DNA from: Armatimonadota bacterium
GTDB taxonomy: Bacteria; Armatimonadota; SYMT01
DNA: 64,000 nucleotides
Assembly: GCA_041690135.1 (NCBI GenBank)
Contig: JAWLHY010000008.1
Location: forward strand, 192,001 to 256,000
Direction of reading: 5' to 3'
Part shown: positions 1 to 64,000 of the stretch, piece after piece
Numbering within the stretch: position 1 is the first letter of the stretch
Layout of the letters: every line of letters starts with the position of its first letter
The notes under the pieces: model-generated
Seen by the model: the letters and a program-made list of their open reading frames with translations, nothing else
Databases searched by the model: none
Told to the model about the DNA's origin: nothing
Translations under genes and position numbers: made by a program

Positions 1-1
1 G

Positions 2-1990
2 ACGGGGAACGGCGTGCTCCTGCCGGACTGGTGGCGCAAACCGGCGGCCCGACTCGGCATCCGCGCGCGGCTTCGGTCGGCCTCCGGCTCCACCGCCGCG
101 GGTTCTCGAAAACTGATGACGCAGGAACACCTGGTGCAGTTCGACTGGCAACTGGCGCTGGGTGACGAGCCCCTCTCACCGGAGGAGTTCGCCGAGCTCG
201 CTTCTCTGAAGGAGCCGCTGGTGCGGATCCGCGGCCGGTGGTTGGAAATCCGTCCGGACGAGGTCGAGCGCGCCATCCGGGCGTGGGAGCGCCGCCGGAA
301 TGCGGGCCCAGTCAGTCTGCTCGACGCACTTCACCTCCCCGAGGAAGAGGAAGGTCTGCCCGTTACCGGGGTGGAGTTCGAGGGAGAACTGGAGCATCTG
401 TTCCGGCGACTCCAGGGCGAGGAACGCCTGGATCCCGTCCCCCTGCCGCCGGAGTTTCAAGGCCACCTCCGCCCCTATCAGCAGTACGGCCTGGAGTGGC
501 TCACCTTTCTGCGGCATTGGGGCCTGGGTGCTTGCCTGGCGGACGACATGGGCCTGGGCAAGACGGTGCAGGTACTTGCCTACCTTCTACACCTAAGCCG
601 GGAAGGGCGGGAGGGACCCGCCTTACTGATCTGTCCCACTTCGCTGGTCGAAAACTGGCGCCGTGAGGCCTCGCGCTTCGCCCCCACTCTCCGTGTTTAC
701 ATCCACCACGGAGCGAACCGTGTGCGCGATGCAGAAGACGCTTCCGATGCCGGCGGTGATGTTCCCTCGGAAGGGAAAGAGGACCTGGCCGCCGATCCCG
801 CCCAGGCGGGCGAAGGCGTGGCGGGCGAGCCCGGCTTGCGGCTCGCCGCAGCCGTGGCCGGGTACGACCTTGTCGTTACCACGTATCCGTTGGCGCTCCG
901 GGACCAGGGGTCGCTCCGTACGGTGGCGTGGGGTACAGTGATCCTCGACGAGGCCCAGAACATCAAGAACCCCGCGGCCCGCCAGACTCGTGCGATCCGG
1001 TCGTTGTCTTCCGGTGCGCGGGTTGCCATGACCGGCACCCCCGTCGAGAACCGCCTGGGGGACCTCTGGTCACTGATGGAGTTCCTCAACCCGGGCATCC
1101 TCGGATCGGAGCGAAGCTTCCGGGGTCGCTACGCCATTCCGATCGAACGTCACCATGAACCGGAAGCGGCCGAAAAGCTGCGCCGCCTGACCGGTCCGTT
1201 CATCCTCCGCCGCGTGAAGACCGATCCGACCGTCATCCGGGATTTGCCCGAGAAGCAGGAGATGAAGGTCATCTGCACCCTCACCTCCGAGCAGGCGACT
1301 CTCTATGAAGCGGTGGTCCGGGAGATGCTGGAGGCGATCGAGGAATCGGAAGGGATCCAGCGCCGCGGGCTCGTGCTCTCCGTCCTTTCGCGGTTGAAGC
1401 AGATCTGCAACCATCCGGCACATTTTCTCCACGACGAGAGCGCCCTGGCGGGCCGCTCCGGCAAGCTGGAGCGCCTGGTAGAAATGCTGGAGGAGGTCCT
1501 TTCGGTGGGAGAGGCGGCTCTGGTGTTCACGCAGTTTGCCGAGATGGGAGAGTTGCTCCAACGGCATCTGCAGACCACGCTGGGGCGGGAAGCGCTCTTC
1601 CTGCATGGCGGCGTGCCGCGCCCCCGCCGGGACGGTATCGTGAACCGTTTCCAGGCAGAGGACGGGCCGCCGGTGATGGTCCTTTCTCTCAAGGCGGGAG
1701 GTGTCGGGCTAAATCTGACCCGGGCCAACCATGTCTTTCACTTCGACCGCTGGTGGAACCCCGCCGTGGAGAACCAGGCTACCGATCGGGCCTTCCGGAT
1801 CGGTCAGAAGCGCAATGTCCAGGTCCACAAGTTCCTCTGTGCCGGCACCCTGGAAGACCAGATCGACGCCATGATCGAACAGAAACAGGAACTGGCCCAG
1901 AGCATTGTCGGCACCGGCGAGAACTGGCTGACGGAGCTGAGCACTGTCCAACTCCGCGACCTCCTAACCCTCCGGAGGGCAGAAAGTTGA
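2..1990 (+). CDS. SNF2-family (DEAD/DEAH-box) helicase/ATPase, 5'-truncated by window edge
   Basis: Motifs LADDMGLGKT, ILDEAQNIKN, MTGTPVENRL, SLKAGGVGLNLT, WWNPAVENQATDRAFRIGQ; frame open to position 2. Confidence 0.95.
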   Translation, partial: TGNGVLLPDWWRKPAARLGIRARLRSASGSTAAGSRKLMTQEHLVQFDWQLALGDEPLSPEEFAELASLKEPLVRIRGRWLEIRPDEVERAIRAWERRRNAGPVSLLDALHLPEEEEGLPVTGVEFEGELEHLFRRLQGEERLDPVPLPPEFQGHLRPYQQYGLEWLTFLRHWGLGACLADDMGLGKTVQVLAYLLHLSREGREGPALLICPTSLVENWRREASRFAPTLRVYIHHGANRVRDAEDASDAGGDVPSEGKEDLAADPAQAGEGVAGEPGLRLAAAVAGYDLVVTTYPLALRDQGSLRTVAWGTVILDEAQNIKNPAARQTRAIRSLSSGARVAMTGTPVENRLGDLWSLMEFLNPGILGSERSFRGRYAIPIERHHEPEAAEKLRRLTGPFILRRVKTDPTVIRDLPEKQEMKVICTLTSEQATLYEAVVREMLEAIEESEGIQRRGLVLSVLSRLKQICNHPAHFLHDESALAGRSGKLERLVEMLEEVLSVGEAALVFTQFAEMGELLQRHLQTTLGREALFLHGGVPRPRRDGIVNRFQAEDGPPVMVLSLKAGGVGLNLTRANHVFHFDRWWNPAVENQATDRAFRIGQKRNVQVHKFLCAGTLEDQIDAMIEQKQELAQSIVGTGENWLTELSTVQLRDLLTLRRAES

Positions 1991-2020
1991 GTCTCCTGGC
2001 AGCACGAGAGCAGGGTTTGC

Positions 2021-2052
2021 AGGTTGGAAGGTTGGAAAGTTGGAAGGTTGGG
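2021..2052. repeat. 8-bp tandem repeat (AGGTTGGA)x4, degenerate
   Basis: aggttgga aggttgga aagttgga aggttggg read directly. Confidence 0.85.
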
Positions 2053-2123
2053 GACCCGGCTGGCCGTTGCGGGTGCGGTTTGGCGGCCCCATAGCCGAGT
2101 CGATCCGGCTTCTGCCACGGACC

Positions 2124-2218
2124 TCACGCATGACGCATTGCGGGTCACGCACCTGTTCGTAGCAGCAGTAACGTCCCCGCATTCGTCCCGGGTTCGTGCA
2201 ATACGCAACACGCAATAC
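2124..2218. repeat. Two 7-bp micro-arrays (TCACGCA-like x4 at 2124-2151; GCAATAC-like x3 at 2198-2218)
   Basis: tcacgca tgacgca ttgcggg tcacgca; gcaatac gcaacac gcaatac. Confidence 0.6.
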
Positions 2219-2222
2219 AACC

Positions 2223-3137
2223 ATGTGGCGCTACTACCGAGACTGGGAAACAACCGGGCCGCGGGCCGTGAAGGACGGCATCCGCGCGCAAAGCCGCGGC
2301 GGCAAGTTCGCTACTTCCTGGTGGGGGAAGCGCTGGCTGCAGGCGCTGGAAAGCTTCGGCTGGGATAACCGTCTCCAGCGCGGCCGCAGCTACGCGCGCC
2401 AGGGCCAAGTGGTGGACCTAGCCCTGGGGCCGCAGGGGGTGACCGCGGGGGTTCAGGGGAGCCGCCCCAGGCCGTATCGCGTCTCCATTCACCTGCGCCC
2501 GTTATCGCAGGCACAGTGGGAACAGGCTATTGCGGCGCTGGAGGACAGCCCGCTCTATGTCGGGCAACTGCTGGCCGGGGAGATGCCACAGGAGCTCGAG
2601 GGCGTCTTTGGAGCCGCGGGCGCCGTGTTGTTTCCGGAGATGCGCTCCGACCTGGAAATGTCCTGCTCCTGTCCGGATGCGGCGGTGCCCTGCAAACACC
2701 TGGCGGCGGTCTATTATCTTCTGGCGGAATGGCTCGACCGCGACCCCTTCATCCTCTTCGAGCTGCGGGGCAAGGACCGGGAAGCCCTGCTTGCGGACCT
2801 GCGCCAGAAGGGCGGCGAAGAGGTGGAAGCTCCTGCCGCGGAGCCGGAGGAGCCGCTGACGGTCGAGAACTTCTGGGGCAGCGAAGACTACGCCCTCGAT
2901 CCGGCGAGTGATGCCCCTCCCGCTCTCCCGCAGGCCGTTCTCCGCGCCCTCGGTGACCCGCCGGGATGGGATGGCCAGCCCCTGGCCTCCCGTTTGCGAC
3001 CGGTCTACACGCAGGTCAGCGCCCAGGCAGGCGCCCTCCTGGACGGCCCGCCCGAACTGCCCGATGAGGAGTTGAACCACGAAGATTTACGCCCCACAGG
3101 GGTGCACAAAGGACCCGAAGTCGGAAGGTCGGGGTGA
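2223..3137 (+). CDS. SWIM zinc-finger protein (SNF2-associated)
   Basis: CSCPD...CKHLAAVYY SWIM motif; RLQRGRSYARQG and WWGKRW N-terminal motifs; follows SNF2 gene; ATG at 2223. Confidence 0.92.
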   Translation: MWRYYRDWETTGPRAVKDGIRAQSRGGKFATSWWGKRWLQALESFGWDNRLQRGRSYARQGQVVDLALGPQGVTAGVQGSRPRPYRVSIHLRPLSQAQWEQAIAALEDSPLYVGQLLAGEMPQELEGVFGAAGAVLFPEMRSDLEMSCSCPDAAVPCKHLAAVYYLLAEWLDRDPFILFELRGKDREALLADLRQKGGEEVEAPAAEPEEPLTVENFWGSEDYALDPASDAPPALPQAVLRALGDPPGWDGQPLASRLRPVYTQVSAQAGALLDGPPELPDEELNHEDLRPTGVHKGPEVGRSG

Positions 3138-3483
3138 CCTGGGTTGAACTCATCCCCAAGTTCGGACTATGAGGACAGGTTGCAAAGGCGAGATGGAAGT
3201 CACTGAGCAGATCCGGAGGCACGGACGGAGGCGCCTCCCCGGTGACCGCCGCGGAATGGAATTCTCCAACACCCCCTTCGTGGGCACCTGATACGCGCGG
3301 CTATCCAAGCCCTACCATAACGCTTTCCGGGTGCGGAGCCGAGGTTGTGTGCAGGAGTCGCCGCCGTACTGCAGTCCGGGTACAGGCCCATGATCCTGGT
3401 CGGCGACAGCGGCCGACCCTACCGGTGTGCATTCCGAGTGCGTGGCTCTCACCAGGTGGCGGGCGAGACGCACGCCCCACGGT

Positions 3484-3511
3484 GCCCCACCGGAGTGTAC
3501 TCCGGTGGGGC
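3484..3511. repeat. 13-bp perfect inverted repeat (REP-like or terminator hairpin)
   Basis: GCCCCACCGGAGT-GT-ACTCCGGTGGGGC between convergent genes. Confidence 0.7.
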
Positions 3512-3526
3512 GTGGATCTTGGTGGT

Positions 3527-4132
3527 TTACTCCGACACCAAGATGCACGGCAAGTCCGCCAGCAGGGTGTCCATCCGTTGATGCAGGCGCAGGGCTTCGA
3601 CCACGCATGGGAGGGGTTGGGCGTAGATGCGGTTGTCGATGAACTCGAGCTCGGGATAGGCGAGAGCGTCTTCCGGAGGAGTGAACTGGACATTGAGGCT
3701 GGGAGTGTTCCCGCGTGGGTCCAGCCGTAGCCAGTGGTTCCGGCCCGGCAAGAGGACTCCTACCAGCCCGTGGAGGGTCCGATGGCCGGGAAGGGTGTGG
3801 GGTGGGTCTACGAACCCCTGGTAGCAAAAACCGGCTGGGAGACCCGCGGCCCGGAGCAGGGCGGCGAGCAGGTGCGCTTTGGCGTAGCAAAGTCCGGTGC
3901 CCAGCGCCAGCACCTCGCTCGCGGTGCAGGTCACTTCCTCTCTTCCCGCGTCCACCGAGTGGGAGATACGATCGCGCACCCATTCGAAGAGCAGACGGAT
4001 CCGCTCCAGGTCGCACTCTTCCGGTCGCACCAACTCTCGCGCCAATTTCCGGACGGAGTGATGATCCCAATCCACCACGTCACCGGCCGCCAGGTAGGCG
4101 CACACGTCGGGATCGGTTGCAGGCGTAGTCAT
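3527..4132 (-). CDS. Transglutaminase-like (cysteine protease fold) family protein
   Basis: FEWVRDRISHS, GTGLCYAKAHL (Cys), LHGL (His), RLDPRGN (Asp); GGAG SD before ATG 4132. Confidence 0.88.
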   Translation of the reverse strand: MTTPATDPDVCAYLAAGDVVDWDHHSVRKLARELVRPEECDLERIRLLFEWVRDRISHSVDAGREEVTCTASEVLALGTGLCYAKAHLLAALLRAAGLPAGFCYQGFVDPPHTLPGHRTLHGLVGVLLPGRNHWLRLDPRGNTPSLNVQFTPPEDALAYPELEFIDNRIYAQPLPCVVEALRLHQRMDTLLADLPCILVSE

Positions 4133-4263
4133 CTCATTGGCTCCACGGGCGGCTACTGAAGCGTATCGTCCTGCAGCAAGCATCGCAGCATAGCGGCAGG
4201 AAACGCGCGTCGGAGTTGGGAACAAGGGGGCAGTTTTCACACGTCGTCCGCACGAGGGTTGCC

Positions 4264-5040
4264 ATGCTGCCGATTGCTGAACCAGGTCCACTTACGGACC
4301 GGGAGCGGTTCCTATTCGACGTTGCCGGGTTCCTGGTCATTCCGGACGCGCTAACAACCGCGGAAGTCGAAGCCTTGCTCCTGGCGGCGAAGCGGGCTCA
4401 CGCGCCGCATCCTCCGGACCAATGGCGGCAACTGGGCGCGGTTTACGAGTACGAGCCGGCGGTGGAGCCGTTGATCGATCACCCTTCCGTGTTCGCCAAG
4501 GTCCGCGCGTTGATGGGGGACTACTTCATCCTCCAGAGCAGTTGGTGCACGATGTCGCCTCCCGGTTTCCCGGGCGGCGGCTTCCACCAAGACGGCTCCG
4601 GCGTGTATGAGTTCCGGCGGCTGGCAATTCCCACCCCTCTGGTCCAATTGCGGATCGGGTTCTTTCTCACGGACCAGTCCGAGCCGGACATGGGGAACAT
4701 GGTGATGATCCCGGGCAGCCACAACGCCGCGGTCAGCCTGCCACGGGGTACGCTGCCGGAGGAAATCCCCATCGCCCAGGTGATCTGCGGCAAGCCGGGC
4801 ACCGCGTTAATGTTCCACCAGGGGGTGTGGCACTGCGGGACGAAGAACGAACGGGATTACCCCCGCTTCATCCAGCATATAGTCTACGCGCCCCCCTGGC
4901 TGGTGCCTTCCGACCGCCGGGGGAACGATCCCGCCTTCCTGGAGCGGACCACCCCCCTCCGCCGCGCCCTGTTGGGAGAGTGGCAGCGGCCCGAGGAACC
5001 ATTTGGGGTCGGCTACCCACGTCCTCCCTTTGACGATTGA
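4264..5040 (+). CDS. Phytanoyl-CoA dioxygenase (PhyH) family Fe(II)/2OG oxygenase
   Basis: FHQD (HxD), IPGSH, distal WHCG, GFLVIPDAL N-terminus. Confidence 0.9.
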   Translation: MLPIAEPGPLTDRERFLFDVAGFLVIPDALTTAEVEALLLAAKRAHAPHPPDQWRQLGAVYEYEPAVEPLIDHPSVFAKVRALMGDYFILQSSWCTMSPPGFPGGGFHQDGSGVYEFRRLAIPTPLVQLRIGFFLTDQSEPDMGNMVMIPGSHNAAVSLPRGTLPEEIPIAQVICGKPGTALMFHQGVWHCGTKNERDYPRFIQHIVYAPPWLVPSDRRGNDPAFLERTTPLRRALLGEWQRPEEPFGVGYPRPPFDD

Positions 5041-5144
5041 TCCTCACCCCCCGAAAGGCGCGACTCTGGCCATTAGCAACGAACGCCACTGGGCGGAATG
5101 GGACGGTCCGTACGTGGGTACCATCTCCGCAAGGAGTGACGATC

Positions 5145-5831
5145 ATGCAGAGAGGCCTATCGGAGCGGCCGGAGTTGGAACCGGACAGTGATCCCCGAGA
5201 GCTGGATGATCGGACGCAAGAGGAGCAGCGACCGGTGCAGGTGGCTCCGGAGGGAGTGGGACCCCTGTTGCAGCGCGATTATGTGCTGACGCTGGAAGGC
5301 AGTCCCTGCACGCCCGAGCAGGTCATCGAGCACATCCGCAGCGACTTCCCGCGTTTCTCTCCCGACGTTTTGTCGAAGTTCACCCGGACGGTGGGGGAGG
5401 GGCGGCCGCTGGAAGTCGGCGACACGCTGCACGTGCGGATCACGGGTGGTGGCCATGCCGGCGTTATCGTCAGCCACATGGATGCGCGGAGCCTGACCGT
5501 TCGCACTCAGGAAGGCCATATGGAGGCGGGGCGGAACACCTTCGGGGCTTACTACGACGCCCTGGGGCGGCTCGTGCTCCGCATCCGCAGCCGGTCTCGC
5601 ATCCGCGACCTGCCCCGTTCGGTCGGCTACTGGCTGTTCGGCAAGAACGCCCAGGCGGAGGTCTGGTGCACCTACCTGCGCCGCCTCGCGGAGACGTGCG
5701 GCGGCCATCCCGTGGGGGACGTGGCAGTCACCACCGTGGAGGTGGAAGACACCCCCGCGGATGAGGGCGCGCTGGAATTACCCACCTTCTGCCCGTGGCC
5801 CGCGTCCGGGGATCCCTCTGTGGCGGCCTGA
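5145..5831 (+). CDS. DUF1990-like hypothetical protein
   Basis: G-GPLLQRDY start and TQEGHMEAGRNTF motif; AAGGAG SD before ATG 5145. Confidence 0.65.
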   Translation: MQRGLSERPELEPDSDPRELDDRTQEEQRPVQVAPEGVGPLLQRDYVLTLEGSPCTPEQVIEHIRSDFPRFSPDVLSKFTRTVGEGRPLEVGDTLHVRITGGGHAGVIVSHMDARSLTVRTQEGHMEAGRNTFGAYYDALGRLVLRIRSRSRIRDLPRSVGYWLFGKNAQAEVWCTYLRRLAETCGGHPVGDVAVTTVEVEDTPADEGALELPTFCPWPASGDPSVAA

Positions 5832-5899
5832 AAAATAGGTGCCCCTCGGGGGCGGCAGCGTTCGGACAGATCGCTAACTCGAAGGGCCACCCGCTAACG

Positions 5900-6259
5900 T
5901 CAGGTAACGGCGGGCCAGGCAAGCAGCCACAGAGCCAGGAAGAGCGCTTCCGCCAGGGCATCCAGCAGGTAAATCCGCGGTATTCTGCGCTGGGACACGA
6001 AGATCACGTCGATTATGCAAAAGCCCACCGCGGCGCCCACGGCCAGCAGGGCGATCTCCAGGTAAACGGCACCGCGGGTGCCGGCCAGCAGCAAGACGGC
6101 GCCGATGACGCCGGCCAGTACTCCGACGGTCTTCACCAGCCAGTGGTCGCGCTTGGGACCCGTAACCGCTTCGAAGGTCCGCATACTCACCAACGGCCAG
6201 ATGCCCGTAATCAGGTAGTAGGCACCTCCGACGATCAGCAGGTAGGTAGCCACGACCAA
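5900..6259 (-). CDS. Small 4-TM hypothetical membrane protein
   Basis: YYLITGIWPLVSMRTFEAVTGPK-DHWLVKTVG and IYLLDA pattern; four hydrophobic segments. Confidence 0.75.
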   Translation of the reverse strand: MVVATYLLIVGGAYYLITGIWPLVSMRTFEAVTGPKRDHWLVKTVGVLAGVIGAVLLLAGTRGAVYLEIALLAVGAAVGFCIIDVIFVSQRRIPRIYLLDALAEALFLALWLLAWPAVT

Positions 6260-6304
6260 TGATGCCCTAACTTGCTGCCCTGGATATCCGCGCTCGACTG
6301 ATGA

Positions 6305-7021
6305 CTATTCACCCAGCATCCACTCTATGGCTTCCTGCGCAATATCGTGCGGTACGGTGTGCGGACCCTGGAATTCGTGGTAATGCACGTCGTATCCCGC
6401 TTCTTCCAGCCGCGGGACGAGACGACGACTGCAATGATCGATCGCCAGGACCCGGTCCGCCGTGCCATGGGAGATGTAGATGCGCGGAGCACCCTGCTGC
6501 CGCGACGGCGCCATGAAACCGGGTGAGAAGGCGATGACGTGCGTGAACAGGTCTCCGTTGGCAACGCCCAGGGAGAGCGCGTAAGAAGCGCCGTCCGAGA
6601 ATCCACCCACGGCGATCGTGTCGGGATCGATGTTGTAGTGCTCGAACACCTCGTCGAGTGCCGAGTCGATGAACTTGACGTCCGGCCCGTATCCGTCCAG
6701 GATCCTATCCCAGGTGCGGCCGCGGGAGTCGACGGCAAGAAGCAGCAGGTCCCACTGGTCCGCCAGGTTGCGCAACAGGTCGAGACCGTGGATTGCGTGA
6801 CCTCCCGCGCCATGGAGCAGGAGTGCCATCGGCACCGGACAATCGCCGCGATAGCCGGCAGGCACGTATACCAGCCCGTCTCGCTTCCCACCGAGCCCCA
6901 GTCTCTGCACGCCTCGGCGCATGTTAAGATCGGCTCTACGGCCGGTGCGATCCGGTCTTGTCTCCAGGAATCCCTGGGCCGCCGCCGAACCGCCGGTCGG
7001 GCGTGTTTTCAGGTCTTGCAT
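6305..7021 (-). CDS. Phospholipase/carboxylesterase (alpha/beta hydrolase)
   Basis: LLHGAGG, GFSDG nucleophile elbow, HGTAD, GPHTVP catalytic triad. Confidence 0.92.
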   Translation of the reverse strand: MQDLKTRPTGGSAAAQGFLETRPDRTGRRADLNMRRGVQRLGLGGKRDGLVYVPAGYRGDCPVPMALLLHGAGGHAIHGLDLLRNLADQWDLLLLAVDSRGRTWDRILDGYGPDVKFIDSALDEVFEHYNIDPDTIAVGGFSDGASYALSLGVANGDLFTHVIAFSPGFMAPSRQQGAPRIYISHGTADRVLAIDHCSRRLVPRLEEAGYDVHYHEFQGPHTVPHDIAQEAIEWMLGE

Positions 7022-7268
7022 TCCCTTGTCCTCCCCTGGTCTGCGAGCCTCTTACCCGAAAGACGCGCCGTTTATCCCTGTCGCGTCCGCGCCTGGACCT
7101 TTCGGGTACCGAGATGGATTTCCGAGCGCTTTTCGCGGAACCTGTGCGGAAACATCCCGGCGGCATCCTGATGGGTTAGCCCAGTGCCGAATGGGGTAAG
7201 GGCAATACGACCGCGGCCCGCGGGCCCTAGTAGGACGACGGAAGGGCCAGAGAAGGGGAGGACAGGAA

Positions 7269-7484
7269 GTGCCGGATCAGAAGTATTGCGAAGCCTGCGA
7301 TGCGCCGTTCGACTGGAAAGGTCTGAACATCGGTGGGACCGACTACTGCTGCGCGGAGTGCGCCAGTAGCAAGCCATGCGGGTGCCCCCAGCACGACCAC
7401 GGCATTCCCGTACCGGACGCGGATGCTCCGGAGCTTGTCGGTCTTCGCCCGGATGACCTGGAACCGGCCGGCGGCCGGAGTTGA
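7269..7484 (+). CDS. Small Cys/His-rich metallothionein-like metal-binding protein
   Basis: CEAC-x16-CCAEC-x5-CGC-x2-HDH; GGAGGA SD upstream of GTG; strong hairpin right after stop. Confidence 0.72.
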   Translation: MPDQKYCEACDAPFDWKGLNIGGTDYCCAECASSKPCGCPQHDHGIPVPDADAPELVGLRPDDLEPAGGRS

Positions 7485-7488
7485 GGGG

Positions 7489-7528
7489 AAGCCCCGGCTA
7501 CCGGCAGAACTGCCGGTAGCCGGGGCTT
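7489..7528. terminator. 19-bp perfect hairpin between convergent genes (bidirectional terminator or REP)
   Basis: AAGCCCCGGCTACCGGCAG-AA-CTGCCGGTAGCCGGGGCTT. Confidence 0.75.
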
Positions 7529-7541
7529 TGGGATGAGATCC

Positions 7542-8720
7542 TTACTTCGGTTGGAACTCGACCGTCTCACCCTGGGTTTCGACGATCAGTTCCTTCCGCC
7601 CTTCGAGAGGCTCCACGCGTCCCACCACCTGGGCCTCGATCCCGAACGAGCGGGTGATCTCGATAATTCCCTGGGTAGCGGAGGGCTCGCATGCAAACTC
7701 CATCCGGTGCCCCATGTTGAATACGCGCAGCATCTCACGGAGAGGGCTGCCGGTGGTCTGCCGGAGGAACCGGAACAGGGGTGGCGCGGGGAACAGGTTG
7801 TCCTTCACGTACCGGACGTTGGACCCAAAGTTGAGGCACTTGGTCTGCCCGCCGCCGGTATTATGGAAGATCGCCGAAATCGCGCCCCGGAAGTTCTGGA
7901 GCACCTGGGCGACCACGGGGGCATAGGTACGGGTCGGTGAGAGGCAGGCCTCACCCACGGTGAAAGATGTATCGGGCAGCGGGTCGTCAATATCGAACGC
8001 CCCGGTGTAAGCCATCTCGTAGATTTCCGGGGCAAAGCTCTCCGGATACTCGTCCCGGTAGCGCGGAGCGAGCAGTCCGTGGCGCAGCGCCGTGAACCCG
8101 TTCGTCCCGATCCCCGAGTTCGGCTTCGTCTCGTAGGTCGCCTGCCCGAACGACGCGAGCCCGACCAGGTGATGGCCCGCCTTTACCTGGCTGGTGTTGA
8201 TGAAGGCGGCGCGCTCCATCCGGGTGGCCACGCTGGAATCCACGATAATCGTCCGGACCAGGTCGCCCACGTCCGCGGTTTCCCCTCCGCACGCGGTAAT
8301 GTGGAACCCAAACGGTTCGAGGCTGCGGCTCACCGCTTCGTAGCCGGTAATCACGGCCTCCACTACCTCACCGGGGATGAGCTTCGCGTTGCGGCCGATG
8401 GTGTTCGACAACACGTAAGGCCCCAGAGCGCCCACGCACAGCATGTCGTCCAGATTCATCACCAGGGAGTCCTGGGCGATGCCCTGGAAGATCGCCGGGT
8501 CCCGGTGCCGCTGGTAGTGAAGGTACGCCAGCGACGACTTGGTGCCCGCCCCGTCCGCGTGCAGCAGGACACAGTGATCCGGCGACCCGGTGAAGACATC
8601 GGGCACCGCCTTACAGAAGGCGCCGGGAAAGACCCCCGGGTCCAGGTGGCTCACGGCCCGGACGACGTCTTCTTTGTGTGCGGATACCCCCCGCTGTTCA
8701 TAGGAGATGCTGCTCGACAT
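7542..8720 (-). CDS. purM: Phosphoribosylformylglycinamidine cyclo-ligase (AIR synthase), long PurM-like type
   Basis: YEQRGVSAHKEDV, HADGAGTKSSLAY, GGETADVGDLVRTI, HNTGGGQTK, VFNMGHRME. Confidence 0.9.
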   Translation of the reverse strand: MSSSISYEQRGVSAHKEDVVRAVSHLDPGVFPGAFCKAVPDVFTGSPDHCVLLHADGAGTKSSLAYLHYQRHRDPAIFQGIAQDSLVMNLDDMLCVGALGPYVLSNTIGRNAKLIPGEVVEAVITGYEAVSRSLEPFGFHITACGGETADVGDLVRTIIVDSSVATRMERAAFINTSQVKAGHHLVGLASFGQATYETKPNSGIGTNGFTALRHGLLAPRYRDEYPESFAPEIYEMAYTGAFDIDDPLPDTSFTVGEACLSPTRTYAPVVAQVLQNFRGAISAIFHNTGGGQTKCLNFGSNVRYVKDNLFPAPPLFRFLRQTTGSPLREMLRVFNMGHRMEFACEPSATQGIIEITRSFGIEAQVVGRVEPLEGRKELIVETQGETVEFQPK

Positions 8721-8949
8721 AGTTCACCCTGAAAGCCACCGAATGGCACGACCCACGGCCCCGTACGGGCCACATAGAGCCTATCCCAAACGTGGGTCTT
8801 TGGTCGAGGATCGATCCTTGGCAAATCTGTCTCGGCCCTGGTGGCCGGGTCCGATCAGCCCGCGGGGTGCGTGCATGTGGCATAACTTGTTGGGGATTAC
8901 ACCGGACTCCCTCTGAATTGCCGGATCACCCTGGTTGCCTTGCCTGCGA

Positions 8950-9429
8950 ATGACTCCCGCTATCACCGCCGCCCGACGCGCAAAGATCGACTTCACCGTT
9001 CATGAGTACCCGCACGACCCGGCTTCATCCTCGTTCGGAATGGAAGCGGCGGAGAAGTTGGGCGTTGAACCCCTCCGAATCTTCAAGACACTGGTTGTTG
9101 CCCTGGATAATGGCCAACTGGTGGTGGCGGCCCTACCGGTGGTGCATAGCCTGGACTTGAAAGCACTGGCGACCCACCTGCAATCCAAACGAGCGATCCT
9201 GGCGGATCCGGCGGAAGCGGAGCGCGCAACCGGGTACGTGGTCGGGGGAATCAGCCCGCTGGGCCAGAAGAAACGCCTCCCCATGGTGCTTGACCAGAGT
9301 GCCCTGGAGTGGGAACAGATTTACGTGAGTGCCGGCCGCCGCGGCCTGGAAATCTCGCTGATGCCGGAGGATCTGATCCGCCTTTGCGCCGCCACGGTGG
9401 CACCGATCTCCCGTCACTCCGGCACGTGA
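8950..9429 (+). CDS. ybaK: Cys-tRNA(Pro) deacylase YbaK/EbsC
   Basis: MTPAI, IFKTLV, TGYVVGGISPLGQKK, SAGRRGLEI. Confidence 0.95.
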   Translation: MTPAITAARRAKIDFTVHEYPHDPASSSFGMEAAEKLGVEPLRIFKTLVVALDNGQLVVAALPVVHSLDLKALATHLQSKRAILADPAEAERATGYVVGGISPLGQKKRLPMVLDQSALEWEQIYVSAGRRGLEISLMPEDLIRLCAATVAPISRHSGT

Positions 9430-9466
9430 ACTGCAGAGAGACTCGTGATCCGAGCGTGACGCTTCT

Positions 9467-10615
9467 TTACGCGAGCGCCTGCTCCAGATCGGCGAGTAAG
9501 TCCGTGATGGACTCCAACCCCACGTGGAGCCGGATGCCCCAACGCGGCGGCTCTCCACTGCGGATATTGAGATCCACCGGAATCGCCAGGCTCTCGAAGC
9601 CGCCCCAGCTCACGCCGATCCCGAAATACTGGAGTTGATTAACGACGCGGTAGACTGCTTCCCGGTCGGGTTCCAGCAGTTCGAAGCTGAACAGCCCGCT
9701 GTACCCCCGCATCTGGCGCTTTCCCAGCTCCCACTGCGGATGGGAAGGGAGACCGGGATGATGGACCCGCGCGACTCGGGGGTGGGCTTCCAGGAACTGC
9801 GCTGCCTTCAGCCCGGTTTCCTGGTGTCGCTCCATGCGCAGCGGGAGTGTGCGCACCCCCCGGATGAGCAGCCACGCAGCGAACGGGTCCAGAATGCCGC
9901 CCAGGAGCTGCCCTTCCCACTCGCCAAGGGACCGCATGCGCTCGCGACTTCCGAGCACCACTCCGGCCACCAGGTCGCTGTGCCCGCCCAGGTACTTGGT
10001 GGCGGAATGCAGCACCAGGTCGATGCCAAGGGAGAGCGGGTTCTGGAAGTAGGGGGAAGCCCAGGAATTGTCGACCACCGTGGTGATTTGGCGCGCCTGC
10101 GCCAGTGCGGCGATTGCCGCCAGGTCCTGGAGCTGGAAGGTCAGGCTGGAAGGGCTTTCCAGGTAGAAGAGACGAGTTTCCGGACGCGCCGCCGCGGCGA
10201 ACTGGTCGGGATCGGTGCCCGGCACGTAGGAGACGGAGATCCCGAACCGGGGGAGGTACTCGCTCAACAGCTTGCGCGTGGGACCGTAGGCGGTCTCCAC
10301 CGCCACGATGTGGTCCCCGGAGCGCACGGCGTGAAGCACGGCCGCTGATACGGCCGCCATGCCGGAGGCGAAACAACGCGCGCCCTCCGCCCCTTCCAGC
10401 GCCGCCAGCTTCGCCTCCAGCACGTCGGTAGTGGGATTGGCGACTCGGGTATAGTCGTACGTCTCCGGCTGGCGTCCTTGCCGCTCTGCGAACGCCTCCG
10501 CATCGGGGAGGGTGAACAGTGAGTTCTGGAAGAGGGGAGGGGTCGGCGCGCCCAGAAAACGGGCCGGATCGTCTCCCGCATGCGCACACAGGGTCTCGAA
10601 TCCTGGATCCTTCAC
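9467..10615 (-). CDS. PLP-dependent Cys/Met metabolism enzyme (cystathionine beta-lyase/gamma-synthase family)
   Basis: YTRVANPT, FASGMAA, DNSWASP, HSATKYLGGHSD (PLP Lys), GVSWGGFESL. Confidence 0.93.
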   Translation of the reverse strand: MKDPGFETLCAHAGDDPARFLGAPTPPLFQNSLFTLPDAEAFAERQGRQPETYDYTRVANPTTDVLEAKLAALEGAEGARCFASGMAAVSAAVLHAVRSGDHIVAVETAYGPTRKLLSEYLPRFGISVSYVPGTDPDQFAAAARPETRLFYLESPSSLTFQLQDLAAIAALAQARQITTVVDNSWASPYFQNPLSLGIDLVLHSATKYLGGHSDLVAGVVLGSRERMRSLGEWEGQLLGGILDPFAAWLLIRGVRTLPLRMERHQETGLKAAQFLEAHPRVARVHHPGLPSHPQWELGKRQMRGYSGLFSFELLEPDREAVYRVVNQLQYFGIGVSWGGFESLAIPVDLNIRSGEPPRWGIRLHVGLESITDLLADLEQALA

Positions 10616-10623
10616 GGATTCTC

Positions 10624-12015
10624 CTAAACGGATGCGCCGGTAAAGAGGGGTTGGATCAACTCACCGTCGTTCAAGCGCAGTGGACGGTTCTCTCGATCCA
10701 TGAACTCGGCTCCAGGATCGATACCCAGAAGCTGGTAGACGGTCGCCCCCAGATCGTCTGGTGAGTACCCGTGTGTGGTCGGGAACCCGCCCTGCGCGTC
10801 CGAGGCACCGATTACCTGACCACCTCGCACTCCCGCGCCGGAGAAAACGGCGGAGAAGACCTGCGCCCAGTGGTCACGACCTGGGGAGGTGGAACCCGGG
10901 AGGGTGGAAATGCGCGGGGTCCGGCCGAACTCTCCCACGACTACCACCAGTGTCTCATCGGCGAGGCCACGCTCCTTCAAATCATCCAGCAGCGCGCCCA
11001 CTCCCCGGTCCAGCGGTGGGAGCAGGGCATCTTTCAGGCGACTCCAGTTGTCGCCGTGCGTGTCCCAGGTCTGGACAATCCCCATGTTGGCCTGCACGAT
11101 TGGAACGCCCGCTTCGACGAGGCGCCGGGCGAGCAGTAGGGATTGGCCGAACATATGCCGGCCATACCGGTCGCGGGTCTCGTCCGTTTCCTTATCAATG
11201 CGGAAAGCGTCCGCGAAGCCGCCCGAGGTCAACAGGGTGAAGGCGGTTTTCTGCTGCTCGGAGAGGTTCTCCGTTTCGGCAAGGCGCCCAAGGCGGTCCT
11301 GATGCCGGTTCACCCGTTCCAACAACGACCGTCGAGCCTGAAGGCGTTCCACGGCGAACCCGTTCGGGAGCGACAGGTTCTCAACCCGGAACTCCTTCTT
11401 GTTCGGATCGTCGGTGATCTGCCAGGGGTCGTACTTCGGGCCGAGGCACCCCGCGTACTGTCCCGGCCAGAGGAGCGCGCCCTCCTGGAGATAGGTCGGC
11501 AGATGGACTCCCGACGGAATTCCCGCACCACTGGGCCGGAAGTAGTTCAGGGCGGAGGCGTACGAAGGCCAATCGCCGCGGCTCCGAATCTTGTCTACGC
11601 CCAGGTCGCGCGGAATTCCGGGAATGGGGTGCCCCGTGAGCATCCAGTGCGTGGCCGGGAGGTGGCCGTTGTTCGCATGGGTCATCGAACGCACGATAGC
11701 CAGACGGTCCATCCGGCGGGCGAAGCCGGGGAGGTGCTCGCAAATCTGGATTCCCGGAACGGCAGTGGGGATCGGTTTGAACTCCCCGCGAATTTCAGCG
11801 GGCGCGTCGGGTTTGGGATCGAAGGTATCGAGATGGCTGGGACCGCCGGTGAGAAACACCAGGATCATGGCGCGAGCCCGCGGGGGTTTTGCTGGGGCCG
11901 CCGCTTGCGACATGGAGGCGACGCCCAGCCCCAGAAGGCCCGAATACCCCACTTGCAGCAACTCTCTGCGAGTGATGCCAACGGTGTGTCGATGCTGTCG
12001 CGGCGTTGTGTTCAT
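10624..12015 (-). CDS. DUF1501 domain protein (Tat-like signal)
   Basis: TRRELLQ, GGPSHLDTFDPKP, WDTH, GEFGRTP, GRDHW. Confidence 0.93.
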   Translation of the reverse strand: MNTTPRQHRHTVGITRRELLQVGYSGLLGLGVASMSQAAAPAKPPRARAMILVFLTGGPSHLDTFDPKPDAPAEIRGEFKPIPTAVPGIQICEHLPGFARRMDRLAIVRSMTHANNGHLPATHWMLTGHPIPGIPRDLGVDKIRSRGDWPSYASALNYFRPSGAGIPSGVHLPTYLQEGALLWPGQYAGCLGPKYDPWQITDDPNKKEFRVENLSLPNGFAVERLQARRSLLERVNRHQDRLGRLAETENLSEQQKTAFTLLTSGGFADAFRIDKETDETRDRYGRHMFGQSLLLARRLVEAGVPIVQANMGIVQTWDTHGDNWSRLKDALLPPLDRGVGALLDDLKERGLADETLVVVVGEFGRTPRISTLPGSTSPGRDHWAQVFSAVFSGAGVRGGQVIGASDAQGGFPTTHGYSPDDLGATVYQLLGIDPGAEFMDRENRPLRLNDGELIQPLFTGASV

Positions 12016-12273
12016 GCCCGGGGTTTCTCAAGTGCTTTCGGCCTGCGACGCGCTTCCCCAACTGCGGGGAGTTCCGTGACCGGTCACCGGAGAAGTGCGA
12101 CCCCAGGGGGAACCCGGAGTTACAGTGGCTTGCTCGAGTGCCTTATTGGAGATCCGTTGCGAGCCTGGTTTTCCCGTCCGAACACAATCGCGTAGGGTGG
12201 CTCCGGGAGTGGCGAATGGCCAAGTCAGAGCCGGGAGGGTGCCCTCCGGCGGTCCCAACAATACTTGGTCCAG

Positions 12274-12624
12274 TTACGCGGCCTTGCGGGATCGATCCTC
12301 ACTGCCTTCGCCCAGCCCCGTAGTGTGACCGGTCGTCCCACCCGTCCGGCCACCGTCGCTGGTCCCTTCCGTGGTCTCCTTGGCGGTGGTACCCGTGCCG
12401 GTAAGTGCCTGGTCGGAGGGGCGGTCGCGCTTCGCCTGCTCCTGCTGAATCCCTTCTTCACGCCCACCTTCGGGCGATGCCTCCGCGCTTCCCCCAGCTA
12501 CGCCCACGCCTCCGGTACCGCCAGGAACGGCGCTCATGCTGGTTGTGATTCCGACCGAGTTCCGGGCATCCCGTTGGTCTTGCTTGCCCTGTTCGTGGTC
12601 CTGTTCGCGGTTACGGTCCGCCAT
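12274..12624 (-). CDS. Small Gly/Thr/Glu-rich hydrophilic hypothetical protein
   Basis: 116 aa with almost no aromatic residues; AAGGAAAGGA SD-like sequence before ATG. Confidence 0.55.
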   Translation of the reverse strand: MADRNREQDHEQGKQDQRDARNSVGITTSMSAVPGGTGGVGVAGGSAEASPEGGREEGIQQEQAKRDRPSDQALTGTGTTAKETTEGTSDGGRTGGTTGHTTGLGEGSEDRSRKAA

Positions 12625-12843
12625 GGTGCTTCATCCTTTCCTTCGCCTCGGACATGGGGAGGTATTACCGACCCCAGGGTCCCCATCATTCCCTCTTCCC
12701 CATGCATGGCGTGGCGGGAAACAGTTGGGATCGCTGCGTTTCCGGGGGTGTGCCCGGAAAGGAGCGAAGGACGGCGACCGGCGCACGGAGTGTCGTTCGG
12801 GAATAGGCCGACGCTCGCTTCTATTCGCACCAGAAACAGAAGC

Positions 12844-12881
12844 GGGCGGAAGCAACCATGCGCTCACGGTTGCTTCCGCCC
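12844..12881 (-). terminator. Putative intrinsic terminator downstream of pentapeptide gene
   Basis: 14-bp perfect stem GGGCGGAAGCAACC/GGTTGCTTCCGCCC followed on minus strand by GCTTCTGTTTCT. Confidence 0.7.
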
Positions 12882-12908
12882 TGAATGCGTTGAATGTTCC
12901 TGTCCGCT

Positions 12909-13490
12909 TTACGCCTGCCGCTGCGCGCCACCTTGCCGTGGGTCGTAGCCGGACGGCCAGAGCGTCTGACTGTCGTAGATCGCGTGGTTCAAATCCGCGC
13001 GGTTTAAGCGTGCTTCGCGGAGGTCGGCACCCCGCAGATCGGCGCCCCGAAGGTTGACTCCTCTAAGATCGGCCCCCCGGAGATCGGCGCCAGTAAGGTC
13101 GGCCAACCGCAAATCTGCCTGCTGGAGATCCGCGCCCCGCATGGCGGCATAGGGGAGGTCCGCACCCGACAGCGCCGCGCCGGTGAGAGAGGCTCCAGCC
13201 AGCGTTGCGCTTTCCACCACATGCAGCAGGGCGCCGGTTCGGCGGTGGGCGATCTGGACGCGCGGCCCCGTGGGCTCCTCGGTGGTTTCCGGAGCGGCGG
13301 TCTCCGCGGCAACCGCCGCTTTGGTCTTGCGGGCAGTCGTCTTCGGCTTAGACCAGGTCTTGAACCGGCGCGAGGCCTGACACTCTTCACAGACATCCAC
13401 CCAGTTATGGAAGCCATTCCAGGTGGCGGGTGTCACCTGGCAAAGGGTGGCCCCTTCCTTCTCCTCGCCACACATCGCGCACGTCTTCAC
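12909..13490 (-). CDS. Pentapeptide-repeat protein with N-terminal CxxC...CxxC zinc ribbon
   Basis: A(D/N)LxG repeats, YDSQTLWPSGYDP cap, CAMC and CEEC; GGAAGGAG SD before GTG 13490. Confidence 0.85.
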   Translation of the reverse strand: MKTCAMCGEEKEGATLCQVTPATWNGFHNWVDVCEECQASRRFKTWSKPKTTARKTKAAVAAETAAPETTEEPTGPRVQIAHRRTGALLHVVESATLAGASLTGAALSGADLPYAAMRGADLQQADLRLADLTGADLRGADLRGVNLRGADLRGADLREARLNRADLNHAIYDSQTLWPSGYDPRQGGAQRQA

Positions 13491-13750
13491 CGGATCTCTC
13501 CTTCCCACTGTCGATGAGAGCGCAGCCGGCACTCCCCGACCGCGTTCTGGCCCACGTCCTCGCCTGGCCTCGCTTCCAACCCTACTAAGACGCATCGCCC
13601 CAGTAAGGCCTGTAAGGCACTACCGGGGCGAGCAAAGCTTTGCCGATATCTCGAATGCGTTACGAGGCGCAGATCTAGGATTAGCCTAATAAGTCTATCG
13701 ATTTTCCCGCGCGCTGGCACACCGGCATCGCTGAATCCGGAGTGGATGGA

Positions 13751-14743
13751 CTAAAGACGCAGAGTCGCCAGGTAGACGCTCGTCTTTCCCTCGTGCGACG
13801 AGTAGTAACTGACCCAGAGACGCCCTTCGTGCCACACGAGGCCCGGATAGCTGGTGTCTCCGCCACTGGGCAAGGTGAGTGCCGGTTCCAGCCCGTCCGG
13901 GCTCATCCGGGCCACCATCATTTGCGCGCTCTTGCCGTACTTTCGCGTCCCCGCCCAGAGGGTGCCGTTCGGGAGCTCGATGAAGTTGGGACCGCCGAGG
14001 CGATGGTCGGTCTCGTGCCATGTCCACCGGGTGAACGGCGGTTTGGAGACCCCGATCCAGCCGCGCGTGCTCCCGCTTTCGCGCCGCACCAGGGCCACGA
14101 GCTCACCGTTCTTCAAGAACCGCAGTGTCGTCTCGTTGGGCCGGCCGGAGACTTCCATAGGGGAAACGAGATCCCATTTGAGCCCGTCGTCCGACCGGTA
14201 GAGCTTGAGTGACCACTCCGGAGCGCCATTGCCGGGAGCCCCGATATTGTAGGCGGCGCCGTAGGCCTTTCCCTGGTACCAGGTTACGCGCCAGAGCCAA
14301 TCGTGTTCGCCAAGCACCTTTTGCGGCGCGGTCCACTCCCGGCCGTCGGCGGAGAACATCACACGCGGCTGCCGGCCTTTGAGCTGCTTCGTCCCCAGGT
14401 AGACGGATCCACCGGCGACGATCATCAGCCGGTTGTCCGGGGTGACGGAGAACTTGGGGTCGCGGAGGTCGATATCCTTCTCGGCAATCAGCGCCGCCGA
14501 TTCCCAGGACTTTCCATCGGTGGAAGTCAGGACCCGGATTTTACCATCACCACCGACATGGTCGTCGGCTTCCCGGAAGGTGCACCACCAGCGGTCCCGG
14601 AAGCGGATCAGATCGGTGAAAGCATTGTGGGCGCCCGCATCCCAGACCTTGCGGACTTCCAGGACTTGCGGGCGGGGGCTCTCCGCCGCGGGGAGGGCCG
14701 CGGCGGCAAACAGCAGGAGGCTCGAGATCAACAGGGGCTTCAT
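13751..14743 (-). CDS. Secreted sialidase-like (BNR/Asp-box) beta-propeller protein
   Basis: Signal peptide MKPLLISS..., HNAFTDLIRF, Asp-boxes STDGKSW/SADGREW/SDDGLKW, GGDTSYPG. Confidence 0.88.
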   Translation of the reverse strand: MKPLLISSLLLFAAAALPAAESPRPQVLEVRKVWDAGAHNAFTDLIRFRDRWWCTFREADDHVGGDGKIRVLTSTDGKSWESAALIAEKDIDLRDPKFSVTPDNRLMIVAGGSVYLGTKQLKGRQPRVMFSADGREWTAPQKVLGEHDWLWRVTWYQGKAYGAAYNIGAPGNGAPEWSLKLYRSDDGLKWDLVSPMEVSGRPNETTLRFLKNGELVALVRRESGSTRGWIGVSKPPFTRWTWHETDHRLGGPNFIELPNGTLWAGTRKYGKSAQMMVARMSPDGLEPALTLPSGGDTSYPGLVWHEGRLWVSYYSSHEGKTSVYLATLRL

Positions 14744-14795
14744 ATCCCGGATATTCCGCACGCCTCTGTCCCACGCCTCCATGTCTTGACGACGG

Positions 14796-16178
14796 TCAGG
14801 AGATCAGGCCGCGAACCGGCGTCCCCTCCACCACCGGCAAGGGGCGATCCTCCAGGTCGTGGACCTCTGCCTGATGATTCACCCCGAGTTGATGATAGAG
14901 AGTGGCCAGCATATCTTCCGGCGAAATCGGGTTCTCGGTGACCTCGGAAGCAGTCGCGTCGGACGCCCCGTAGACCTGCCCGCGCGGGAAACCGCCGCCG
15001 GCCAGGACCAGGCTGTAACACTGGGCCCAGTGGTCGCGACCGCCCAGCTTGTTGAACTTGGGAGTGCGCCCGAACTCGCCCATCATGACCACGATGGTAT
15101 CGTCCAGCATTCCACGGTCGTGGAGGTCCTGAACGAGGGCGGCAAATGCCGCATCGGTGGGAGGGAGGAGCTCATCTTTCAACCATGGCAGGTGCTGGGG
15201 ATAACCTGGAGCCGCATGGGAATCGTACCCCTGGCCCCCCTTGCCGGTGTCGTGCCGGATGAAATTGACCTGTACCACGCGCGTGCCGGCTTCGACCAGG
15301 CGACGCGCCACGAGCGCGGACTGCCCGAAATGGTGTCGCCCGTACCAGTCGCGAACTTTCGCCGGCTCCTTCGAGAGATCGAACGCACTCTGCGCTCCCG
15401 CCGAACTCACCAGGTCGAGCGCTTTTTCCCGGAAACTACGATATTCCTGAACGCTCGGCAGGTCGCCCGGAAGAGCCCCGTGTTTCTCGGCGGCTTCCAG
15501 CAGGGCGCGCAACCGGGTCGCACGGGTGATCCGGCTACCTTCCGCTACTCCGACCGGTCCGGGATCATAGCCCGGCTCGTTCGGATCGCTATCGATCAGG
15601 TACGGATCGTGAGCGGCGCCGAGGAAGCCGGCGTGTTGACCGGGGCGCGGCGGACCCACCGGCGCAATCCATTCCGGAATCGTGACGAAGGCCGGGACCT
15701 GGTTACTGCCCAGGAAGTGGGAAACGACGCCGCCCATGTGGGGCCGGTCCGTCCGCCGCATTTCCGATTGGCGCACGTTCCGCGGCATTTGAAACCCGGT
15801 CATCACGTAATGGCAGCCCCGGAGGTGATCGTTCTCCTCGTGGCTCATGGAGCGCACGATGGTGCAGTGTTGCATCACCCGAGCCATGCGTGGCATATGC
15901 TCGCACACCTCGATGCCCGGCACGGTGGTCTTGATCGGGCGGAAGGTGCCGCGGATATCCTCGTTGGCCTCAGGCTTCATGTCCCACATGTCGAGCTGGG
16001 ATGGGCCTCCACTAAGGAAGAGGATGATCACCGACTTGGCGCGCGCGCGGCGAGGACTGCCGGCACGTTCCGCCGCCGCGGCAGCCTCGGCATGCAGCAA
16101 CTTCGGCAGGGACAGGCCAAAGGCGGCCGCTCCTACCTGCAGCAACTGACGACGATTGGGTCCGGGACAATTCTTCAT
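14796..16178 (-). CDS. DUF1501 domain protein (Tat-like signal)
   Basis: NRRQLLQ, GGPSQLDMWDMKP, GEFGRTPK, GRDHW. Confidence 0.93.
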   Translation of the reverse strand: MKNCPGPNRRQLLQVGAAAFGLSLPKLLHAEAAAAAERAGSPRRARAKSVIILFLSGGPSQLDMWDMKPEANEDIRGTFRPIKTTVPGIEVCEHMPRMARVMQHCTIVRSMSHEENDHLRGCHYVMTGFQMPRNVRQSEMRRTDRPHMGGVVSHFLGSNQVPAFVTIPEWIAPVGPPRPGQHAGFLGAAHDPYLIDSDPNEPGYDPGPVGVAEGSRITRATRLRALLEAAEKHGALPGDLPSVQEYRSFREKALDLVSSAGAQSAFDLSKEPAKVRDWYGRHHFGQSALVARRLVEAGTRVVQVNFIRHDTGKGGQGYDSHAAPGYPQHLPWLKDELLPPTDAAFAALVQDLHDRGMLDDTIVVMMGEFGRTPKFNKLGGRDHWAQCYSLVLAGGGFPRGQVYGASDATASEVTENPISPEDMLATLYHQLGVNHQAEVHDLEDRPLPVVEGTPVRGLIS

Positions 16179-16334
16179 GGCAGCACCGATCTCCGGGCCA
16201 AACCTACCCTCTGCGTGCGACACCGAATTCGGACGCAAGTTTCAGGTTCCAAGCGCGCTGGATCACTCAGCTCTAACTATCGTAGGTAACGGCTCTCGAC
16301 AAAAGGAGATTTCGCAGGGTTTACGATTAGAGTG

Positions 16335-16345
16335 CTAACCGTTAG
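16335..16345. promoter_or_regulatory. Candidate MarR operator palindrome overlapping a TAGAAT -10-like box
   Basis: CTAAC-C-GTTAG in an AT-rich patch 13 bp upstream of the marR ATG. Confidence 0.35.
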
Positions 16346-16358
16346 AATACGAATCGAT

Positions 16359-16829
16359 ATGGACAAACACCTGATCCCCTCGATGATCTGCACGGCGATG
16401 ATGCGGGTCGGCACCCGGATGGCGACAATGTTCGACCAGCACTTTGCGGAACTCGGAATAACCCAGGCACAGTTTCGAACCCTGCTCGCCGTTGCGGAGG
16501 CCGGAAATGACGGCATTGCGCCCTCCGCGTTGGCGGATCAACTGCTGTTGGAGCGCGCGACCGTTACGGTTCTGACTTCGCGCCTGGTGGACCGGGCCTT
16601 CCTCCAGCGCCTGCCGGGTGACAATCGCCGTACCTTTCGATTGGCACTCACCGAGGCCGGCCGGGAGCAGCTTGAACAGGTCATTCCGCGCGCCGTGCAA
16701 CTGGCGGACGCTACCCTCGCCGAGCACACGGACGATCAACTCGCAACCATCTGGAACAGTCTCCAGGCCATCGAGGCACGTGTCCGGGCCTACTCGGAGC
16801 GGACCCCTGACACGACTCGAAGTAAGTGA
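16359..16829 (+). CDS. MarR-family transcriptional regulator
   Basis: GITQAQFRTL, LADQLLLERATVT, DNRR...LTEAG winged-helix pattern. Confidence 0.92.
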   Translation: MDKHLIPSMICTAMMRVGTRMATMFDQHFAELGITQAQFRTLLAVAEAGNDGIAPSALADQLLLERATVTVLTSRLVDRAFLQRLPGDNRRTFRLALTEAGREQLEQVIPRAVQLADATLAEHTDDQLATIWNSLQAIEARVRAYSERTPDTTRSK

Positions 16830-16877
16830 CGACCGGAATCTGGCGACCCGTGTGCAGGGGTCGCTGGGAGAATCCCA

Positions 16878-18260
16878 ATGAACCCCGTTTTTGAAATCAG
16901 CAACTGGTTGGTGGTGCCGTTCTGGCTCTTGATGATCTTCGCACCCCGCTGTACGGTGACCCATAGGCTGATGACAACCGGTATCCCGGTGCTGCTGCCC
17001 GCTATCCTCTATGCGGTCCTGGTCGTACCACGCATCCCCGGTCTCTGGGGGGAACTGTTCAACCCGGCTCTGCCCAACATCGCGACGCTGCTGGGCACCC
17101 CGGAAGGCGCTGCCATCGCCTGGGCACACTTCCTGGCGTTTGACCTCTTTGTCGGGCGCTGGATCTACCAGGACAGCCGCCTGAGGGACTTTTCGCCGTG
17201 GATAATGGGTCCCGTCCTTCTGCTGACGCTGATGTTCGGCCCGCTGGGCTATCTCGTCTATATGGCAATGGTCCGATGGGCGTCCTGGTTCCGAAACTCC
17301 GACCCGGCGCAAGGGAATCCTTCGGGTGCAATTGACGCCCGGCCGCACAACGCGCTGTGGTCGGCAGTGCAACTGCTGCGGAAAGGAACCCCAGCGCTCT
17401 TCTGGGTGGGAGTGGGTGGCCTGATACTGCTGGCCCCGGCAGTTCTGGGAATGTTGCTTGATACCCGGATGGTCACCGGTGCGCCGGTGTGGCTGAAACC
17501 GGCCAAGTTCCTTGCCTCCAGTTCCATCTATGCACTGACCCTCGCGTGGTTGCTCACCTTTGTGGAAGGGAGAGTGCGCCTGGTACGATGGGTGGGAAAC
17601 GGCACGGCAGTGGCACTCGCCGTGGAACTGGTGATCATCCTCGTACAGGCCGGTCGGGGCACCACGAGCCACTTCAACACCACAACCGCGCTGGATGCGG
17701 TTCTGTGGTCGGTGATGGGAGCCTTCATCCTCACCCTCTGGCTGCTTGGATTCGCTGCCGCCATCGGATTGAGCCGGCAGCCTTCGACCGACCCGGTCTT
17801 CGCGACATCGCTGCGGCTGGGGATGGCGGTGACGCTCCTGGGAATGGGAGAGGGAATGCTGATGGCGGTACCCGGCGCCCACAGTGTGGGGATTGCGGAC
17901 GGTGGCCCCGGTTTACCAATCGTGAACTGGAGCACCGTGGGTGGAGACCTCCGCGTGCCGCACTTCGTTGGGCTGCACGCGCTCCAGGTGCTCCCCGCCG
18001 TCGGTTTCTTGCTGTCCAGTCGCCGGCAAAAGCTGTTTGCCCGCGAGCAGTGCCTCGCTCTGGTGCGAATCGCTGCGGGGAGCTACACGGCTCTCTTACT
18101 GTTGCTGACGTGGCAGGCGCTGAGAGGTCAGTCGGTGATCCATCCCGATCTTTTGACGGTAACCGCTTTCGGTTGCCTGGTTCTGGCCACCAGCTTGTTC
18201 GTCTGGATGGTGGTGCATGCGGCAAAGAGGCCAGTTGGCCTTCAGCGCCTCTCCCCGTAG
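16878..18260 (+). CDS. ABA4-like (DUF4281) domain fused to a His-containing multi-TM domain
   Basis: N-term PFWLLMIFAP, WAHFLAFDLFVGRWI, LTLMFGPLG (ABA4-like); C-term WLKPAKF, QAGRGTTSHFN, GDLRVPHFVGLHALQ. Confidence 0.85.
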   Translation: MNPVFEISNWLVVPFWLLMIFAPRCTVTHRLMTTGIPVLLPAILYAVLVVPRIPGLWGELFNPALPNIATLLGTPEGAAIAWAHFLAFDLFVGRWIYQDSRLRDFSPWIMGPVLLLTLMFGPLGYLVYMAMVRWASWFRNSDPAQGNPSGAIDARPHNALWSAVQLLRKGTPALFWVGVGGLILLAPAVLGMLLDTRMVTGAPVWLKPAKFLASSSIYALTLAWLLTFVEGRVRLVRWVGNGTAVALAVELVIILVQAGRGTTSHFNTTTALDAVLWSVMGAFILTLWLLGFAAAIGLSRQPSTDPVFATSLRLGMAVTLLGMGEGMLMAVPGAHSVGIADGGPGLPIVNWSTVGGDLRVPHFVGLHALQVLPAVGFLLSSRRQKLFAREQCLALVRIAAGSYTALLLLLTWQALRGQSVIHPDLLTVTAFGCLVLATSLFVWMVVHAAKRPVGLQRLSP

Positions 18261-18272
18261 CCGATCTTTTGG

Positions 18273-19370
18273 TCAAACATGGGCGTGCGCGGCGATTTCC
18301 TGGATCGCCGCCGCGGCCACCTGGGCACCGTCAAGTGGGGGAGGGTTTACCGCCCCCCGGCCCGCCAGTGCACGATCGACGGCCTCCCTCCATTCGCCGT
18401 TCCGGAAGGCGGTCATTTCGATACGCTGGGAGGAGAGCTTCCCCGGCATGTCTCGCTCGAGGATCTCATACTCTGGGAAGCCAAAGCGTGGGGGGTAGAC
18501 CAGTGCCGTCCCGGCGGCGATACAGTCCGATACGATGCCGTACCCCAGTTTGGCAATCATCACATCGCAAAGACTGAGCAACTCCAGGAAACGCGCGCCC
18601 CACTCCGGTCCCAGTACGCGGGCTTGGAGTCCCAGTTCTCCTCCGGGGTTGCCCAAGACGAGGATCATGAAGGCGCCGGAGGCGAGGAGGTCGCTCTTCC
18701 GCAGGGCCTCGAAGTCGAACATCCTGCCGCCCACCAGGACGACGGGCCGGCCGTTCTCCTGGTCGAGTCCCAATTCCTGGCGGACCCGGCTTCCTTCGTG
18801 CGGGGCACGCACCAGGAGGGGGATGTCCCGCTTCCTGGGGAACGCCGGCATCTCCTCATGGAAGGGCAGCCGTAAGAGGAGCGTGGTCTGCTGGTAGTCG
18901 TCTTGGAGGGAATTCAGCACCCAGCGGTACTCCGGGTGTTCTTCCACGAAGGGGGTGTAGATGAAGTCCCAGCCGAAGTTGCTCACCGCGACCACCGGCA
19001 CCCCACAGCGCCGCCCGGTCTCCGCGGCCGGAGCGGGAATATCACAGACGATGACGTCGATCCCGTGCGCGCGGACGTAGGCTGCCTCTTCCTCCAGGAT
19101 GCTTGTGCGGTTCTCGTGCAGTCGTGCGTACTGCTGCAGCGTGATCAGCGGTTCCTGGTGGAACAGATCGCGTTCCACCACGCCGGTGTCAATCTGCGCG
19201 CGCCCGTAGACGAGCTCCCCCGAAACGTCCTGCGCGAGTACGCCATGCGGCACGCAGGTACGCACGTGCAGCCGCAAGCCCGGAACGCCGGCTCGGAGTT
19301 CCTGCATCAACGCTATCTGGCGGGTTGCGTGGCCCAATCCATGTCCCGAGATGTAGAAAAGGAGATCCAT
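18273..19370 (-). CDS. GT-B glycosyltransferase-like protein (resembles N-terminal domain of plant L-arabinokinase)
   Basis: YISGHGLGHATR, SNFGWDFIY, AKLGYGIVSDC, RFGFPE. Confidence 0.85.
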   Translation of the reverse strand: MDLLFYISGHGLGHATRQIALMQELRAGVPGLRLHVRTCVPHGVLAQDVSGELVYGRAQIDTGVVERDLFHQEPLITLQQYARLHENRTSILEEEAAYVRAHGIDVIVCDIPAPAAETGRRCGVPVVAVSNFGWDFIYTPFVEEHPEYRWVLNSLQDDYQQTTLLLRLPFHEEMPAFPRKRDIPLLVRAPHEGSRVRQELGLDQENGRPVVLVGGRMFDFEALRKSDLLASGAFMILVLGNPGGELGLQARVLGPEWGARFLELLSLCDVMIAKLGYGIVSDCIAAGTALVYPPRFGFPEYEILERDMPGKLSSQRIEMTAFRNGEWREAVDRALAGRGAVNPPPLDGAQVAAAAIQEIAAHAHV

Positions 19371-19386
19371 TTCCAATGAGTATTCA

Positions 19387-19896
19387 TTAGGGCGAAGTGT
19401 AATTGTGCACTTCCACCGCCCAGTCTTCTGCCCACCGCATCAGCAGGTGACGCAGTTTCTTACCCGTCCAGCGGATCACCCATCCCGGAATGGCAATGAC
19501 GGAGGCAACGGCGATGGAGACGATGAGCCCCAAACCGGCCGCCTCGAATGGGCGCGTGTCGTGCCAAAGGTGGTACGCGGCACTTGCTACCCACAGTGAG
19601 GGAAGAAGCCATCGAAGCAGTGGCTCGGTAAGAAAGTAGCCGGACCATTCCACCAGGAACAGCGCATAGGCCGCCTTTTGTGCCATCCGGCTACGGCGAG
19701 CCCGCCAAACCTTATCGCGATACCGGGCACGCTCCAGAATGCTCGCCTTCCCGCTCGGAGACGCGGTGGTGCATTGCGCTTCCTCTGCAGTTTGCGGCTT
19801 GTGTTGGAGAGGCGAATTACCCACGAGAGTTTCTCCGAACTGACTTTTTTGGTGCCACGCTAACGCTTGACGCGGGCATCTTGTATTCTGAGTCAA
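19387..19896 (-). CDS. Hypothetical membrane protein (start uncertain)
   Basis: ORF with 2-3 hydrophobic segments filling the gap upstream of the GT gene; no motif recognised. Confidence 0.4.
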   Translation of the reverse strand: MTQNTRCPRQALAWHQKSQFGETLVGNSPLQHKPQTAEEAQCTTASPSGKASILERARYRDKVWRARRSRMAQKAAYALFLVEWSGYFLTEPLLRWLLPSLWVASAAYHLWHDTRPFEAAGLGLIVSIAVASVIAIPGWVIRWTGKKLRHLLMRWAEDWAVEVHNYTSP

Positions 19897-19956
19897 CGGT
19901 CACGATCTCGTCCGCGGTACTCGCAGGCAGTATGCGGTCCGTCCAGGAGGGTTCGA

Positions 19957-20757
19957 ATGAAACGATGGCATCTCCAGGTGGGGTTTGGCCTGGCTATGAT
20001 CGGATCGACCGTCGCGGTTGCGGCTCACGCCAGCCCTGATCCGCAGCCTCGCATCCTATCCCTTCCCTGGTTGATTATCGACCGGAACAGTGGCCGGGAT
20101 GCAGAAGCGCTGCGCAAGGAACAGCCGGACGCCGCGGCCGAGGCCGGAAGGCTTTCCATCAGCGCGCAGGCTGCCCTGGATGCGGTGATGGATCGGCATA
20201 AGCGCAGCCGGATGGTTCCTCGCGGCGAATGGGAGCCGCTCTGGACAAAGATGGGTTCCGAGAAAGTCGTGCGCAGCCGACCGGCGTGTACCGCCTGCGG
20301 AAGCGCGGAAGAGTTGGTCGCTTACGAGAGTGAGGCTCTCAAGCGCATGGCTACCTCCGTGCAGGCCGATTACGTGCTGCTGGGGGTTGCCATCGTGCCA
20401 CTCGTGTTCGAGACTCCGGCGAAGGGGGCGGAACATAAATGTCCGTCATCCACGTCGGCGACTCGCGAGCCCTACGTCATTCGCGGCCTGCTGCGGATGG
20501 TGCGAGTTGAGGACGGCAAGACCATGTGGCAAGGTGAAACCCGGTGGCCGCACTCCCGGCGCTCACCGCACAGCACCGCCATCAAGGTTGGTCCGCGTTT
20601 TGGAGGGGGTCTGGGCAGGCGACCGAAAGCTCCCGCGGTGCCTCCGGCGGCCTTCGAGGCTCGTGAGAAGATGGTGGATGCCGCTGTCCACGCGCTTGGT
20701 CATGCACTGCGTAAGGAATTCCCGGGGATGGCTACGGAACGGACGGAAGCAGAGTAG
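19957..20757 (+). CDS. Secreted hypothetical protein
   Basis: AGGAGG SD; signal peptide MKRWHLQVGFGLAMIGSTVAVAAHA; ADYVLLG and RMVRVEDGKTMW recall a CsgG/TolB-N-like alpha/beta domain. Confidence 0.7.
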   Translation: MKRWHLQVGFGLAMIGSTVAVAAHASPDPQPRILSLPWLIIDRNSGRDAEALRKEQPDAAAEAGRLSISAQAALDAVMDRHKRSRMVPRGEWEPLWTKMGSEKVVRSRPACTACGSAEELVAYESEALKRMATSVQADYVLLGVAIVPLVFETPAKGAEHKCPSSTSATREPYVIRGLLRMVRVEDGKTMWQGETRWPHSRRSPHSTAIKVGPRFGGGLGRRPKAPAVPPAAFEAREKMVDAAVHALGHALRKEFPGMATERTEAE

Positions 20758-20940
20758 GAGAAGACGCGCACGCCTGCTTTGTCCCAGGGGATCCCCGTGC
20801 GAGTGAGAGCAACGGGGCGCAACACTCCGGATACCTGGGCCGGGACGATATCCGACTGCGACATCCTGGCCTCTCTGGTGTCTCACTCGCTAACCAGATT
20901 TTAGGGCGCGACCCTCGAAGGCGGCGAAAGGATCCGGAGC

Positions 20941-23394
20941 GTGGTGAATAGAGGCGTGCAGAGACGGTTGAGTAGAACGGTGGTTCCCCTGGTAGGCCTG
21001 ATCTTCACGGGAGGGCTGCTTCAAACCGCCACCGCCACCACATCCGTCAAAGCCGGCGCGGAAGCCGTTCCCGAGAGCCGCCTTTCCGAAGAGGATCGGA
21101 CCTTTTTTGAGTCCCGGGTCCGGCCACTGCTGGCAAAACACTGCTACGCCTGCCACTCCGGCAAGACCAAGATTCTCCAGGGAGGCCTGCGCCTCGACAG
21201 CCGCGCCGCCCTGTTGAAGGGGGGCGATACAGGTCCCGCCATAGTGCCGGGGGAGCCGGATAAAAGCCCCCTCATCGAGGCTGTCCGCTTCACACGGCCG
21301 GGGTTCCAGATGCCGCCGGCGGGAAAGATGCGGGAGGCGGAGATCGCCACGCTCGTGGAATGGGTGCGGCGGGGTGCTCCCTGGCCCGGAGATCCGGCCG
21401 AGACGAAAGGGACCGCGCCGCGCCCCAGCGGCATGACCCTGGAAAAGGGAAAGCAGTTCTGGTCGCTGCGGCCCCTGCGGAAGAGTGAAACGCCCCCCGT
21501 CAAACTGAAGGGCTGGGGTTCGCGACGGATCGACACCTATCTGCTCGCGCGCCTGGAGAAGGACGGGCTCCGACCCTCACCCCCCGCCGATCGCCGCACG
21601 CTGATCCGCCGCGCGTCTTTCGACCTGACTGGCCTGCCCCCGACCCCTGAAGAGGTGGAGGCGTTCGTCGCCGACCGCCGGCCCGATGCCTACGCCGCCC
21701 TCGTCGATCGGCTGCTGGCGAGCCCCCATTACGGGGAGCGCTGGGGCCGCCACTGGCTCGACCTGGTGCGGTACTGCGACGTACCGGAGTCCTGGGCGCA
21801 GACCGAAGCCCAGCCCTGGCTCTACCGGGATTGGGTGGTGGACGCCCTGAACCAGGATCTCCCCTACGACCAATTCGTGAAGCGCCAGTTCGCGGCGGAC
21901 CTGATGCGGGGAACCACTCCGAAGGATATCGCGGCACTGGGTTACCTCGGTTTGAGCCCTTCCTACTGGAAAGAGCTCAAACTGGCGCCTGATGTCATCA
22001 AGACGGTCGTGGCGGAGGAGTGGGAAGAGCGAGTCCACACGATCACCGGTTCCCTGCTGGGCCTCACCGTCGCTTGCGCCCGGTGTCACGACCACAAGTT
22101 TGACCCGGTCTCGCAGAAGGACTATTACGGGCTGGCGGGAGTGCTTGCCAACACCCGGCTGGTATCGCGACCGCTGCTGCCGCCCGACCAGGCGGAAGCC
22201 GTGATGAAGTCGCGAAAGGAAGTCGCCGCTCTTGAGGCCCAGGCCAAGCAACTCCAGCAGATGGCGGGCAAAGAAAAGTCTAAAGCCACGGAGCTGAAAG
22301 CGAAGGCCGCCACGCTCCAGGAACGTGTGGCGGAAATCAAGCGCACCACACCGGGTTTTGACGCACCCACGGCCTATGCAGTCGATGACGCAGCCTTGCA
22401 GGTGCTTCCGGACGGCCCCGACCGCACGAAACTGGTCTATCAGGAAGGCTCTGCCTGGGATGTACCGCTTCAGTTGCGGGGAGACCCGGCCAAAGCGGGG
22501 GCCGTCGTTCCCCGGCAGTTTCTGGCCGTCCTCTCTCCCGGAGTGCCGCCGCGGTTCACCCAGGGGAGCGGCCGACTGGATTTTGCCGAAGCTGTATTTC
22601 GAGAAGGGGCACCGCTTGCCGCACGGGTGATGGTCAACCGCGTCTGGCGCCACCACTTCGGGAAAGGGCTGGTGGAAACGCCCAGTAATTTCGGAGTGCA
22701 GGGCGATCGACCGTCCCACCCCGAACTGCTGGACGACCTCGCCGCGCGTTTCATCCGGGCCGGCTGGTCTCTCAAGTGGCTCCACCGCGAGATCCTGCTC
22801 TCGTCCGCGTACCGGCAGGTGTCAGCCCCGCCGCTCGACGCGCGCGTCACCCGGGCACAATCCCTCGACCCCGAGAACCGGCTGCTCTGGCGGATGAACC
22901 GCCTGCGCCTGGAAGTGGAAGCGTGGCGCGATGGCATTCTTCGTGCGTCGGGCAATCTGGATCTGAAGCTGGGCGGCGCCCCACAGGAGCTGAGCGCTCC
23001 GCAGAACGTGCGGCGGACGCTCTATGGCGTGGTCAAGCGGCGGGAGTTGGATGACCTGCTGCGACTGTATGACTTTCCGGACCCTACCACGCACAGCCCG
23101 GCGCGGTTCCCGACGACCACGCCGCTCCAACAGCTCTACGTGTTGAACGGCGCCTTTATCGGGAGACAGGCAGAGGCGCTTCTGGCGCGGCTGCGGAAAG
23201 AGGTGCCGGAAGATCGCGATGGGCAGGTCCGGCGTGCACATCATTTGCTTTACGGCCGCCCACCCAGCGAGGTCGAGCTAAAGGCCGCGCGGAACTTCCT
23301 GGCTGGCGATGCGGTGACCCCGCCCAATGACGAGACCTGGCGGCAGTATCTGGAAGTGCTGTTGGCCCGGAATGAGATGATGTTCCTGAACTAA
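20941..23394 (+). CDS. Planctomycete cytochrome c / DUF1549 / DUF1553 (PSD1) protein
   Basis: CYACH, CARCHDHKFDP, TLIRRASFDLTGLPP, HYGERWGRHWLD, ARVMVNRVW, PSHPELLDDLA. Confidence 0.95.
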   Translation: MVNRGVQRRLSRTVVPLVGLIFTGGLLQTATATTSVKAGAEAVPESRLSEEDRTFFESRVRPLLAKHCYACHSGKTKILQGGLRLDSRAALLKGGDTGPAIVPGEPDKSPLIEAVRFTRPGFQMPPAGKMREAEIATLVEWVRRGAPWPGDPAETKGTAPRPSGMTLEKGKQFWSLRPLRKSETPPVKLKGWGSRRIDTYLLARLEKDGLRPSPPADRRTLIRRASFDLTGLPPTPEEVEAFVADRRPDAYAALVDRLLASPHYGERWGRHWLDLVRYCDVPESWAQTEAQPWLYRDWVVDALNQDLPYDQFVKRQFAADLMRGTTPKDIAALGYLGLSPSYWKELKLAPDVIKTVVAEEWEERVHTITGSLLGLTVACARCHDHKFDPVSQKDYYGLAGVLANTRLVSRPLLPPDQAEAVMKSRKEVAALEAQAKQLQQMAGKEKSKATELKAKAATLQERVAEIKRTTPGFDAPTAYAVDDAALQVLPDGPDRTKLVYQEGSAWDVPLQLRGDPAKAGAVVPRQFLAVLSPGVPPRFTQGSGRLDFAEAVFREGAPLAARVMVNRVWRHHFGKGLVETPSNFGVQGDRPSHPELLDDLAARFIRAGWSLKWLHREILLSSAYRQVSAPPLDARVTRAQSLDPENRLLWRMNRLRLEVEAWRDGILRASGNLDLKLGGAPQELSAPQNVRRTLYGVVKRRELDDLLRLYDFPDPTTHSPARFPTTTPLQQLYVLNGAFIGRQAEALLARLRKEVPEDRDGQVRRAHHLLYGRPPSEVELKAARNFLAGDAVTPPNDETWRQYLEVLLARNEMMFLN

Positions 23395-23405
23395 CCGACT
23401 CTGGA

Positions 23406-24029
23406 TCAGGCCAACTCTTCTCGCGGAACTTGTCGGCGCAGCGGCTTTTCGGGGAGGTCGATTTCCCGGTAGACAGCGGGTAGATCCAGGGTGCAGGAAA
23501 TCGAAGAAAGGGCGAGACTGCCCTCCGGATCCATGCACCGGGTATAGGTCCACTCGGTGTCGCCTTCCTGGCGGGTGAAGCGTTCGATGCACTTCTGGTG
23601 GGAACTCACGAGAACGTACTCGCGGAGTGATGAGATCAGGGAATAGTGGGCGAATTTATCCCCACGGTCGTAGGCCTCCGTGCTCTCGGAGAGCACTTCG
23701 ATGATCACGATCGGGTTGAGGAGATTCTGGCGGGACTGTGGATCATACCGGGCCGGGCCGCAAACAATCGAAATGTCGGGGTAAGTACGCAAACCGGTGG
23801 CTTCGATCAACACCCGTTGATCGCTGTTGTAGGGTCGGCACGGACGTTCGCGAAGCTGGATGTACAGCTCGCAAAGGGCGTTGACCGCGATCAGACTGTG
23901 CTCCGGCGTGCCGACAGCCATACCGTATACCGTGCCGTTGAAGTACTCGCTTTTCGAGGGCGCAGTTGCTTCGCGCGCGAGGTACTCCTCGACGGGGATA
24001 TAGGGTTGGGCTTCCAGGCACATGGTCAT
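23406..24029 (-). CDS. Uma2 (DUF820) PD-(D/E)xK-like endonuclease family protein
   Basis: EEYL, KSEYFNG..YGM, YPDISIVC, IEVLSESTEAYDRGDKF..Y, LREYVLV. Confidence 0.93.
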   Translation of the reverse strand: MTMCLEAQPYIPVEEYLAREATAPSKSEYFNGTVYGMAVGTPEHSLIAVNALCELYIQLRERPCRPYNSDQRVLIEATGLRTYPDISIVCGPARYDPQSRQNLLNPIVIIEVLSESTEAYDRGDKFAHYSLISSLREYVLVSSHQKCIERFTRQEGDTEWTYTRCMDPEGSLALSSISCTLDLPAVYREIDLPEKPLRRQVPREELA

Positions 24030-24102
24030 ATTCCGGGCGGTCGGCTAACGTAAGGTTAAATGGGTTTCCTCGGGAAGTCCACCGGAAGGGGAGGGTTGAG
24101 GC

Positions 24103-25557
24103 GTGAAGGATAGGGATGCCGAAAAATTGGCGGAAACGTGCGGGCCGAGAGCGATTGGCACCCGTCGCGAGTTGCTGCGCACGCTCGGTGGCGGCCTCGG
24201 GAGCGTGGGTCTCGCCACCGTCCTGGGCGGCCGGGAGAGCTTAGCCGCACCCTCCACTCTCCGCTCCTCACCCTCCACCCCCCAGGCTTCCCGCTCCACC
24301 CGGAAGCCCCACGCATTGCCCCGGGTGAAGCGCATCATCCACCTTTTCATGAACGGCGGGCCGTTCCAGGGCGACTTCTTCGATCCTAAGCCCGCGATCA
24401 ACAAGTACGCGGGACAGCGCCCGGCGGAGGTCCAACTCCGCACGGAAAATGCGACCGGCGGCCTGATGCCGGTGCCCTTCGGCTATCAGCCCCACGGCAA
24501 GAGTGGCCTGGAGATCAGCGATCTGCTGCCGCGGTTCGCCGAGTTCGCGGACGACATCTGCGTCCTGCGAGGCTGCTATACGGACAATCCCAACCACGGG
24601 CCCGCGTTGTTTATGATGAACAACGGGAGCATCACGCCCACCCGGCCCAGCATGGGTTCCTGGATGCTCTACGGCCTGGGCACGGAGAACCAGAACCTTC
24701 CGGGCTATGTAGTGCTCTGCCCAGGTCGCCCCGTGCGCTTCTCGGAGCTCTGGACGAACTCCTTCCTGCCGGGGGAATTCCAGGGAACGTACATCAACCA
24801 CTCCAACCTGAGCCCGCAGCAGATGATCCCGTTCCTGCGCCACCGTAGCCGGAGTCCGGAAGCACAGAAGCGCCAGTTGGAGCTGCTGCGTCAACTGGAG
24901 CAGGAGCACGCGGAAAGCGTGGGAAGAGATGCCGCCCTGGAAGCGCGGGTCAAGGCGATGGAGACGGCGTTCCGCATGCAGTTCGCCGCGACCGACGCCT
25001 TCGATCTCTCGCGGGAGCCCCAAGCGATCCGGGAGGAGTACGGGACCACCCATTTCTCTAATGGCTGCCTGATCGCGCGGCGGCTCGCGGAACGCGGGGT
25101 GAGACTGGTGCAGGTCTACTACGGGAATGGCCAGCCCTGGGACACGCACTCGAACCACGACGCGCAGACCCGCAAGCTGGCGCAGGACATCGATCGCCCC
25201 ATGGCGGCGCTGCTCCGCGACCTGAAGCGCCGGGGCCTACTTGAAGACACGCTCGTAATCTGGGGAGGAGAGTTTGGCCGCACTCCCACCACGGAAGGCG
25301 GCAACGGCCGCGACCACAACCATTACGGATTCAACATGTGGTTGGCCGGTGGCGGAGTACGCGGCGGCTTCGCCCACGGTGCTACGGACGACTTTGGTTT
25401 CCGGGCCGTCCAGGGGCGCGTGCACATCCACGACCTGCACGCTACCGTCTTGCACATGCTCGGCCTGGATCACGAACGGCTGACGTATCGCTACGCCGGA
25501 CGGGACTTCCGCCTTACCGACGTGGAAGGGCACGTGGTGAAGGAGATCCTGGCGTAA
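24103..25557 (+). CDS. DUF1501 domain protein (PSD1 partner type)
   Basis: TRRELL, IHLFMNGGP, WDTH, WGGEFGRTP, GRDHN, GRDFRLTDVEGHVV. Confidence 0.93.
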   Translation: MKDRDAEKLAETCGPRAIGTRRELLRTLGGGLGSVGLATVLGGRESLAAPSTLRSSPSTPQASRSTRKPHALPRVKRIIHLFMNGGPFQGDFFDPKPAINKYAGQRPAEVQLRTENATGGLMPVPFGYQPHGKSGLEISDLLPRFAEFADDICVLRGCYTDNPNHGPALFMMNNGSITPTRPSMGSWMLYGLGTENQNLPGYVVLCPGRPVRFSELWTNSFLPGEFQGTYINHSNLSPQQMIPFLRHRSRSPEAQKRQLELLRQLEQEHAESVGRDAALEARVKAMETAFRMQFAATDAFDLSREPQAIREEYGTTHFSNGCLIARRLAERGVRLVQVYYGNGQPWDTHSNHDAQTRKLAQDIDRPMAALLRDLKRRGLLEDTLVIWGGEFGRTPTTEGGNGRDHNHYGFNMWLAGGGVRGGFAHGATDDFGFRAVQGRVHIHDLHATVLHMLGLDHERLTYRYAGRDFRLTDVEGHVVKEILA

Positions 25558-25560
25558 CGC

Positions 25561-26424
25561 CTACCGGAAGCCACCACCGCCCTGCCGGTCGTAACCGAGG
25601 CGCTCCATCAACGGACCCGCCAGCGCGTCGATGGCCCGCTTATCTTCATCGCTCAACCGGGCGATGCTCTTGGCGTTGAGGTTCTGGAGACCCGTGGTGC
25701 TGCCGTCGATGCTGTGCGCACTCACCTCGCCGAAAAGTTTCCGGTCGAACGGCTGGGCGAGGTTGAGAAACTTCTCCATCCGCGTCAGCGTGCCTTCCGG
25801 CTCGCCCGTCAATTCCTCGTAGGTGAAGAAGAAGGACTGGTCGAGCTTCTCCAGGTCGGTCAGCAGGATCTCCATGCAGGTCGCCCAATGACGGGCCGCG
25901 GTTTCAATGTCGCAGTCCATGCGGCGCCGGATTCCCTCGCAGGTGGCGTAAGGATGCCGTACGATGGAGACGAACTTCGCCGGGCGGAAATAGCGCTGCA
26001 GCCAGCGAGAGCGGATGGTGTTCGGTGGGCTCTTTTCCAGAAGATAACCGGAACGCCGGGGGTAGTGCCGCGCCCAGTCGAACTTGGCGCGGTCCGCGGG
26101 CCAGACGTCGTCTTCCTCGGTCCAGCGGAATACATCGAGCTGCAGGCTCCAGAGGCGGACGGCGTCGATCCGGAACGGACACGGCAGGCCTTTGGTCAGG
26201 TGGTGCCCTTCTTTAGGCAGTCCGCGGATCTCCGGATGCTCTTGAAGGAGGTTGCTGAGGAGGGTGGTGCCGGAGTTGTTGGGTCCCAGGATGAACAGCC
26301 ACCCATATTTTGGATCCACTCCCAGCCGCCGGTCGAGCCAGGCGCTGCGGCCGCCATTCACCATACCCGTCGCCGTCCAGCAAAGACGGTCCACGGGGCG
26401 AAGCTTGCTGATATTGATGCCCAT
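25561..26424 (-). CDS. Sulfotransferase family protein
   Basis: FILGPNNSGTTLL (PAPS loop variant), EKSP, IVRHP, YEEL. Confidence 0.85.
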   Translation of the reverse strand: MGINISKLRPVDRLCWTATGMVNGGRSAWLDRRLGVDPKYGWLFILGPNNSGTTLLSNLLQEHPEIRGLPKEGHHLTKGLPCPFRIDAVRLWSLQLDVFRWTEEDDVWPADRAKFDWARHYPRRSGYLLEKSPPNTIRSRWLQRYFRPAKFVSIVRHPYATCEGIRRRMDCDIETAARHWATCMEILLTDLEKLDQSFFFTYEELTGEPEGTLTRMEKFLNLAQPFDRKLFGEVSAHSIDGSTTGLQNLNAKSIARLSDEDKRAIDALAGPLMERLGYDRQGGGGFR

Positions 26425-26601
26425 AGCTGCCCGGTGTACCGGCCGAGCCCCCAAACAGCGGAAGCAAGCGGCCATTAGAAGTCCCAATCGGGCAAGTATA
26501 CTGCGGTCGCCACATCGGCGTAAAGAAGGAGCGCCGACTACCGCCTGTTGAAGCATTCCGTGTATCCGGTCCGATGAGCGCGCCGCACGAAAGGAACCAC
26601 C

Positions 26602-27807
26602 ATGTCCGAACGATTTGAGAACGAAGCTAATTCAACTCGGACTTCTCGCCGCACGCTGCTGCAAGCCGGCGGCGGAGCCCTGGCGGCTGCCGGCGCCGGT
26701 TTGCTATCTTCCCCAAGCCCGGCGACCGCTCAAGCCGCGGCGGAACTTCAGGAAGAGTGGCGCAACCGCCGAACCGGAATGGCCTATCGCCGGCTGGGCC
26801 GCACGGGGATGATGATCTCCGAGGTGGTGTGTGGCGGCGATCCCATCGCCAGCGACAACTACCGCCACATCGAGATCGCGTTCGAGATGGGCCTCAACTA
26901 TCTCGACATGGCGCCGCAGTACGGCCAAGGTGATTGCGAGCGGGCCTATGGAAAGTTGCTGTCGACCACTTCGGTCAAGCGCGACCAGGTGTTCCTTACC
27001 ACCAAGGCCAGCGGTTTCACCCAGTTCCGAGAGCGGATGTACCAGGACATTTTCAAGGGTCTCCCCGGCGAGAAACAGTCCGCCATCCTCAAGCGCGCGG
27101 AGGAGATGCGCCACGAGCGCGCCGTTGAGAAGCCCGGTTACTACCTCACCTACTTCCCGAACCAGCAGAAGCAGTTCGACCCCGCGTACGTCCGGGTGTC
27201 GATGATGCAGGACTATGCGCACAAGGTGGAGGGAAGCCCAGAGTTGCGGAAGTACATCACGGAGTCGCTGGAAGGCAGCTTGAAGCGGGTGGGGACCGAC
27301 CACTTCGACCTGCTGATGTGCCCGCACGGCGCGAATACCCCGGAAGAGCTGCAGTGCGCCGAGATCATCGAGACGTTCCGCCGGCTGAAACAGCAGGGGA
27401 AGGTCCGCTTCCTTGGGGTGACGGCCCACAACGATCCCGCCGGGATCCTCCGCACGGCCGCCGACCTGGGACATTATGACGCCGTGATGATGGCGTATAA
27501 CGTCATCAACGGCGGTTACGTGGAGGACGCCATCCGGCACGCGCACAGCCGGGGCGTGGGGGTGATCGCGATGAAGGCGGCGCACGCCGTGGCCACGCAT
27601 CACAAGGCGCTCCAGCCGGTTCCCTCCTGGAGGATCGAGAAGATCCACCGGATCATCCCTGGAGAGATGAAAGCGCCCGTGAAGGCGTACCTCTGGGCAC
27701 TCCAGAACCCGCACATCTCCGCCGTGATTTCCAACCTGTGGGACGAGAGTTACATCCGCGAGAACCTGGCCATCGCAGGCAAGAAGGTTGAGCTCCAGCA
27801 CGCCTGA
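26602..27807 (+). CDS. Aldo/keto reductase with Tat signal
   Basis: SRRTLLQ signal; YRRLGRTG, LDMAPQYG, TTK, GKVRFLGVTAH, IAMK; AAGGA SD. Confidence 0.9.
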   Translation: MSERFENEANSTRTSRRTLLQAGGGALAAAGAGLLSSPSPATAQAAAELQEEWRNRRTGMAYRRLGRTGMMISEVVCGGDPIASDNYRHIEIAFEMGLNYLDMAPQYGQGDCERAYGKLLSTTSVKRDQVFLTTKASGFTQFRERMYQDIFKGLPGEKQSAILKRAEEMRHERAVEKPGYYLTYFPNQQKQFDPAYVRVSMMQDYAHKVEGSPELRKYITESLEGSLKRVGTDHFDLLMCPHGANTPEELQCAEIIETFRRLKQQGKVRFLGVTAHNDPAGILRTAADLGHYDAVMMAYNVINGGYVEDAIRHAHSRGVGVIAMKAAHAVATHHKALQPVPSWRIEKIHRIIPGEMKAPVKAYLWALQNPHISAVISNLWDESYIRENLAIAGKKVELQHA

Positions 27808-27814
27808 TCCCGCA

Positions 27815-29197
27815 TTAGAGGACACCAATGGCGTGCAGGAAGACGGCGGTCACCCCCAGAGGGACCAGATAACGGAGGAGCTGTACCCAACCCCAGTAGA
27901 GGCGCGCGAACCGGGTGCCCGCCTTGAAGCCCTGTTCGCGCGCCTCGCCGCCGACCCGCCAGGCCACGAACAAGGCGATTCCCAGGCCGCCCAGGGGAAG
28001 CAGCCAGTTACTGGCCAGGTAGTCGAAGAAATCGAACCAGTTCTTCCCCTGGCCCTCCCCAAACAACGCCGCGGTCAGCCCGGCGAACCGCTCCCCGAAC
28101 AGTTCCGTCCCGCCGCTGAGTGCCGCTGGTATACCCATCAGGAAGATCGCCACGCCGCACGTTACGGAGGCCCGGGTCCGGTGCCAGCCGCGCTGGTCGA
28201 TCAGGTAACTCACCGCCACCTCCAGCAAGGAGATGGCGCTGGTCAGTGCGGCAAAGGTCAGAAGAGAGAAGAAGATAAAGGACCACAGCATACCTCCCGG
28301 CATGCGTGAGAAGGCGATGGGCAGGCTCACAAAGACCAGCCCCGGCCCGGCCGAGGGTTCCATGCCGTAGGTGAAGAGGATAGGAAAGAACACCAGGCAC
28401 GCCATCAGCGCCACCAGGGTATCGATGAGACCAATGGTGAGGGATGTGGAAACCAGGTCGTCGTTCCGCCGGAGGTAGCTCCCGTAGGTGATCATCGCCC
28501 CCAAGCCCAGACTCAGGGAGAAGAACGCGTGCCCCAGCGCTTCCAGAACGGCGGCGGCATCGAGATCCGCCGCGTGTGGGCCAAAGACGAACGCCACGGC
28601 CTGCCCGAACCCACGCCCGGTGGCCGCCCGGACCAGGAGGGCGACCATCATCAGGAGCAGCAGCGGCATCAGGATCCGCGCCCACCGCTCCACCCCTTGC
28701 TGCACCCCGCCAATCACGATGGCGATAGTTAGCCCCATGAACACGGCGTGCCAGAACAGGGAAAGGCCGGCATTTCCATAGACGCGGTCGAACAGGCTCG
28801 TGATTTCCGGCGCTGTCTGTCCCGCGAAGCCTACGGAAAGGGAAAGCCACGCGTAGTGCATCGCCCAGCCCGCCACCACGCTGTAGTAAGAGAGCACGAC
28901 GAACGCGGCGATGACCCCCAGCCAACCGACCACCACCCACGGACTACCCGGACGGGCCAGCGCCTGGAAGGCGCCGACGGGTGAGCGCTGTGCCGTGCGG
29001 CCAATGAAGATCTCGGCCATCATGATCGGCAGTCCGACGACCGCGATACACAGCAGATAGATCAATACGAACCACCCGCCGCCGTTTTCGCCCGTGATAT
29101 AGGGGAATTTCCAAATGTTGCCAAGACCGACCGCCGAGCCGGCCGCCGCGAGGATGAAACCGAGGTTGCTTCTCCAGTGAACTCGTTGCTGCTCCAT
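27815..29197 (-). CDS. Sodium-dependent transporter (SNF/NSS family)
   Basis: GFILAAAGSAVGLGNIWKFPY, GENGGG, AFFSLSLG, AGPGLVF, SAISLLE. Confidence 0.95.
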   Translation of the reverse strand: MEQQRVHWRSNLGFILAAAGSAVGLGNIWKFPYITGENGGGWFVLIYLLCIAVVGLPIMMAEIFIGRTAQRSPVGAFQALARPGSPWVVVGWLGVIAAFVVLSYYSVVAGWAMHYAWLSLSVGFAGQTAPEITSLFDRVYGNAGLSLFWHAVFMGLTIAIVIGGVQQGVERWARILMPLLLLMMVALLVRAATGRGFGQAVAFVFGPHAADLDAAAVLEALGHAFFSLSLGLGAMITYGSYLRRNDDLVSTSLTIGLIDTLVALMACLVFFPILFTYGMEPSAGPGLVFVSLPIAFSRMPGGMLWSFIFFSLLTFAALTSAISLLEVAVSYLIDQRGWHRTRASVTCGVAIFLMGIPAALSGGTELFGERFAGLTAALFGEGQGKNWFDFFDYLASNWLLPLGGLGIALFVAWRVGGEAREQGFKAGTRFARLYWGWVQLLRYLVPLGVTAVFLHAIGVL

Positions 29198-29203
29198 ATG
29201 GGC

Positions 29204-29209
29204 ACTATA
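29204..29209 (-). promoter_or_regulatory. -10 box TATAGT 6 nt upstream of ATG (leaderless candidate)
   Basis: minus strand TATAGT-GCCCAT-ATG with no SD. Confidence 0.5.
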
Positions 29210-29278
29210 CCCAGCCTGATCGGATCGCTTGGAGGTTGACATGGTCCGTGGCTGGGGAGGTACCGGGCGGAGGGAGAA

Positions 29279-29533
29279 ATGGAACGACAACGCCCGGCAA
29301 TACGCGGCCACGATTGGGAAACTTCCCCGAACCGGCACCGGCTGCTGTTCAAGATGTTTGCCACGATCCTGGGCAGCCTGTTCTACGCGGCCCTGGTATT
29401 TCTGGCCATGGCGGCGGTTCCGCCCGGGTGGACCACTTTCACCGGCGTGGCCGCGTACGTGCTCTACCTGGCGATCCTGGGAGTGCTCCTCTGGGACGAG
29501 ATCCGCCGGAGACGCAGCCGTCGCCGTACCTGA
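29279..29533 (+). CDS. Small 2-TM membrane protein
   Basis: GGAGGGAG SD; two hydrophobic helices and Arg-rich tail. Confidence 0.6.
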   Translation: MERQRPAIRGHDWETSPNRHRLLFKMFATILGSLFYAALVFLAMAAVPPGWTTFTGVAAYVLYLAILGVLLWDEIRRRRSRRRT

Positions 29534-29640
29534 ACGGCCATCGCGGCGACCTACGGCGCGGTTGATAGGGTGGGGTAGGGGTGCGATGAAAGAGGGGGAG
29601 AAGAAGCCGCCGTTCTGTAACTGGCGGCAAGCACCAGGGC

Positions 29641-30207
29641 TTATGGATCCTGGCTCATTTGCTCAAGGCGGCTTACAATTCCCTCTCGCCGCTGGTGGTA
29701 GACGGCTTCCGCCTTCCGGAAGGCGGAAGCGCTGGAGATGCTCGAAGCCCCGCCCGTGGCAAATATCACCGCCAGAGTGAGAAACAGAAGCACGAAAGCA
29801 CCCGCGATCAGGAGCAGAACGGTCGGGGCACCATACTGTTTTGCCACTACCAGCCCGACGATTCCGATCAGTGCGACGCTTCCCGACATGGCGGCGCCCC
29901 CCACGCCCGCGCAGCCTGAAATGGCTGTCTCCGCTCCGGTACCGGGGTTGCCGCCATACTTCTCACGCTCGATGAGCCACTCCCGGTCCAGGCGTTCCAG
30001 CTCGTTCTGCAGACGAAGCAACTCTAAATTACCCGCCATGACCCTCGTGTGGCTGCTAATTTGCTCGAGCACTTCCGTATACACGGCATTCCCCGTGTGG
30101 ACCACCTTGAGGCGGCTGCCGCAGTGACCGCAGGTGAGGAAGCTCATTCCCGTGGGAACGTCGAGGGGAGCGCCGCAATGGCCGCAGGTGAGGGCCCGGA
30201 TGTTCAT
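29641..30207 (-). CDS. Zinc-ribbon + coiled-coil + 2-TM hypothetical protein
   Basis: CGHCGAPL...CGHCGS, LQNELERLDREW, two TM segments. Confidence 0.8.
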   Translation of the reverse strand: MNIRALTCGHCGAPLDVPTGMSFLTCGHCGSRLKVVHTGNAVYTEVLEQISSHTRVMAGNLELLRLQNELERLDREWLIEREKYGGNPGTGAETAISGCAGVGGAAMSGSVALIGIVGLVVAKQYGAPTVLLLIAGAFVLLFLTLAVIFATGGASSISSASAFRKAEAVYHQRREGIVSRLEQMSQDP

Positions 30208-30423
30208 GGTCTGGCTGTTAGCGCTAACTGCGATCTCGGACTGTTAGAAGAGCCGAGTAGCGTTTGCCCCTACTCGTTTAACGCCCCGGATTGCCAGCCG
30301 GTTGCGTGTGGAGTTACTGAACGGGAAGTTTCGAAGCACGTAACCGGCGCGTTTGACATCCGTTTCTTCCTTTGGCTGCGGGCGCGGCCATGCCGACGAA
30401 GGTTTTTGAGGGATGCGGCGACC

Positions 30424-31731
30424 ATGCGCAAAGAGAGAGTGCTAACCGCGGCCGCGACGCTCATGGTCGTGGGTCTCCTCGGGTTGGGGTCCGCGATGTG
30501 GGCGTTCGCGGAGCCGCCCTGGCAGCGGTTCCAGGATGGATCGCAGGCACGCCTGGAGGGAATCACCATCGGCAAAGCTCACGCCGTGGTGCCCGGACCC
30601 AACTGGCGGAAGGAAGTTTGCAGATTGTTTCCAACAGTACCGGCAGTCCGGCCGCGTTGGACACCCACCGTCATCAACACCCCAGCGGACACCACCCTTT
30701 TCTGGGTGCTGCGCCAGAACCAGCCGGGCGGGCCGCACCGTGAAGAGCGAGTGACGGTGGCCGACGAGCATGGTTGTGAATCGCAGGCCGTTTCGCAGAG
30801 CCTGGAGACTGCGCCGGAACCGTTCTCTTCAGGTCGGGTGCTGTGTGCCTACGAAGCGCGAGCCTTTCCACGCCGCGGGGATCGGCTGTTCTTGCGGTTC
30901 TACGAGCGCAGTGGGGGTGGGCCCTGGGAGAAGACCGGCCAGTTGGCCGCGGGAAACCCGAACCCGGGTCGCTACCCTGCCTGGACGCCTCATCCCCTCC
31001 CACAGGAGCGTGAGAGCGAAGGGACCTCGTTTACACTCACCCGGTTGATCACCGACGTCAAACCGGGTCGAACCCTGCAGGCCGCCAGCGAGGGAGAAGA
31101 GGCGTTTACCCTGGCGCGCTTTCGGATCACCCGGAATGGGAGGGTTCAGCGCCACTGGCAGCCCGTTCGCGTGCGAGTAAGCGATGCGGCCGGCAACGAT
31201 TGGCAATGCTTCTGCTACGACCCGGACCCCGTGGGCGACGAGCAAGAGATTCTGCTGGGAGAACAGTTGTGGTCGGATGAAAGCGCGTGGAAGCTGAAGG
31301 TCGAGTTCCAACGGTCCAGTGCCTTTTTGCCGGAAGAAATGTGGACGGTCCGCAACGTTCCGGTGCCCGCCGGACCCCACCGGAACACGTTTCCGGGTGA
31401 AAGCACGGTTCGCTTCCAGCGGCGAATCGAGCTCCGGAGGGTAGCAGGCGCCTACGCGAACGACCCGCAAGACTACACCGGCTTGGGGTTCCCGGAACCC
31501 AGCGTGCATGTACGCATGGCCGGGACCGGCGAAGGAGTGCGAGTCCTCCTTTGGAAAGTCCGGGAGCAATGCGGAAGTTTGTTGAAGGTCGGCCGCACCT
31601 ACGCCGACAACCAGGGGCGCTTCTCCTGGGCTGTGCCGGATGCCCGGCCCGGAAGCCGGGTGAACCTGACCTTCGCCATCCAGAAGACCCGCAGCGTGGA
31701 GTACCTGGCTGCGCCAGAATGGCTGCACTGA
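30424..31731 (+). CDS. Membrane-anchored or secreted hypothetical protein
   Basis: Long ORF with N-terminal hydrophobic anchor MRKERVLTAAATLMVVGLLGLG; beta-rich body. Confidence 0.7.
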   Translation: MRKERVLTAAATLMVVGLLGLGSAMWAFAEPPWQRFQDGSQARLEGITIGKAHAVVPGPNWRKEVCRLFPTVPAVRPRWTPTVINTPADTTLFWVLRQNQPGGPHREERVTVADEHGCESQAVSQSLETAPEPFSSGRVLCAYEARAFPRRGDRLFLRFYERSGGGPWEKTGQLAAGNPNPGRYPAWTPHPLPQERESEGTSFTLTRLITDVKPGRTLQAASEGEEAFTLARFRITRNGRVQRHWQPVRVRVSDAAGNDWQCFCYDPDPVGDEQEILLGEQLWSDESAWKLKVEFQRSSAFLPEEMWTVRNVPVPAGPHRNTFPGESTVRFQRRIELRRVAGAYANDPQDYTGLGFPEPSVHVRMAGTGEGVRVLLWKVREQCGSLLKVGRTYADNQGRFSWAVPDARPGSRVNLTFAIQKTRSVEYLAAPEWLH

Positions 31732-31734
31732 TGG

Positions 31735-32709
31735 TCAACCGGCGGAGTAGGCGGCTTCCACACGGTCCATCCAGCGCTGAACCTGGAGGGCGTCCTGGTA
31801 GGTAGCGCCGACCGGCACCGGTTCCAGCCCGCGGACGACCCGGCAGAAGCAGCGCAACTCGGAGGCCATCATGCCGGTGGGGCCGCTCGGGTCGGCGCGG
31901 ATCTCCAGGGCCATGGGCCAGAGGGCCCTTTCGTCCCATACTTCGATGGGACGCGGGTTCATCCGCATCCGGGCCGCCCAGCCGTCCCCGAACAACTCGA
32001 CGCGGTCGTACCCGTTACCCGGCATCCCTGCGGGCGCCATGAAAGAAGCGGTAAAACTAGCGAGCGTACCGCCGGGCCACTGGATTTGCGCCAGGACGAG
32101 GTCCACGGCTCCGGCTTCATTCCGGTGGACATGCCCGGTGATCGCTTCCGGTTCCGCACGATCCAGCAGTGCCTGCACGGCATAAAGGTCGTGGACCATT
32201 GTGAGGTGCATTGGGTTCTCACCCGGGAACTTCGCGAGGTTGGCGACCGGCCGGTGACGGATCCAGTCCATGTACCGGATGCGACCCCGACCGCGGACTT
32301 CGTCCTGGAGTTGGAGAAACTCGCTGTTGAACAGCACGATGTGCCCGAGCATCAGGTTGGATGAATCGAGTCGGACCAATGGTGCGAGACTCTCCGCTTC
32401 GGCCAGGCTGCTGGAGACCGGTTTCTCCAGCAAGACCGTTTTGCCTGCGGCGAGCAATGCCCGGGTGATGGGTACGTGCGCCGCGGTCGAGGTCGCGACG
32501 ACCCAGGCCTCCGCGTCGCACTCCTCCAGGGCCTGCTCCAGATTCAGCCAACCGCGCACGCCCGGCACCCGGCCCGACACGGCGTCCAGGCTCTCTTGCC
32601 GCCGCGCGACCAGCCCCACCAACTCCGCTTCCGCAATTCCCGCCAGGGTGAGGGCATGTTGTTGCCCGAACTTGCCCAACCCTACCACCGCTACGCGCAC
32701 CGGTTGCAT
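31735..32709 (-). CDS. Gfo/Idh/MocA family oxidoreductase
   Basis: VAVVGLGKFG, LLEKP, MVHD; AGGAG SD. Confidence 0.92.
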   Translation of the reverse strand: MQPVRVAVVGLGKFGQQHALTLAGIAEAELVGLVARRQESLDAVSGRVPGVRGWLNLEQALEECDAEAWVVATSTAAHVPITRALLAAGKTVLLEKPVSSSLAEAESLAPLVRLDSSNLMLGHIVLFNSEFLQLQDEVRGRGRIRYMDWIRHRPVANLAKFPGENPMHLTMVHDLYAVQALLDRAEPEAITGHVHRNEAGAVDLVLAQIQWPGGTLASFTASFMAPAGMPGNGYDRVELFGDGWAARMRMNPRPIEVWDERALWPMALEIRADPSGPTGMMASELRCFCRVVRGLEPVPVGATYQDALQVQRWMDRVEAAYSAG

Positions 32710-32815
32710 TCGGATCTCCTGCTCGCTGGACTACCTACATCACTCCGTGCGGCACGGGCCGACGGACTTCCTGCACCGCTTGCGGCGAGCGGCTCATGGC
32801 AGGAAGTCCCCAGGA

Positions 32816-34003
32816 TCAGGCAACACCCTCCGCTCGCATCCGGACGAGAAGATCCCTGCGCTCCAGAAGCAGCGCTCCGAGGCCGACGAGGGTCACCAGT
32901 ACCTGGAATACGGGTCCGGCGATCGGTAGACTGGTGAGGAAGGTCACGATAAGTGCCCCAAGCGCCATCTTAACGTACGGTGAGATCTCGCTCCGGCCCT
33001 GGCGACGCGCCAGCCAGTCTCCCACCCACTTCCCAACCCGGTACGCCACGTACACTCCGGCGAGGACGAGGAGCGCCACGTAGGTGACGAGGAGGATGAA
33101 GCCGATGGGCAAGGCGACGATGGTGACGATCAGCAAGAATGCCGCTAGCGGGATCAACACGCAGCCTCCACAGCCGGTCGCCAGCGTGGGTCCGACCCGG
33201 CTCACCATCGTCGCCGCCACTCTCTCGGTGGTGTTCGGGGTCAGCGCAATCAACAGCGAGCCGAGAATGAAGACCCATAGGAACTGCAGGAGCCAACTTC
33301 CGAACCAGTTCGCCACCTGTTCTCCTGCGGAGGGACGTTGCTGCCCGGCCTGCGCCGGCTGGTGCACCATGCGACCCAGCACCCGCGCTTCCGGTGAAAT
33401 CACAGGTGGAGTGGGGGAGTAGACGACAAGGTCTCCACGCACCACCGCACCCGGGCCTAACACCAGGCGTTCGGTCCGGGCCTGCACGTCACCGTTCACC
33501 GTACCCGTGATCTCCGCGTTGGAGGCCGCCAGCAACAGGTTGCGGCCGACGTTGCCCCGCAGGGTCACCGAAGCACCGGCGAGGGCCGCGTCGCGGCTGA
33601 CCCGCACATCCGTCCCCAGGACGATCGTGCTGCCGGCCAGGCTCAGGTTGTCTCCCACCGGCGCGGTGACCGTGACCGTACCGCCCATGGCTCGCAGATC
33701 GTCGCTGATCGGTCCGCTCACCGTTACCGTGGCTCCGGCAAGGAGCCCGTCTCCCGCTACCGGCCCGGAAACCGCGACGTTCGCCCCGGCGGCGATCACA
33801 TCCCCTTGCACGGGGCCCTGGATCAGGAGGTTGCTGCCGGCGACGGTGAGGTCGTCGGCGATGGTGCGCTCCGCAGGGACGGTGATGTTCTGTCCCGCCA
33901 AGCGTTCCGAGGCTCCGGCACTCGTCACGATGCCGGCGGCGAGCAGCACGATCAAACAGCAATTCAACAGATTTCGGCCCCGGAGGGCGATCCTGGCCGA
34001 CAT
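32816..34003 (-). CDS. Polymer-forming cytoskeletal (bactofilin-like beta-helix) membrane protein
   Basis: Repeated GxVxGD(L/V)xxAG units followed by several TM helices; signal peptide. Confidence 0.8.
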   Translation of the reverse strand: MSARIALRGRNLLNCCLIVLLAAGIVTSAGASERLAGQNITVPAERTIADDLTVAGSNLLIQGPVQGDVIAAGANVAVSGPVAGDGLLAGATVTVSGPISDDLRAMGGTVTVTAPVGDNLSLAGSTIVLGTDVRVSRDAALAGASVTLRGNVGRNLLLAASNAEITGTVNGDVQARTERLVLGPGAVVRGDLVVYSPTPPVISPEARVLGRMVHQPAQAGQQRPSAGEQVANWFGSWLLQFLWVFILGSLLIALTPNTTERVAATMVSRVGPTLATGCGGCVLIPLAAFLLIVTIVALPIGFILLVTYVALLVLAGVYVAYRVGKWVGDWLARRQGRSEISPYVKMALGALIVTFLTSLPIAGPVFQVLVTLVGLGALLLERRDLLVRMRAEGVA

Positions 34004-34226
34004 CGGAAAGTCCTTCCTGACCCGAGCCGGCTGCGGTACCCGAGGGCCGCGCCCGCAGTCCCACTTGGAGACACGCAGAACTCCAGGTCATTTCCAGCGT
34101 TTCCAGCCGTAACGGCAGTGAAACCCGTCCGGTGACCCCGAGAGCAGAACTGAAGTTAGCGCACCGAACACCAGGGGAGGCGGTCTTTGCTTCGGGTCAC
34201 TCCCAGCGGCAGTACCTCCCGGCGCG

Positions 34227-35186
34227 GTGGGGGATAATGGAGAGAGACCCCAGGGAGAGCGGATGCAGCGATTGAAGGAACGGATGTCCGGCCACGGAAC
34301 CGTCAGCGAGGGACTGCGGACCGCCTGGACCGTAATTTACATGTCCGTCCGCGACATGGCGACGGACAACGGCCCGCACTGGGCTGCGGCCATCGCCTAC
34401 TATGCGCTCCTCTCCGTGTTCCCGCTGCTGCTGGCGCTGGTCTCACTGGCGGCCTTTTTCGTGGAGCCGGGATGGGCCGTCGAACAGGCAGTCGATCTGC
34501 TCGGGCGGTTCCTGCCGGAAGGACGCGAGGAAGTGGCGAAGACGGTGCGGGGCGTACTGGATGAACGGGGTACCGCCAGCCTTTTCTCCGCCCTTTTATT
34601 ACTCTGGACCGGGTCTCGCGCCTTCGCGGTTCTCACAACGGCGCTCAACATCGCCTGCGATGCGGACGAGCAGTATGGGTTCGTAGAGCGAGCCCGCTTG
34701 CAGGTGGGAATGCTCCTCACGGTGGGGTTACTCTTCTTCCTGGCGCTCTCCTCGAACCTGACGCTCGGAATCATCCGGCAGGCGCTGGGTTGGTGGCCCG
34801 CACTTCAGGACCCCGCGATCCAACTCCTTTCCACGGTGGTTCCGGCGCTGACGCTGCTACTCGCCCTCTACGTGGTGTACTACTACGTGCCACGGGTGCG
34901 TATTAGCCGCTACGCTTCCCTCACCGGCGCACTGACGGCCACTTTTCTCTTCCTGATGGCGCAACCGCTGTTCTTGACCTACCTCCAGCGGTTTGCCCGC
35001 TTCAACCTGGTTTACGGCTCCCTCTCCATCGTCATCGCGATGTTGGTCTGGGCCTGGGTGGTATCGTTGGTGGTGCTGTTCGGCGGGGAGATCGCCTCGC
35101 ACGTGCAGATGCTGATCGTGGACGGCCTGTCGCCCCAGGAAGTAGAGGCCCGGCATTCGGCGCGGGCGCCGACCCGGAGCGAGTGA
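34227..35186 (+). CDS. YihY/virulence factor BrkB family membrane protein
   Basis: AAAIAYYALLSVFP, ALNIA, YYYVP, VYGSL, LFGGEI. Confidence 0.92.
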   Translation: MGDNGERPQGERMQRLKERMSGHGTVSEGLRTAWTVIYMSVRDMATDNGPHWAAAIAYYALLSVFPLLLALVSLAAFFVEPGWAVEQAVDLLGRFLPEGREEVAKTVRGVLDERGTASLFSALLLLWTGSRAFAVLTTALNIACDADEQYGFVERARLQVGMLLTVGLLFFLALSSNLTLGIIRQALGWWPALQDPAIQLLSTVVPALTLLLALYVVYYYVPRVRISRYASLTGALTATFLFLMAQPLFLTYLQRFARFNLVYGSLSIVIAMLVWAWVVSLVVLFGGEIASHVQMLIVDGLSPQEVEARHSARAPTRSE

Positions 35187-35193
35187 TGCGTCG

Positions 35194-35895
35194 CTAAGGT
35201 TGGAGGACATCATCCACCCGGCCATCGACTTCAATGACCACGCGCTCGACGGTGGGGAACTGTAGGAGGGTCCGCTCGATTTGCTCTCGGATGGTGGTGA
35301 CCCGCATGGAGCCGGCTACGCCCTTGTCGAGTTCTTCGCTGAAAGCGGCTCGGGCGGTGCCTTCGTTGATGGTGAGCTTCTCCAGACGGGTGCCCTCCGG
35401 AATCTCAGTGGTGAGGCCCTGGTCTCGCTCCTCGCGCGTGGGCCCCTCCAAAAGCTCCCGCAACGCCGCTTCCGCCGGCGCCTCGGCCGAAACGCTGCGC
35501 GGCACGGCAACGAACTCGACGTCGTTGTTGGAAAAGCGGGTAAAGGTGACGGACCATTCCCTGCGTTCACCCTGCGATCCGGTCCGCGGTGTGGTGTTGC
35601 CCGTGACGACCTGTTCGGCATCGCCAGAACCCTGGGATGACGCTCCGGATCCGGATTCATTACCACCGACCGGCGAGCGATCGGCGCCACAGCCCTGAGT
35701 CAGGATCGGCACCAGAAACAGGAGGGTGGCAGTGACAATCGCTCCCAGACACCGCGGAATTGGGGAACCGGTTTTGCCCACGGAACACGCGGAAAGACGC
35801 GAGCTTGCCCGTATGGAAAGGAAGCGAACGAAGGCAAAAGAGTTGCGGTTCTCCAAATCACGGTGTGTATGGGAGGTGTTGCTCGGGTGTGGCAT
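35194..35895 (-). CDS. GerMN-domain lipoprotein (start uncertain)
   Basis: Lipobox LTQGC; AALRELLEGPTREE..GL.TEIPEGT; QIERTLLQFPTVERVVIEVDG. Confidence 0.8.
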   Translation of the reverse strand: MPHPSNTSHTHRDLENRNSFAFVRFLSIRASSRLSACSVGKTGSPIPRCLGAIVTATLLFLVPILTQGCGADRSPVGGNESGSGASSQGSGDAEQVVTGNTTPRTGSQGERREWSVTFTRFSNNDVEFVAVPRSVSAEAPAEAALRELLEGPTREERDQGLTTEIPEGTRLEKLTINEGTARAAFSEELDKGVAGSMRVTTIREQIERTLLQFPTVERVVIEVDGRVDDVLQP

Positions 35896-35929
35896 AGGAT
35901 GAAGCGTAATGCGCTGCGACGTAGACCAT

Positions 35930-36934
35930 CTACGGAGGAAGTAGCGAAGCGAGTGCGCGGGTGATCAGCGTCTTTGCCAGGGGGGTTTTATATCCGTTTT
36001 CGCTCAGAGGTCGGGCATCGGCCAGAGCGGCTTCGGCGGCATGGGCGAACCGTTCCGGAGTAGCCCCGTGGCCGATGAGCTCTTGTTCCGCCGTTCGGGT
36101 TCGCCAGGGGATGGGAGCCACGCCGCCCACTACCAGGCGCGCGTCCGCAATCCGCGGGGCACCGGAGCCATTCGGCCCTTCCGTGCGGAGCACCGCCGCG
36201 ACCGAGACCAAAGCGAAGGCCCAGATCTTGCGGTCCATCGACTTGAAGTAGGTGCTCCGCGTCCCCGCCGGCAGGGCGGGTATGCGGACGGAGGTCAGGA
36301 TCTCGTCCTGGCCGATGGTCGTCTCCTGCCGCCGCTCATCTGTCGGCAATGCGTAGAACGCCTCCAGGGGAACGGTACGCTCGCCTCCCGAGCCGCGCAG
36401 TTGCACCTCCGCGCCGAGCGCCAGCAGTGCTGGGGCGGGATCGGAAGGGTGAACCGCAACGCAGGGCCCTTCGCCGAACAGGGAGTGCTGCTGGTTTTCG
36501 CCCGTACGGGCCGGGCAGTCCTCGCCGCCCTGGAGCCAGCAGTGGAACCGGGGATTGCGGAAGTACCAGCAACGGGGTCGCTGCAACAGGTTGCCGCCAA
36601 TGGTCGCCATGTTCCGCAACTGCGGGGTGGCCGCAACCTCGCAGGCCTCCGCCAGGACGGGGTAGCGGTCCCACACCAGGGGATGGCGCTCGATATCGGC
36701 CAATGGCGTCAGGGCACCCAGGCGCAGACCGTCCCCGTCGGGCTCGATAGCGCGGGACAGCCCCGCCAGCCGCTTGACATTAACCAGGCAGCCAGGATCT
36801 CCCACGTCGGCTTTGAGCAGGGTGAGCAGATCGGTACCCCCCGCCAGCGGACAGGCACCGGTCTCGGCCCCCTCCGAAAGTAGGGCGACGGCTTCGTCCA
36901 GGGTTTCCGGGCTGGTGTAGGCAAAGCTGCGCAC
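35930..36934 (-). CDS. Xanthine dehydrogenase family FAD-binding subunit (YagS/PaoB-like)
   Basis: AGGTDL, QLRNMATIGGNLLQRPRCWYFR..C..C..C (4Fe-4S insert), GGVAPIPWR; AAGGAG SD. Confidence 0.93.
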   Translation of the reverse strand: MRSFAYTSPETLDEAVALLSEGAETGACPLAGGTDLLTLLKADVGDPGCLVNVKRLAGLSRAIEPDGDGLRLGALTPLADIERHPLVWDRYPVLAEACEVAATPQLRNMATIGGNLLQRPRCWYFRNPRFHCWLQGGEDCPARTGENQQHSLFGEGPCVAVHPSDPAPALLALGAEVQLRGSGGERTVPLEAFYALPTDERRQETTIGQDEILTSVRIPALPAGTRSTYFKSMDRKIWAFALVSVAAVLRTEGPNGSGAPRIADARLVVGGVAPIPWRTRTAEQELIGHGATPERFAHAAEAALADARPLSENGYKTPLAKTLITRALASLLPP

Positions 36935-36946
36935 GCGTATTTCTCC

Positions 36947-37358
36947 TTGCTTCGCGGATTAGGACTAGGATCACGATTAAGATTAGGTGGCCTGGGCAGC
37001 ACTCGATCTCCTCTACTGCTGGTTGGTGCTTACTTCCGCCTTATCGGCCCCCTGCCCGGTGCTTCGCGGATTAGGACGAGGATGAGGATTAGGATAAGGA
37101 TGCCCGGGGCAGAACTCGATCGTTTCTTCCTTTGGTAGGTATGAACTTCCGCGCTCTCGGCCCCCTGCCCCCGCCACCCGAGGGGTGCCCGGCTGGGGGA
37201 ATGATCAAACTTCTGCTGTTTCTCCAACTTGCAAGTCCTCTGCGACCTTCCGCCCATTACGCCCCCTGCCCCCCAATCCTGGGGGGAGTTTCGAACTTCA
37301 GCGCCTGTAGTTTCTTCTGGGCCGTCGTGCTCGCTTCCGCCCCTTTGGCCTCTTTCCC
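36947..37358. repeat. Degenerate ~113-bp tandem array with embedded hexamer runs and CCCCC..CTGGGGG hairpins
   Basis: TGCTTCGCGGATTAGGAC at 36948 and 37060; ACTCGATC at 37001 and 37114; CTTCCGC...GCCCCCTGCCC at 37033, 37146, 37247; weaker copy at 37334. Confidence 0.85.
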
Positions 37359-37374
37359 TTTTCTCTGTTGGAGC

Positions 37375-39792
37375 TCATGGCGTCCCTTCGGGCTGTATGG
37401 CTTGGCGGTTGACCTGGGCTCCAATCGCGTCCAGGATGCGTTTTTGGGTTAAGGGCAAATCCCGGATGCGGAGACCGATAGCGTCGAATACGGCGTTGGC
37501 GATGGCGGGGGCCGTGGGGATCAGGGGTGGCTCGCCGATACCCTTGGCGCCGGTGGGGTTGGCTTCCGGGTCCGCCAGGTCGACCTGCGCGTGCGTGATG
37601 GGCGGGATGTCGGCCACGGTGGGGACCTTGTATTCCTCCAGGTTGGCGTTGAGCACGATACCGGTGTGGCGGTCGATGACCCGCTCTTCCAGGAGCGCGT
37701 AGCCTAGGCCCTGGGTGACGGCGCCGACCACCTGGCTCTCGACCATCGTGGGGTTGATGACCCGGCCGCAGTCGTGGGCGGCCGCCACACGGAGGACCGT
37801 GATCTCGCCAGTTTCCGTGTCGACCTCGACCTCGACGCACTGCGCTCCGAAGGTGCGAACGGATTTGTCCGACGGGTTGGGACCGCGGGCGCCCTGGCCC
37901 AGAATCATGTGCGGCGCAATCTGCCGGGTAATCTCTTCAACCAGCACGCTGCGGTCCGGCTCGCCCTCCACATGCACTTCACCATCGCGGATAGAGAGGC
38001 GCTCCGCTTCCACTTCCAGGGCCGCCGCGGCCGCCTCCAGTAACTGGCGGCGGGCATCGGCGGCCGCGGCGCGGATGGCGGGTCCGATAGTTGCCTGCGT
38101 GGCGCTGCCGGAGCTAACCGGAGCATAGGGACCGTTGGCGGTATCCCCCAGGTGCAGGGCGACCCGCTCCATCGGCAGCCCCAACTCTTCCGCCGCCACC
38201 TGCGTGAGGCCGGTCCGGGTACCGGTGCCGATATCCTGTGTGCCGGTGACCACGTCGGCCGAGCCGTCGCCGTTGATCTTAACCCAGGCATAGCCCGGTG
38301 GGTAGCCGCTTCCGCCCCAGTCGTGCGCCGCGAAACCGATACCGCGATGCCGCGAGCCGATGGGCGCGGGTCGATCATACGCCTTCCAGCCGAAGGCTTC
38401 CGTGGCGCGCTCGTAGCAGAGGCGAAGGCTCTGCGGAGTAGTGTAGGTTTTGTCCTTGGACTGGTCGCGGTCGGTGTAGTTCCGGAGGCGGAGTTCCACC
38501 GGGTCGATCCCGAGTTCCCGGGCGAGCTCGTCCATCGCCGACTCCAGCCCGAAAGCGCCTTCCACATAACCGGGCGCTCGGAAGGCGACGGCGGGACCCG
38601 TATTCGTGTGGATGGCGAGCTGTTCCGTGCGGAGATTGGGACACCGGTAGAGCCGCTGGTAAGCGCCGCTGACGTTACTGCCCTCGCCGCCGACCATGTA
38701 GGCCCCAACTGCCTGCTCAATCCGCACGGTCAGTGCGGTGAGGGTGCCGTCGCGCTTCGCTCCGATCCGGACGTGCTGGCGGGTGGGGTTGCGATTGCCG
38801 GCGGCCAGGTTCTCCGCCTCGCGGTCCAGCATCAACTGGACGGGACGCCCGGCCTGTTTGGACAGGAGCGCCGCGATGACGGTGTGCTTCCAGGCGATCT
38901 GCTTGCTGCCGAAGCCGCCGCCCATATACTCCTTGATCACGCGAACGTGATGCTCCGGCAAGCGCAGCTTCTCCGCCACCTGCTCGCGGACCTCGAAGAT
39001 CGACTGCGTGCTCTCCCAGAGGGTGAGGTGGTCGCCCTCCCAGGCGGCTGTGCAGCCGTGGGGCTCCAGGCAGTTGTGCAGCGCCGTGGCCGTGGTATAG
39101 ACGCGCTCGACGACGACCTCCGCTTCGCGAAAACCGGCCTCGGGGTCTCCGCGCTCGTAGACCTTCGGCTCCGCGGCCAGGTTACCGGAAGACTGGATCT
39201 GGGGCGCATCCGGCCGCAGGGCCGCATCCACGTCCAGCACGAACGGGAGCACCTCGTATTCCACTTCGATCAGGCGGAGGGCATCTTCCGCGATCTCCTC
39301 CGACTCGGCCGCCACCGCCGCGACCTCGTCTCCCTGGAAGCGGACGGTGCGGTCAAAGAGATAACTATCGCCATACCAGCGGATTTCGGAAGCGTCCGGG
39401 GTGGCTACTCCACGGGTTAAAACCCGTGGCTGACCAACCGAAGTCCGCCTACGCGGACTGGGGTCTCCGCTCTCTGTATCAGGAGAAACACTGATGACGG
39501 CGCGGACGCCCGGGAGGGCCTCGGCGCGGGAGGTGTCGATGCGGAGGATGCGGGCGTGGGGGTGGGGGCTACGGAGGACCTTCGCGTAGAGCTGGCCGGG
39601 TAGGCGGATGTCGTACGCGTAGCGGGCCCGGCCGGTGACCTTCTCCGCGCCTTCTACGCGCGGGTGGGGCCGCCCGACGACCTGGAGCGGCGTGTCCGCC
39701 TCCCACGCGGGTAGGCCGCGGGTTTCCACGACCCGGTATTCGCCCTCGGTGCCCTCGCCAGAGCGGAGCTTATCAACATGAAGAATGGGCAT
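37375..39792 (-). CDS. Xanthine dehydrogenase family molybdopterin-binding subunit (YagR/PaoC-like)
   Basis: KVTGRARY, GGGFGSK, AFRAPG, QDIGTG, GAKGIGE, AIANAVFDAIG. Confidence 0.95.
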   Translation of the reverse strand: MPILHVDKLRSGEGTEGEYRVVETRGLPAWEADTPLQVVGRPHPRVEGAEKVTGRARYAYDIRLPGQLYAKVLRSPHPHARILRIDTSRAEALPGVRAVISVSPDTESGDPSPRRRTSVGQPRVLTRGVATPDASEIRWYGDSYLFDRTVRFQGDEVAAVAAESEEIAEDALRLIEVEYEVLPFVLDVDAALRPDAPQIQSSGNLAAEPKVYERGDPEAGFREAEVVVERVYTTATALHNCLEPHGCTAAWEGDHLTLWESTQSIFEVREQVAEKLRLPEHHVRVIKEYMGGGFGSKQIAWKHTVIAALLSKQAGRPVQLMLDREAENLAAGNRNPTRQHVRIGAKRDGTLTALTVRIEQAVGAYMVGGEGSNVSGAYQRLYRCPNLRTEQLAIHTNTGPAVAFRAPGYVEGAFGLESAMDELARELGIDPVELRLRNYTDRDQSKDKTYTTPQSLRLCYERATEAFGWKAYDRPAPIGSRHRGIGFAAHDWGGSGYPPGYAWVKINGDGSADVVTGTQDIGTGTRTGLTQVAAEELGLPMERVALHLGDTANGPYAPVSSGSATQATIGPAIRAAAADARRQLLEAAAAALEVEAERLSIRDGEVHVEGEPDRSVLVEEITRQIAPHMILGQGARGPNPSDKSVRTFGAQCVEVEVDTETGEITVLRVAAAHDCGRVINPTMVESQVVGAVTQGLGYALLEERVIDRHTGIVLNANLEEYKVPTVADIPPITHAQVDLADPEANPTGAKGIGEPPLIPTAPAIANAVFDAIGLRIRDLPLTQKRILDAIGAQVNRQAIQPEGTP
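39403..39462. repeat. REP-like double-hairpin element inserted in frame in the Mo-subunit gene
   Basis: CCACGGGTT-AA-AACCCGTGG (39410-39429) and AGTCCGC-CTAC-GCGGACT (39442-39459). Confidence 0.7.
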
Positions 39793-39825
39793 GGCTTGTC
39801 TCGGCTGCGCGAATCAGGACCCGAA

Positions 39826-40048
39826 GAAGATAAGGATAAAGATAATGAGCGTTTGCATCAGAGCCTGTTCCAACTACCCCAATAGGGGCGCGGGCTTCTG
39901 CCTTTTGGCCCCTGGTCCCCGCCACCCAAGGGGTACCCGGCTGGGAGAACCGTCGGACTTCCGCCGGGCACCGTTTTACGTGGGCGTTCGGTTGGCTTCC
40001 GCGCTTTCGGCCCCCTCTCCCCCAATCCTGGGGGCACTTGCTTCGCGG
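39826..40048. repeat. Second cluster of the same repeat families as 36947-37358
   Basis: AAGATAAGGATAAAGATAA; GCCACCCAAGGGGTACCCGG (39921-39940) is 18/20 identical to 37173-37192; CCCCCAATCCTGGGGG (40019-40034) identical to 37270-37285; TTGCTTCGCGG. Confidence 0.85.
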
Positions 40049-40518
40049 CACACGCGGGCGGCAGTGCGGCCGGCCTTGAGGATGTTCTGGTAGGCGCCAC
40101 AGCGGCAGAGATTGCCGGTGACCGCCTCCAGGATCTCCGCGTCGGTTGGGTCGTCGTTCTCGTCCAGGAGGGCGCGCAGGCTCATTACCTGGCCGGGGGT
40201 ACAGAAGCCGCATTGGAAGGCATCCTCACACACGAACGCCTCCTGCACCGGGTCGAGCCGACCCTCCTGCATGAGCCCTTCGATGGTGGTGATGTCGCAC
40301 TCGGCGCAGTCGACCGCCAGCATGAGACAGGAGTACATGGCCCGACCGTCCACCAGAATGGTGCAGGCGCCGCAGTCGCCCATGTCGCAGACTTTCTTGG
40401 TACCGGTCAACTCCAGGTCGCAGCGGAGAGTATCGAGGAGGGTCCGGCGTGGCTCGACGACGAGCGGGTGCTCGGTCCCGTTGACGCGCAGCGTGACGGC
40501 CAGATGGTTCATGGTCAT
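39976..40518 (-). CDS. (2Fe-2S)-binding subunit of xanthine dehydrogenase family enzyme
   Basis: GTKKVCDMGDCGACT, QCGFCTPG, GNLCRCGAY. Confidence 0.95.
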   Translation of the reverse strand: MTMNHLAVTLRVNGTEHPLVVEPRRTLLDTLRCDLELTGTKKVCDMGDCGACTILVDGRAMYSCLMLAVDCAECDITTIEGLMQEGRLDPVQEAFVCEDAFQCGFCTPGQVMSLRALLDENDDPTDAEILEAVTGNLCRCGAYQNILKAGRTAARVCREASAPRIGGEGAESAEANRTPT

Positions 40519-40607
40519 GGAAACGGCTCACAGAGGCGGGCGGGCGGCTCGCCGGGGTGCTTTCGGTGAGTATTGACGGGAATGGCCGGAGGTGAAACGT
40601 GGGCGTG

Positions 40608-40616
40608 TGCTATGCT
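40608..40616 (+). promoter_or_regulatory. Extended -10 promoter TGcTATGCT, 6 nt upstream of ATG (leaderless candidate)
   Basis: TG-C-TATGCT-GTAGGG-ATG. Confidence 0.55.
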
Positions 40617-40622
40617 GTAGGG

Positions 40623-41651
40623 ATGGACGGAACAGAGATTTCACAGTTGACGGTAGAGGCCTCGGAGGTGGGGGAGCGCCTTGACCGGGTGATCCAGGCG
40701 GCGCTGCCGCAGCTGTCGCGGACGGCGGTCCAGCGGATGATCGCGGACGGGCTCGTGCGGGTGCAAGGAAAGCCGGGGAAACCGGGGCAAAAGCTGCGGC
40801 GCGGGGAAGTGGTGGAGTGGGAGGCCCCGCCCGCGGAAGCCGCGCCGGATACCCACGCGCCGGAGGCGATCCCGCTGGACGTAGTGTTTGAGGACGACGA
40901 CCTCCTGGTGATCGACAAGCCGAAGGGGCTGGTAGTCCACCCGGCGCCGGGGCATGCTACCGGCACGTTGGTGAACGCGGTGCTGGCCCACGCGGGGGAG
41001 GACCTTACCGGGATCGGCGGCGTGGAGCGGCCTGGGATCGTCCACCGGCTGGACCAGGACACCTCCGGCCTGATGGTGGTCGCCAAGTCCGAGCGGGCAT
41101 ACCAGTCACTGCAGGCGCAGATCCAGGAGCGAACCGCCGAGCGGCGCTACCTGGCGCTGGTCCGGGGCTCGGCGCGGTTCGAAAGGGCGAGCGTGGATGC
41201 GCCAATCGGGCGGCATCCCACGGACCGGAAACGGATGGCAGTACTTCCCCGGGGCAGTGCCCACACGCACCGGGAGGCGCGGACCGACCTGCGTGTGCTG
41301 GATCGCCTGCCCGGGTTCACCTTTCTGGAAGCGCGGCTGCAGACGGGCCGCACCCACCAGATCCGCGTCCACTGTGCCTACATCCGCCTCCCCGTGGTGG
41401 GGGACCAGACTTACGGTCCCAAGCAGCCAGAGCGGGATCCCCACCTCTCCGCGGAGGTGAAGGCGGCGATCCGCAATCTCCAGGGCCAGGCGCTCCACGC
41501 CTACCGGCTCTCCTTCAACCACCCGGTCACCGGCGAGCGGATGCAGTTCCTCCGCCCGCCCTCCGCCGACTTCCAGGCCCTTCTCGAGGTGCTGGGCGTC
41601 CGCTGGGAACCCAAAGAAGACGACCCATGGCCGGAGGACCTTTCGGATTAG
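40623..41651 (+). CDS. rluD: RluA/RluD-family pseudouridine synthase with S4 domain
   Basis: GERLDR S4 start, KPKGLVVHP, RPGIVHRLDQDTSG, TGRTHQIRVH, QALHA. Confidence 0.93.
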   Translation: MDGTEISQLTVEASEVGERLDRVIQAALPQLSRTAVQRMIADGLVRVQGKPGKPGQKLRRGEVVEWEAPPAEAAPDTHAPEAIPLDVVFEDDDLLVIDKPKGLVVHPAPGHATGTLVNAVLAHAGEDLTGIGGVERPGIVHRLDQDTSGLMVVAKSERAYQSLQAQIQERTAERRYLALVRGSARFERASVDAPIGRHPTDRKRMAVLPRGSAHTHREARTDLRVLDRLPGFTFLEARLQTGRTHQIRVHCAYIRLPVVGDQTYGPKQPERDPHLSAEVKAAIRNLQGQALHAYRLSFNHPVTGERMQFLRPPSADFQALLEVLGVRWEPKEDDPWPEDLSD

Positions 41652-41700
41652 GATTAGGATCATGATGAAGATAAGGATAAGGAAGAGGCAAGGATAAGGA
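41646..41700. repeat. Hexamer micro-array (GGATTA/GGATAA-like) overlapping the rluD stop codon
   Basis: ggattaggattaggatcatgatgaagataaggataaggaagaggcaaggataagga. Confidence 0.8.
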
Positions 41701-41838
41701 GTGGTGGATAGGACGGCCTGGGATACCCACGAAGCGGACGACGGGGTGCCTGGCCTGGAGGCACCAGGGAGGTCCCCCTGGTCACCGCATCTGCCCAAGT
41801 TCACGCACACGCTCCTCGATCCGTCCCTCTGCTTCCCT

Positions 41839-41878
41839 CTCCGTGGTCTTCTCCGTGTCTCCGTGACTCGGTGGTGGA
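41839..41878. repeat. CTCCGTG-periodic ~40-bp dispersed repeat, copy 1
   Basis: ctccgtggtcttctccgtgtctccgtgactcggtggtgga. Confidence 0.8.
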
Positions 41879-41889
41879 AGTCCCCGCAC

Positions 41890-41920
41890 AAAAAAGCCCC
41901 GTCCCGGTTGGGGACGGGGC
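41890..41920 (-). terminator. Rho-independent terminator (minus strand)
   Basis: 10-bp stem GCCCCGTCCC/GGGACGGGGC followed by T6 on the minus strand. Confidence 0.88.
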
Positions 41921-42061
41921 AGTTAACGCCACTCTCCAGTATCCAAACGCCCAAGAGGAGACCGAGAACATTTCCCGTCCTCATGGATAAGGACCCACGC
42001 GGAATCCAACCGGTTCCCGAGATTTCCCCGTCCGATTTCGTGCCGTGACCAACTGGCACCA
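41890..42061 (-). ncRNA. Candidate stand-alone structured small RNA (long irregular hairpin, possibly 6S-like)
   Basis: TATCAT -10 box at 42068-42073; nested helices CAGUUG-GUCAC/GUGGC-UAACUG, UCGGACG/CGUUUGG, CGGGAAC/GUUCUCG, GUCCUUA/UGAGGAC; ends at terminator; no convincing ORF. Confidence 0.5.
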
Positions 42062-42080
42062 GGTCATATGATACTTCCCG

Positions 42081-42150
42081 CCCTCCACCATCCACCTTCC
42101 GCTCTCCCCTCTCCGTGACCTACTCCGTGTCTTCGTGACGCAGTGGTGAA
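42081..42150. repeat. CCCTCCA-like heptamer run plus CTCCGTG-periodic repeat, copy 2
   Basis: ccctccaccatccaccttccgctctcccct then ctccgtgacctactccgtgtcttcgtgacgcagtggtgaa, ending 7 bp beyond the SanA-like stop. Confidence 0.75.
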
Positions 42151-42157
42151 AACAAAA

Positions 42158-42904
42158 TCAGCGGGTAGGCATCTCGTTCACGAAGAGGGGCTCGCGGGGG
42201 CCGAGGTACTTGGACTGGCGGCGGAGGAAGGCCACGTCGATCACAGCGGCGGCGCGGGCGAGGGCTTCCCGGATCCGGGTGCTGCGGAGGGCATCCGGCG
42301 CCATGCCGACCCGGGAGGAGTAACCCACGGCATCGATCCCCAGGTTGCGGGCCGTGTAGATAGCGCGCGGTAGATGGAACGCCTGGGTGACGAGGACGGC
42401 GCGGTCGACCGCGAAGATCTCCCTGGCCCGGTAGCAGCTATCGTAGGTCCGAAAGCCGGCGTAGTCCCGCACCACATCCTCGGCCGGGACCCCAAGGCTT
42501 ACGGCGTGGCGCTTCATGGCGGTCACCTCGTCGTAGTCGCTGCGGCCGTTGTCGCCGGTCATCAGCAGTTTCCGGACCTTGCCCGCCTGGTAAAGGGACA
42601 CTCCGGCTTCTACCCGGTGCCGCAGGACCGGCGAGAGCCCGCCGCCGGGGTAGACCCGCGCGCCGAACACGATCGCCACGGGGCGCTCCGGGACCGCCTC
42701 CAACTCCGGGTAGCAGAGGGCATCCGTGGTGGCAAGCATCCAGCGGTCCGCCGCCGCGATGAACGCCACCCCGGCCACAGCCAGCGCGCACAGGCACAGG
42801 GCCGCAGTACGAAGCTTGCGCCCGCGGGGGCGGGGAGAGTGCCTCACGGTATCGGGTGGGGCCAGGGCGGGGGAAGCGGCGGATGGTGCGTGCAGGTCCA
42901 GCAT
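42158..42904 (-). CDS. SanA/YdcF (DUF218) family protein
   Basis: AIVFGA, LMTGDNG..DYDE, DYAGFRTYDS, VTQAFHLPRA, REALAR. Confidence 0.92.
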   Translation of the reverse strand: MLDLHAPSAASPALAPPDTVRHSPRPRGRKLRTAALCLCALAVAGVAFIAAADRWMLATTDALCYPELEAVPERPVAIVFGARVYPGGGLSPVLRHRVEAGVSLYQAGKVRKLLMTGDNGRSDYDEVTAMKRHAVSLGVPAEDVVRDYAGFRTYDSCYRAREIFAVDRAVLVTQAFHLPRAIYTARNLGIDAVGYSSRVGMAPDALRSTRIREALARAAAVIDVAFLRRQSKYLGPREPLFVNEMPTR

Positions 42905-43087
42905 GGAATCCTCCGGGCAGATGAATCCATAGTCGGCAAGCGGGCGCCGAATCCCTGGGAAAGTACAGGCGCCGTAAGGCCGGAGAAAATGCGTAGGCGG
43001 CCTCGCGTAGGCTAGCCGTGCAGTTCCTCAATTACTCAAATGCCCGCAGGCACCATCTGGTTGGCGAAGAGGCGGCAGGGGATTTCC

Positions 43088-43157
43088 CCTCCACCCCTCA
43101 CTCGCCACTCTTCCCCGCTCCGTGGTTTTCTCCGTGTCTCAGTGCCTCGGTGGTGAA
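43088..43157. repeat. CCCTCCA-like heptamer run plus CTCCGTG-periodic repeat, copy 3
   Basis: ccctccacccctcactcgccactc then ctccgtggttttctccgtgtctcagtgcctcggtggtgaa, 5 bp beyond the aminopeptidase stop. Confidence 0.8.
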
Positions 43158-43162
43158 CACCC

Positions 43163-44281
43163 CTACCCCCCGAAGGCGTCCGGGTTGAGGCACCGGAGGT
43201 CGTCCGTGACGAAGAGGCCGTCTTTGCGGACGAGCTCGCCGTCGAAGTAGATCTCGCCTCCGCCGTATTCGGGGCGCTGGATGAGCACCATGTCCCAATG
43301 GACTTCGCTGCGGTTACCGTTGTCGGCAATCTCGTAGGCGTTTCCGGGCGTGAAGTGGATGCTGCCGGCGATCTTCTCATCGAAGAGGGTGTCCCGCATG
43401 GGGTGGAGGATGTGGGGATGGAATCCGAGGCTGAACTCGCCCACGTAGCGAGCCCCCTCGTCGGAGTCGAGGATGGCATTCAGCGAAGGCGTATCGGAGG
43501 CCGACGCCTCCACGATGCGGCCGTTCTCCAGGGTGAGACGGATGTTCTCGAAGGTCTTTCCCTGATAAACCGTGACTGTATTGAAAGAGATGGCGCCGTT
43601 TACCTGGTCCCGTTGCGGCGCCGTGAAACACTCGCCGTCGGGGATGTTGCGGTCGCCGGTGCAGGGGATCACGGGGATCTCACCTTTGTTCATGGTGAGA
43701 TCGGTGCCGGGACCCACCAGACGGATCTGCCGGGTCCGCTCCATCCGCTGCTTCAGGAATTGGACGGCGCGCTCCATCTTGCCGTAATCAAAGCAGCAAA
43801 CGCGGAAGTAGAAGTCCTCGAACAGGTCGGTGCTCATCGCCGCCGATTGGGCCATGGAGGGAGTCGGCCAGCGCAGTACGACCCAGCGCGTGTGGCTGCA
43901 GCGCTGGTCGCTGTGCACCGGGCGCCACCAGTGCCGCTGGTACAGACCCATCCGCTCCGCCGGCACATCCGAGAGTTCGGTGGCGTTGGGCCCCCCGCGG
44001 AGCCCAATGTAGGCATCCATCTTCTTCATGCGCGCCAGCTCAAACCCGCCGATCAACTTCATCTGCTCCTCGGTCGCGTTTCGGTAGAGCTCGCGGAGCA
44101 CCCGGTTGTGACGGGTCTCGACCACGGGTGATGCGCCCGCTTCCGCTAGCGAACGGACGATGCAAGCCGTGGCTTCCGGAGGGATATCGAAGGCTTCGAG
44201 GAGCACCTTATCGCCCGGACGGATCTTGAGGGAGTGGCGGATCAGTACATCGGCAAGCTGCTGGATACGAGGGTCGAGCAT
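43163..44281 (-). CDS. Aminopeptidase, thermophilic metalloprotease (M29) family
   Basis: MLDPRI..LA, NIPDGECFTAP, GARYVGEF, LFDEKIAGSIHFTPGNAY, SEVHWDMV. Confidence 0.93.
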   Translation of the reverse strand: MLDPRIQQLADVLIRHSLKIRPGDKVLLEAFDIPPEATACIVRSLAEAGASPVVETRHNRVLRELYRNATEEQMKLIGGFELARMKKMDAYIGLRGGPNATELSDVPAERMGLYQRHWWRPVHSDQRCSHTRWVVLRWPTPSMAQSAAMSTDLFEDFYFRVCCFDYGKMERAVQFLKQRMERTRQIRLVGPGTDLTMNKGEIPVIPCTGDRNIPDGECFTAPQRDQVNGAISFNTVTVYQGKTFENIRLTLENGRIVEASASDTPSLNAILDSDEGARYVGEFSLGFHPHILHPMRDTLFDEKIAGSIHFTPGNAYEIADNGNRSEVHWDMVLIQRPEYGGGEIYFDGELVRKDGLFVTDDLRCLNPDAFGG

Positions 44282-44517
44282 GGGCTTCCTTCTTTCGAGC
44301 GAGAACTGGCTTCAGTGTACGGCCCGGAGGCCGTTATTGCAAAGCCAGGTCTCCGTTCGATCCCCATTCCCCGCAGGAAGGTGACCGGCGGCACGCAGTC
44401 CATCCGGGTCCTCCAGGGGCCTCCCCGGCGAGCGGCATTTCATTGCGAGATTGTGGAGCCTGTCGGTAAGCGTAACGCGCGATATCCCCCGAGCGTTACA
44501 TTGAGCAGATAAGCAAA

Positions 44518-44552
44518 CGCGGCTCTCTCGCCCCTCAGCCGAGAGAGCCGCG
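44518..44552. other. 13-bp perfect hairpin in divergent intergenic region
   Basis: CGCGGCTCTCTCG-N9-CGAGAGAGCCGCG. Confidence 0.6.
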
Positions 44553-44621
44553 AAATACCCGCAGGCCGGGTTCGCCGCAGAGCTGCGCCCCGAATCCCCT
44601 GACCAGAAAGTAGGGAAGAGA

Positions 44622-45110
44622 ATGCAACCAACGCTTGCCCCACATCGATTAGCTTCCACGGGCGCCCTGGTATTCAGCCTGGGGATCGCCTTCACCTGCT
44701 TCCAGAGCAGGCCCGTGGACGCCGCGCGTCGACGGCCGCTGCCGGAGATCGGCGGAGCCTATTTCGGTTCGTTCAACGGAGATAACGGCGACTTTTGGCC
44801 GGCGGACTTTAATGTCACCATGCAGAGCCGCAGTCGCATTGGCGGGTCCTTGCAGGTGGGCGGGCGTTATCGCGATATCTATTTCAAAGGCACGTTGCGC
44901 CCCGCGAACGGAGCCTATGCTCTCCAGTTGACCGGTCGCGGCGGTGCTGGCCGTCAGGACCTGCGGATCACCATCCGGGCTACCTACTCGCCACCTTCTG
45001 CCGACGATCCCGCCCAGGTGGGCACCATCTCCGGTGCGTACACGGCTCGCGGACAGGTTCGTGAGCGCGGCACGTTCACCGTGCGCGGGGGCATCCAGCG
45101 GAACCGTTGA
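44622..45110 (+). CDS. Secreted beta-rich hypothetical protein
   Basis: Signal-like N-terminus, alternating beta-strand pattern, GTFTV C-terminus; AGGGAAG SD-like. Confidence 0.65.
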   Translation: MQPTLAPHRLASTGALVFSLGIAFTCFQSRPVDAARRRPLPEIGGAYFGSFNGDNGDFWPADFNVTMQSRSRIGGSLQVGGRYRDIYFKGTLRPANGAYALQLTGRGGAGRQDLRITIRATYSPPSADDPAQVGTISGAYTARGQVRERGTFTVRGGIQRNR

Positions 45111-45207
45111 GTTCTGGTAAGCTGGCCGAGGAAGCCACCCCGCCGGGGATAGAATTGCCTGACGGCCGCAAGAAGGTGCGTGGTCGTCGGGCAGAGGAGA
45201 TACGGCG

Positions 45208-46104
45208 GTGTTGTGGAGATTGGGTACGGTTCCCTATCTGAATGCGGAGCCGCTGACGGCGGCCCTCCGGGAGCCGGATGCGGCGTTGCTGGTTGGGGAT
45301 GCGGTCCGGATCGAGGCGCTGGTGCCTTCGCAGCTCATCGGCGCCCTGCTGGAGCGGCAAGTTGATGCGGCCCTGGTATCGACGGCTGCCGTGTTGCCGC
45401 ACCGCGAACTGCGAATCCTGCCGGGTATGTGCGTGGGATCGCGGGGCCCGGTCCGCAGCATCCAGCTCTACTGCCGCCGGCCTGTGGCCGAGGTGCGAAC
45501 GGTGGCACTGGACGCGAGCAGTCGCAGCGCCGTGGCGCTTACGCGGGTGCTCTTTGCCGAGCGCTGGCGCCGCGCGCCGGAGTTCATTACCCTGCCGCCG
45601 CACCTACCGAGCATGCTGGAAGCCGCGGATGCGGCGTTGCTGATCGGCGATCCGGCACTCCAGGCGAACCTGGTGCTGGACACCGGCGCATGGGCGGGGC
45701 CTTCGGTGGACCGGTTGGACCTGGGAGCGGTCTGGCAGGAGCTAACCGGCCGGCCCTTTGTGTATGCCGTGTGGGCCGCCCCCGCGGACGTGGATCTCGA
45801 ACGCCTTGCCCAGATGCTCACGAGAGCGAAGGCGTGGGGCATGCAGCGGCTGGGGCTGCTGGCCACGCGCGGCGCCCAGGAGAAGGAGCTTCCGCGGGAC
45901 GTGACGTGGAAGTACCTCACGGAGGCTATCCACTACCACCTGGATGCGGAGGCCTGTAGAGGGGCTGAGCTGTTCTGCGACCTGGCAGTGCGCCACGGAG
46001 TCCTGCCCGCCCCATCTGCGGTCCGGTTCGCGGAGATCAGCGATCTTGCCGGGGCCGGCGCGAGGATCCCAGCAGAGTGCCAAGCGCCAACGCCAGGCAC
46101 GTAA
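45208..46104 (+). CDS. mqnA: Chorismate dehydratase (futalosine menaquinone pathway)
   Basis: GTVPYLNAEPL, GPVRSI, SSRSA, AALLIGDPAL, DLGAVWQELTGRPFVYAVW. Confidence 0.9.
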   Translation: MLWRLGTVPYLNAEPLTAALREPDAALLVGDAVRIEALVPSQLIGALLERQVDAALVSTAAVLPHRELRILPGMCVGSRGPVRSIQLYCRRPVAEVRTVALDASSRSAVALTRVLFAERWRRAPEFITLPPHLPSMLEAADAALLIGDPALQANLVLDTGAWAGPSVDRLDLGAVWQELTGRPFVYAVWAAPADVDLERLAQMLTRAKAWGMQRLGLLATRGAQEKELPRDVTWKYLTEAIHYHLDAEACRGAELFCDLAVRHGVLPAPSAVRFAEISDLAGAGARIPAECQAPTPGT

Positions 46105-48643
46105 GCGTCAGGAAAAGCCCCACGCGGAACGATTCCGGCCGGTACCGCCACTCCACCTGGGAGTTACCGGCCGGTACTGGGACTGCCTGAAAGCCGATGT
46201 TCGCGCGCACCACCGGAACGGAGGTTACCGGCTCCCCTTCGCGGTGCACGGTCGCTTTCCAGCCCGGGGCATACCCCTCGGCCAGCACGAGCAGCGCCGG
46301 ATCGGGTGTACTTACCGACGCGGAGATCCTGCCGGGAGCGACACGTTCGAGCCGGACCTCGGTAGTAGCGGTCGCAGAACCCGGAGGCGTTGCTTCCAGG
46401 CGTCGAGTCGAGCCGGGAGCCAGCGCCGCAACCCGGCGGGGAGCGGATTCGGGACGACTCAAGTAGGCCGCTGCGTCCGCGTCGGTAAGTTCTTCCCAGC
46501 CCGCAGCCACGTAGGCTTCCGGAAGCGCGCGCGGGTCGCGGTAGAGGAAGGGTCCATCCGGTCCCTGGCGAGCGACCAATTCCAGCCTGGGTATCTTCAA
46601 TTCCGTACGGCTGACGACCCACCCGGCACCAAAGAACGGCAGGAGCGGCGACCCCGCGTGTTTGAGGAAGAGAATGTTGCCGTTAGCCGCGGGGCTGGCA
46701 CTCGGCTCGGGACGGTTAACGGCATCCGCGAGGCTACGGTAGGTCCCCAGCAGCAGGGAGTCGTATCCCTGGATGCCGCGGTATCCGTAGGCAATGGCCG
46801 CGTTAGGGGGCAGGAGCGCCTGGGGCTGACGAAGGATGTCCCACTGCTGATTGAGGACGGCCACCCGACCCGGCGCGCTTCGCAATTGGTCGGTGAGCGG
46901 AGTGGCGGGATAGGCCAATTCCGGGCTGGAGAGCAGGTTGTAGGAGCCCCCCACGAGGAGCAATCCACCCGCGACCAGGAGCCCCGCCGCGGTCCCGAAG
47001 ACAGCCGTACGGTGATGGGGCTTGTTCTCCCGGAAGAGCCAGGCCAGCAACCCCAGCAGAAACCCGGTCAGCGCGGCGTACACGAGAGCGCGGACCAGTG
47101 CCGGCTGCGCGACCTGCTCCGTTTGCCGCTCGAGTTCGCCCGGCAGCAGACCGAGCGACACGAGTTGCTGCTGCGCCAGGAGGTGGAAGATCAGGATCAG
47201 GCCGATGGTGAGAGCGGTAGCCGCCGTCGCTGGCGCGAGGATAGATTGCCACCGCACCTCGACGCGCCGGAGGAGAACCTCTGCCCCCAGGGCCGCCAAC
47301 AGGGCCTGGGCGAGACAGAACAGTACCAGCGCGCGAGCGGGTGAACCGGATTGGGAGAAGCCGGGAACGTAAAAGTACAGAAGGCGCGCGAGAGGGGACC
47401 CTACCGCGAGGAGCAGTGAGAAAACCGCAAGCAGCGCCAACAGTCCGGTGCGCCCGTCGATCCGGCGCCCCTGCCACAGCCCTATCAACGCCAGGATGAA
47501 GGCACCCGCGCCGACGTGGCCCGCATATTCCATTACGTTCGGCGGGCCGTAGTTCCAGTAGCCCCAGAAGTCGTTCCTTACCGGCAGGCCGTAGTAATCC
47601 GGTACCAGCAAAGTGATCCAGTTCTGGAGGGGCAGGGCCAGCTTGACATACTCCTGAAAGCCCGCCGGTGTGGGCCCGGCCGCACGGTGCGACATCCGGC
47701 TGAGCTCTAAAGAGGGGAGAAACTGCGCGGCGGCAATTCCCAGGCCGAGTCCCACAACCAGGATCCCCAACCCCACGTTTGGCCAGAAACGGTGCGGTAA
47801 GCGTTCTCCCACCGTGGATACGGGGTCGCCTTTCCGCACTGCGGCGACGGTCTCCCACACCCAAAGGAGGCCAAGCGCCATCAGCCCGTAGAAGGCGATC
47901 TGCAGATGGCCGGCGAGCAGCATCATCCCGGCACTCAGTCCGCCAGCCGCAGCCCATCCCCATGAGCGCCGGCGGAGCGCTCGGGAAAGGCAGAGCAGGG
48001 CAAGTGGCAGCCAACAAGACACGGAGATGAAACTGGGTAACTCCAGCCACGCCACCGCGAACCCGGAAAGCTGGAAGGCGACCCCGCCGACAGCGGCTGC
48101 CAGGGGCCGAGCTCCCAGTTCACGGGCCAACAGGTAGGCGAAAGTCCCGGCCAGAGTCAGGTGGAGGAACGCCAACCAGCCCATCCGCACCGCCACCGTT
48201 TGCGGGTCTCCCGCATCCGGAGGCAGGTACAGCAGTAGGTGTAAGGGATAGAGCGGCGCCGACTGGCTATTGGCCAGGAAAGGGGTACCGCCGAGTACGT
48301 GCGGATCCCAGAGGGGAATCCGGCCCTCCGCAAAACTGCGCGCAGCGAACAGGCGCCACGGGAAGAATTCCGCCATGCCGTCCCACTGGAGAACGTTCCA
48401 CTGGGGCACCGCCTCCCGAGCCGCCTGGGAAAAGGCCGCGCTCCAGGGCTGAAAGTTCTTGAGATACTCGGCCGGAAGCAGCACTTTACCGCCAACGAGG
48501 ACTTCCCACAGCAAGAGGAAACTCAAGAGCGGAAAGACCGGGAGGACCAGGAGGCTGCGGAGAGGGGAGTGGCGGGCGGGCGAAGATGCCTCGGGGGCAG
48601 CCGGAGGAGCCACTTCAAGGTTGTCGGCGGACGCACCGTGCAC
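46037..48643 (-). CDS. YfhO-family multi-TM (GT-C type) membrane protein
   Basis: IPLWDPHVLGGTPFLAN.QSA..YP, LAGH.Q, IQGYD, LAEGYAPGWKATV, WRYRPESF. Confidence 0.88.
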   Translation of the reverse strand: MHGASADNLEVAPPAAPEASSPARHSPLRSLLVLPVFPLLSFLLLWEVLVGGKVLLPAEYLKNFQPWSAAFSQAAREAVPQWNVLQWDGMAEFFPWRLFAARSFAEGRIPLWDPHVLGGTPFLANSQSAPLYPLHLLLYLPPDAGDPQTVAVRMGWLAFLHLTLAGTFAYLLARELGARPLAAAVGGVAFQLSGFAVAWLELPSFISVSCWLPLALLCLSRALRRRSWGWAAAGGLSAGMMLLAGHLQIAFYGLMALGLLWVWETVAAVRKGDPVSTVGERLPHRFWPNVGLGILVVGLGLGIAAAQFLPSLELSRMSHRAAGPTPAGFQEYVKLALPLQNWITLLVPDYYGLPVRNDFWGYWNYGPPNVMEYAGHVGAGAFILALIGLWQGRRIDGRTGLLALLAVFSLLLAVGSPLARLLYFYVPGFSQSGSPARALVLFCLAQALLAALGAEVLLRRVEVRWQSILAPATAATALTIGLILIFHLLAQQQLVSLGLLPGELERQTEQVAQPALVRALVYAALTGFLLGLLAWLFRENKPHHRTAVFGTAAGLLVAGGLLLVGGSYNLLSSPELAYPATPLTDQLRSAPGRVAVLNQQWDILRQPQALLPPNAAIAYGYRGIQGYDSLLLGTYRSLADAVNRPEPSASPAANGNILFLKHAGSPLLPFFGAGWVVSRTELKIPRLELVARQGPDGPFLYRDPRALPEAYVAAGWEELTDADAAAYLSRPESAPRRVAALAPGSTRRLEATPPGSATATTEVRLERVAPGRISASVSTPDPALLVLAEGYAPGWKATVHREGEPVTSVPVVRANIGFQAVPVPAGNSQVEWRYRPESFRVGLFLTLTCLALALGTLLGSSRRPRQDR

Positions 48644-48649
48644 CAGGGG

Positions 48650-49177
48650 CTAGCTCTTAAACGTCCACAGCTTGTTGGCCGTGAAGTTCCAGAACACCAC
48701 GATCACCACCGCCACCGCAAAAGCGATCAGCGCCTCGGGGCCCTTGTAACCCGCGGGTTTCCCCGCGGTCAGCATCCGGTTCACCACGAAGAGGATCGTC
48801 TGGTTCAGCGTCAATCCGACGATGTTGACGGCCACAAAACGGGCGTACTGGACCTTCGCCAGGGTGGGATCCGTCTGGCGGAACGTCCACCGGCTATTCC
48901 AGAAGAAACCATTCGTCACCGCGAGGGAGAAGCCGGCCAGCGAAGCGACTTGAAGATAGACATCGTTCGCTACGCAAAACGCCTGGAGAGCCGGCCAGGG
49001 TGCAAGGAAGCTTTTGAGGGCCGAATCCAGGTGAGCCCCGTACACCAGGTACGAGAAGATGCTGGTGCTTATGACCGTGCTGCTGGCCCCGACGATACAA
49101 AACTTAACGAACTGCCGGAACGCCTGGCTGTGCAGCACGCTCTGTACGAGCCCGTGGGTCACTTGCATTACACTCAT
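48650..49177 (-). CDS. GtrA-family flippase-like protein
   Basis: QFVKFCIVG, NGFFWNSRWTF, FWNFTANKLWTF. Confidence 0.92.
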   Translation of the reverse strand: MSVMQVTHGLVQSVLHSQAFRQFVKFCIVGASSTVISTSIFSYLVYGAHLDSALKSFLAPWPALQAFCVANDVYLQVASLAGFSLAVTNGFFWNSRWTFRQTDPTLAKVQYARFVAVNIVGLTLNQTILFVVNRMLTAGKPAGYKGPEALIAFAVAVVIVVFWNFTANKLWTFKS

Positions 49178-49183
49178 AGTTCC

Positions 49184-49855
49184 TCACGCGCGGGTGGCGG
49201 GACGGGTGATCAGGGGGAAGCGGCCATTCACCACAAAACCCACGCGAGAATATAGTCGGTAAGCGTGCTCGTTATCAAGCGTTACCGCCAGACTCACTCT
49301 CTCGAAGCCTGCTTCGCGGTAACGCCAGAGACATTCCAGCAGCAAACTGGCGCCGGTCCCGCCCCGGTGTTCCGGGAGAACGGCCAGGTTGCCGATGAAC
49401 CCCTCCCGAGGACTCCGCACCGAGGCCATGATATCCCCACAAACCTGCCCCTGGTGCATGAGCATCAGGGTGCGTTCCGAATCGAAACGTCCGAACTTTC
49501 CGGCAATCGCCTCCCGCCACATCCGTTCGCAGCCCACGGGGGAGGAAAAATACTGCCAGTAGAGGCGGGCGTCCAGGGTGCCGCGATATGCCTGGTAGTC
49601 GAGTTGCGCTACTTCACGCAACAATGCCGGCTGCCACGACACTATCTCATACTCCGCCGGAAGGGAAGGACGTTCCACCAGCCGGGATAGTTCCAGGGTC
49701 ATGCCCGCACGCCAGCGGTAGAGCACGCCCACTCTCTCTAACGTGCGGCTCACGATGGGCCAACTGAGAAGGAACATCTTCCCATCCGAGGCCGGATCGA
49801 CAACTTCCAGTGGCCGGTACCACCTGTACCACAACAAGTGCGGGCCGGTCCGCAA
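49184..49855 (-). CDS. GNAT-family N-acetyltransferase (start uncertain)
   Basis: LAVLPEHRGGTGASLL, LAVTLDNEHAYRLYSRVGF. Confidence 0.85.
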   Translation of the reverse strand: MRTGPHLLWYRWYRPLEVVDPASDGKMFLLSWPIVSRTLERVGVLYRWRAGMTLELSRLVERPSLPAEYEIVSWQPALLREVAQLDYQAYRGTLDARLYWQYFSSPVGCERMWREAIAGKFGRFDSERTLMLMHQGQVCGDIMASVRSPREGFIGNLAVLPEHRGGTGASLLLECLWRYREAGFERVSLAVTLDNEHAYRLYSRVGFVVNGRFPLITRPATRA

Positions 49856-49924
49856 CCCCCCTGCGAGTGGTGGCCGCGCGTCCGCGCGGGGCTTAACGGA
49901 TGACGATGGAGGGAGGAATGCCCC

Positions 49925-50293
49925 TCAACGGAAGTAGACGATGTGGCGCAGGGCCTGCGGGTGAGACGGGTCGGCTTCCAGCACCGTCTCCAATTCGGCT
50001 TTCGCCTCATCCATGAATCCTAACATCGAGTACGCCAACGCGAGATCGACCCGGGCGTCAAGAAATTGTCCATCCAGTTCCACGGCTCGCCGCAATTCCT
50101 CGATGGACTCTTCGAATTGCCCGGTGAAATTCATCACCAGGCCCAACTCGCGATGCGCGCGAGCACTGTCCGGCACGTCCTCCAGGACGGCCAGAATCTC
50201 TCGCAGAGCTTCTTCGTAGCGACCTTCGACCTTCAGGGCAACGCCCCTCTGAAGGCGCTCGTCAAGGGTCATCTCCGCAATCTCCGGAGTCAT
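49925..50293 (-). CDS. Small tetratricopeptide-repeat protein
   Basis: Three TPR-like units (GRYEEA, GQFEESI, GFMDEAK); GGGAGG SD. Confidence 0.85.
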   Translation of the reverse strand: MTPEIAEMTLDERLQRGVALKVEGRYEEALREILAVLEDVPDSARAHRELGLVMNFTGQFEESIEELRRAVELDGQFLDARVDLALAYSMLGFMDEAKAELETVLEADPSHPQALRHIVYFR

Positions 50294-50499
50294 AGGCGCG
50301 CCTCGTCCTCCCTGGGTGCGTACGTGGAAGAATAAGGATTAGTGCGGCACAGCCTCTGGGACCTGCCGAAGCGCTTGTTTACCGGTTAGCCGAAGTCGTA
50401 CGGAATTCCTTCCTTCGGACTAACCAACTCTCATCTATTCAACCGGAGCAGCGATGTTGGTCTAAAGCTGCCCTCAACTCACGGCCATCCAAACGGAAG

Positions 50500-51441
50500 C
50501 TACTCCGTAAGACCCGGATCCCACTGCTCTCCGACGCCAACGCGATAACCACGACAGAACGCCGCCCCATCCGTGCGCGCGCGGTTCGGCGGCTGAACAT
50601 CCAGGAGCCGAAGGGCTTCCTTCCCGGTCTGAATCACGAGCGAGGAAGGGTCCACAACCGTTCCGGGAGCAAGTTCCGGTCGGCCGGGCACAACCTCTGC
50701 TCGCCAGAGTTTCACCGTCTCGCCGTGGCGGCGCGCATGGGCGCCGGGCGCCGGGTTGCAGCCGTGAATCTGATTGCGAATCTCGACTGCCGAACGGGTC
50801 CAGTCCACAGCTCCGTGTTCCCGACGCAGCATCGGTGCGTAAGTGGCCTGCGCGTGGTCCTGCGGGATTCGGGGAGCGGCGTGCGCTCCCACGCCCGAAA
50901 GCGTCTCCACCAGTAGTTTCGCTCCCAACGGGGCCAGCCGTTCCGCCAGCGTTCCGGCCGTGTCTTCCGGTAAGATCGGCAACTTCGCCTTCAGGATCAT
51001 GTCCCCCGTGTCCATTCCGGGGTCCATGAACATCGTTGTGACGCCCGTTTCCGTATAGCCGCGGATAATGGCCCACTGAATGGGCGCAGCGCCCCGCAGT
51101 TCCGGCAGGAGCGAGCCGTGGACGTTGAGGCATCCCATGGGCGGAATCTCCAACACTGCCGGACGCAGGATCTGCCCATACGCCACCACGACGATGACCT
51201 GCGGCCGTTGCTCCGCGAGTTCGGCTACGAACTTCGGGTCCGAGGCCTTCTCGGGCTGGAGTACCGGCAAGCCGAGGGCGAGCGCTGCCTCCTTCACCGG
51301 GGGCGCCTGAAGTTTCATGCCTCGCCCGTGGGGTCGATCCGGCTGCGCGACTACGGCGCGCACGCGATACCCGGCCGCGACCACGGCCTGAAGGCACGGA
51401 ACGGCGAACGGCGCCGTACCCATGAAGACGACGTCCAGCAT
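50500..51441 (-). CDS. fmt: Methionyl-tRNA formyltransferase
   Basis: VFMGTAPFA, QPDRPHGRG, NVHGSLLPELRGAAPIQWAI, GMDTGD. Confidence 0.96.
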   Translation of the reverse strand: MLDVVFMGTAPFAVPCLQAVVAAGYRVRAVVAQPDRPHGRGMKLQAPPVKEAALALGLPVLQPEKASDPKFVAELAEQRPQVIVVVAYGQILRPAVLEIPPMGCLNVHGSLLPELRGAAPIQWAIIRGYTETGVTTMFMDPGMDTGDMILKAKLPILPEDTAGTLAERLAPLGAKLLVETLSGVGAHAAPRIPQDHAQATYAPMLRREHGAVDWTRSAVEIRNQIHGCNPAPGAHARRHGETVKLWRAEVVPGRPELAPGTVVDPSSLVIQTGKEALRLLDVQPPNRARTDGAAFCRGYRVGVGEQWDPGLTE

Positions 51442-51459
51442 CGCTCGTCAACTCCTCTT

Positions 51460-51975
51460 TCAGTCGCCGGTGCGGCGTCCACGACTCCGGCGCTCGTCTT
51501 CCTGGTCTTCCGTGATCCAGTGGAGCGACTCTTTATCCGCGCGATCGATGAAAAGGACGCCGTTCAGGTGATCGATCTCGTGCTGAAACACACGGGCGAG
51601 GTAATCGGTGGCTTCGATGCGCACCGGCCGGCCGCGACGGTTGAGGCCGGTGACCAGCAGCCGAGTGTGGCGCGGCACCTCACCCTGGAGCCGAGGGATG
51701 CTGAGGCAGCCTTCCACGCCCAGTTCTTCGCCTTCGGCTTCCACGATTTCGGGGTTAATCAACGCATCGGGGCCCTCACCGATGTCGTAGACGAAGAGGC
51801 GCTGCCGGATGAACACCTGCGGGGCGGCGAGGCCGACTCCGGCCGCATCGTTCATGGTCTCGATCATATCGTCGATCAACTGGCGGGTCTTGTCCGTGAT
51901 TTTCAGGACGGGCTTGCAGCGGTCCCGCAGCAATTCTTCTTCCTGGGGGTACTTCGCGATCTTCAACTTGGGCAT
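51460..51975 (-). CDS. def: Peptide deformylase
   Basis: GVGLAAPQV, EGCLSIP, QHEIDHLNG. Confidence 0.97.
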   Translation of the reverse strand: MPKLKIAKYPQEEELLRDRCKPVLKITDKTRQLIDDMIETMNDAAGVGLAAPQVFIRQRLFVYDIGEGPDALINPEIVEAEGEELGVEGCLSIPRLQGEVPRHTRLLVTGLNRRGRPVRIEATDYLARVFQHEIDHLNGVLFIDRADKESLHWITEDQEDERRSRGRRTGD

Positions 51976-52048
51976 GGGTTGCTGAGACTTGCCTTTCCGG
52001 ACTGGGTCACTTTCGTCCCTCATCATAACAGATGGAACGCCCCTCCGT

Positions 52049-54646
52049 TTAGAGGAGATCGACCGGCTCAACATCGATGGCGATACCGCCGATCCGCTTC
52101 TGAACCTGGGGCCAGGCTTCCGCAAGCACGGCGCGGATGGCCGCCCGCGAGCCAGCTTTGAGGAGGAGGTGAAAGCGGTAGCGATCGCGCAGGCGGGCCA
52201 GCGGACAGGGGGCCGGCCCTCGTACCTCTACTTCGTAGCTTGCTGCCAGGGGGCGGAGCATTTCGGCAGCAGCTTCGATGCGGCTGCGGGCGACGGCTTC
52301 CTCCTGGTGGGCGGAGAGGAACCGGGCAAGGGAGCCGAAGGGCGGGTAACTCGTCTCTTCCCGAGAGCGAATCTCGGTCTGGAAGAAACCGCGGTAATCA
52401 TGCCGGGCTGCCGCCTGGATGCTGGGATGATCCGGGTTGAACGCCTGGACCACGACCTCCCCAGGTCGATCGCCCCGGCCGGCCCGGCCACTCACCTGGG
52501 TGAGCAATTGAAAAGCGCGCTCTCCTGCCCGGAAGTCCGGCATATTAAGCGCCACGTCCGCCGTAACCACTCCCACCAGGGTCACCCCGGGGAAGTCGAA
52601 ACCTTTAGTAACCATTTGCGTGCCCACCAGGATGTCGATTTCCCCATCCCGCACCTGGTTGACGATGCGGACGTGGGCATCTTTGGAGGAGATGCTGTCC
52701 CGGTCCAGCCGCGCGATCCGGGCGCTGGGCAGGAGTTGCCGAACGGCCTCCTCGACGCGCTGGGTACCGAGTCCGAACTGTCCCACGCGCGGCCCCATGC
52801 ATCGCTCGCAGACCTGGGGCGCCTGGCGCATGTAGTCGCAATGGTGGCACAACAGCACGCCGACCCGGTGACGGTGAAGCGTGAGGCTCACGTCGCAATT
52901 AGGGCAGTCCGGCACAAACCCGCAATCGCGGCACAGGACGAACGCGCTGAAGCCCCGGCGGTTGAGGAACAGGATCGACTGTTCGCCGTTAGCCAGGCGC
53001 TGGCGCAGGCGGTCCTCGAGAAGGCGGCTGAAAATGCTCCGCGGCTTCGAGCGGCTCTCCTCCCGAAGGTCGACGACATCCACGGTGGGCAACGGCCGCT
53101 GATTGACCCGCTCCGGAAGCTCCAGGAACTGGTAATCCCCGTTGAGAGCGGCGTGGAAGCTCTCTACACTGGGGGTCGCGCTGCCGAGCACCACACACCC
53201 GCCGGAGATGCGGGCGCGTTCCTGCGCGGCCTCGCGCGCATGGTAGCGAGGGCTGCGCTCTCCTTGCTTGTAGCTGCCGTCGTGCTCCTCATCCAGGATG
53301 ATGATCGCGGGATCCTTGAGAGGCGAGAAGAGCGCACTGCGGGGACCGACCACCACGTCCGCATCGCCTCGCCGCACCCGTTCCCACTCATCGAACCGCT
53401 CTCCGTCGGATAGGGCGCTGTGCAGGATCGCGACGCGCTCGCCCAGGCGCCGGCGCACCGCCGCGGCTACCTGGGCCGTAAGGGAGATCTCCGGCACCAG
53501 CAGGGCCGCGGTCCGCCCGGCCGCGCGTGCTTCCTCAATGGCGTGGAGATAGACCTCCGTTTTGCCGCTGCCGGTGACGCCGAACAGGAGCAGGCTCTCC
53601 CCCTGGCCGCGCTGCATAGCCGCCCGGATCGTCCCTGCCGCCGCTCCTTGAAATGGAGAAAGCTCCGGAGCGGTGTCCCGAGCCGCATCGTAGCCGCCGG
53701 GAGCCCGGCGAACTTGCAGCCGGGTGGATTCCAAAAGACCCCGGTTGACCAAACCGGTGATGACGGAAGCGGACACCGCCAACTCCTCGCAGAGCTGCGC
53801 CTGGGCGACGGGGGAGGGGTCTCCACGCTGCTCCAGATATTCGAGGACCCGCTTCTGCTGGGCACCGAGACGTGGCTTCTTTCCATTCTCCGGCGCGGGC
53901 TGCCTCGGAATTGCCGGGGCTGCCGTTTTCTCCCCGGTAGTGTCGTCGTCCGCGTCGCTGGCAGTAGCCGCAGCGGGATCCACTAACTGGACCGCCTTGA
54001 CCCACTTGGTCCGCACCTTGGGAGGCAGCAGGAGTTGCTCTTCTTGGACCCAACCCTCGGAGCGGGCTCGACGCAGGGCCGGTCCGAAGTTGGCGGCCCG
54101 GACGGCCAACTCCAGAGCATCCCTGGAGAGCGTGCCGCCCGCGTTCCGCAGGGCTTGGTACAGCGAAGTGAGGGTCTGTCGGGTGAGAATGCCGATGCGG
54201 GCCGGAAGGGAGCCGTCCCAATCCCCCAGCGACACCACGGACTGCAACTCCGCTCCGTGGCGTTCCGGCACGGCAAGCGGCATCGCGTCCGCCAGAGAGC
54301 AGCAGTTTTCCGCGGCTACCGACCGGAGCAACTCCACCATGTGGACATCGAAGGCCGGATCGGGACGGGGAATGCCGCGGATGGGCCGCAGACGGCTCAG
54401 TTCGATGCGCCCCTCCGGGCGGCACGGCGCGAGCGGCTCCACAGAGAGCACATAACCCAGTTGATCGCGTCCGCCGAGCGGGACTAGAACCGGCACACCG
54501 ACCGCGACCTGGCCCTGGAGCGCTTGCGGTACGAGGTACGTAAGAGATTCCGGCAGGCCGGCGGGAGAGGGAAGCAGCACGACCTGTGCCACCTCCACAC
54601 TTGCGGGCGGATCGGGCTGTGTTTCCGGATCGAGGGCAAGGCTCAC
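52049..54646 (-). CDS. priA: Primosomal protein N' (start uncertain; ORF open to 54727)
   Basis: GVTGSGKTEVY, LVPEISLT, DEEH, four CxxC motifs, GTQMVTKGFDFP, QVSGRAGR. Confidence 0.96.
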   Translation of the reverse strand: MSLALDPETQPDPPASVEVAQVVLLPSPAGLPESLTYLVPQALQGQVAVGVPVLVPLGGRDQLGYVLSVEPLAPCRPEGRIELSRLRPIRGIPRPDPAFDVHMVELLRSVAAENCCSLADAMPLAVPERHGAELQSVVSLGDWDGSLPARIGILTRQTLTSLYQALRNAGGTLSRDALELAVRAANFGPALRRARSEGWVQEEQLLLPPKVRTKWVKAVQLVDPAAATASDADDDTTGEKTAAPAIPRQPAPENGKKPRLGAQQKRVLEYLEQRGDPSPVAQAQLCEELAVSASVITGLVNRGLLESTRLQVRRAPGGYDAARDTAPELSPFQGAAAGTIRAAMQRGQGESLLLFGVTGSGKTEVYLHAIEEARAAGRTAALLVPEISLTAQVAAAVRRRLGERVAILHSALSDGERFDEWERVRRGDADVVVGPRSALFSPLKDPAIIILDEEHDGSYKQGERSPRYHAREAAQERARISGGCVVLGSATPSVESFHAALNGDYQFLELPERVNQRPLPTVDVVDLREESRSKPRSIFSRLLEDRLRQRLANGEQSILFLNRRGFSAFVLCRDCGFVPDCPNCDVSLTLHRHRVGVLLCHHCDYMRQAPQVCERCMGPRVGQFGLGTQRVEEAVRQLLPSARIARLDRDSISSKDAHVRIVNQVRDGEIDILVGTQMVTKGFDFPGVTLVGVVTADVALNMPDFRAGERAFQLLTQVSGRAGRGDRPGEVVVQAFNPDHPSIQAAARHDYRGFFQTEIRSREETSYPPFGSLARFLSAHQEEAVARSRIEAAAEMLRPLAASYEVEVRGPAPCPLARLRDRYRFHLLLKAGSRAAIRAVLAEAWPQVQKRIGGIAIDVEPVDLL

Positions 54647-54763
54647 GGCGGTGGTTCTGATCGGGGTTACGAGTATCCGGAGATAAGCGAGAACGGGGGG
54701 ATGGGAGCCGAAATACTCCGGCTGCACCCATCCCCCCAGTTTCGCACTCCCGATAGCCGATGC

Positions 54764-55906
54764 CTAGGCGCCGTTGCGGAGTGTCTCGGCCATGTCGGTC
54801 TGCTCCCAGGAAACGTCCAGGTCGGTGCGACCGAAGTGGCCGTAGGCCGCAGTCTGGCGATACACGGGGCGACGGAGGTCGAGATGGCTGATGATGCCCG
54901 CCGGCGTCAGGTCGAAGTACTTATTGACCAGTTCCACCAGGCGGTCGTCCGAGACCACCCCGGTGCCGAAGCTGTCCACAAACACCGAGAGCGGCTCGCG
55001 CTTGCCGATGGCGTAGGCCACCTGCAACTCCACCCGCTTAGCAAGTCCGGCGGCGACCAGGTTCTTCGCCACGTACCGCATCATGTAGGCCGCCGAGCGG
55101 TCCACCTTCGTCGGGTCCTTGCCGCTGAAGGCGCCGCCGCCATGGCGAGCCATGCCACCGTAGGTGTCCACGATGATCTTGCGGCCGGTGAGCCCGGTAT
55201 CGCCCTGCGGGCCTCCGATTGCGAAGCTGCCGGTCGGGTTTACGAAGTACTGGGTATCCGCGTCCACCATCTCCACGGGGAGAATTGGCTTGATCACCTT
55301 CTCCACCAGATCCTCATGGATGGTGGCCTGGGGGATGCTCGGCTGGTGCTGGGCGGAGATGAGAACCTTGTCGATGCGGACCGGTACGCCATCTTCGTAC
55401 TTGACCGTGACCTGCGTCTTACCGTCCGGGCGCAGATAGGGGAGTTGCCCGTTCTTGCGAACCGCCGCCAGTTGACGCGCCAGCTTGTGCGCGGTCATGA
55501 TCGGCAGCGGCATCAACTCGGGGGTTTCGTCGCAGGCATAGCCGAACATCATGCCCTGGTCGCCGGCCCCGCCGGTATCTACGCCCATGGCAATGTCCGG
55601 GGACTGCTTCTGGATGGCCGTAAGCACGCCGCAGGTTTCCGAGTCGAACCCGTACTTGGCGCGGGTGTATCCGCACTCTTCCAGAGTGCGCCGCACCAGG
55701 TCGGGGATTTCCACGTAACCCGAAGTCGTGATCTCACCGGCAACGACCACGAGGCCGGTGGTGAGGAAGGCCTCACAGGCCACGCGCGAAGTGGGGTCCT
55801 GGGCCAGCATCGCGTCCAGGACCGCGTCCGAAATCTGATCGGCCAGCTTATCGGGATGGCCTTCCGTGACGGACTCGGAAGTAAAGTAAAACGAACGACT
55901 ACTCAT
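54764..55906 (-). CDS. metK: S-adenosylmethionine synthetase
   Basis: [37 protein letters not shown]. Confidence 0.98.
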
Positions 55907-55911
55907 AACGT

Positions 55912-56184
55912 GTTGAACCTCCCCACGCCGTCTAGCGCGTGGTTAGCGCCCTTGCACGATCCGTTAGCGATGTCCGTGCCCCGCAGGCGGTGGGGCGGAC
56001 GGAACAGCATACCCGAGAAGGAACTGCCTCCCCGATGGCGAACCGGTCGCTCCCTGCGACCATGCACCCATGTCGGTCAGGAATGGCAAACGGCTCTTCT
56101 CGCTACGCAGGTAACTGCCGGACCGTTTCCTCCAAGGCGCCAAGGTGAAAGACGTGTCCCCAGCGGCAGCGACCAATCTTATCA
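55912..56184 (-). promoter_or_regulatory. Long structured 5' leader of metK with extended -10 promoter (candidate regulatory RNA)
   Basis: TGaTAAGAT at 56176-56184; hairpins 56110-56174, 56007-56108, 55971-56000, 55923-55942, the last abutting the GGAGG SD. Confidence 0.5.
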
Positions 56185-56188
56185 TTTT

Positions 56189-57340
56189 TCAGGGCTGGTG
56201 GACCTTGAGCAACTCCAGCACCTCGTTTGCATGATATACGGCGATATGCCGGCCCTGTGCAGAAGATAGAGCAATCAACACTGGAGCCGGCGACGTGTGA
56301 ATCCAGCGGCGTTCTCCGTGCTTTCCGTAGAGGCGGAAGCGGGGAACGGAAACTTGCTGCTGCGTGTCCAGGCCCACCACCCAATCTCCCGCCCGGTCGA
56401 CGGAGACAAACAGGGGGGCCGTGTAGGCGCCTCCCTTGGTCCACGACGGCTCCACCTGGCCGGAAAAGTAGGCCAGCCGCCGTTCGAACTGCTGCTGGAG
56501 GGCGTGCTCCGACTGATGCTCGTAGGACAGCAGTACGGCGGCGCCCGCAGCCGAGAGGCGGATCCTGGCACCCCGACCCGGGCGGGTCACCGTCCACTTC
56601 CGGCTGCCGTCCGCGCCGAACAGGCTCACCTCAATGGCGCCGGACGGGCGGTGCCCAGCCACTGCAACCAACTTTCCGTCCTCGCTGGCGCAGATGGAGT
56701 AGCCGGTGGTTCCCGGTGGGCCATACTCCCAGAGCACACGGCCGGTACTCTTCACCAGGCGTACGCCATCCGCACTTCGGGAAGCGACGTATAGCGCATC
56801 CCCCGGCCCGAAGTGGAGCTGCGTGACCTCTCCTTCCAGCGGAATGATTCGTCGCCGGATGCCCTCCGTGGTAGGCACGCAGAAGACAATGCTGCGACCA
56901 GCAGCGATGGCGACATAGCGGCCGTCGGGCGAAATGATCGCAGACCGGATGGGGGTATCCAGCTCGAAAGTGGCGAAGCGCCGCCCCCGCGCGTTGAGGA
57001 AGTGCACCTGCCGCTGGAGGTAGTGGTTCGCGGCGTAGGCAATGCTGAGGCTTCCCCCGCGGCTGACCGCAATCCGGTCCGCACCGGGGGCCTGATGGGT
57101 CCAGAGGACCTTTCCGGCTTCATCAAAAGCGCGGATGAGACCGTCGCCGTCCAGGGACAGCATCCGATCGCCGTTGGGGCTAATCGCTATCTCGTAAAGG
57201 TCCGGAAGTCGGTGCCGCCAGACTGTCGCCAGGGGCTCCGCGGGCGTCGGCATCGGGGTTTGAGCACCGGCCCGGCCTCCCCACAGGGCAAGCGCCAGTC
57301 CCGCCGCCGGCAGCAGCGCATATGGCCAACGCACGTTCAC
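56189..57340 (-). CDS. Secreted WD40/PQQ-like beta-propeller protein
   Basis: Signal peptide; repeated xxSPDGxxxA and GxxLW blades; GTGA overlap with pdxT stop. Confidence 0.8.
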   Translation of the reverse strand: MNVRWPYALLPAAGLALALWGGRAGAQTPMPTPAEPLATVWRHRLPDLYEIAISPNGDRMLSLDGDGLIRAFDEAGKVLWTHQAPGADRIAVSRGGSLSIAYAANHYLQRQVHFLNARGRRFATFELDTPIRSAIISPDGRYVAIAAGRSIVFCVPTTEGIRRRIIPLEGEVTQLHFGPGDALYVASRSADGVRLVKSTGRVLWEYGPPGTTGYSICASEDGKLVAVAGHRPSGAIEVSLFGADGSRKWTVTRPGRGARIRLSAAGAAVLLSYEHQSEHALQQQFERRLAYFSGQVEPSWTKGGAYTAPLFVSVDRAGDWVVGLDTQQQVSVPRFRLYGKHGERRWIHTSPAPVLIALSSAQGRHIAVYHANEVLELLKVHQP

Positions 57341-57924
57341 GATTTCCGGGTCATCTCCACGAACAGCCGGTGCACTCGGGAATCATGCGTCAACTCCGGG
57401 TGAAAGGTGGCCCCGAGGAGGCGCCCCTGCCGTACAAGGATCGGACCGGCTTCCGTTTCCGCGAGAACCTCCACCTGCGGCTCGGCATGGGTGATCCGGG
57501 GAGCCCGGATGAAAACGGCTCGCACCGGTTCCTGGCCAATCTCCGGAACCGGCACGTCCACTTCGAAACTGTCCACCTGCCGGCCGAAAGCGTTCCGCCG
57601 GACCGACACGTCCATGCGTCCGATTCGAGGTTGATGACTTCCCTCGATCTCGCGCGCCAGGAGGATGAGACCCGTGCAGGTGCCGAAGACGGGCATCCCT
57701 GCATCGATTCGCTGCCGGAGCGGCTCCATGAGCTCGAAGCGCTCCAGCAGCATACCGACCGTGGTACTTTCGCCGCCGGGAATCACCAGCCCGTCCACCT
57801 GATCCAGAGCTTCCCGCGTTTTCACCGGGAGGGCCTCCGCGCCCGCCTCGCGGAGGGCGCGGAGATGTTCGGGTACGTCGCCCTGGAGGGCCAGAACGCC
57901 GATGGTGGGCGTGGATTTGCTCAT
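57337..57924 (-). CDS. pdxT: PLP synthase glutaminase subunit
   Basis: GVLALQG, PGGESTT, GTCTG, RNAFGRQVDSFE, FHPE. Confidence 0.97.
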   Translation of the reverse strand: MSKSTPTIGVLALQGDVPEHLRALREAGAEALPVKTREALDQVDGLVIPGGESTTVGMLLERFELMEPLRQRIDAGMPVFGTCTGLILLAREIEGSHQPRIGRMDVSVRRNAFGRQVDSFEVDVPVPEIGQEPVRAVFIRAPRITHAEPQVEVLAETEAGPILVRQGRLLGATFHPELTHDSRVHRLFVEMTRKS

Positions 57925-57935
57925 TGGCTCCCGGA

Positions 57936-58871
57936 TTACCAACCGCGCCCAGCCATGAGCTGCTTATCGTCCAGGGTGCGCACATCCAGGCCGGACATCG
58001 GCTCACCCAGGTCGGTGGAGACTTCGGACAGCTTGCGCGGGTCGTCGTAATACGTCACCGCGGCCACGATCGCGGTGGCCCGTCGGAGCGTCAATTCGCG
58101 ACGCAGAACCGGATCAGTCACACTGGCGGCAGCCTTGAAGATGCCGCTGCCGACGAACACCGCTTCGGCACCGAGCTGCATCATCAATGCGGCATCAGCA
58201 GGGGTGGCGCATCCGCCCGCGCTAAAGTTCGGTACCGGCAGTTTCCCGCTCTGCGCGACCTCGACCACAAGATCGTAGGGGGCCTGCAGGTTCTTCGCCT
58301 CGGTCATCAACTCTTCTTCACGCAGGGCCGCCAGCCGACGGATGCCGCGCTGAACCGCGCGCATGTGCCGGACCGCTTCGACCACGTTGCCGGTACCCGC
58401 TTCCCCTTTGGTTCGGATCATGGCGGCGCCTTCGCCGATGCGGCGAAGGGCTTCCCCCAGGTCGCGGCACCCGCAGACGAACGGTGCCCGGAAAAGGTGC
58501 TTGTTGATATGGAACTCCTCGTCGGCCGGCGTCAGGACTTCGCTCTCATCGATGAAGTCCACCCCCAGGGCCTCGAGGATCTGGGCTTCCACGAAATGCC
58601 CGATCCGGGCCTTGGCCATCACCGGGATCTCGTAGTTCTTTTCCCGCAGCGCCTCAATGATCTCGCGGATGATCTTGGGGTCGGTCATCCGGGCGACCCC
58701 TCCCTGGGCGCGAATATCCGAAGGGACGCGCTCCAGGGCCATCACCGCCACGGCGCCGGCCTCGGCGGCGATGAGCGCCTGCTCCGGGTTCGTAACATCC
58801 ATGATCACGCCGCCCTTGAGCATCTCGGCCAGGCCGACCTTTGTTCTCCACGTTGACTTTTCGGTTTCCAT
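57936..58871 (-). CDS. pdxS: PLP synthase lyase subunit
   Basis: [50 protein letters not shown]. Confidence 0.97.
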
Positions 58872-58874
58872 ATC

Positions 58875-59867
58875 TCACTCCAGCTCGAAGAGCTTGCGAA
58901 ACGCGAACAGCGCCGGGGCTCCCCCGGTGTGCCAAAAGACCACCGTCTCCTGGCTCGCCAATTCGCCCCGGCATGCCAGGCCCCGGGTCCCGGCGAGTGC
59001 CTTTCCTGTATAAACCGGATCTACCAGCAGCCCTTCACACCGGGCGGCGAGTTCAATCGCTTCCATGCCTTCCGGTGTGGGTATTCCGTAGTCCGGCCCC
59101 AACCATTCATCGAAAATCGGGATCTCTTCCGGTGCCGGCTCCCAGGATGTGCCCAGGAGCGCCGCCGCCTGGGAAATGATTCCGGCGCACTTGCGCTGTC
59201 CCGCACCAGTCCGTGGGCTGACACTAATTCCGTAGACACGCGTCTCCGGCATGAACAAGCGGACGCCCAGCAACACCCCGGCCAGCGTTCCGGTGGACCC
59301 GACGGCCACCGTTAGCGCATCGACCCGAAGATCCTGCTCTTGTGCCTGCTGTGCTAACTCTCGTACGGCGCGCACGTAGCCCAGGCACCCGAGCGGGGTG
59401 GATCCGCCCACCGGAATTATATACGGTCTCCGGCCTTGTTCTCGCAGCTCAGACGCGGTGGACTCCATGCGCTCGTTCATCTGCGAGAGCGTCAGACCGG
59501 GGATGAAGCGTACTTCCGCCCCGAAGAGCCGATCCAGCAGCAAATTGCCCTGTTCTTCTGGGGGCCGGCGGTCGCAAAGGAACAGTATGGAACGCATCCC
59601 GAGGCGGCACGCGGCAGCGGCCGTCATACGGGCATGGTTACTCTGAACCCCACCAGTCGTCAGCAACACATCCGCATTCTGATCTCTCGCTTCGGCGAGC
59701 AGATACTCGAGCTTGCGCGCCTTGTTTCCCCCCAGCGCCAAGCCCGTAGAGTCATCCCGCTTGACCCAGAGGTGGGGGAGCCCGATGGCCTCTCCGAGGC
59801 GAGGCGCCGGTTCGAGAACGGTCGGCAGGGCGGCAAGCGGAACCCGGGCGATGCTGTCAAGGTTCAT
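58875..59867 (-). CDS. D-cysteine desulfhydrase-like PLP enzyme (ACC deaminase/DCD family)
   Basis: KRDD, GGNKARKLE, QSNH; DPVYTGK and HTGG rather than the Glu/Leu typical of true ACC deaminases. Confidence 0.9.
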   Translation of the reverse strand: MNLDSIARVPLAALPTVLEPAPRLGEAIGLPHLWVKRDDSTGLALGGNKARKLEYLLAEARDQNADVLLTTGGVQSNHARMTAAAACRLGMRSILFLCDRRPPEEQGNLLLDRLFGAEVRFIPGLTLSQMNERMESTASELREQGRRPYIIPVGGSTPLGCLGYVRAVRELAQQAQEQDLRVDALTVAVGSTGTLAGVLLGVRLFMPETRVYGISVSPRTGAGQRKCAGIISQAAALLGTSWEPAPEEIPIFDEWLGPDYGIPTPEGMEAIELAARCEGLLVDPVYTGKALAGTRGLACRGELASQETVVFWHTGGAPALFAFRKLFELE

Positions 59868-60274
59868 CAGTGATTTGCGTCCAGTGAGCTGATTGGCTAT
59901 CGGAGATCCAGTGTACTCTTCTAACGGTCGCCGGTAAAGGGGGTGGCTGAACCAAGCCTCCGCCCCGTGGTGTTCAGGTTTATACAGATTGGCGCGCTGG
60001 TCCCATTCTGGAAGGCCAGAGGCACCTCGCGGGCGTGCAGTATAGGTACAGGCGAAAAACTTATACAGCTACAGGCCGCCGGTGGGGTGGGGACGATCCG
60101 GTAGTGGTTGGGCTGAGAGCTCGCGGGGACGAGGCGTTGAGAAGAAGGGCGGGGCAGTGGATTCGTGGATGTACCTCCGGCGGAACAGCAGCGAGGTTTG
60201 ACCCAGTCGGAAGTCTGGTATTGAGCCTTAATGGCGGGGCATTCCTCGCTCAACGGAACCCATGGAGGGGATCA

Positions 60275-61270
60275 ATGGTCGAGACTACCGGAATTTACGC
60301 TAAGGCGCGACGCGCGGGCTGGGTGCTTTCCACCGTGGCCGTACTCCCCCTCGCGTTGGTAGGCTGCCAGCCGCGCCAGCCTGTTGCTCCACAAGCCAAC
60401 GCTCCGCAGGAGCGAGTGGCAGGCGAACGCCAGGAGCAGATCGATACGGAAACACTACGGGTCGTGCAGCAGGCCGGTCTGCCAGAGACGTTTGCCTTTG
60501 GTGGACGGACGTGGCGAGCAAACCAGGTGCACTGGATCGAGGATGAGCCCGGGGAAGCCGCGGATATCGGAGGGGCAGCGGAACAGCCGGGAACGGGTCC
60601 GCTCGGGATTGGCACCTACCGGCCGGTAGGCAACCTCATGGTGAACAATCACCAGGTCTACCGTCAGAGCGGCACGGACGAAGCGGTGACCGATAACATC
60701 TTCCTACGTGCCGAAAACGCAACTCCCCCAGCCGGACAGCAGGTGACGACTCCCGAGGCGGGCAATGCTCCCGCAGCGGGTGAGACTCCTACCACTGGCG
60801 AGGCAGGCGAGACAGGCCAGACCGGGGAGACCGGGGAGACCGCCGCAACCCAGCGCGTTGCCTTCGTTGAATACGATGCGGGCGAGAACCTGGTGGAGAA
60901 CATGGAACTGCCCAACATCTTGCAGGCGACGGGCCTTCCGGAAACGGTGCAGTATGGTGGGAAGACCTGGCGGGCTCAGGAGATCCAGGTCTATGACGCC
61001 GATGTCTTCGACGAAGCCAAGCAGGCGCCGCAGCCGATCGGCGGTCAGTCTGCCTTCATCGGCGAGGACCAGGAGATGCTCCTACTCCAGGCGGAGTTGG
61101 ACCCGAGCCAGATGACCGGGGCCACCGGCACCGGCACGCCTGGCACCACCGAAGAAAGCCCGGCAGCCGAAGGGAATGCTCCGGCGGCCGAAGGGAACGC
61201 TCCGGGAACCACGGGTACCGAATCGCAAATGCTCGCGGGCCCCATCTTTGTCCGCTATCAAGCCGAGTAG
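60275..61270 (+). CDS. Lipoprotein with two internal homologous domains
   Basis: GGAGGGG SD; lipobox LALVGC; GLPETFAFGGRTWRA vs GLPETVQYGGKTWRA. Confidence 0.8.
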   Translation: MVETTGIYAKARRAGWVLSTVAVLPLALVGCQPRQPVAPQANAPQERVAGERQEQIDTETLRVVQQAGLPETFAFGGRTWRANQVHWIEDEPGEAADIGGAAEQPGTGPLGIGTYRPVGNLMVNNHQVYRQSGTDEAVTDNIFLRAENATPPAGQQVTTPEAGNAPAAGETPTTGEAGETGQTGETGETAATQRVAFVEYDAGENLVENMELPNILQATGLPETVQYGGKTWRAQEIQVYDADVFDEAKQAPQPIGGQSAFIGEDQEMLLLQAELDPSQMTGATGTGTPGTTEESPAAEGNAPAAEGNAPGTTGTESQMLAGPIFVRYQAE

Positions 61271-61304
61271 CTGGGGTTTACTCGAACCGCGAACGAGCGG
61301 GTAC

Positions 61305-61332
61305 GGAGGCTCGGCCGGTGGGCCGGGCCTCC
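61305..61332 (+). terminator. GC-rich hairpin after lipoprotein gene (no U-tract)
   Basis: GGAGGCTCGGCC-GGTG-GGCCGGGCCTCC. Confidence 0.45.
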
Positions 61333-61386
61333 TGCCCTGGTGTGGCAAGAGGAGGAATATTCGAGCCGGGTGCCTGAGAAACCGGT

Positions 61387-62610
61387 ATGAACACCGCACT
61401 GCGCTGTCGCCGGTTTCTTTATGTCACCCATGCGGGCATCGTCCTACTCTGCTTCTCCGGTTCCGGCGCCGGGACAGCGGATCCGGGCGAACCTCAATCT
61501 CCCGCTCGGGTGAACGAGCGGCGGGCTTCCACCCAAGACCCGCACTACCAGCGGACGCTCGCGCTCTATCGGAGCGAACTGTCGGCGGAAGCGGTGACCC
61601 GGTTTATCGAGAGCGATCCCACTCCTGTTCTTCACCTGCGCCAGAGTCGAGAGCTACGCAACCTGGTGCGGGTCTTCGCCTCGCTTCCCGACAAATACCA
61701 CGAAGAACTCCGGCAAAAGGGGCACTTGAAGTGGGCGTTGAAAGCGCTTCCGCGCCAGCAACGACGTTGGGTCTCGGACCTCCTGGAGAGGTTCGAAGCC
61801 GAAGGCGAGGGCCCTTTCCGTTCCGAGGTTCACACGGGTTTCGTGAAGGTGACCGTCCCGGATCCGGAGGGGGGTGAGACAATCGTCTACAGTTGGTGGG
61901 CCTCCGGCGAGAAAGCCATCCGACCCCTCTGGATTCCCCTGGTGCGCGCGGGTGAGTTAGGTGGTGCTGCGTTTGCTCGGGCGCATCAGGAGCGTCTGAG
62001 CACCCTTCGCGAAGCCGAACTGGATGGTGCAGTACCGGAGCGCCTGTGGCTCAACGTGCCGGAGCCCGCTCGCCTGGACTCAGCGGTGGTGGCAGAAGAG
62101 AAGGCGCAATCGGTCCTGGAACAGGAGTTCTGGACTCTGGTAAATGCCTACCAGGGACGCCTGAAGCGGGAACAACTCCAGAAGTTGGTAACGGGCGATG
62201 CGGTGCTCGAGCGCCGCTTGCGAAAGCCGGACTCCGTCGACCGGGCTATCAATCAGTTTTTTAGCGGCCTCGACAAGAAGGTGCATACGGCCCTGGTCGA
62301 GACCGGCCGGGTTCAGTGGCCGGCGCAAGACCTGACGTCCGCACAGAAGCGACTCCTGGGGCCCGTGGTCGACGACCTGAACCGTCAGGCGGCGGGGACC
62401 GGCGATACCCCGCCGTACAACCTGTCGCTACCGTTTGGTTGCGTGGTGGGACTGACGCTGGTACAGGTGCCCGGCGTAGAAAAGCCGGTTCTGAGCTGGT
62501 GGATCCGCTCGCCTTTCGCCCCGGTGCCGGCGTGGTTCAGTCTCAATAACGCCGCGGCGGTCCAGGCGACGGGTTATTACCAGGCACACCTGGTTCAGTT
62601 GTCCCAATGA
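61387..62610 (+). CDS. Hypothetical exported protein with internal two-fold duplication
   Basis: 407-aa ORF, hydrophobic N-terminus; paired YSWW/LSWW and H..L...G...W motifs about 190 aa apart. Confidence 0.75.
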   Translation: MNTALRCRRFLYVTHAGIVLLCFSGSGAGTADPGEPQSPARVNERRASTQDPHYQRTLALYRSELSAEAVTRFIESDPTPVLHLRQSRELRNLVRVFASLPDKYHEELRQKGHLKWALKALPRQQRRWVSDLLERFEAEGEGPFRSEVHTGFVKVTVPDPEGGETIVYSWWASGEKAIRPLWIPLVRAGELGGAAFARAHQERLSTLREAELDGAVPERLWLNVPEPARLDSAVVAEEKAQSVLEQEFWTLVNAYQGRLKREQLQKLVTGDAVLERRLRKPDSVDRAINQFFSGLDKKVHTALVETGRVQWPAQDLTSAQKRLLGPVVDDLNRQAAGTGDTPPYNLSLPFGCVVGLTLVQVPGVEKPVLSWWIRSPFAPVPAWFSLNNAAAVQATGYYQAHLVQLSQ

Positions 62611-62665
62611 ACGGGTGCTGGCGCTCGCACGTTCGGCGTTCGGCCTGGATAACTTCCCCCACTCC

Positions 62666-64000
62666 TTAGCTGGAGGTGGCGTCTCCGGGGCCCGCAATCT
62701 GGCGCCGGAGGTCGCGTACGGCCGTTTCGAGCGCCGGATCGTTCTTCATCTCCTTCTCCAGCTTTTCACAGGCATAGAGCACCGTGGAGTGCGCCTTGCC
62801 GCCAAACGCTTCTCCAATCTCCATCAAAGATTTTCGTGTCAGTTCCCGCATCAGGTACATGGCGACCTGGCGCGCCAGGCAGGTGACGCGATCCCGGCGG
62901 GTACTGGTCAATACCTCGGCGCTGATCTTGAAGTAATCGCAAACGGCTTTCTGGATCGCCAGTAGGCTGATCGCCGTCAGCCGCCCATCCTGCACGAAGG
63001 CTCCTATGGCACGACCCGCGAGGTCTGGGGTCATCGCGCAATCACTGAGCGATGCCAGGGCCAACATCCGGATCAAGGCGGCCTCGAGCACGCGCACGTT
63101 CTGCGTCACCGAACGCGCGATCTGATAGAGCACATCCGGAGGTACCTGCGCGCCCTCCAGCTCTGCCCGCTTTTCCAGGATGGCAACCCGGGTCTCCAGT
63201 TCCGGCGGGCCGATTTCCACCATGAGACCCGATTCCAGGCGGGTCCGCAGGCGGTCTTCCATCAGCCGGAGCTCGCGCGGCGGACGATCGGAGGCCAGCA
63301 CGATCTGCCGGTTCGTCAGATAGAGCTCGTTGAAGGTGTGGAAGAACTCTTCCTTGGTGCTGGTCTTGTCGGCGATGAACTGGATATCATCCACCAGCCA
63401 GATGTCGATGCTCCGGTAAGCCCGGCGGAATTCCTCTTCGCGGTGCTCGCGGAGGCTGGTGATGAAGTGCGAGGTGAATGTCTCGCCAGAGACATAGGCG
63501 ACTCGGATATTTGGGTCACGCTGACGGATAGCGTGCCCGATCGCCTGCAACAGGTGGGTCTTCCCGAGGCCCACGCCGCCGTAGATGAAGAGGGGATTGT
63601 ACTCGCGGCCGGGCTGGTCACCCACGGCGGAAGCCGCGGCGTAAGCGAAGCGATTGGACTGCCCGACAACGAAGTTATCGAACGTGTACTTCTCGTTGAG
63701 GGGAATCGGCGCAAAGAGGGCAGACGGTGCCGGCCGGGCTGGAGGGGCCGGCTTACCGGAGGGTCGCTCGGTGCGCGGCGGCCGCGCAGCAGCCCCACGC
63801 CGCGTTTCCACTACCACCCGGACCGGCTCTCCGCGCACTTCGGCGATCGCCTCGGCCAGGGTTCGCGAGTATTTCTTTTCGATCCACGTGCGCGCCGTTG
63901 CGTTCGGTGCGGCCACCGTGAGCGTGCCGTCTTTGACCGAAGTGGCCACCGCATCCCGCAGCCAGCTCTCCACCGCTTCCCGACCGATGCGGGTTTGGCA
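62666..64000 (-). CDS. dnaA: Chromosomal replication initiator DnaA, 5'-truncated by window edge
   Basis: YTFDNFVVGQSN, YNPLFIYGGVGLGKTHLL, DDIQF, QEE-like KEEFFHTFN, ARQVAMYL; frame open to window end. Confidence 0.95.
   Translation of the reverse strand, partial: CQTRIGREAVESWLRDAVATSVKDGTLTVAAPNATARTWIEKKYSRTLAEAIAEVRGEPVRVVVETRRGAAARPPRTERPSGKPAPPARPAPSALFAPIPLNEKYTFDNFVVGQSNRFAYAAASAVGDQPGREYNPLFIYGGVGLGKTHLLQAIGHAIRQRDPNIRVAYVSGETFTSHFITSLREHREEEFRRAYRSIDIWLVDDIQFIADKTSTKEEFFHTFNELYLTNRQIVLASDRPPRELRLMEDRLRTRLESGLMVEIGPPELETRVAILEKRAELEGAQVPPDVLYQIARSVTQNVRVLEAALIRMLALASLSDCAMTPDLAGRAIGAFVQDGRLTAISLLAIQKAVCDYFKISAEVLTSTRRDRVTCLARQVAMYLMRELTRKSLMEIGEAFGGKAHSTVLYACEKLEKEMKNDPALETAVRDLRRQIAGPGDATSS

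Follow-up and report, generated by a model that had tools for sequence, protein, structure and literature searches.

ECF sigma factors recognise promoters of the general form GGAAC ... GTC, and the promoter consensus of sigma-E-dependent small RNAs (sRNAs) is of the GGAAC ... TC type. sRNAs of the MicA/RybB type carry their seed at the 5' terminus. Stress sigma factors also drive GsrN and other EcfG-dependent sRNAs of the Alphaproteobacteria as well as the CcsR or 'cuckoo' CCUCCUCCC sRNAs, some of which display C/U-rich anti-Shine-Dalgarno motifs, and the EcfG-type promoter motif is GGAAC-N16-CGTT. As described in the available parts of two sources (PMC4102768, PMC6694218), MicA, RybB and MicL, together with MicV and VrrA, are sigma-E-dependent sRNAs of enterobacteria and Vibrio that make up the repressing arm of an ECF response. 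A further design is that of the 'toxic' or double-hairpin sRNAs of Rfam family RF02278 (ncS03, ncS05, ncS27 and ncS62 of Burkholderia), in which, according to the available part of the source, a CU-rich stretch covers ribosome-binding sites and is followed by a hairpin and a terminator, with 3-5 copies in Burkholderia (PMC5688073).

Here, we describe a locus on the minus strand of a 64,000-nucleotide stretch of DNA (the window) from an Armatimonadota bacterium (genome G000). An earlier note on this DNA had proposed an undescribed, stand-alone RNA gene of about 170 nt, starting from a TATCAT box, folding into one long rod and bracketed by direct repeats. A non-coding RNA gene is indeed probable: it ends at the proposed terminator, is kept in relatives and belongs to no Rfam family at threshold, while its size, promoter and fold turn out to be other than proposed. 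The locus is thus most likely an uncatalogued sRNA gene candidate with new boundaries. With slightly better than even confidence, we read it as a stand-alone gene whose product is a regulatory RNA of ~95 nt (~41984-41890, minus strand), which would be transcribed from an ECF-sigma promoter and pair through a CU tract with ribosome-binding sites. Conservation, motif order, hairpins and genomic contexts are observed in the sequences; from these we infer which promoter, 5' end and sigma factor are involved, and the targets and the pairing mechanism are a guess by analogy. No published description of regulatory RNAs in Armatimonadota was found, the terms 'Armatimonadota' and 'small RNA' occurring together in no title or abstract.

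Putative promoter, terminator and surroundings of the proposed RNA gene

The element lies between a DUF218 (SanA-like) gene on the same strand upstream (42158-42904, minus; Pfam PF02698, 89.9 bits) and a convergent gene for an RluD-like pseudouridine synthase (40599-41651, plus), the latter recognised by its PF00849 (PseudoU_synth_2) and PF01479 (S4) domains and already noticed as convergent in the earlier note. The strong terminator reported there is present as well, namely an intrinsic (Rho-independent) terminator with a stem at 41920-41896 (minus) of 10 pairs, 9 of them G-C, followed by TTTTTT as the U-run at 41895-41890. As a side observation, relatives of the DUF218 protein in Capsulimonadaceae show 50-53% identity, and the best named relative (61%) comes from a metagenome-assembled genome labelled Actinomycetota.

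The letters TATCAT are found at 42073-42068 (minus), yet scoring of the minus strand between 41500 and 42400 gave no sigma-70-like promoter, leaving this box without a -35 partner and its role as the promoter unsupported. Instead, the most plausible role for GGGAACC (42012-42018, minus) is that of the -35 box in an ECF-type promoter, with GGGTCC (41991-41996, minus) as its putative -10 box. GGAAC and GTC are each found in 6/6 homologues; five of the six copies have GGAAC-N18-GTC and the sixth, in genome G004, has a spacer of 17 nt, and the spacer sequence varies freely from G+C-rich to A-rich. The window and contig L032 have the same -35 block (CGGGAACCGG) and the same -10 block (TGGGTCCTTAT), with a different spacer between them. 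Short boxes at a fixed spacing around a free spacer argue for a promoter rather than an RNA helix, and by motif match a putative ECF-type promoter is thus located directly upstream of the RNA. Since a purine follows 8 nt after GTC in five of the six copies, A41984 is taken as the likely start in the window. The predicted transcript, delimited by promoter, start purine and terminator, would then span 41890-41984 (minus), ~95 nt in place of ~170.

The direct repeats are real, and two copies flank the element, at 41835-41879 (41832-41879 in the pairwise comparison) and at 42107-42152 (42104-42151 in the pairwise comparison), both on the minus strand and 83% alike, the second beginning 5 nt past the stop codon of DUF218. 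However, these are just two of 67 copies of a dispersed CACGGAG family in this genome, and neither is part of the RNA gene; a third copy (43114-43158) lies after the M29 peptidase gene, the next gene upstream. The repeat is ~45 nt long and composed of CACGGAG(A) units with the consensus TTCTCACCACGGAGACACGGAGACACGGAG-N5-CACGGAGAGGG. For 42 of the 67 copies, a same-strand ORF of at least 100 aa ends no more than 80 nt before the copy starts (for 28 of these 42, only 1-15 nt before), against 18/67 in the opposite orientation. With up to 3 mismatches, the pattern matches 33 times in G004, 40 in G006, 6 in G007 and once in G002, and reversed-pattern controls gave zero matches. The repeat is therefore an element tied to gene ends and no bracket around the RNA. 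The idea that CsrA reads this GGA-rich repeat was rejected, as a CsrA gene was not found in G000.

Homologues, fold and signs of selection

Homologues of the element are found in genomes of two further genera of this family (G005 and G004) and on three metagenome contigs (L031, L028 and L032), the copies on the contigs having been read in loci fetched around DUF218 relatives. The copies of the window, L031 and L028 were used to build a covariance model (R1), which was searched against 100 relatives and matched 18 genomes besides G000 at E <= 0.1, of which only G005 (C28:46809-46961, 38.4 bits, E 3e-6) and G004 (C581:2692-2814, E 0.054) were accepted. Alignments were inspected for G005, G038, G097, G049 and G023 and the sequence for G004; the matches in G038, G097, G049 and G023 either had no CUCCUC/GAGAGUGG or covered only a terminator. 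A second covariance model (R2) found one copy each in G000, G004 and G005, missed the L032 copy at E <= 1, and detected no RNA in five of the eight genomes of the class that were covered, three of these five carrying the sigma orthologue discussed below. The L032 copy is cut by the contig end and was read by eye, with 31/48 letters identical to the window across the promoter. An R2 match in L180 (35.2 bits) is an ORF 3' end plus terminator, hence a false positive, and a plain DNA search in 40 relatives gave short chance matches only. The pattern GGAAC-N17/18-GTC-N30-60-CTCCTC was also sought in G001, G002, G003, G006 and G007, where the three loci read (L239, L240, L244) are leaders of genes for proteins with signal-peptide-like N-termini and not sRNAs. 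The next gene is convergent in four of the five complete loci, a pseudouridine synthase gene in the window and G004 and a DUF1360 gene in L031 and L028, so that in these four the element is not a leader.

Each copy has the same order of parts: a 5' hairpin (SL1), CUCCUC, a second hairpin (SL2) ending in GAGAGUGG, a short linker and the terminator. In the window, all on the minus strand, SL1 (GAGGACG/UGUUCUC) is located at 41964-41982, the CU-rich motif UCUCCUCUU with its core CUCCUC, the candidate anti-Shine-Dalgarno seed, at 41953-41961, and SL2 at 41962-41928, where GAGAGUGG (41929-41936) forms the 3' strand, with the CU-rich motif as its predicted pairing partner. None of the five full-length homologues departs from CUCCUC, which can also be read at the cut end of L032, and AGAGTGG within the partner strand is likewise invariant in these five. 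SL1, on the other hand, stands in the same place in all homologues with differing sequences, its strands being GAGGAC/GUUCUC in the window, GAAGCCU/AGGCUUC in L031, GGAAGCAC/GUGCUCC in G005, GGAAG..CC/GGCUUCC in G004 and GAGACCCAC/GCGGGUUUC in L032, where it was read by eye and not used to build the fold model.

In an unfitted MAFFT alignment, 83% of SL1 cells pair and three of its seven pairs change on both sides, and four of the ten terminator pairs show compensatory changes among homologues. For SL2, five of six pairs never vary and there is no covariation; the helix is predicted from a sequence that does not vary, and as a helix it is unproven. Over the five full-length copies, the model of SL1, SL2 and terminator, which was derived from the same five independent sequences it was scored on, pairs in 93.5% of cells of the unfitted alignment, compared to 43.6-57.8% when the partners are slid by 1-3 columns, and seven of its pairs (three in SL1, four in the terminator) change on both sides. 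The minimum free energy (MFE) structure of the window transcript consists of the same three hairpins (-40.8 kcal/mol, z = -2.71), and the five predicted transcripts of 95-110 nt have z-scores of -2.71, -5.41, -1.75, -4.01 and -2.80; the MFE structure of the G004 copy does not show the model fold. The mean unpaired probability of the CU-rich tract is predicted at 0.28-0.61, i.e., largely paired. Two other routes were abandoned: RNAalifold consensus structures of three and five sequences mixed promoter and RNA and were set aside, and by-eye translation of the predicted transcripts gave differing frames and no shared peptide, speaking against a small protein.

The clearest sign of selection is the identity between L031 and L028, which come from two related organisms. 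Along the predicted transcript, 105/112 aligned columns are identical, including all of the first 74 nt, and the differences are confined to the terminator loop and to positions immediately ahead of the stem. The coding DNA on either side is less alike (DUF218 77.0%, DUF1360 78.7%), the intergenic flanks reach 4% and 43%, and the promoter spacer has 15/19 identical columns. It is at the -35 box, rather than the stop codon, that this identity begins. Taken together, the unbroken identity and the compensatory changes point to selection on an RNA. The homologue and covariation check proposed in the earlier note gave five homologues outside the window and, among the five full-length copies, compensatory changes in SL1 and the terminator, and the rod was not among the features kept.

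Sigma factor, proposed mechanism and alternatives

The window genome encodes 70 genes with a Sigma70_r2 domain, and only one of the 70 has GGAAC-N17/18-GTC within 450 nt upstream of that domain, where two such sites occur. This ECF sigma gene (C1:1463823-1463242; TIGR02937, 128.8 bits vs a cut-off of 42.9) is proposed as the cognate one. It forms a sigma/zinc-finger anti-sigma pair (C1:1463823-1462655) with the following ORF, whose anti-sigma matches are weak and stay below cut-off (NF052375, 50.2 vs 100) and in which an HxxxCxxC motif can be seen by eye. Orthologues of the sigma factor with 72-78% identity are found in 5/5 family genomes searched. The distal GGAAC-N18-GTC site, 190-235 nt upstream of the sigma gene, is kept in G000, G002, G004 and G005; G001 has a GTT variant, and G006 has no such site within 300 nt of the sigma gene.

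The spacing is enriched across the genome: GGAACC-N15-GGGTC has 24 matches vs 6-17 at twelve other spacings, and GGGAAC-N18-GTC[CT] has 68 vs 39-58 at other spacings. One such site upstream of one of 70 sigma genes would be unsurprising. With a weight matrix from the six sRNA promoters, the two sigma-gene sites score 14.6 and 15.4, values reached by 222 and 112 genome positions, respectively, which is why the link to this particular sigma is considered moderate; it is carried by the two sites together and by their conservation in orthologues. Further sites with high scores lie upstream of ORFs encoding an Amidase_3/AMIN protein, a Ser/Thr kinase, a HEAT-repeat protein and several proteins with signal-peptide-like N-termini, which hints at an envelope-related regulon.

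In the proposed mechanism, the anti-sigma factor would free the sigma factor, perhaps under envelope-type stress, and an ECF-type sigma, most likely that of the conserved pair, would transcribe the RNA from its own promoter (GGGAACC, 17 nt, GTCC at 42018-41991), with transcription ending at the intrinsic terminator (41920-41890). The CU-rich tract may then base-pair with target mRNAs at their GGAGG-type ribosome-binding sites and reduce translation, which would give the ECF response a non-coding arm of the kind that MicA, RybB and MicL provide for sigma-E. CUCCUC is complementary to such sites, e.g., GGAGGA before the DUF218 start; a crude duplex test between the sRNA and the DUF218 start region did not discriminate, 6% of random windows doing equally well. 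Classic anti-Shine-Dalgarno sRNAs expose their seeds; here most of the tract is predicted to be paired, with GAGAGUGG as the partner, so that a protein-binding or masked-seed mode may apply.

Alternatively, the element might be a 3' UTR and terminator module of DUF218, without a promoter of its own and kept for mRNA stability or termination. DUF218 does precede the element on the same strand in four of the six loci (window, L031, L028 and L032), directly so in L031, and in the window no terminator was scored between its stop codon and the element, so read-through may also yield RNA there and add to the pool. Yet G005 and G004 have the element and no DUF218 orthologue at E <= 1e-10, and in G005 the upstream, AlkZ-like gene is divergent, so that the element needs its own promoter and is not a 3' UTR there, even if a divergent upstream gene (G005) and a convergent downstream one (window, G004, L031, L028) never occur together at one locus. 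Moreover, ~300 unrelated nt in L028 and a 117-aa ORF in L032 separate DUF218 from the element, and, as noted, the L031/L028 identity starts at the -35 box. The only family-level DUF218 orthologue, in G002 (58% identity), is followed by another gene within ~90 nt and by no element. We consider such a module distinctly unlikely. Practically negligible credence is given to the original picture of a ~170-nt RNA starting from TATCAT at 42073 and folding into one long interrupted rod, perhaps 6S-like. All 36 of its proposed pairs are standard and possible in the window sequence, seven of them G-U, but its energy is -27.9 kcal/mol, where these 136 nt reach an MFE of -45.0, corresponding to an ensemble probability of ~8e-15, and 300/300 dinucleotide shuffles have an MFE below the rod energy. 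The native MFE has a z-score of -0.37 for these 136 nt, and -0.88 is obtained for a 177-nt stretch of the minus strand; the rod seen by eye is no more than chance gives in 65% G+C sequence. Across the five full-length copies, the window itself included, its three inner helices pair in 61.1% of cells of the unfitted MAFFT alignment, and upstream of the -35 box the homologues are unrelated and unalignable. With boxes kept, spacer free and RNA features only downstream, the 5' half of the rod is better regarded as promoter DNA or unconserved upstream sequence.

Two further explanations accept the conservation of the element and differ on what it does. The ECF-type promoter and the transcript could be real with no anti-Shine-Dalgarno pairing, the CUCCUC/GAGAGUGG helix binding or titrating a protein, or another region pairing with targets. 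This would fit both SL2 strands being invariant, beyond what pairing alone requires, and a CU tract that is predicted mostly paired. However, neighbouring genes suggest no partner protein, a search of G000 gave no CsrA gene, and CU tracts complementary to ribosome-binding sites are, in the available part of the source, the working part of the RF02278 sRNAs (PMC5688073), the family giving the best weak Rfam match in both the window and G005; we therefore judge it unlikely, if worth keeping in mind. The conserved blocks might also act as DNA, e.g., as a regulator site beside the terminator, or the promoter might fire without a stable functional RNA, and here it counts that the promoter is recognised by its motif alone. 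Against this stand the L031/L028 identity, which continues without a break through 74 nt past the -10 box and is above that of the neighbouring genes, and the pairing that SL1 and the terminator keep via compensatory changes; we hold either option to be very improbable. The sRNA with its own ECF-type promoter and a CU-rich seed thus remains our preferred reading.

If this sRNA exists as proposed, it would provide a concrete first handle on post-transcriptional control in Armatimonadota, and its tie to a defined ECF sigma/anti-sigma pair would be directly testable. A bolder interpretation is that it represents the first regulatory sRNA family of Armatimonadota, that the combination of an ECF sigma with a repressing sRNA arm arose independently of Proteobacteria, and that its anti-Shine-Dalgarno tract is self-masked by the invariant GAGAGUGG helix. 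We hold this as a doubtful possibility; if true, the seed would mask itself and become active only once it is opened or a protein recognises it.

Comparison with known sRNAs

At gathering thresholds, Rfam has no match anywhere in the 64-kb window, as the earlier note's expectation of an undescribed RNA implied, and nothing at threshold was found by a sensitive search of four homologue loci. A sensitive search of 41600-42300 gave weak matches only, several of them over the terminator. The resemblance to 6S RNA suggested for the rod does not hold up: RF00013 has no match in 41600-42300 at E <= 10, and the genome's 6S RNA is located elsewhere (C7:10334-10535, 69.2 bits vs a gathering score of 46.4). 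The likeness consists only of the letters GGGAACC...GUUC, which are better read here as promoter DNA, and a rod with a central bubble, typical of 6S RNA, is not what the relatives keep.

The top-ranked weak match in the window is RF02278 (22.8 bits), which is also the highest-scoring one in G005 (22.9 bits), both far below its gathering score of 50, and the window alignment places the model's UGUCUCCU on the conserved GUCUCCU. Like the RF02278 sRNAs of Betaproteobacteria, as far as the available part of their source describes them, the RNA proposed here has a hairpin and a terminator after a CU-rich stretch that is complementary to ribosome-binding sites. In a member of RF02278 this stretch should lie in an unpaired region; CUCCUC here is invariant and has the predicted unpaired probability of 0.28-0.61 given above. 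In addition, the Armatimonadota RNA displays an extra 5' hairpin, the invariant partner strand GAGAGUGG and a putative ECF-type promoter, and is found once per genome rather than in the 3-5 copies described for Burkholderia in that part of the source.

With GsrN and the other EcfG-dependent sRNAs, as well as with CcsR and the 'cuckoo' sRNAs, the RNA would share transcription by a stress sigma factor; it differs from them in promoter motif, the lack of an Rfam match and phylum. It would represent a new sRNA family with a corrected annotation and no new principle, as a CU-rich sRNA between an alternative-sigma promoter and a terminator is a well-known design. Compared to MicA, RybB, MicL, MicV and VrrA, it belongs to another phylum, has no sequence or Rfam similarity to them, and carries its conserved tract in mid-RNA and predicted partly paired, unlike the sigma-E sRNAs. 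Yet it shares with them the plan of a short sRNA gene with an ECF-type promoter motif and a Rho-independent terminator.

ECF-type sites in relatives and repeats at the sigma gene

In related genomes, GGAAC-N17/18-GTC sites at locus L240 of G001 and at loci L239 and L244 of G006 are located upstream of protein-coding genes, and the products of the genes 3' of these sites carry signal-peptide-like or Tat-like N-termini. These sites fit an envelope-directed ECF regulon common to the family.

The ECF sigma gene proposed as the cognate of the sRNA promoter (contig C1:1463823-1463242 of the source genome, G000) has a distal ECF-type promoter that is adjoined on its upstream side by short tandem repeats in both G000 and the related genome G005. 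The repeats occupy the same position with different letters, consisting of CCCGAACA-type units in G000 (C1:1464100-1464060) and CCCTACA-type units in G005 (locus L214).

Sequence variants and short repeats at the predicted sRNA

The copy of the sRNA on metagenome contig L032 contains an extra strong 9-bp hairpin (GCAGCCACC / GGUGGCUGC; L032:2426-2465) between SL1 and the CU-rich tract, which is absent from the other sRNA copies. At the 3' end, a 205-nt contig of X4, a sequencing run labelled as a single organism, aligns with a single difference to window positions 41889-41968, which cover the final 80 nt of the predicted sRNA. The contig leaves the match precisely at 41889, where the U-run of the terminator ends, and continues into unrelated A+T-rich sequence; it may have arisen as a chimera at a genuine RNA 3' end, or it may represent a different genomic context. 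Window position 41984 is the base at which the transcript is predicted to start; here, one near-identical soil-metagenome contig of run X2 (depth 2) has G for T on the plus strand, so that the RNA strand would read C instead of A. The same position falls in the apical loop of the long interrupted rod proposed in the earlier note and since rejected.

Short direct repeats, TAAGGATAAGGA / CAAGGATAAGGA, are found on the plus strand in the intergenic DNA at 41672-41700, past the pseudouridine synthase stop at 41651, and a third near-copy at 41982-41993 falls within the -10/start region from which the sRNA would be transcribed on the minus strand. These repeats and the near-copy are probably due to chance.

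A dispersed repeat 3' of stop codons

A dispersed repeat of ~45 nt, built from CACGGAG(A) units, is present in 67 copies in G000, including three on the minus strand of the window (41835-41879, 42107-42152, and 43114-43158). The repeat is found in sense orientation directly 3' of stop codons, as 42 of the 67 copies lie ≤80 nt past the end of a same-strand ORF, 28 of them at 1-15 nt, while the same count for the opposite orientation gives 18/67. Among the related genomes, it is abundant in G004 and G006 and present in G007 and G002, while searches of G001, G003, and G005 did not find it. The repeat carries four GGA motifs, and a CsrA gene was looked for in G000 and not found. The CACGGAG repeat may function as an RNA element at 3' ends or as an array of protein-binding sites.
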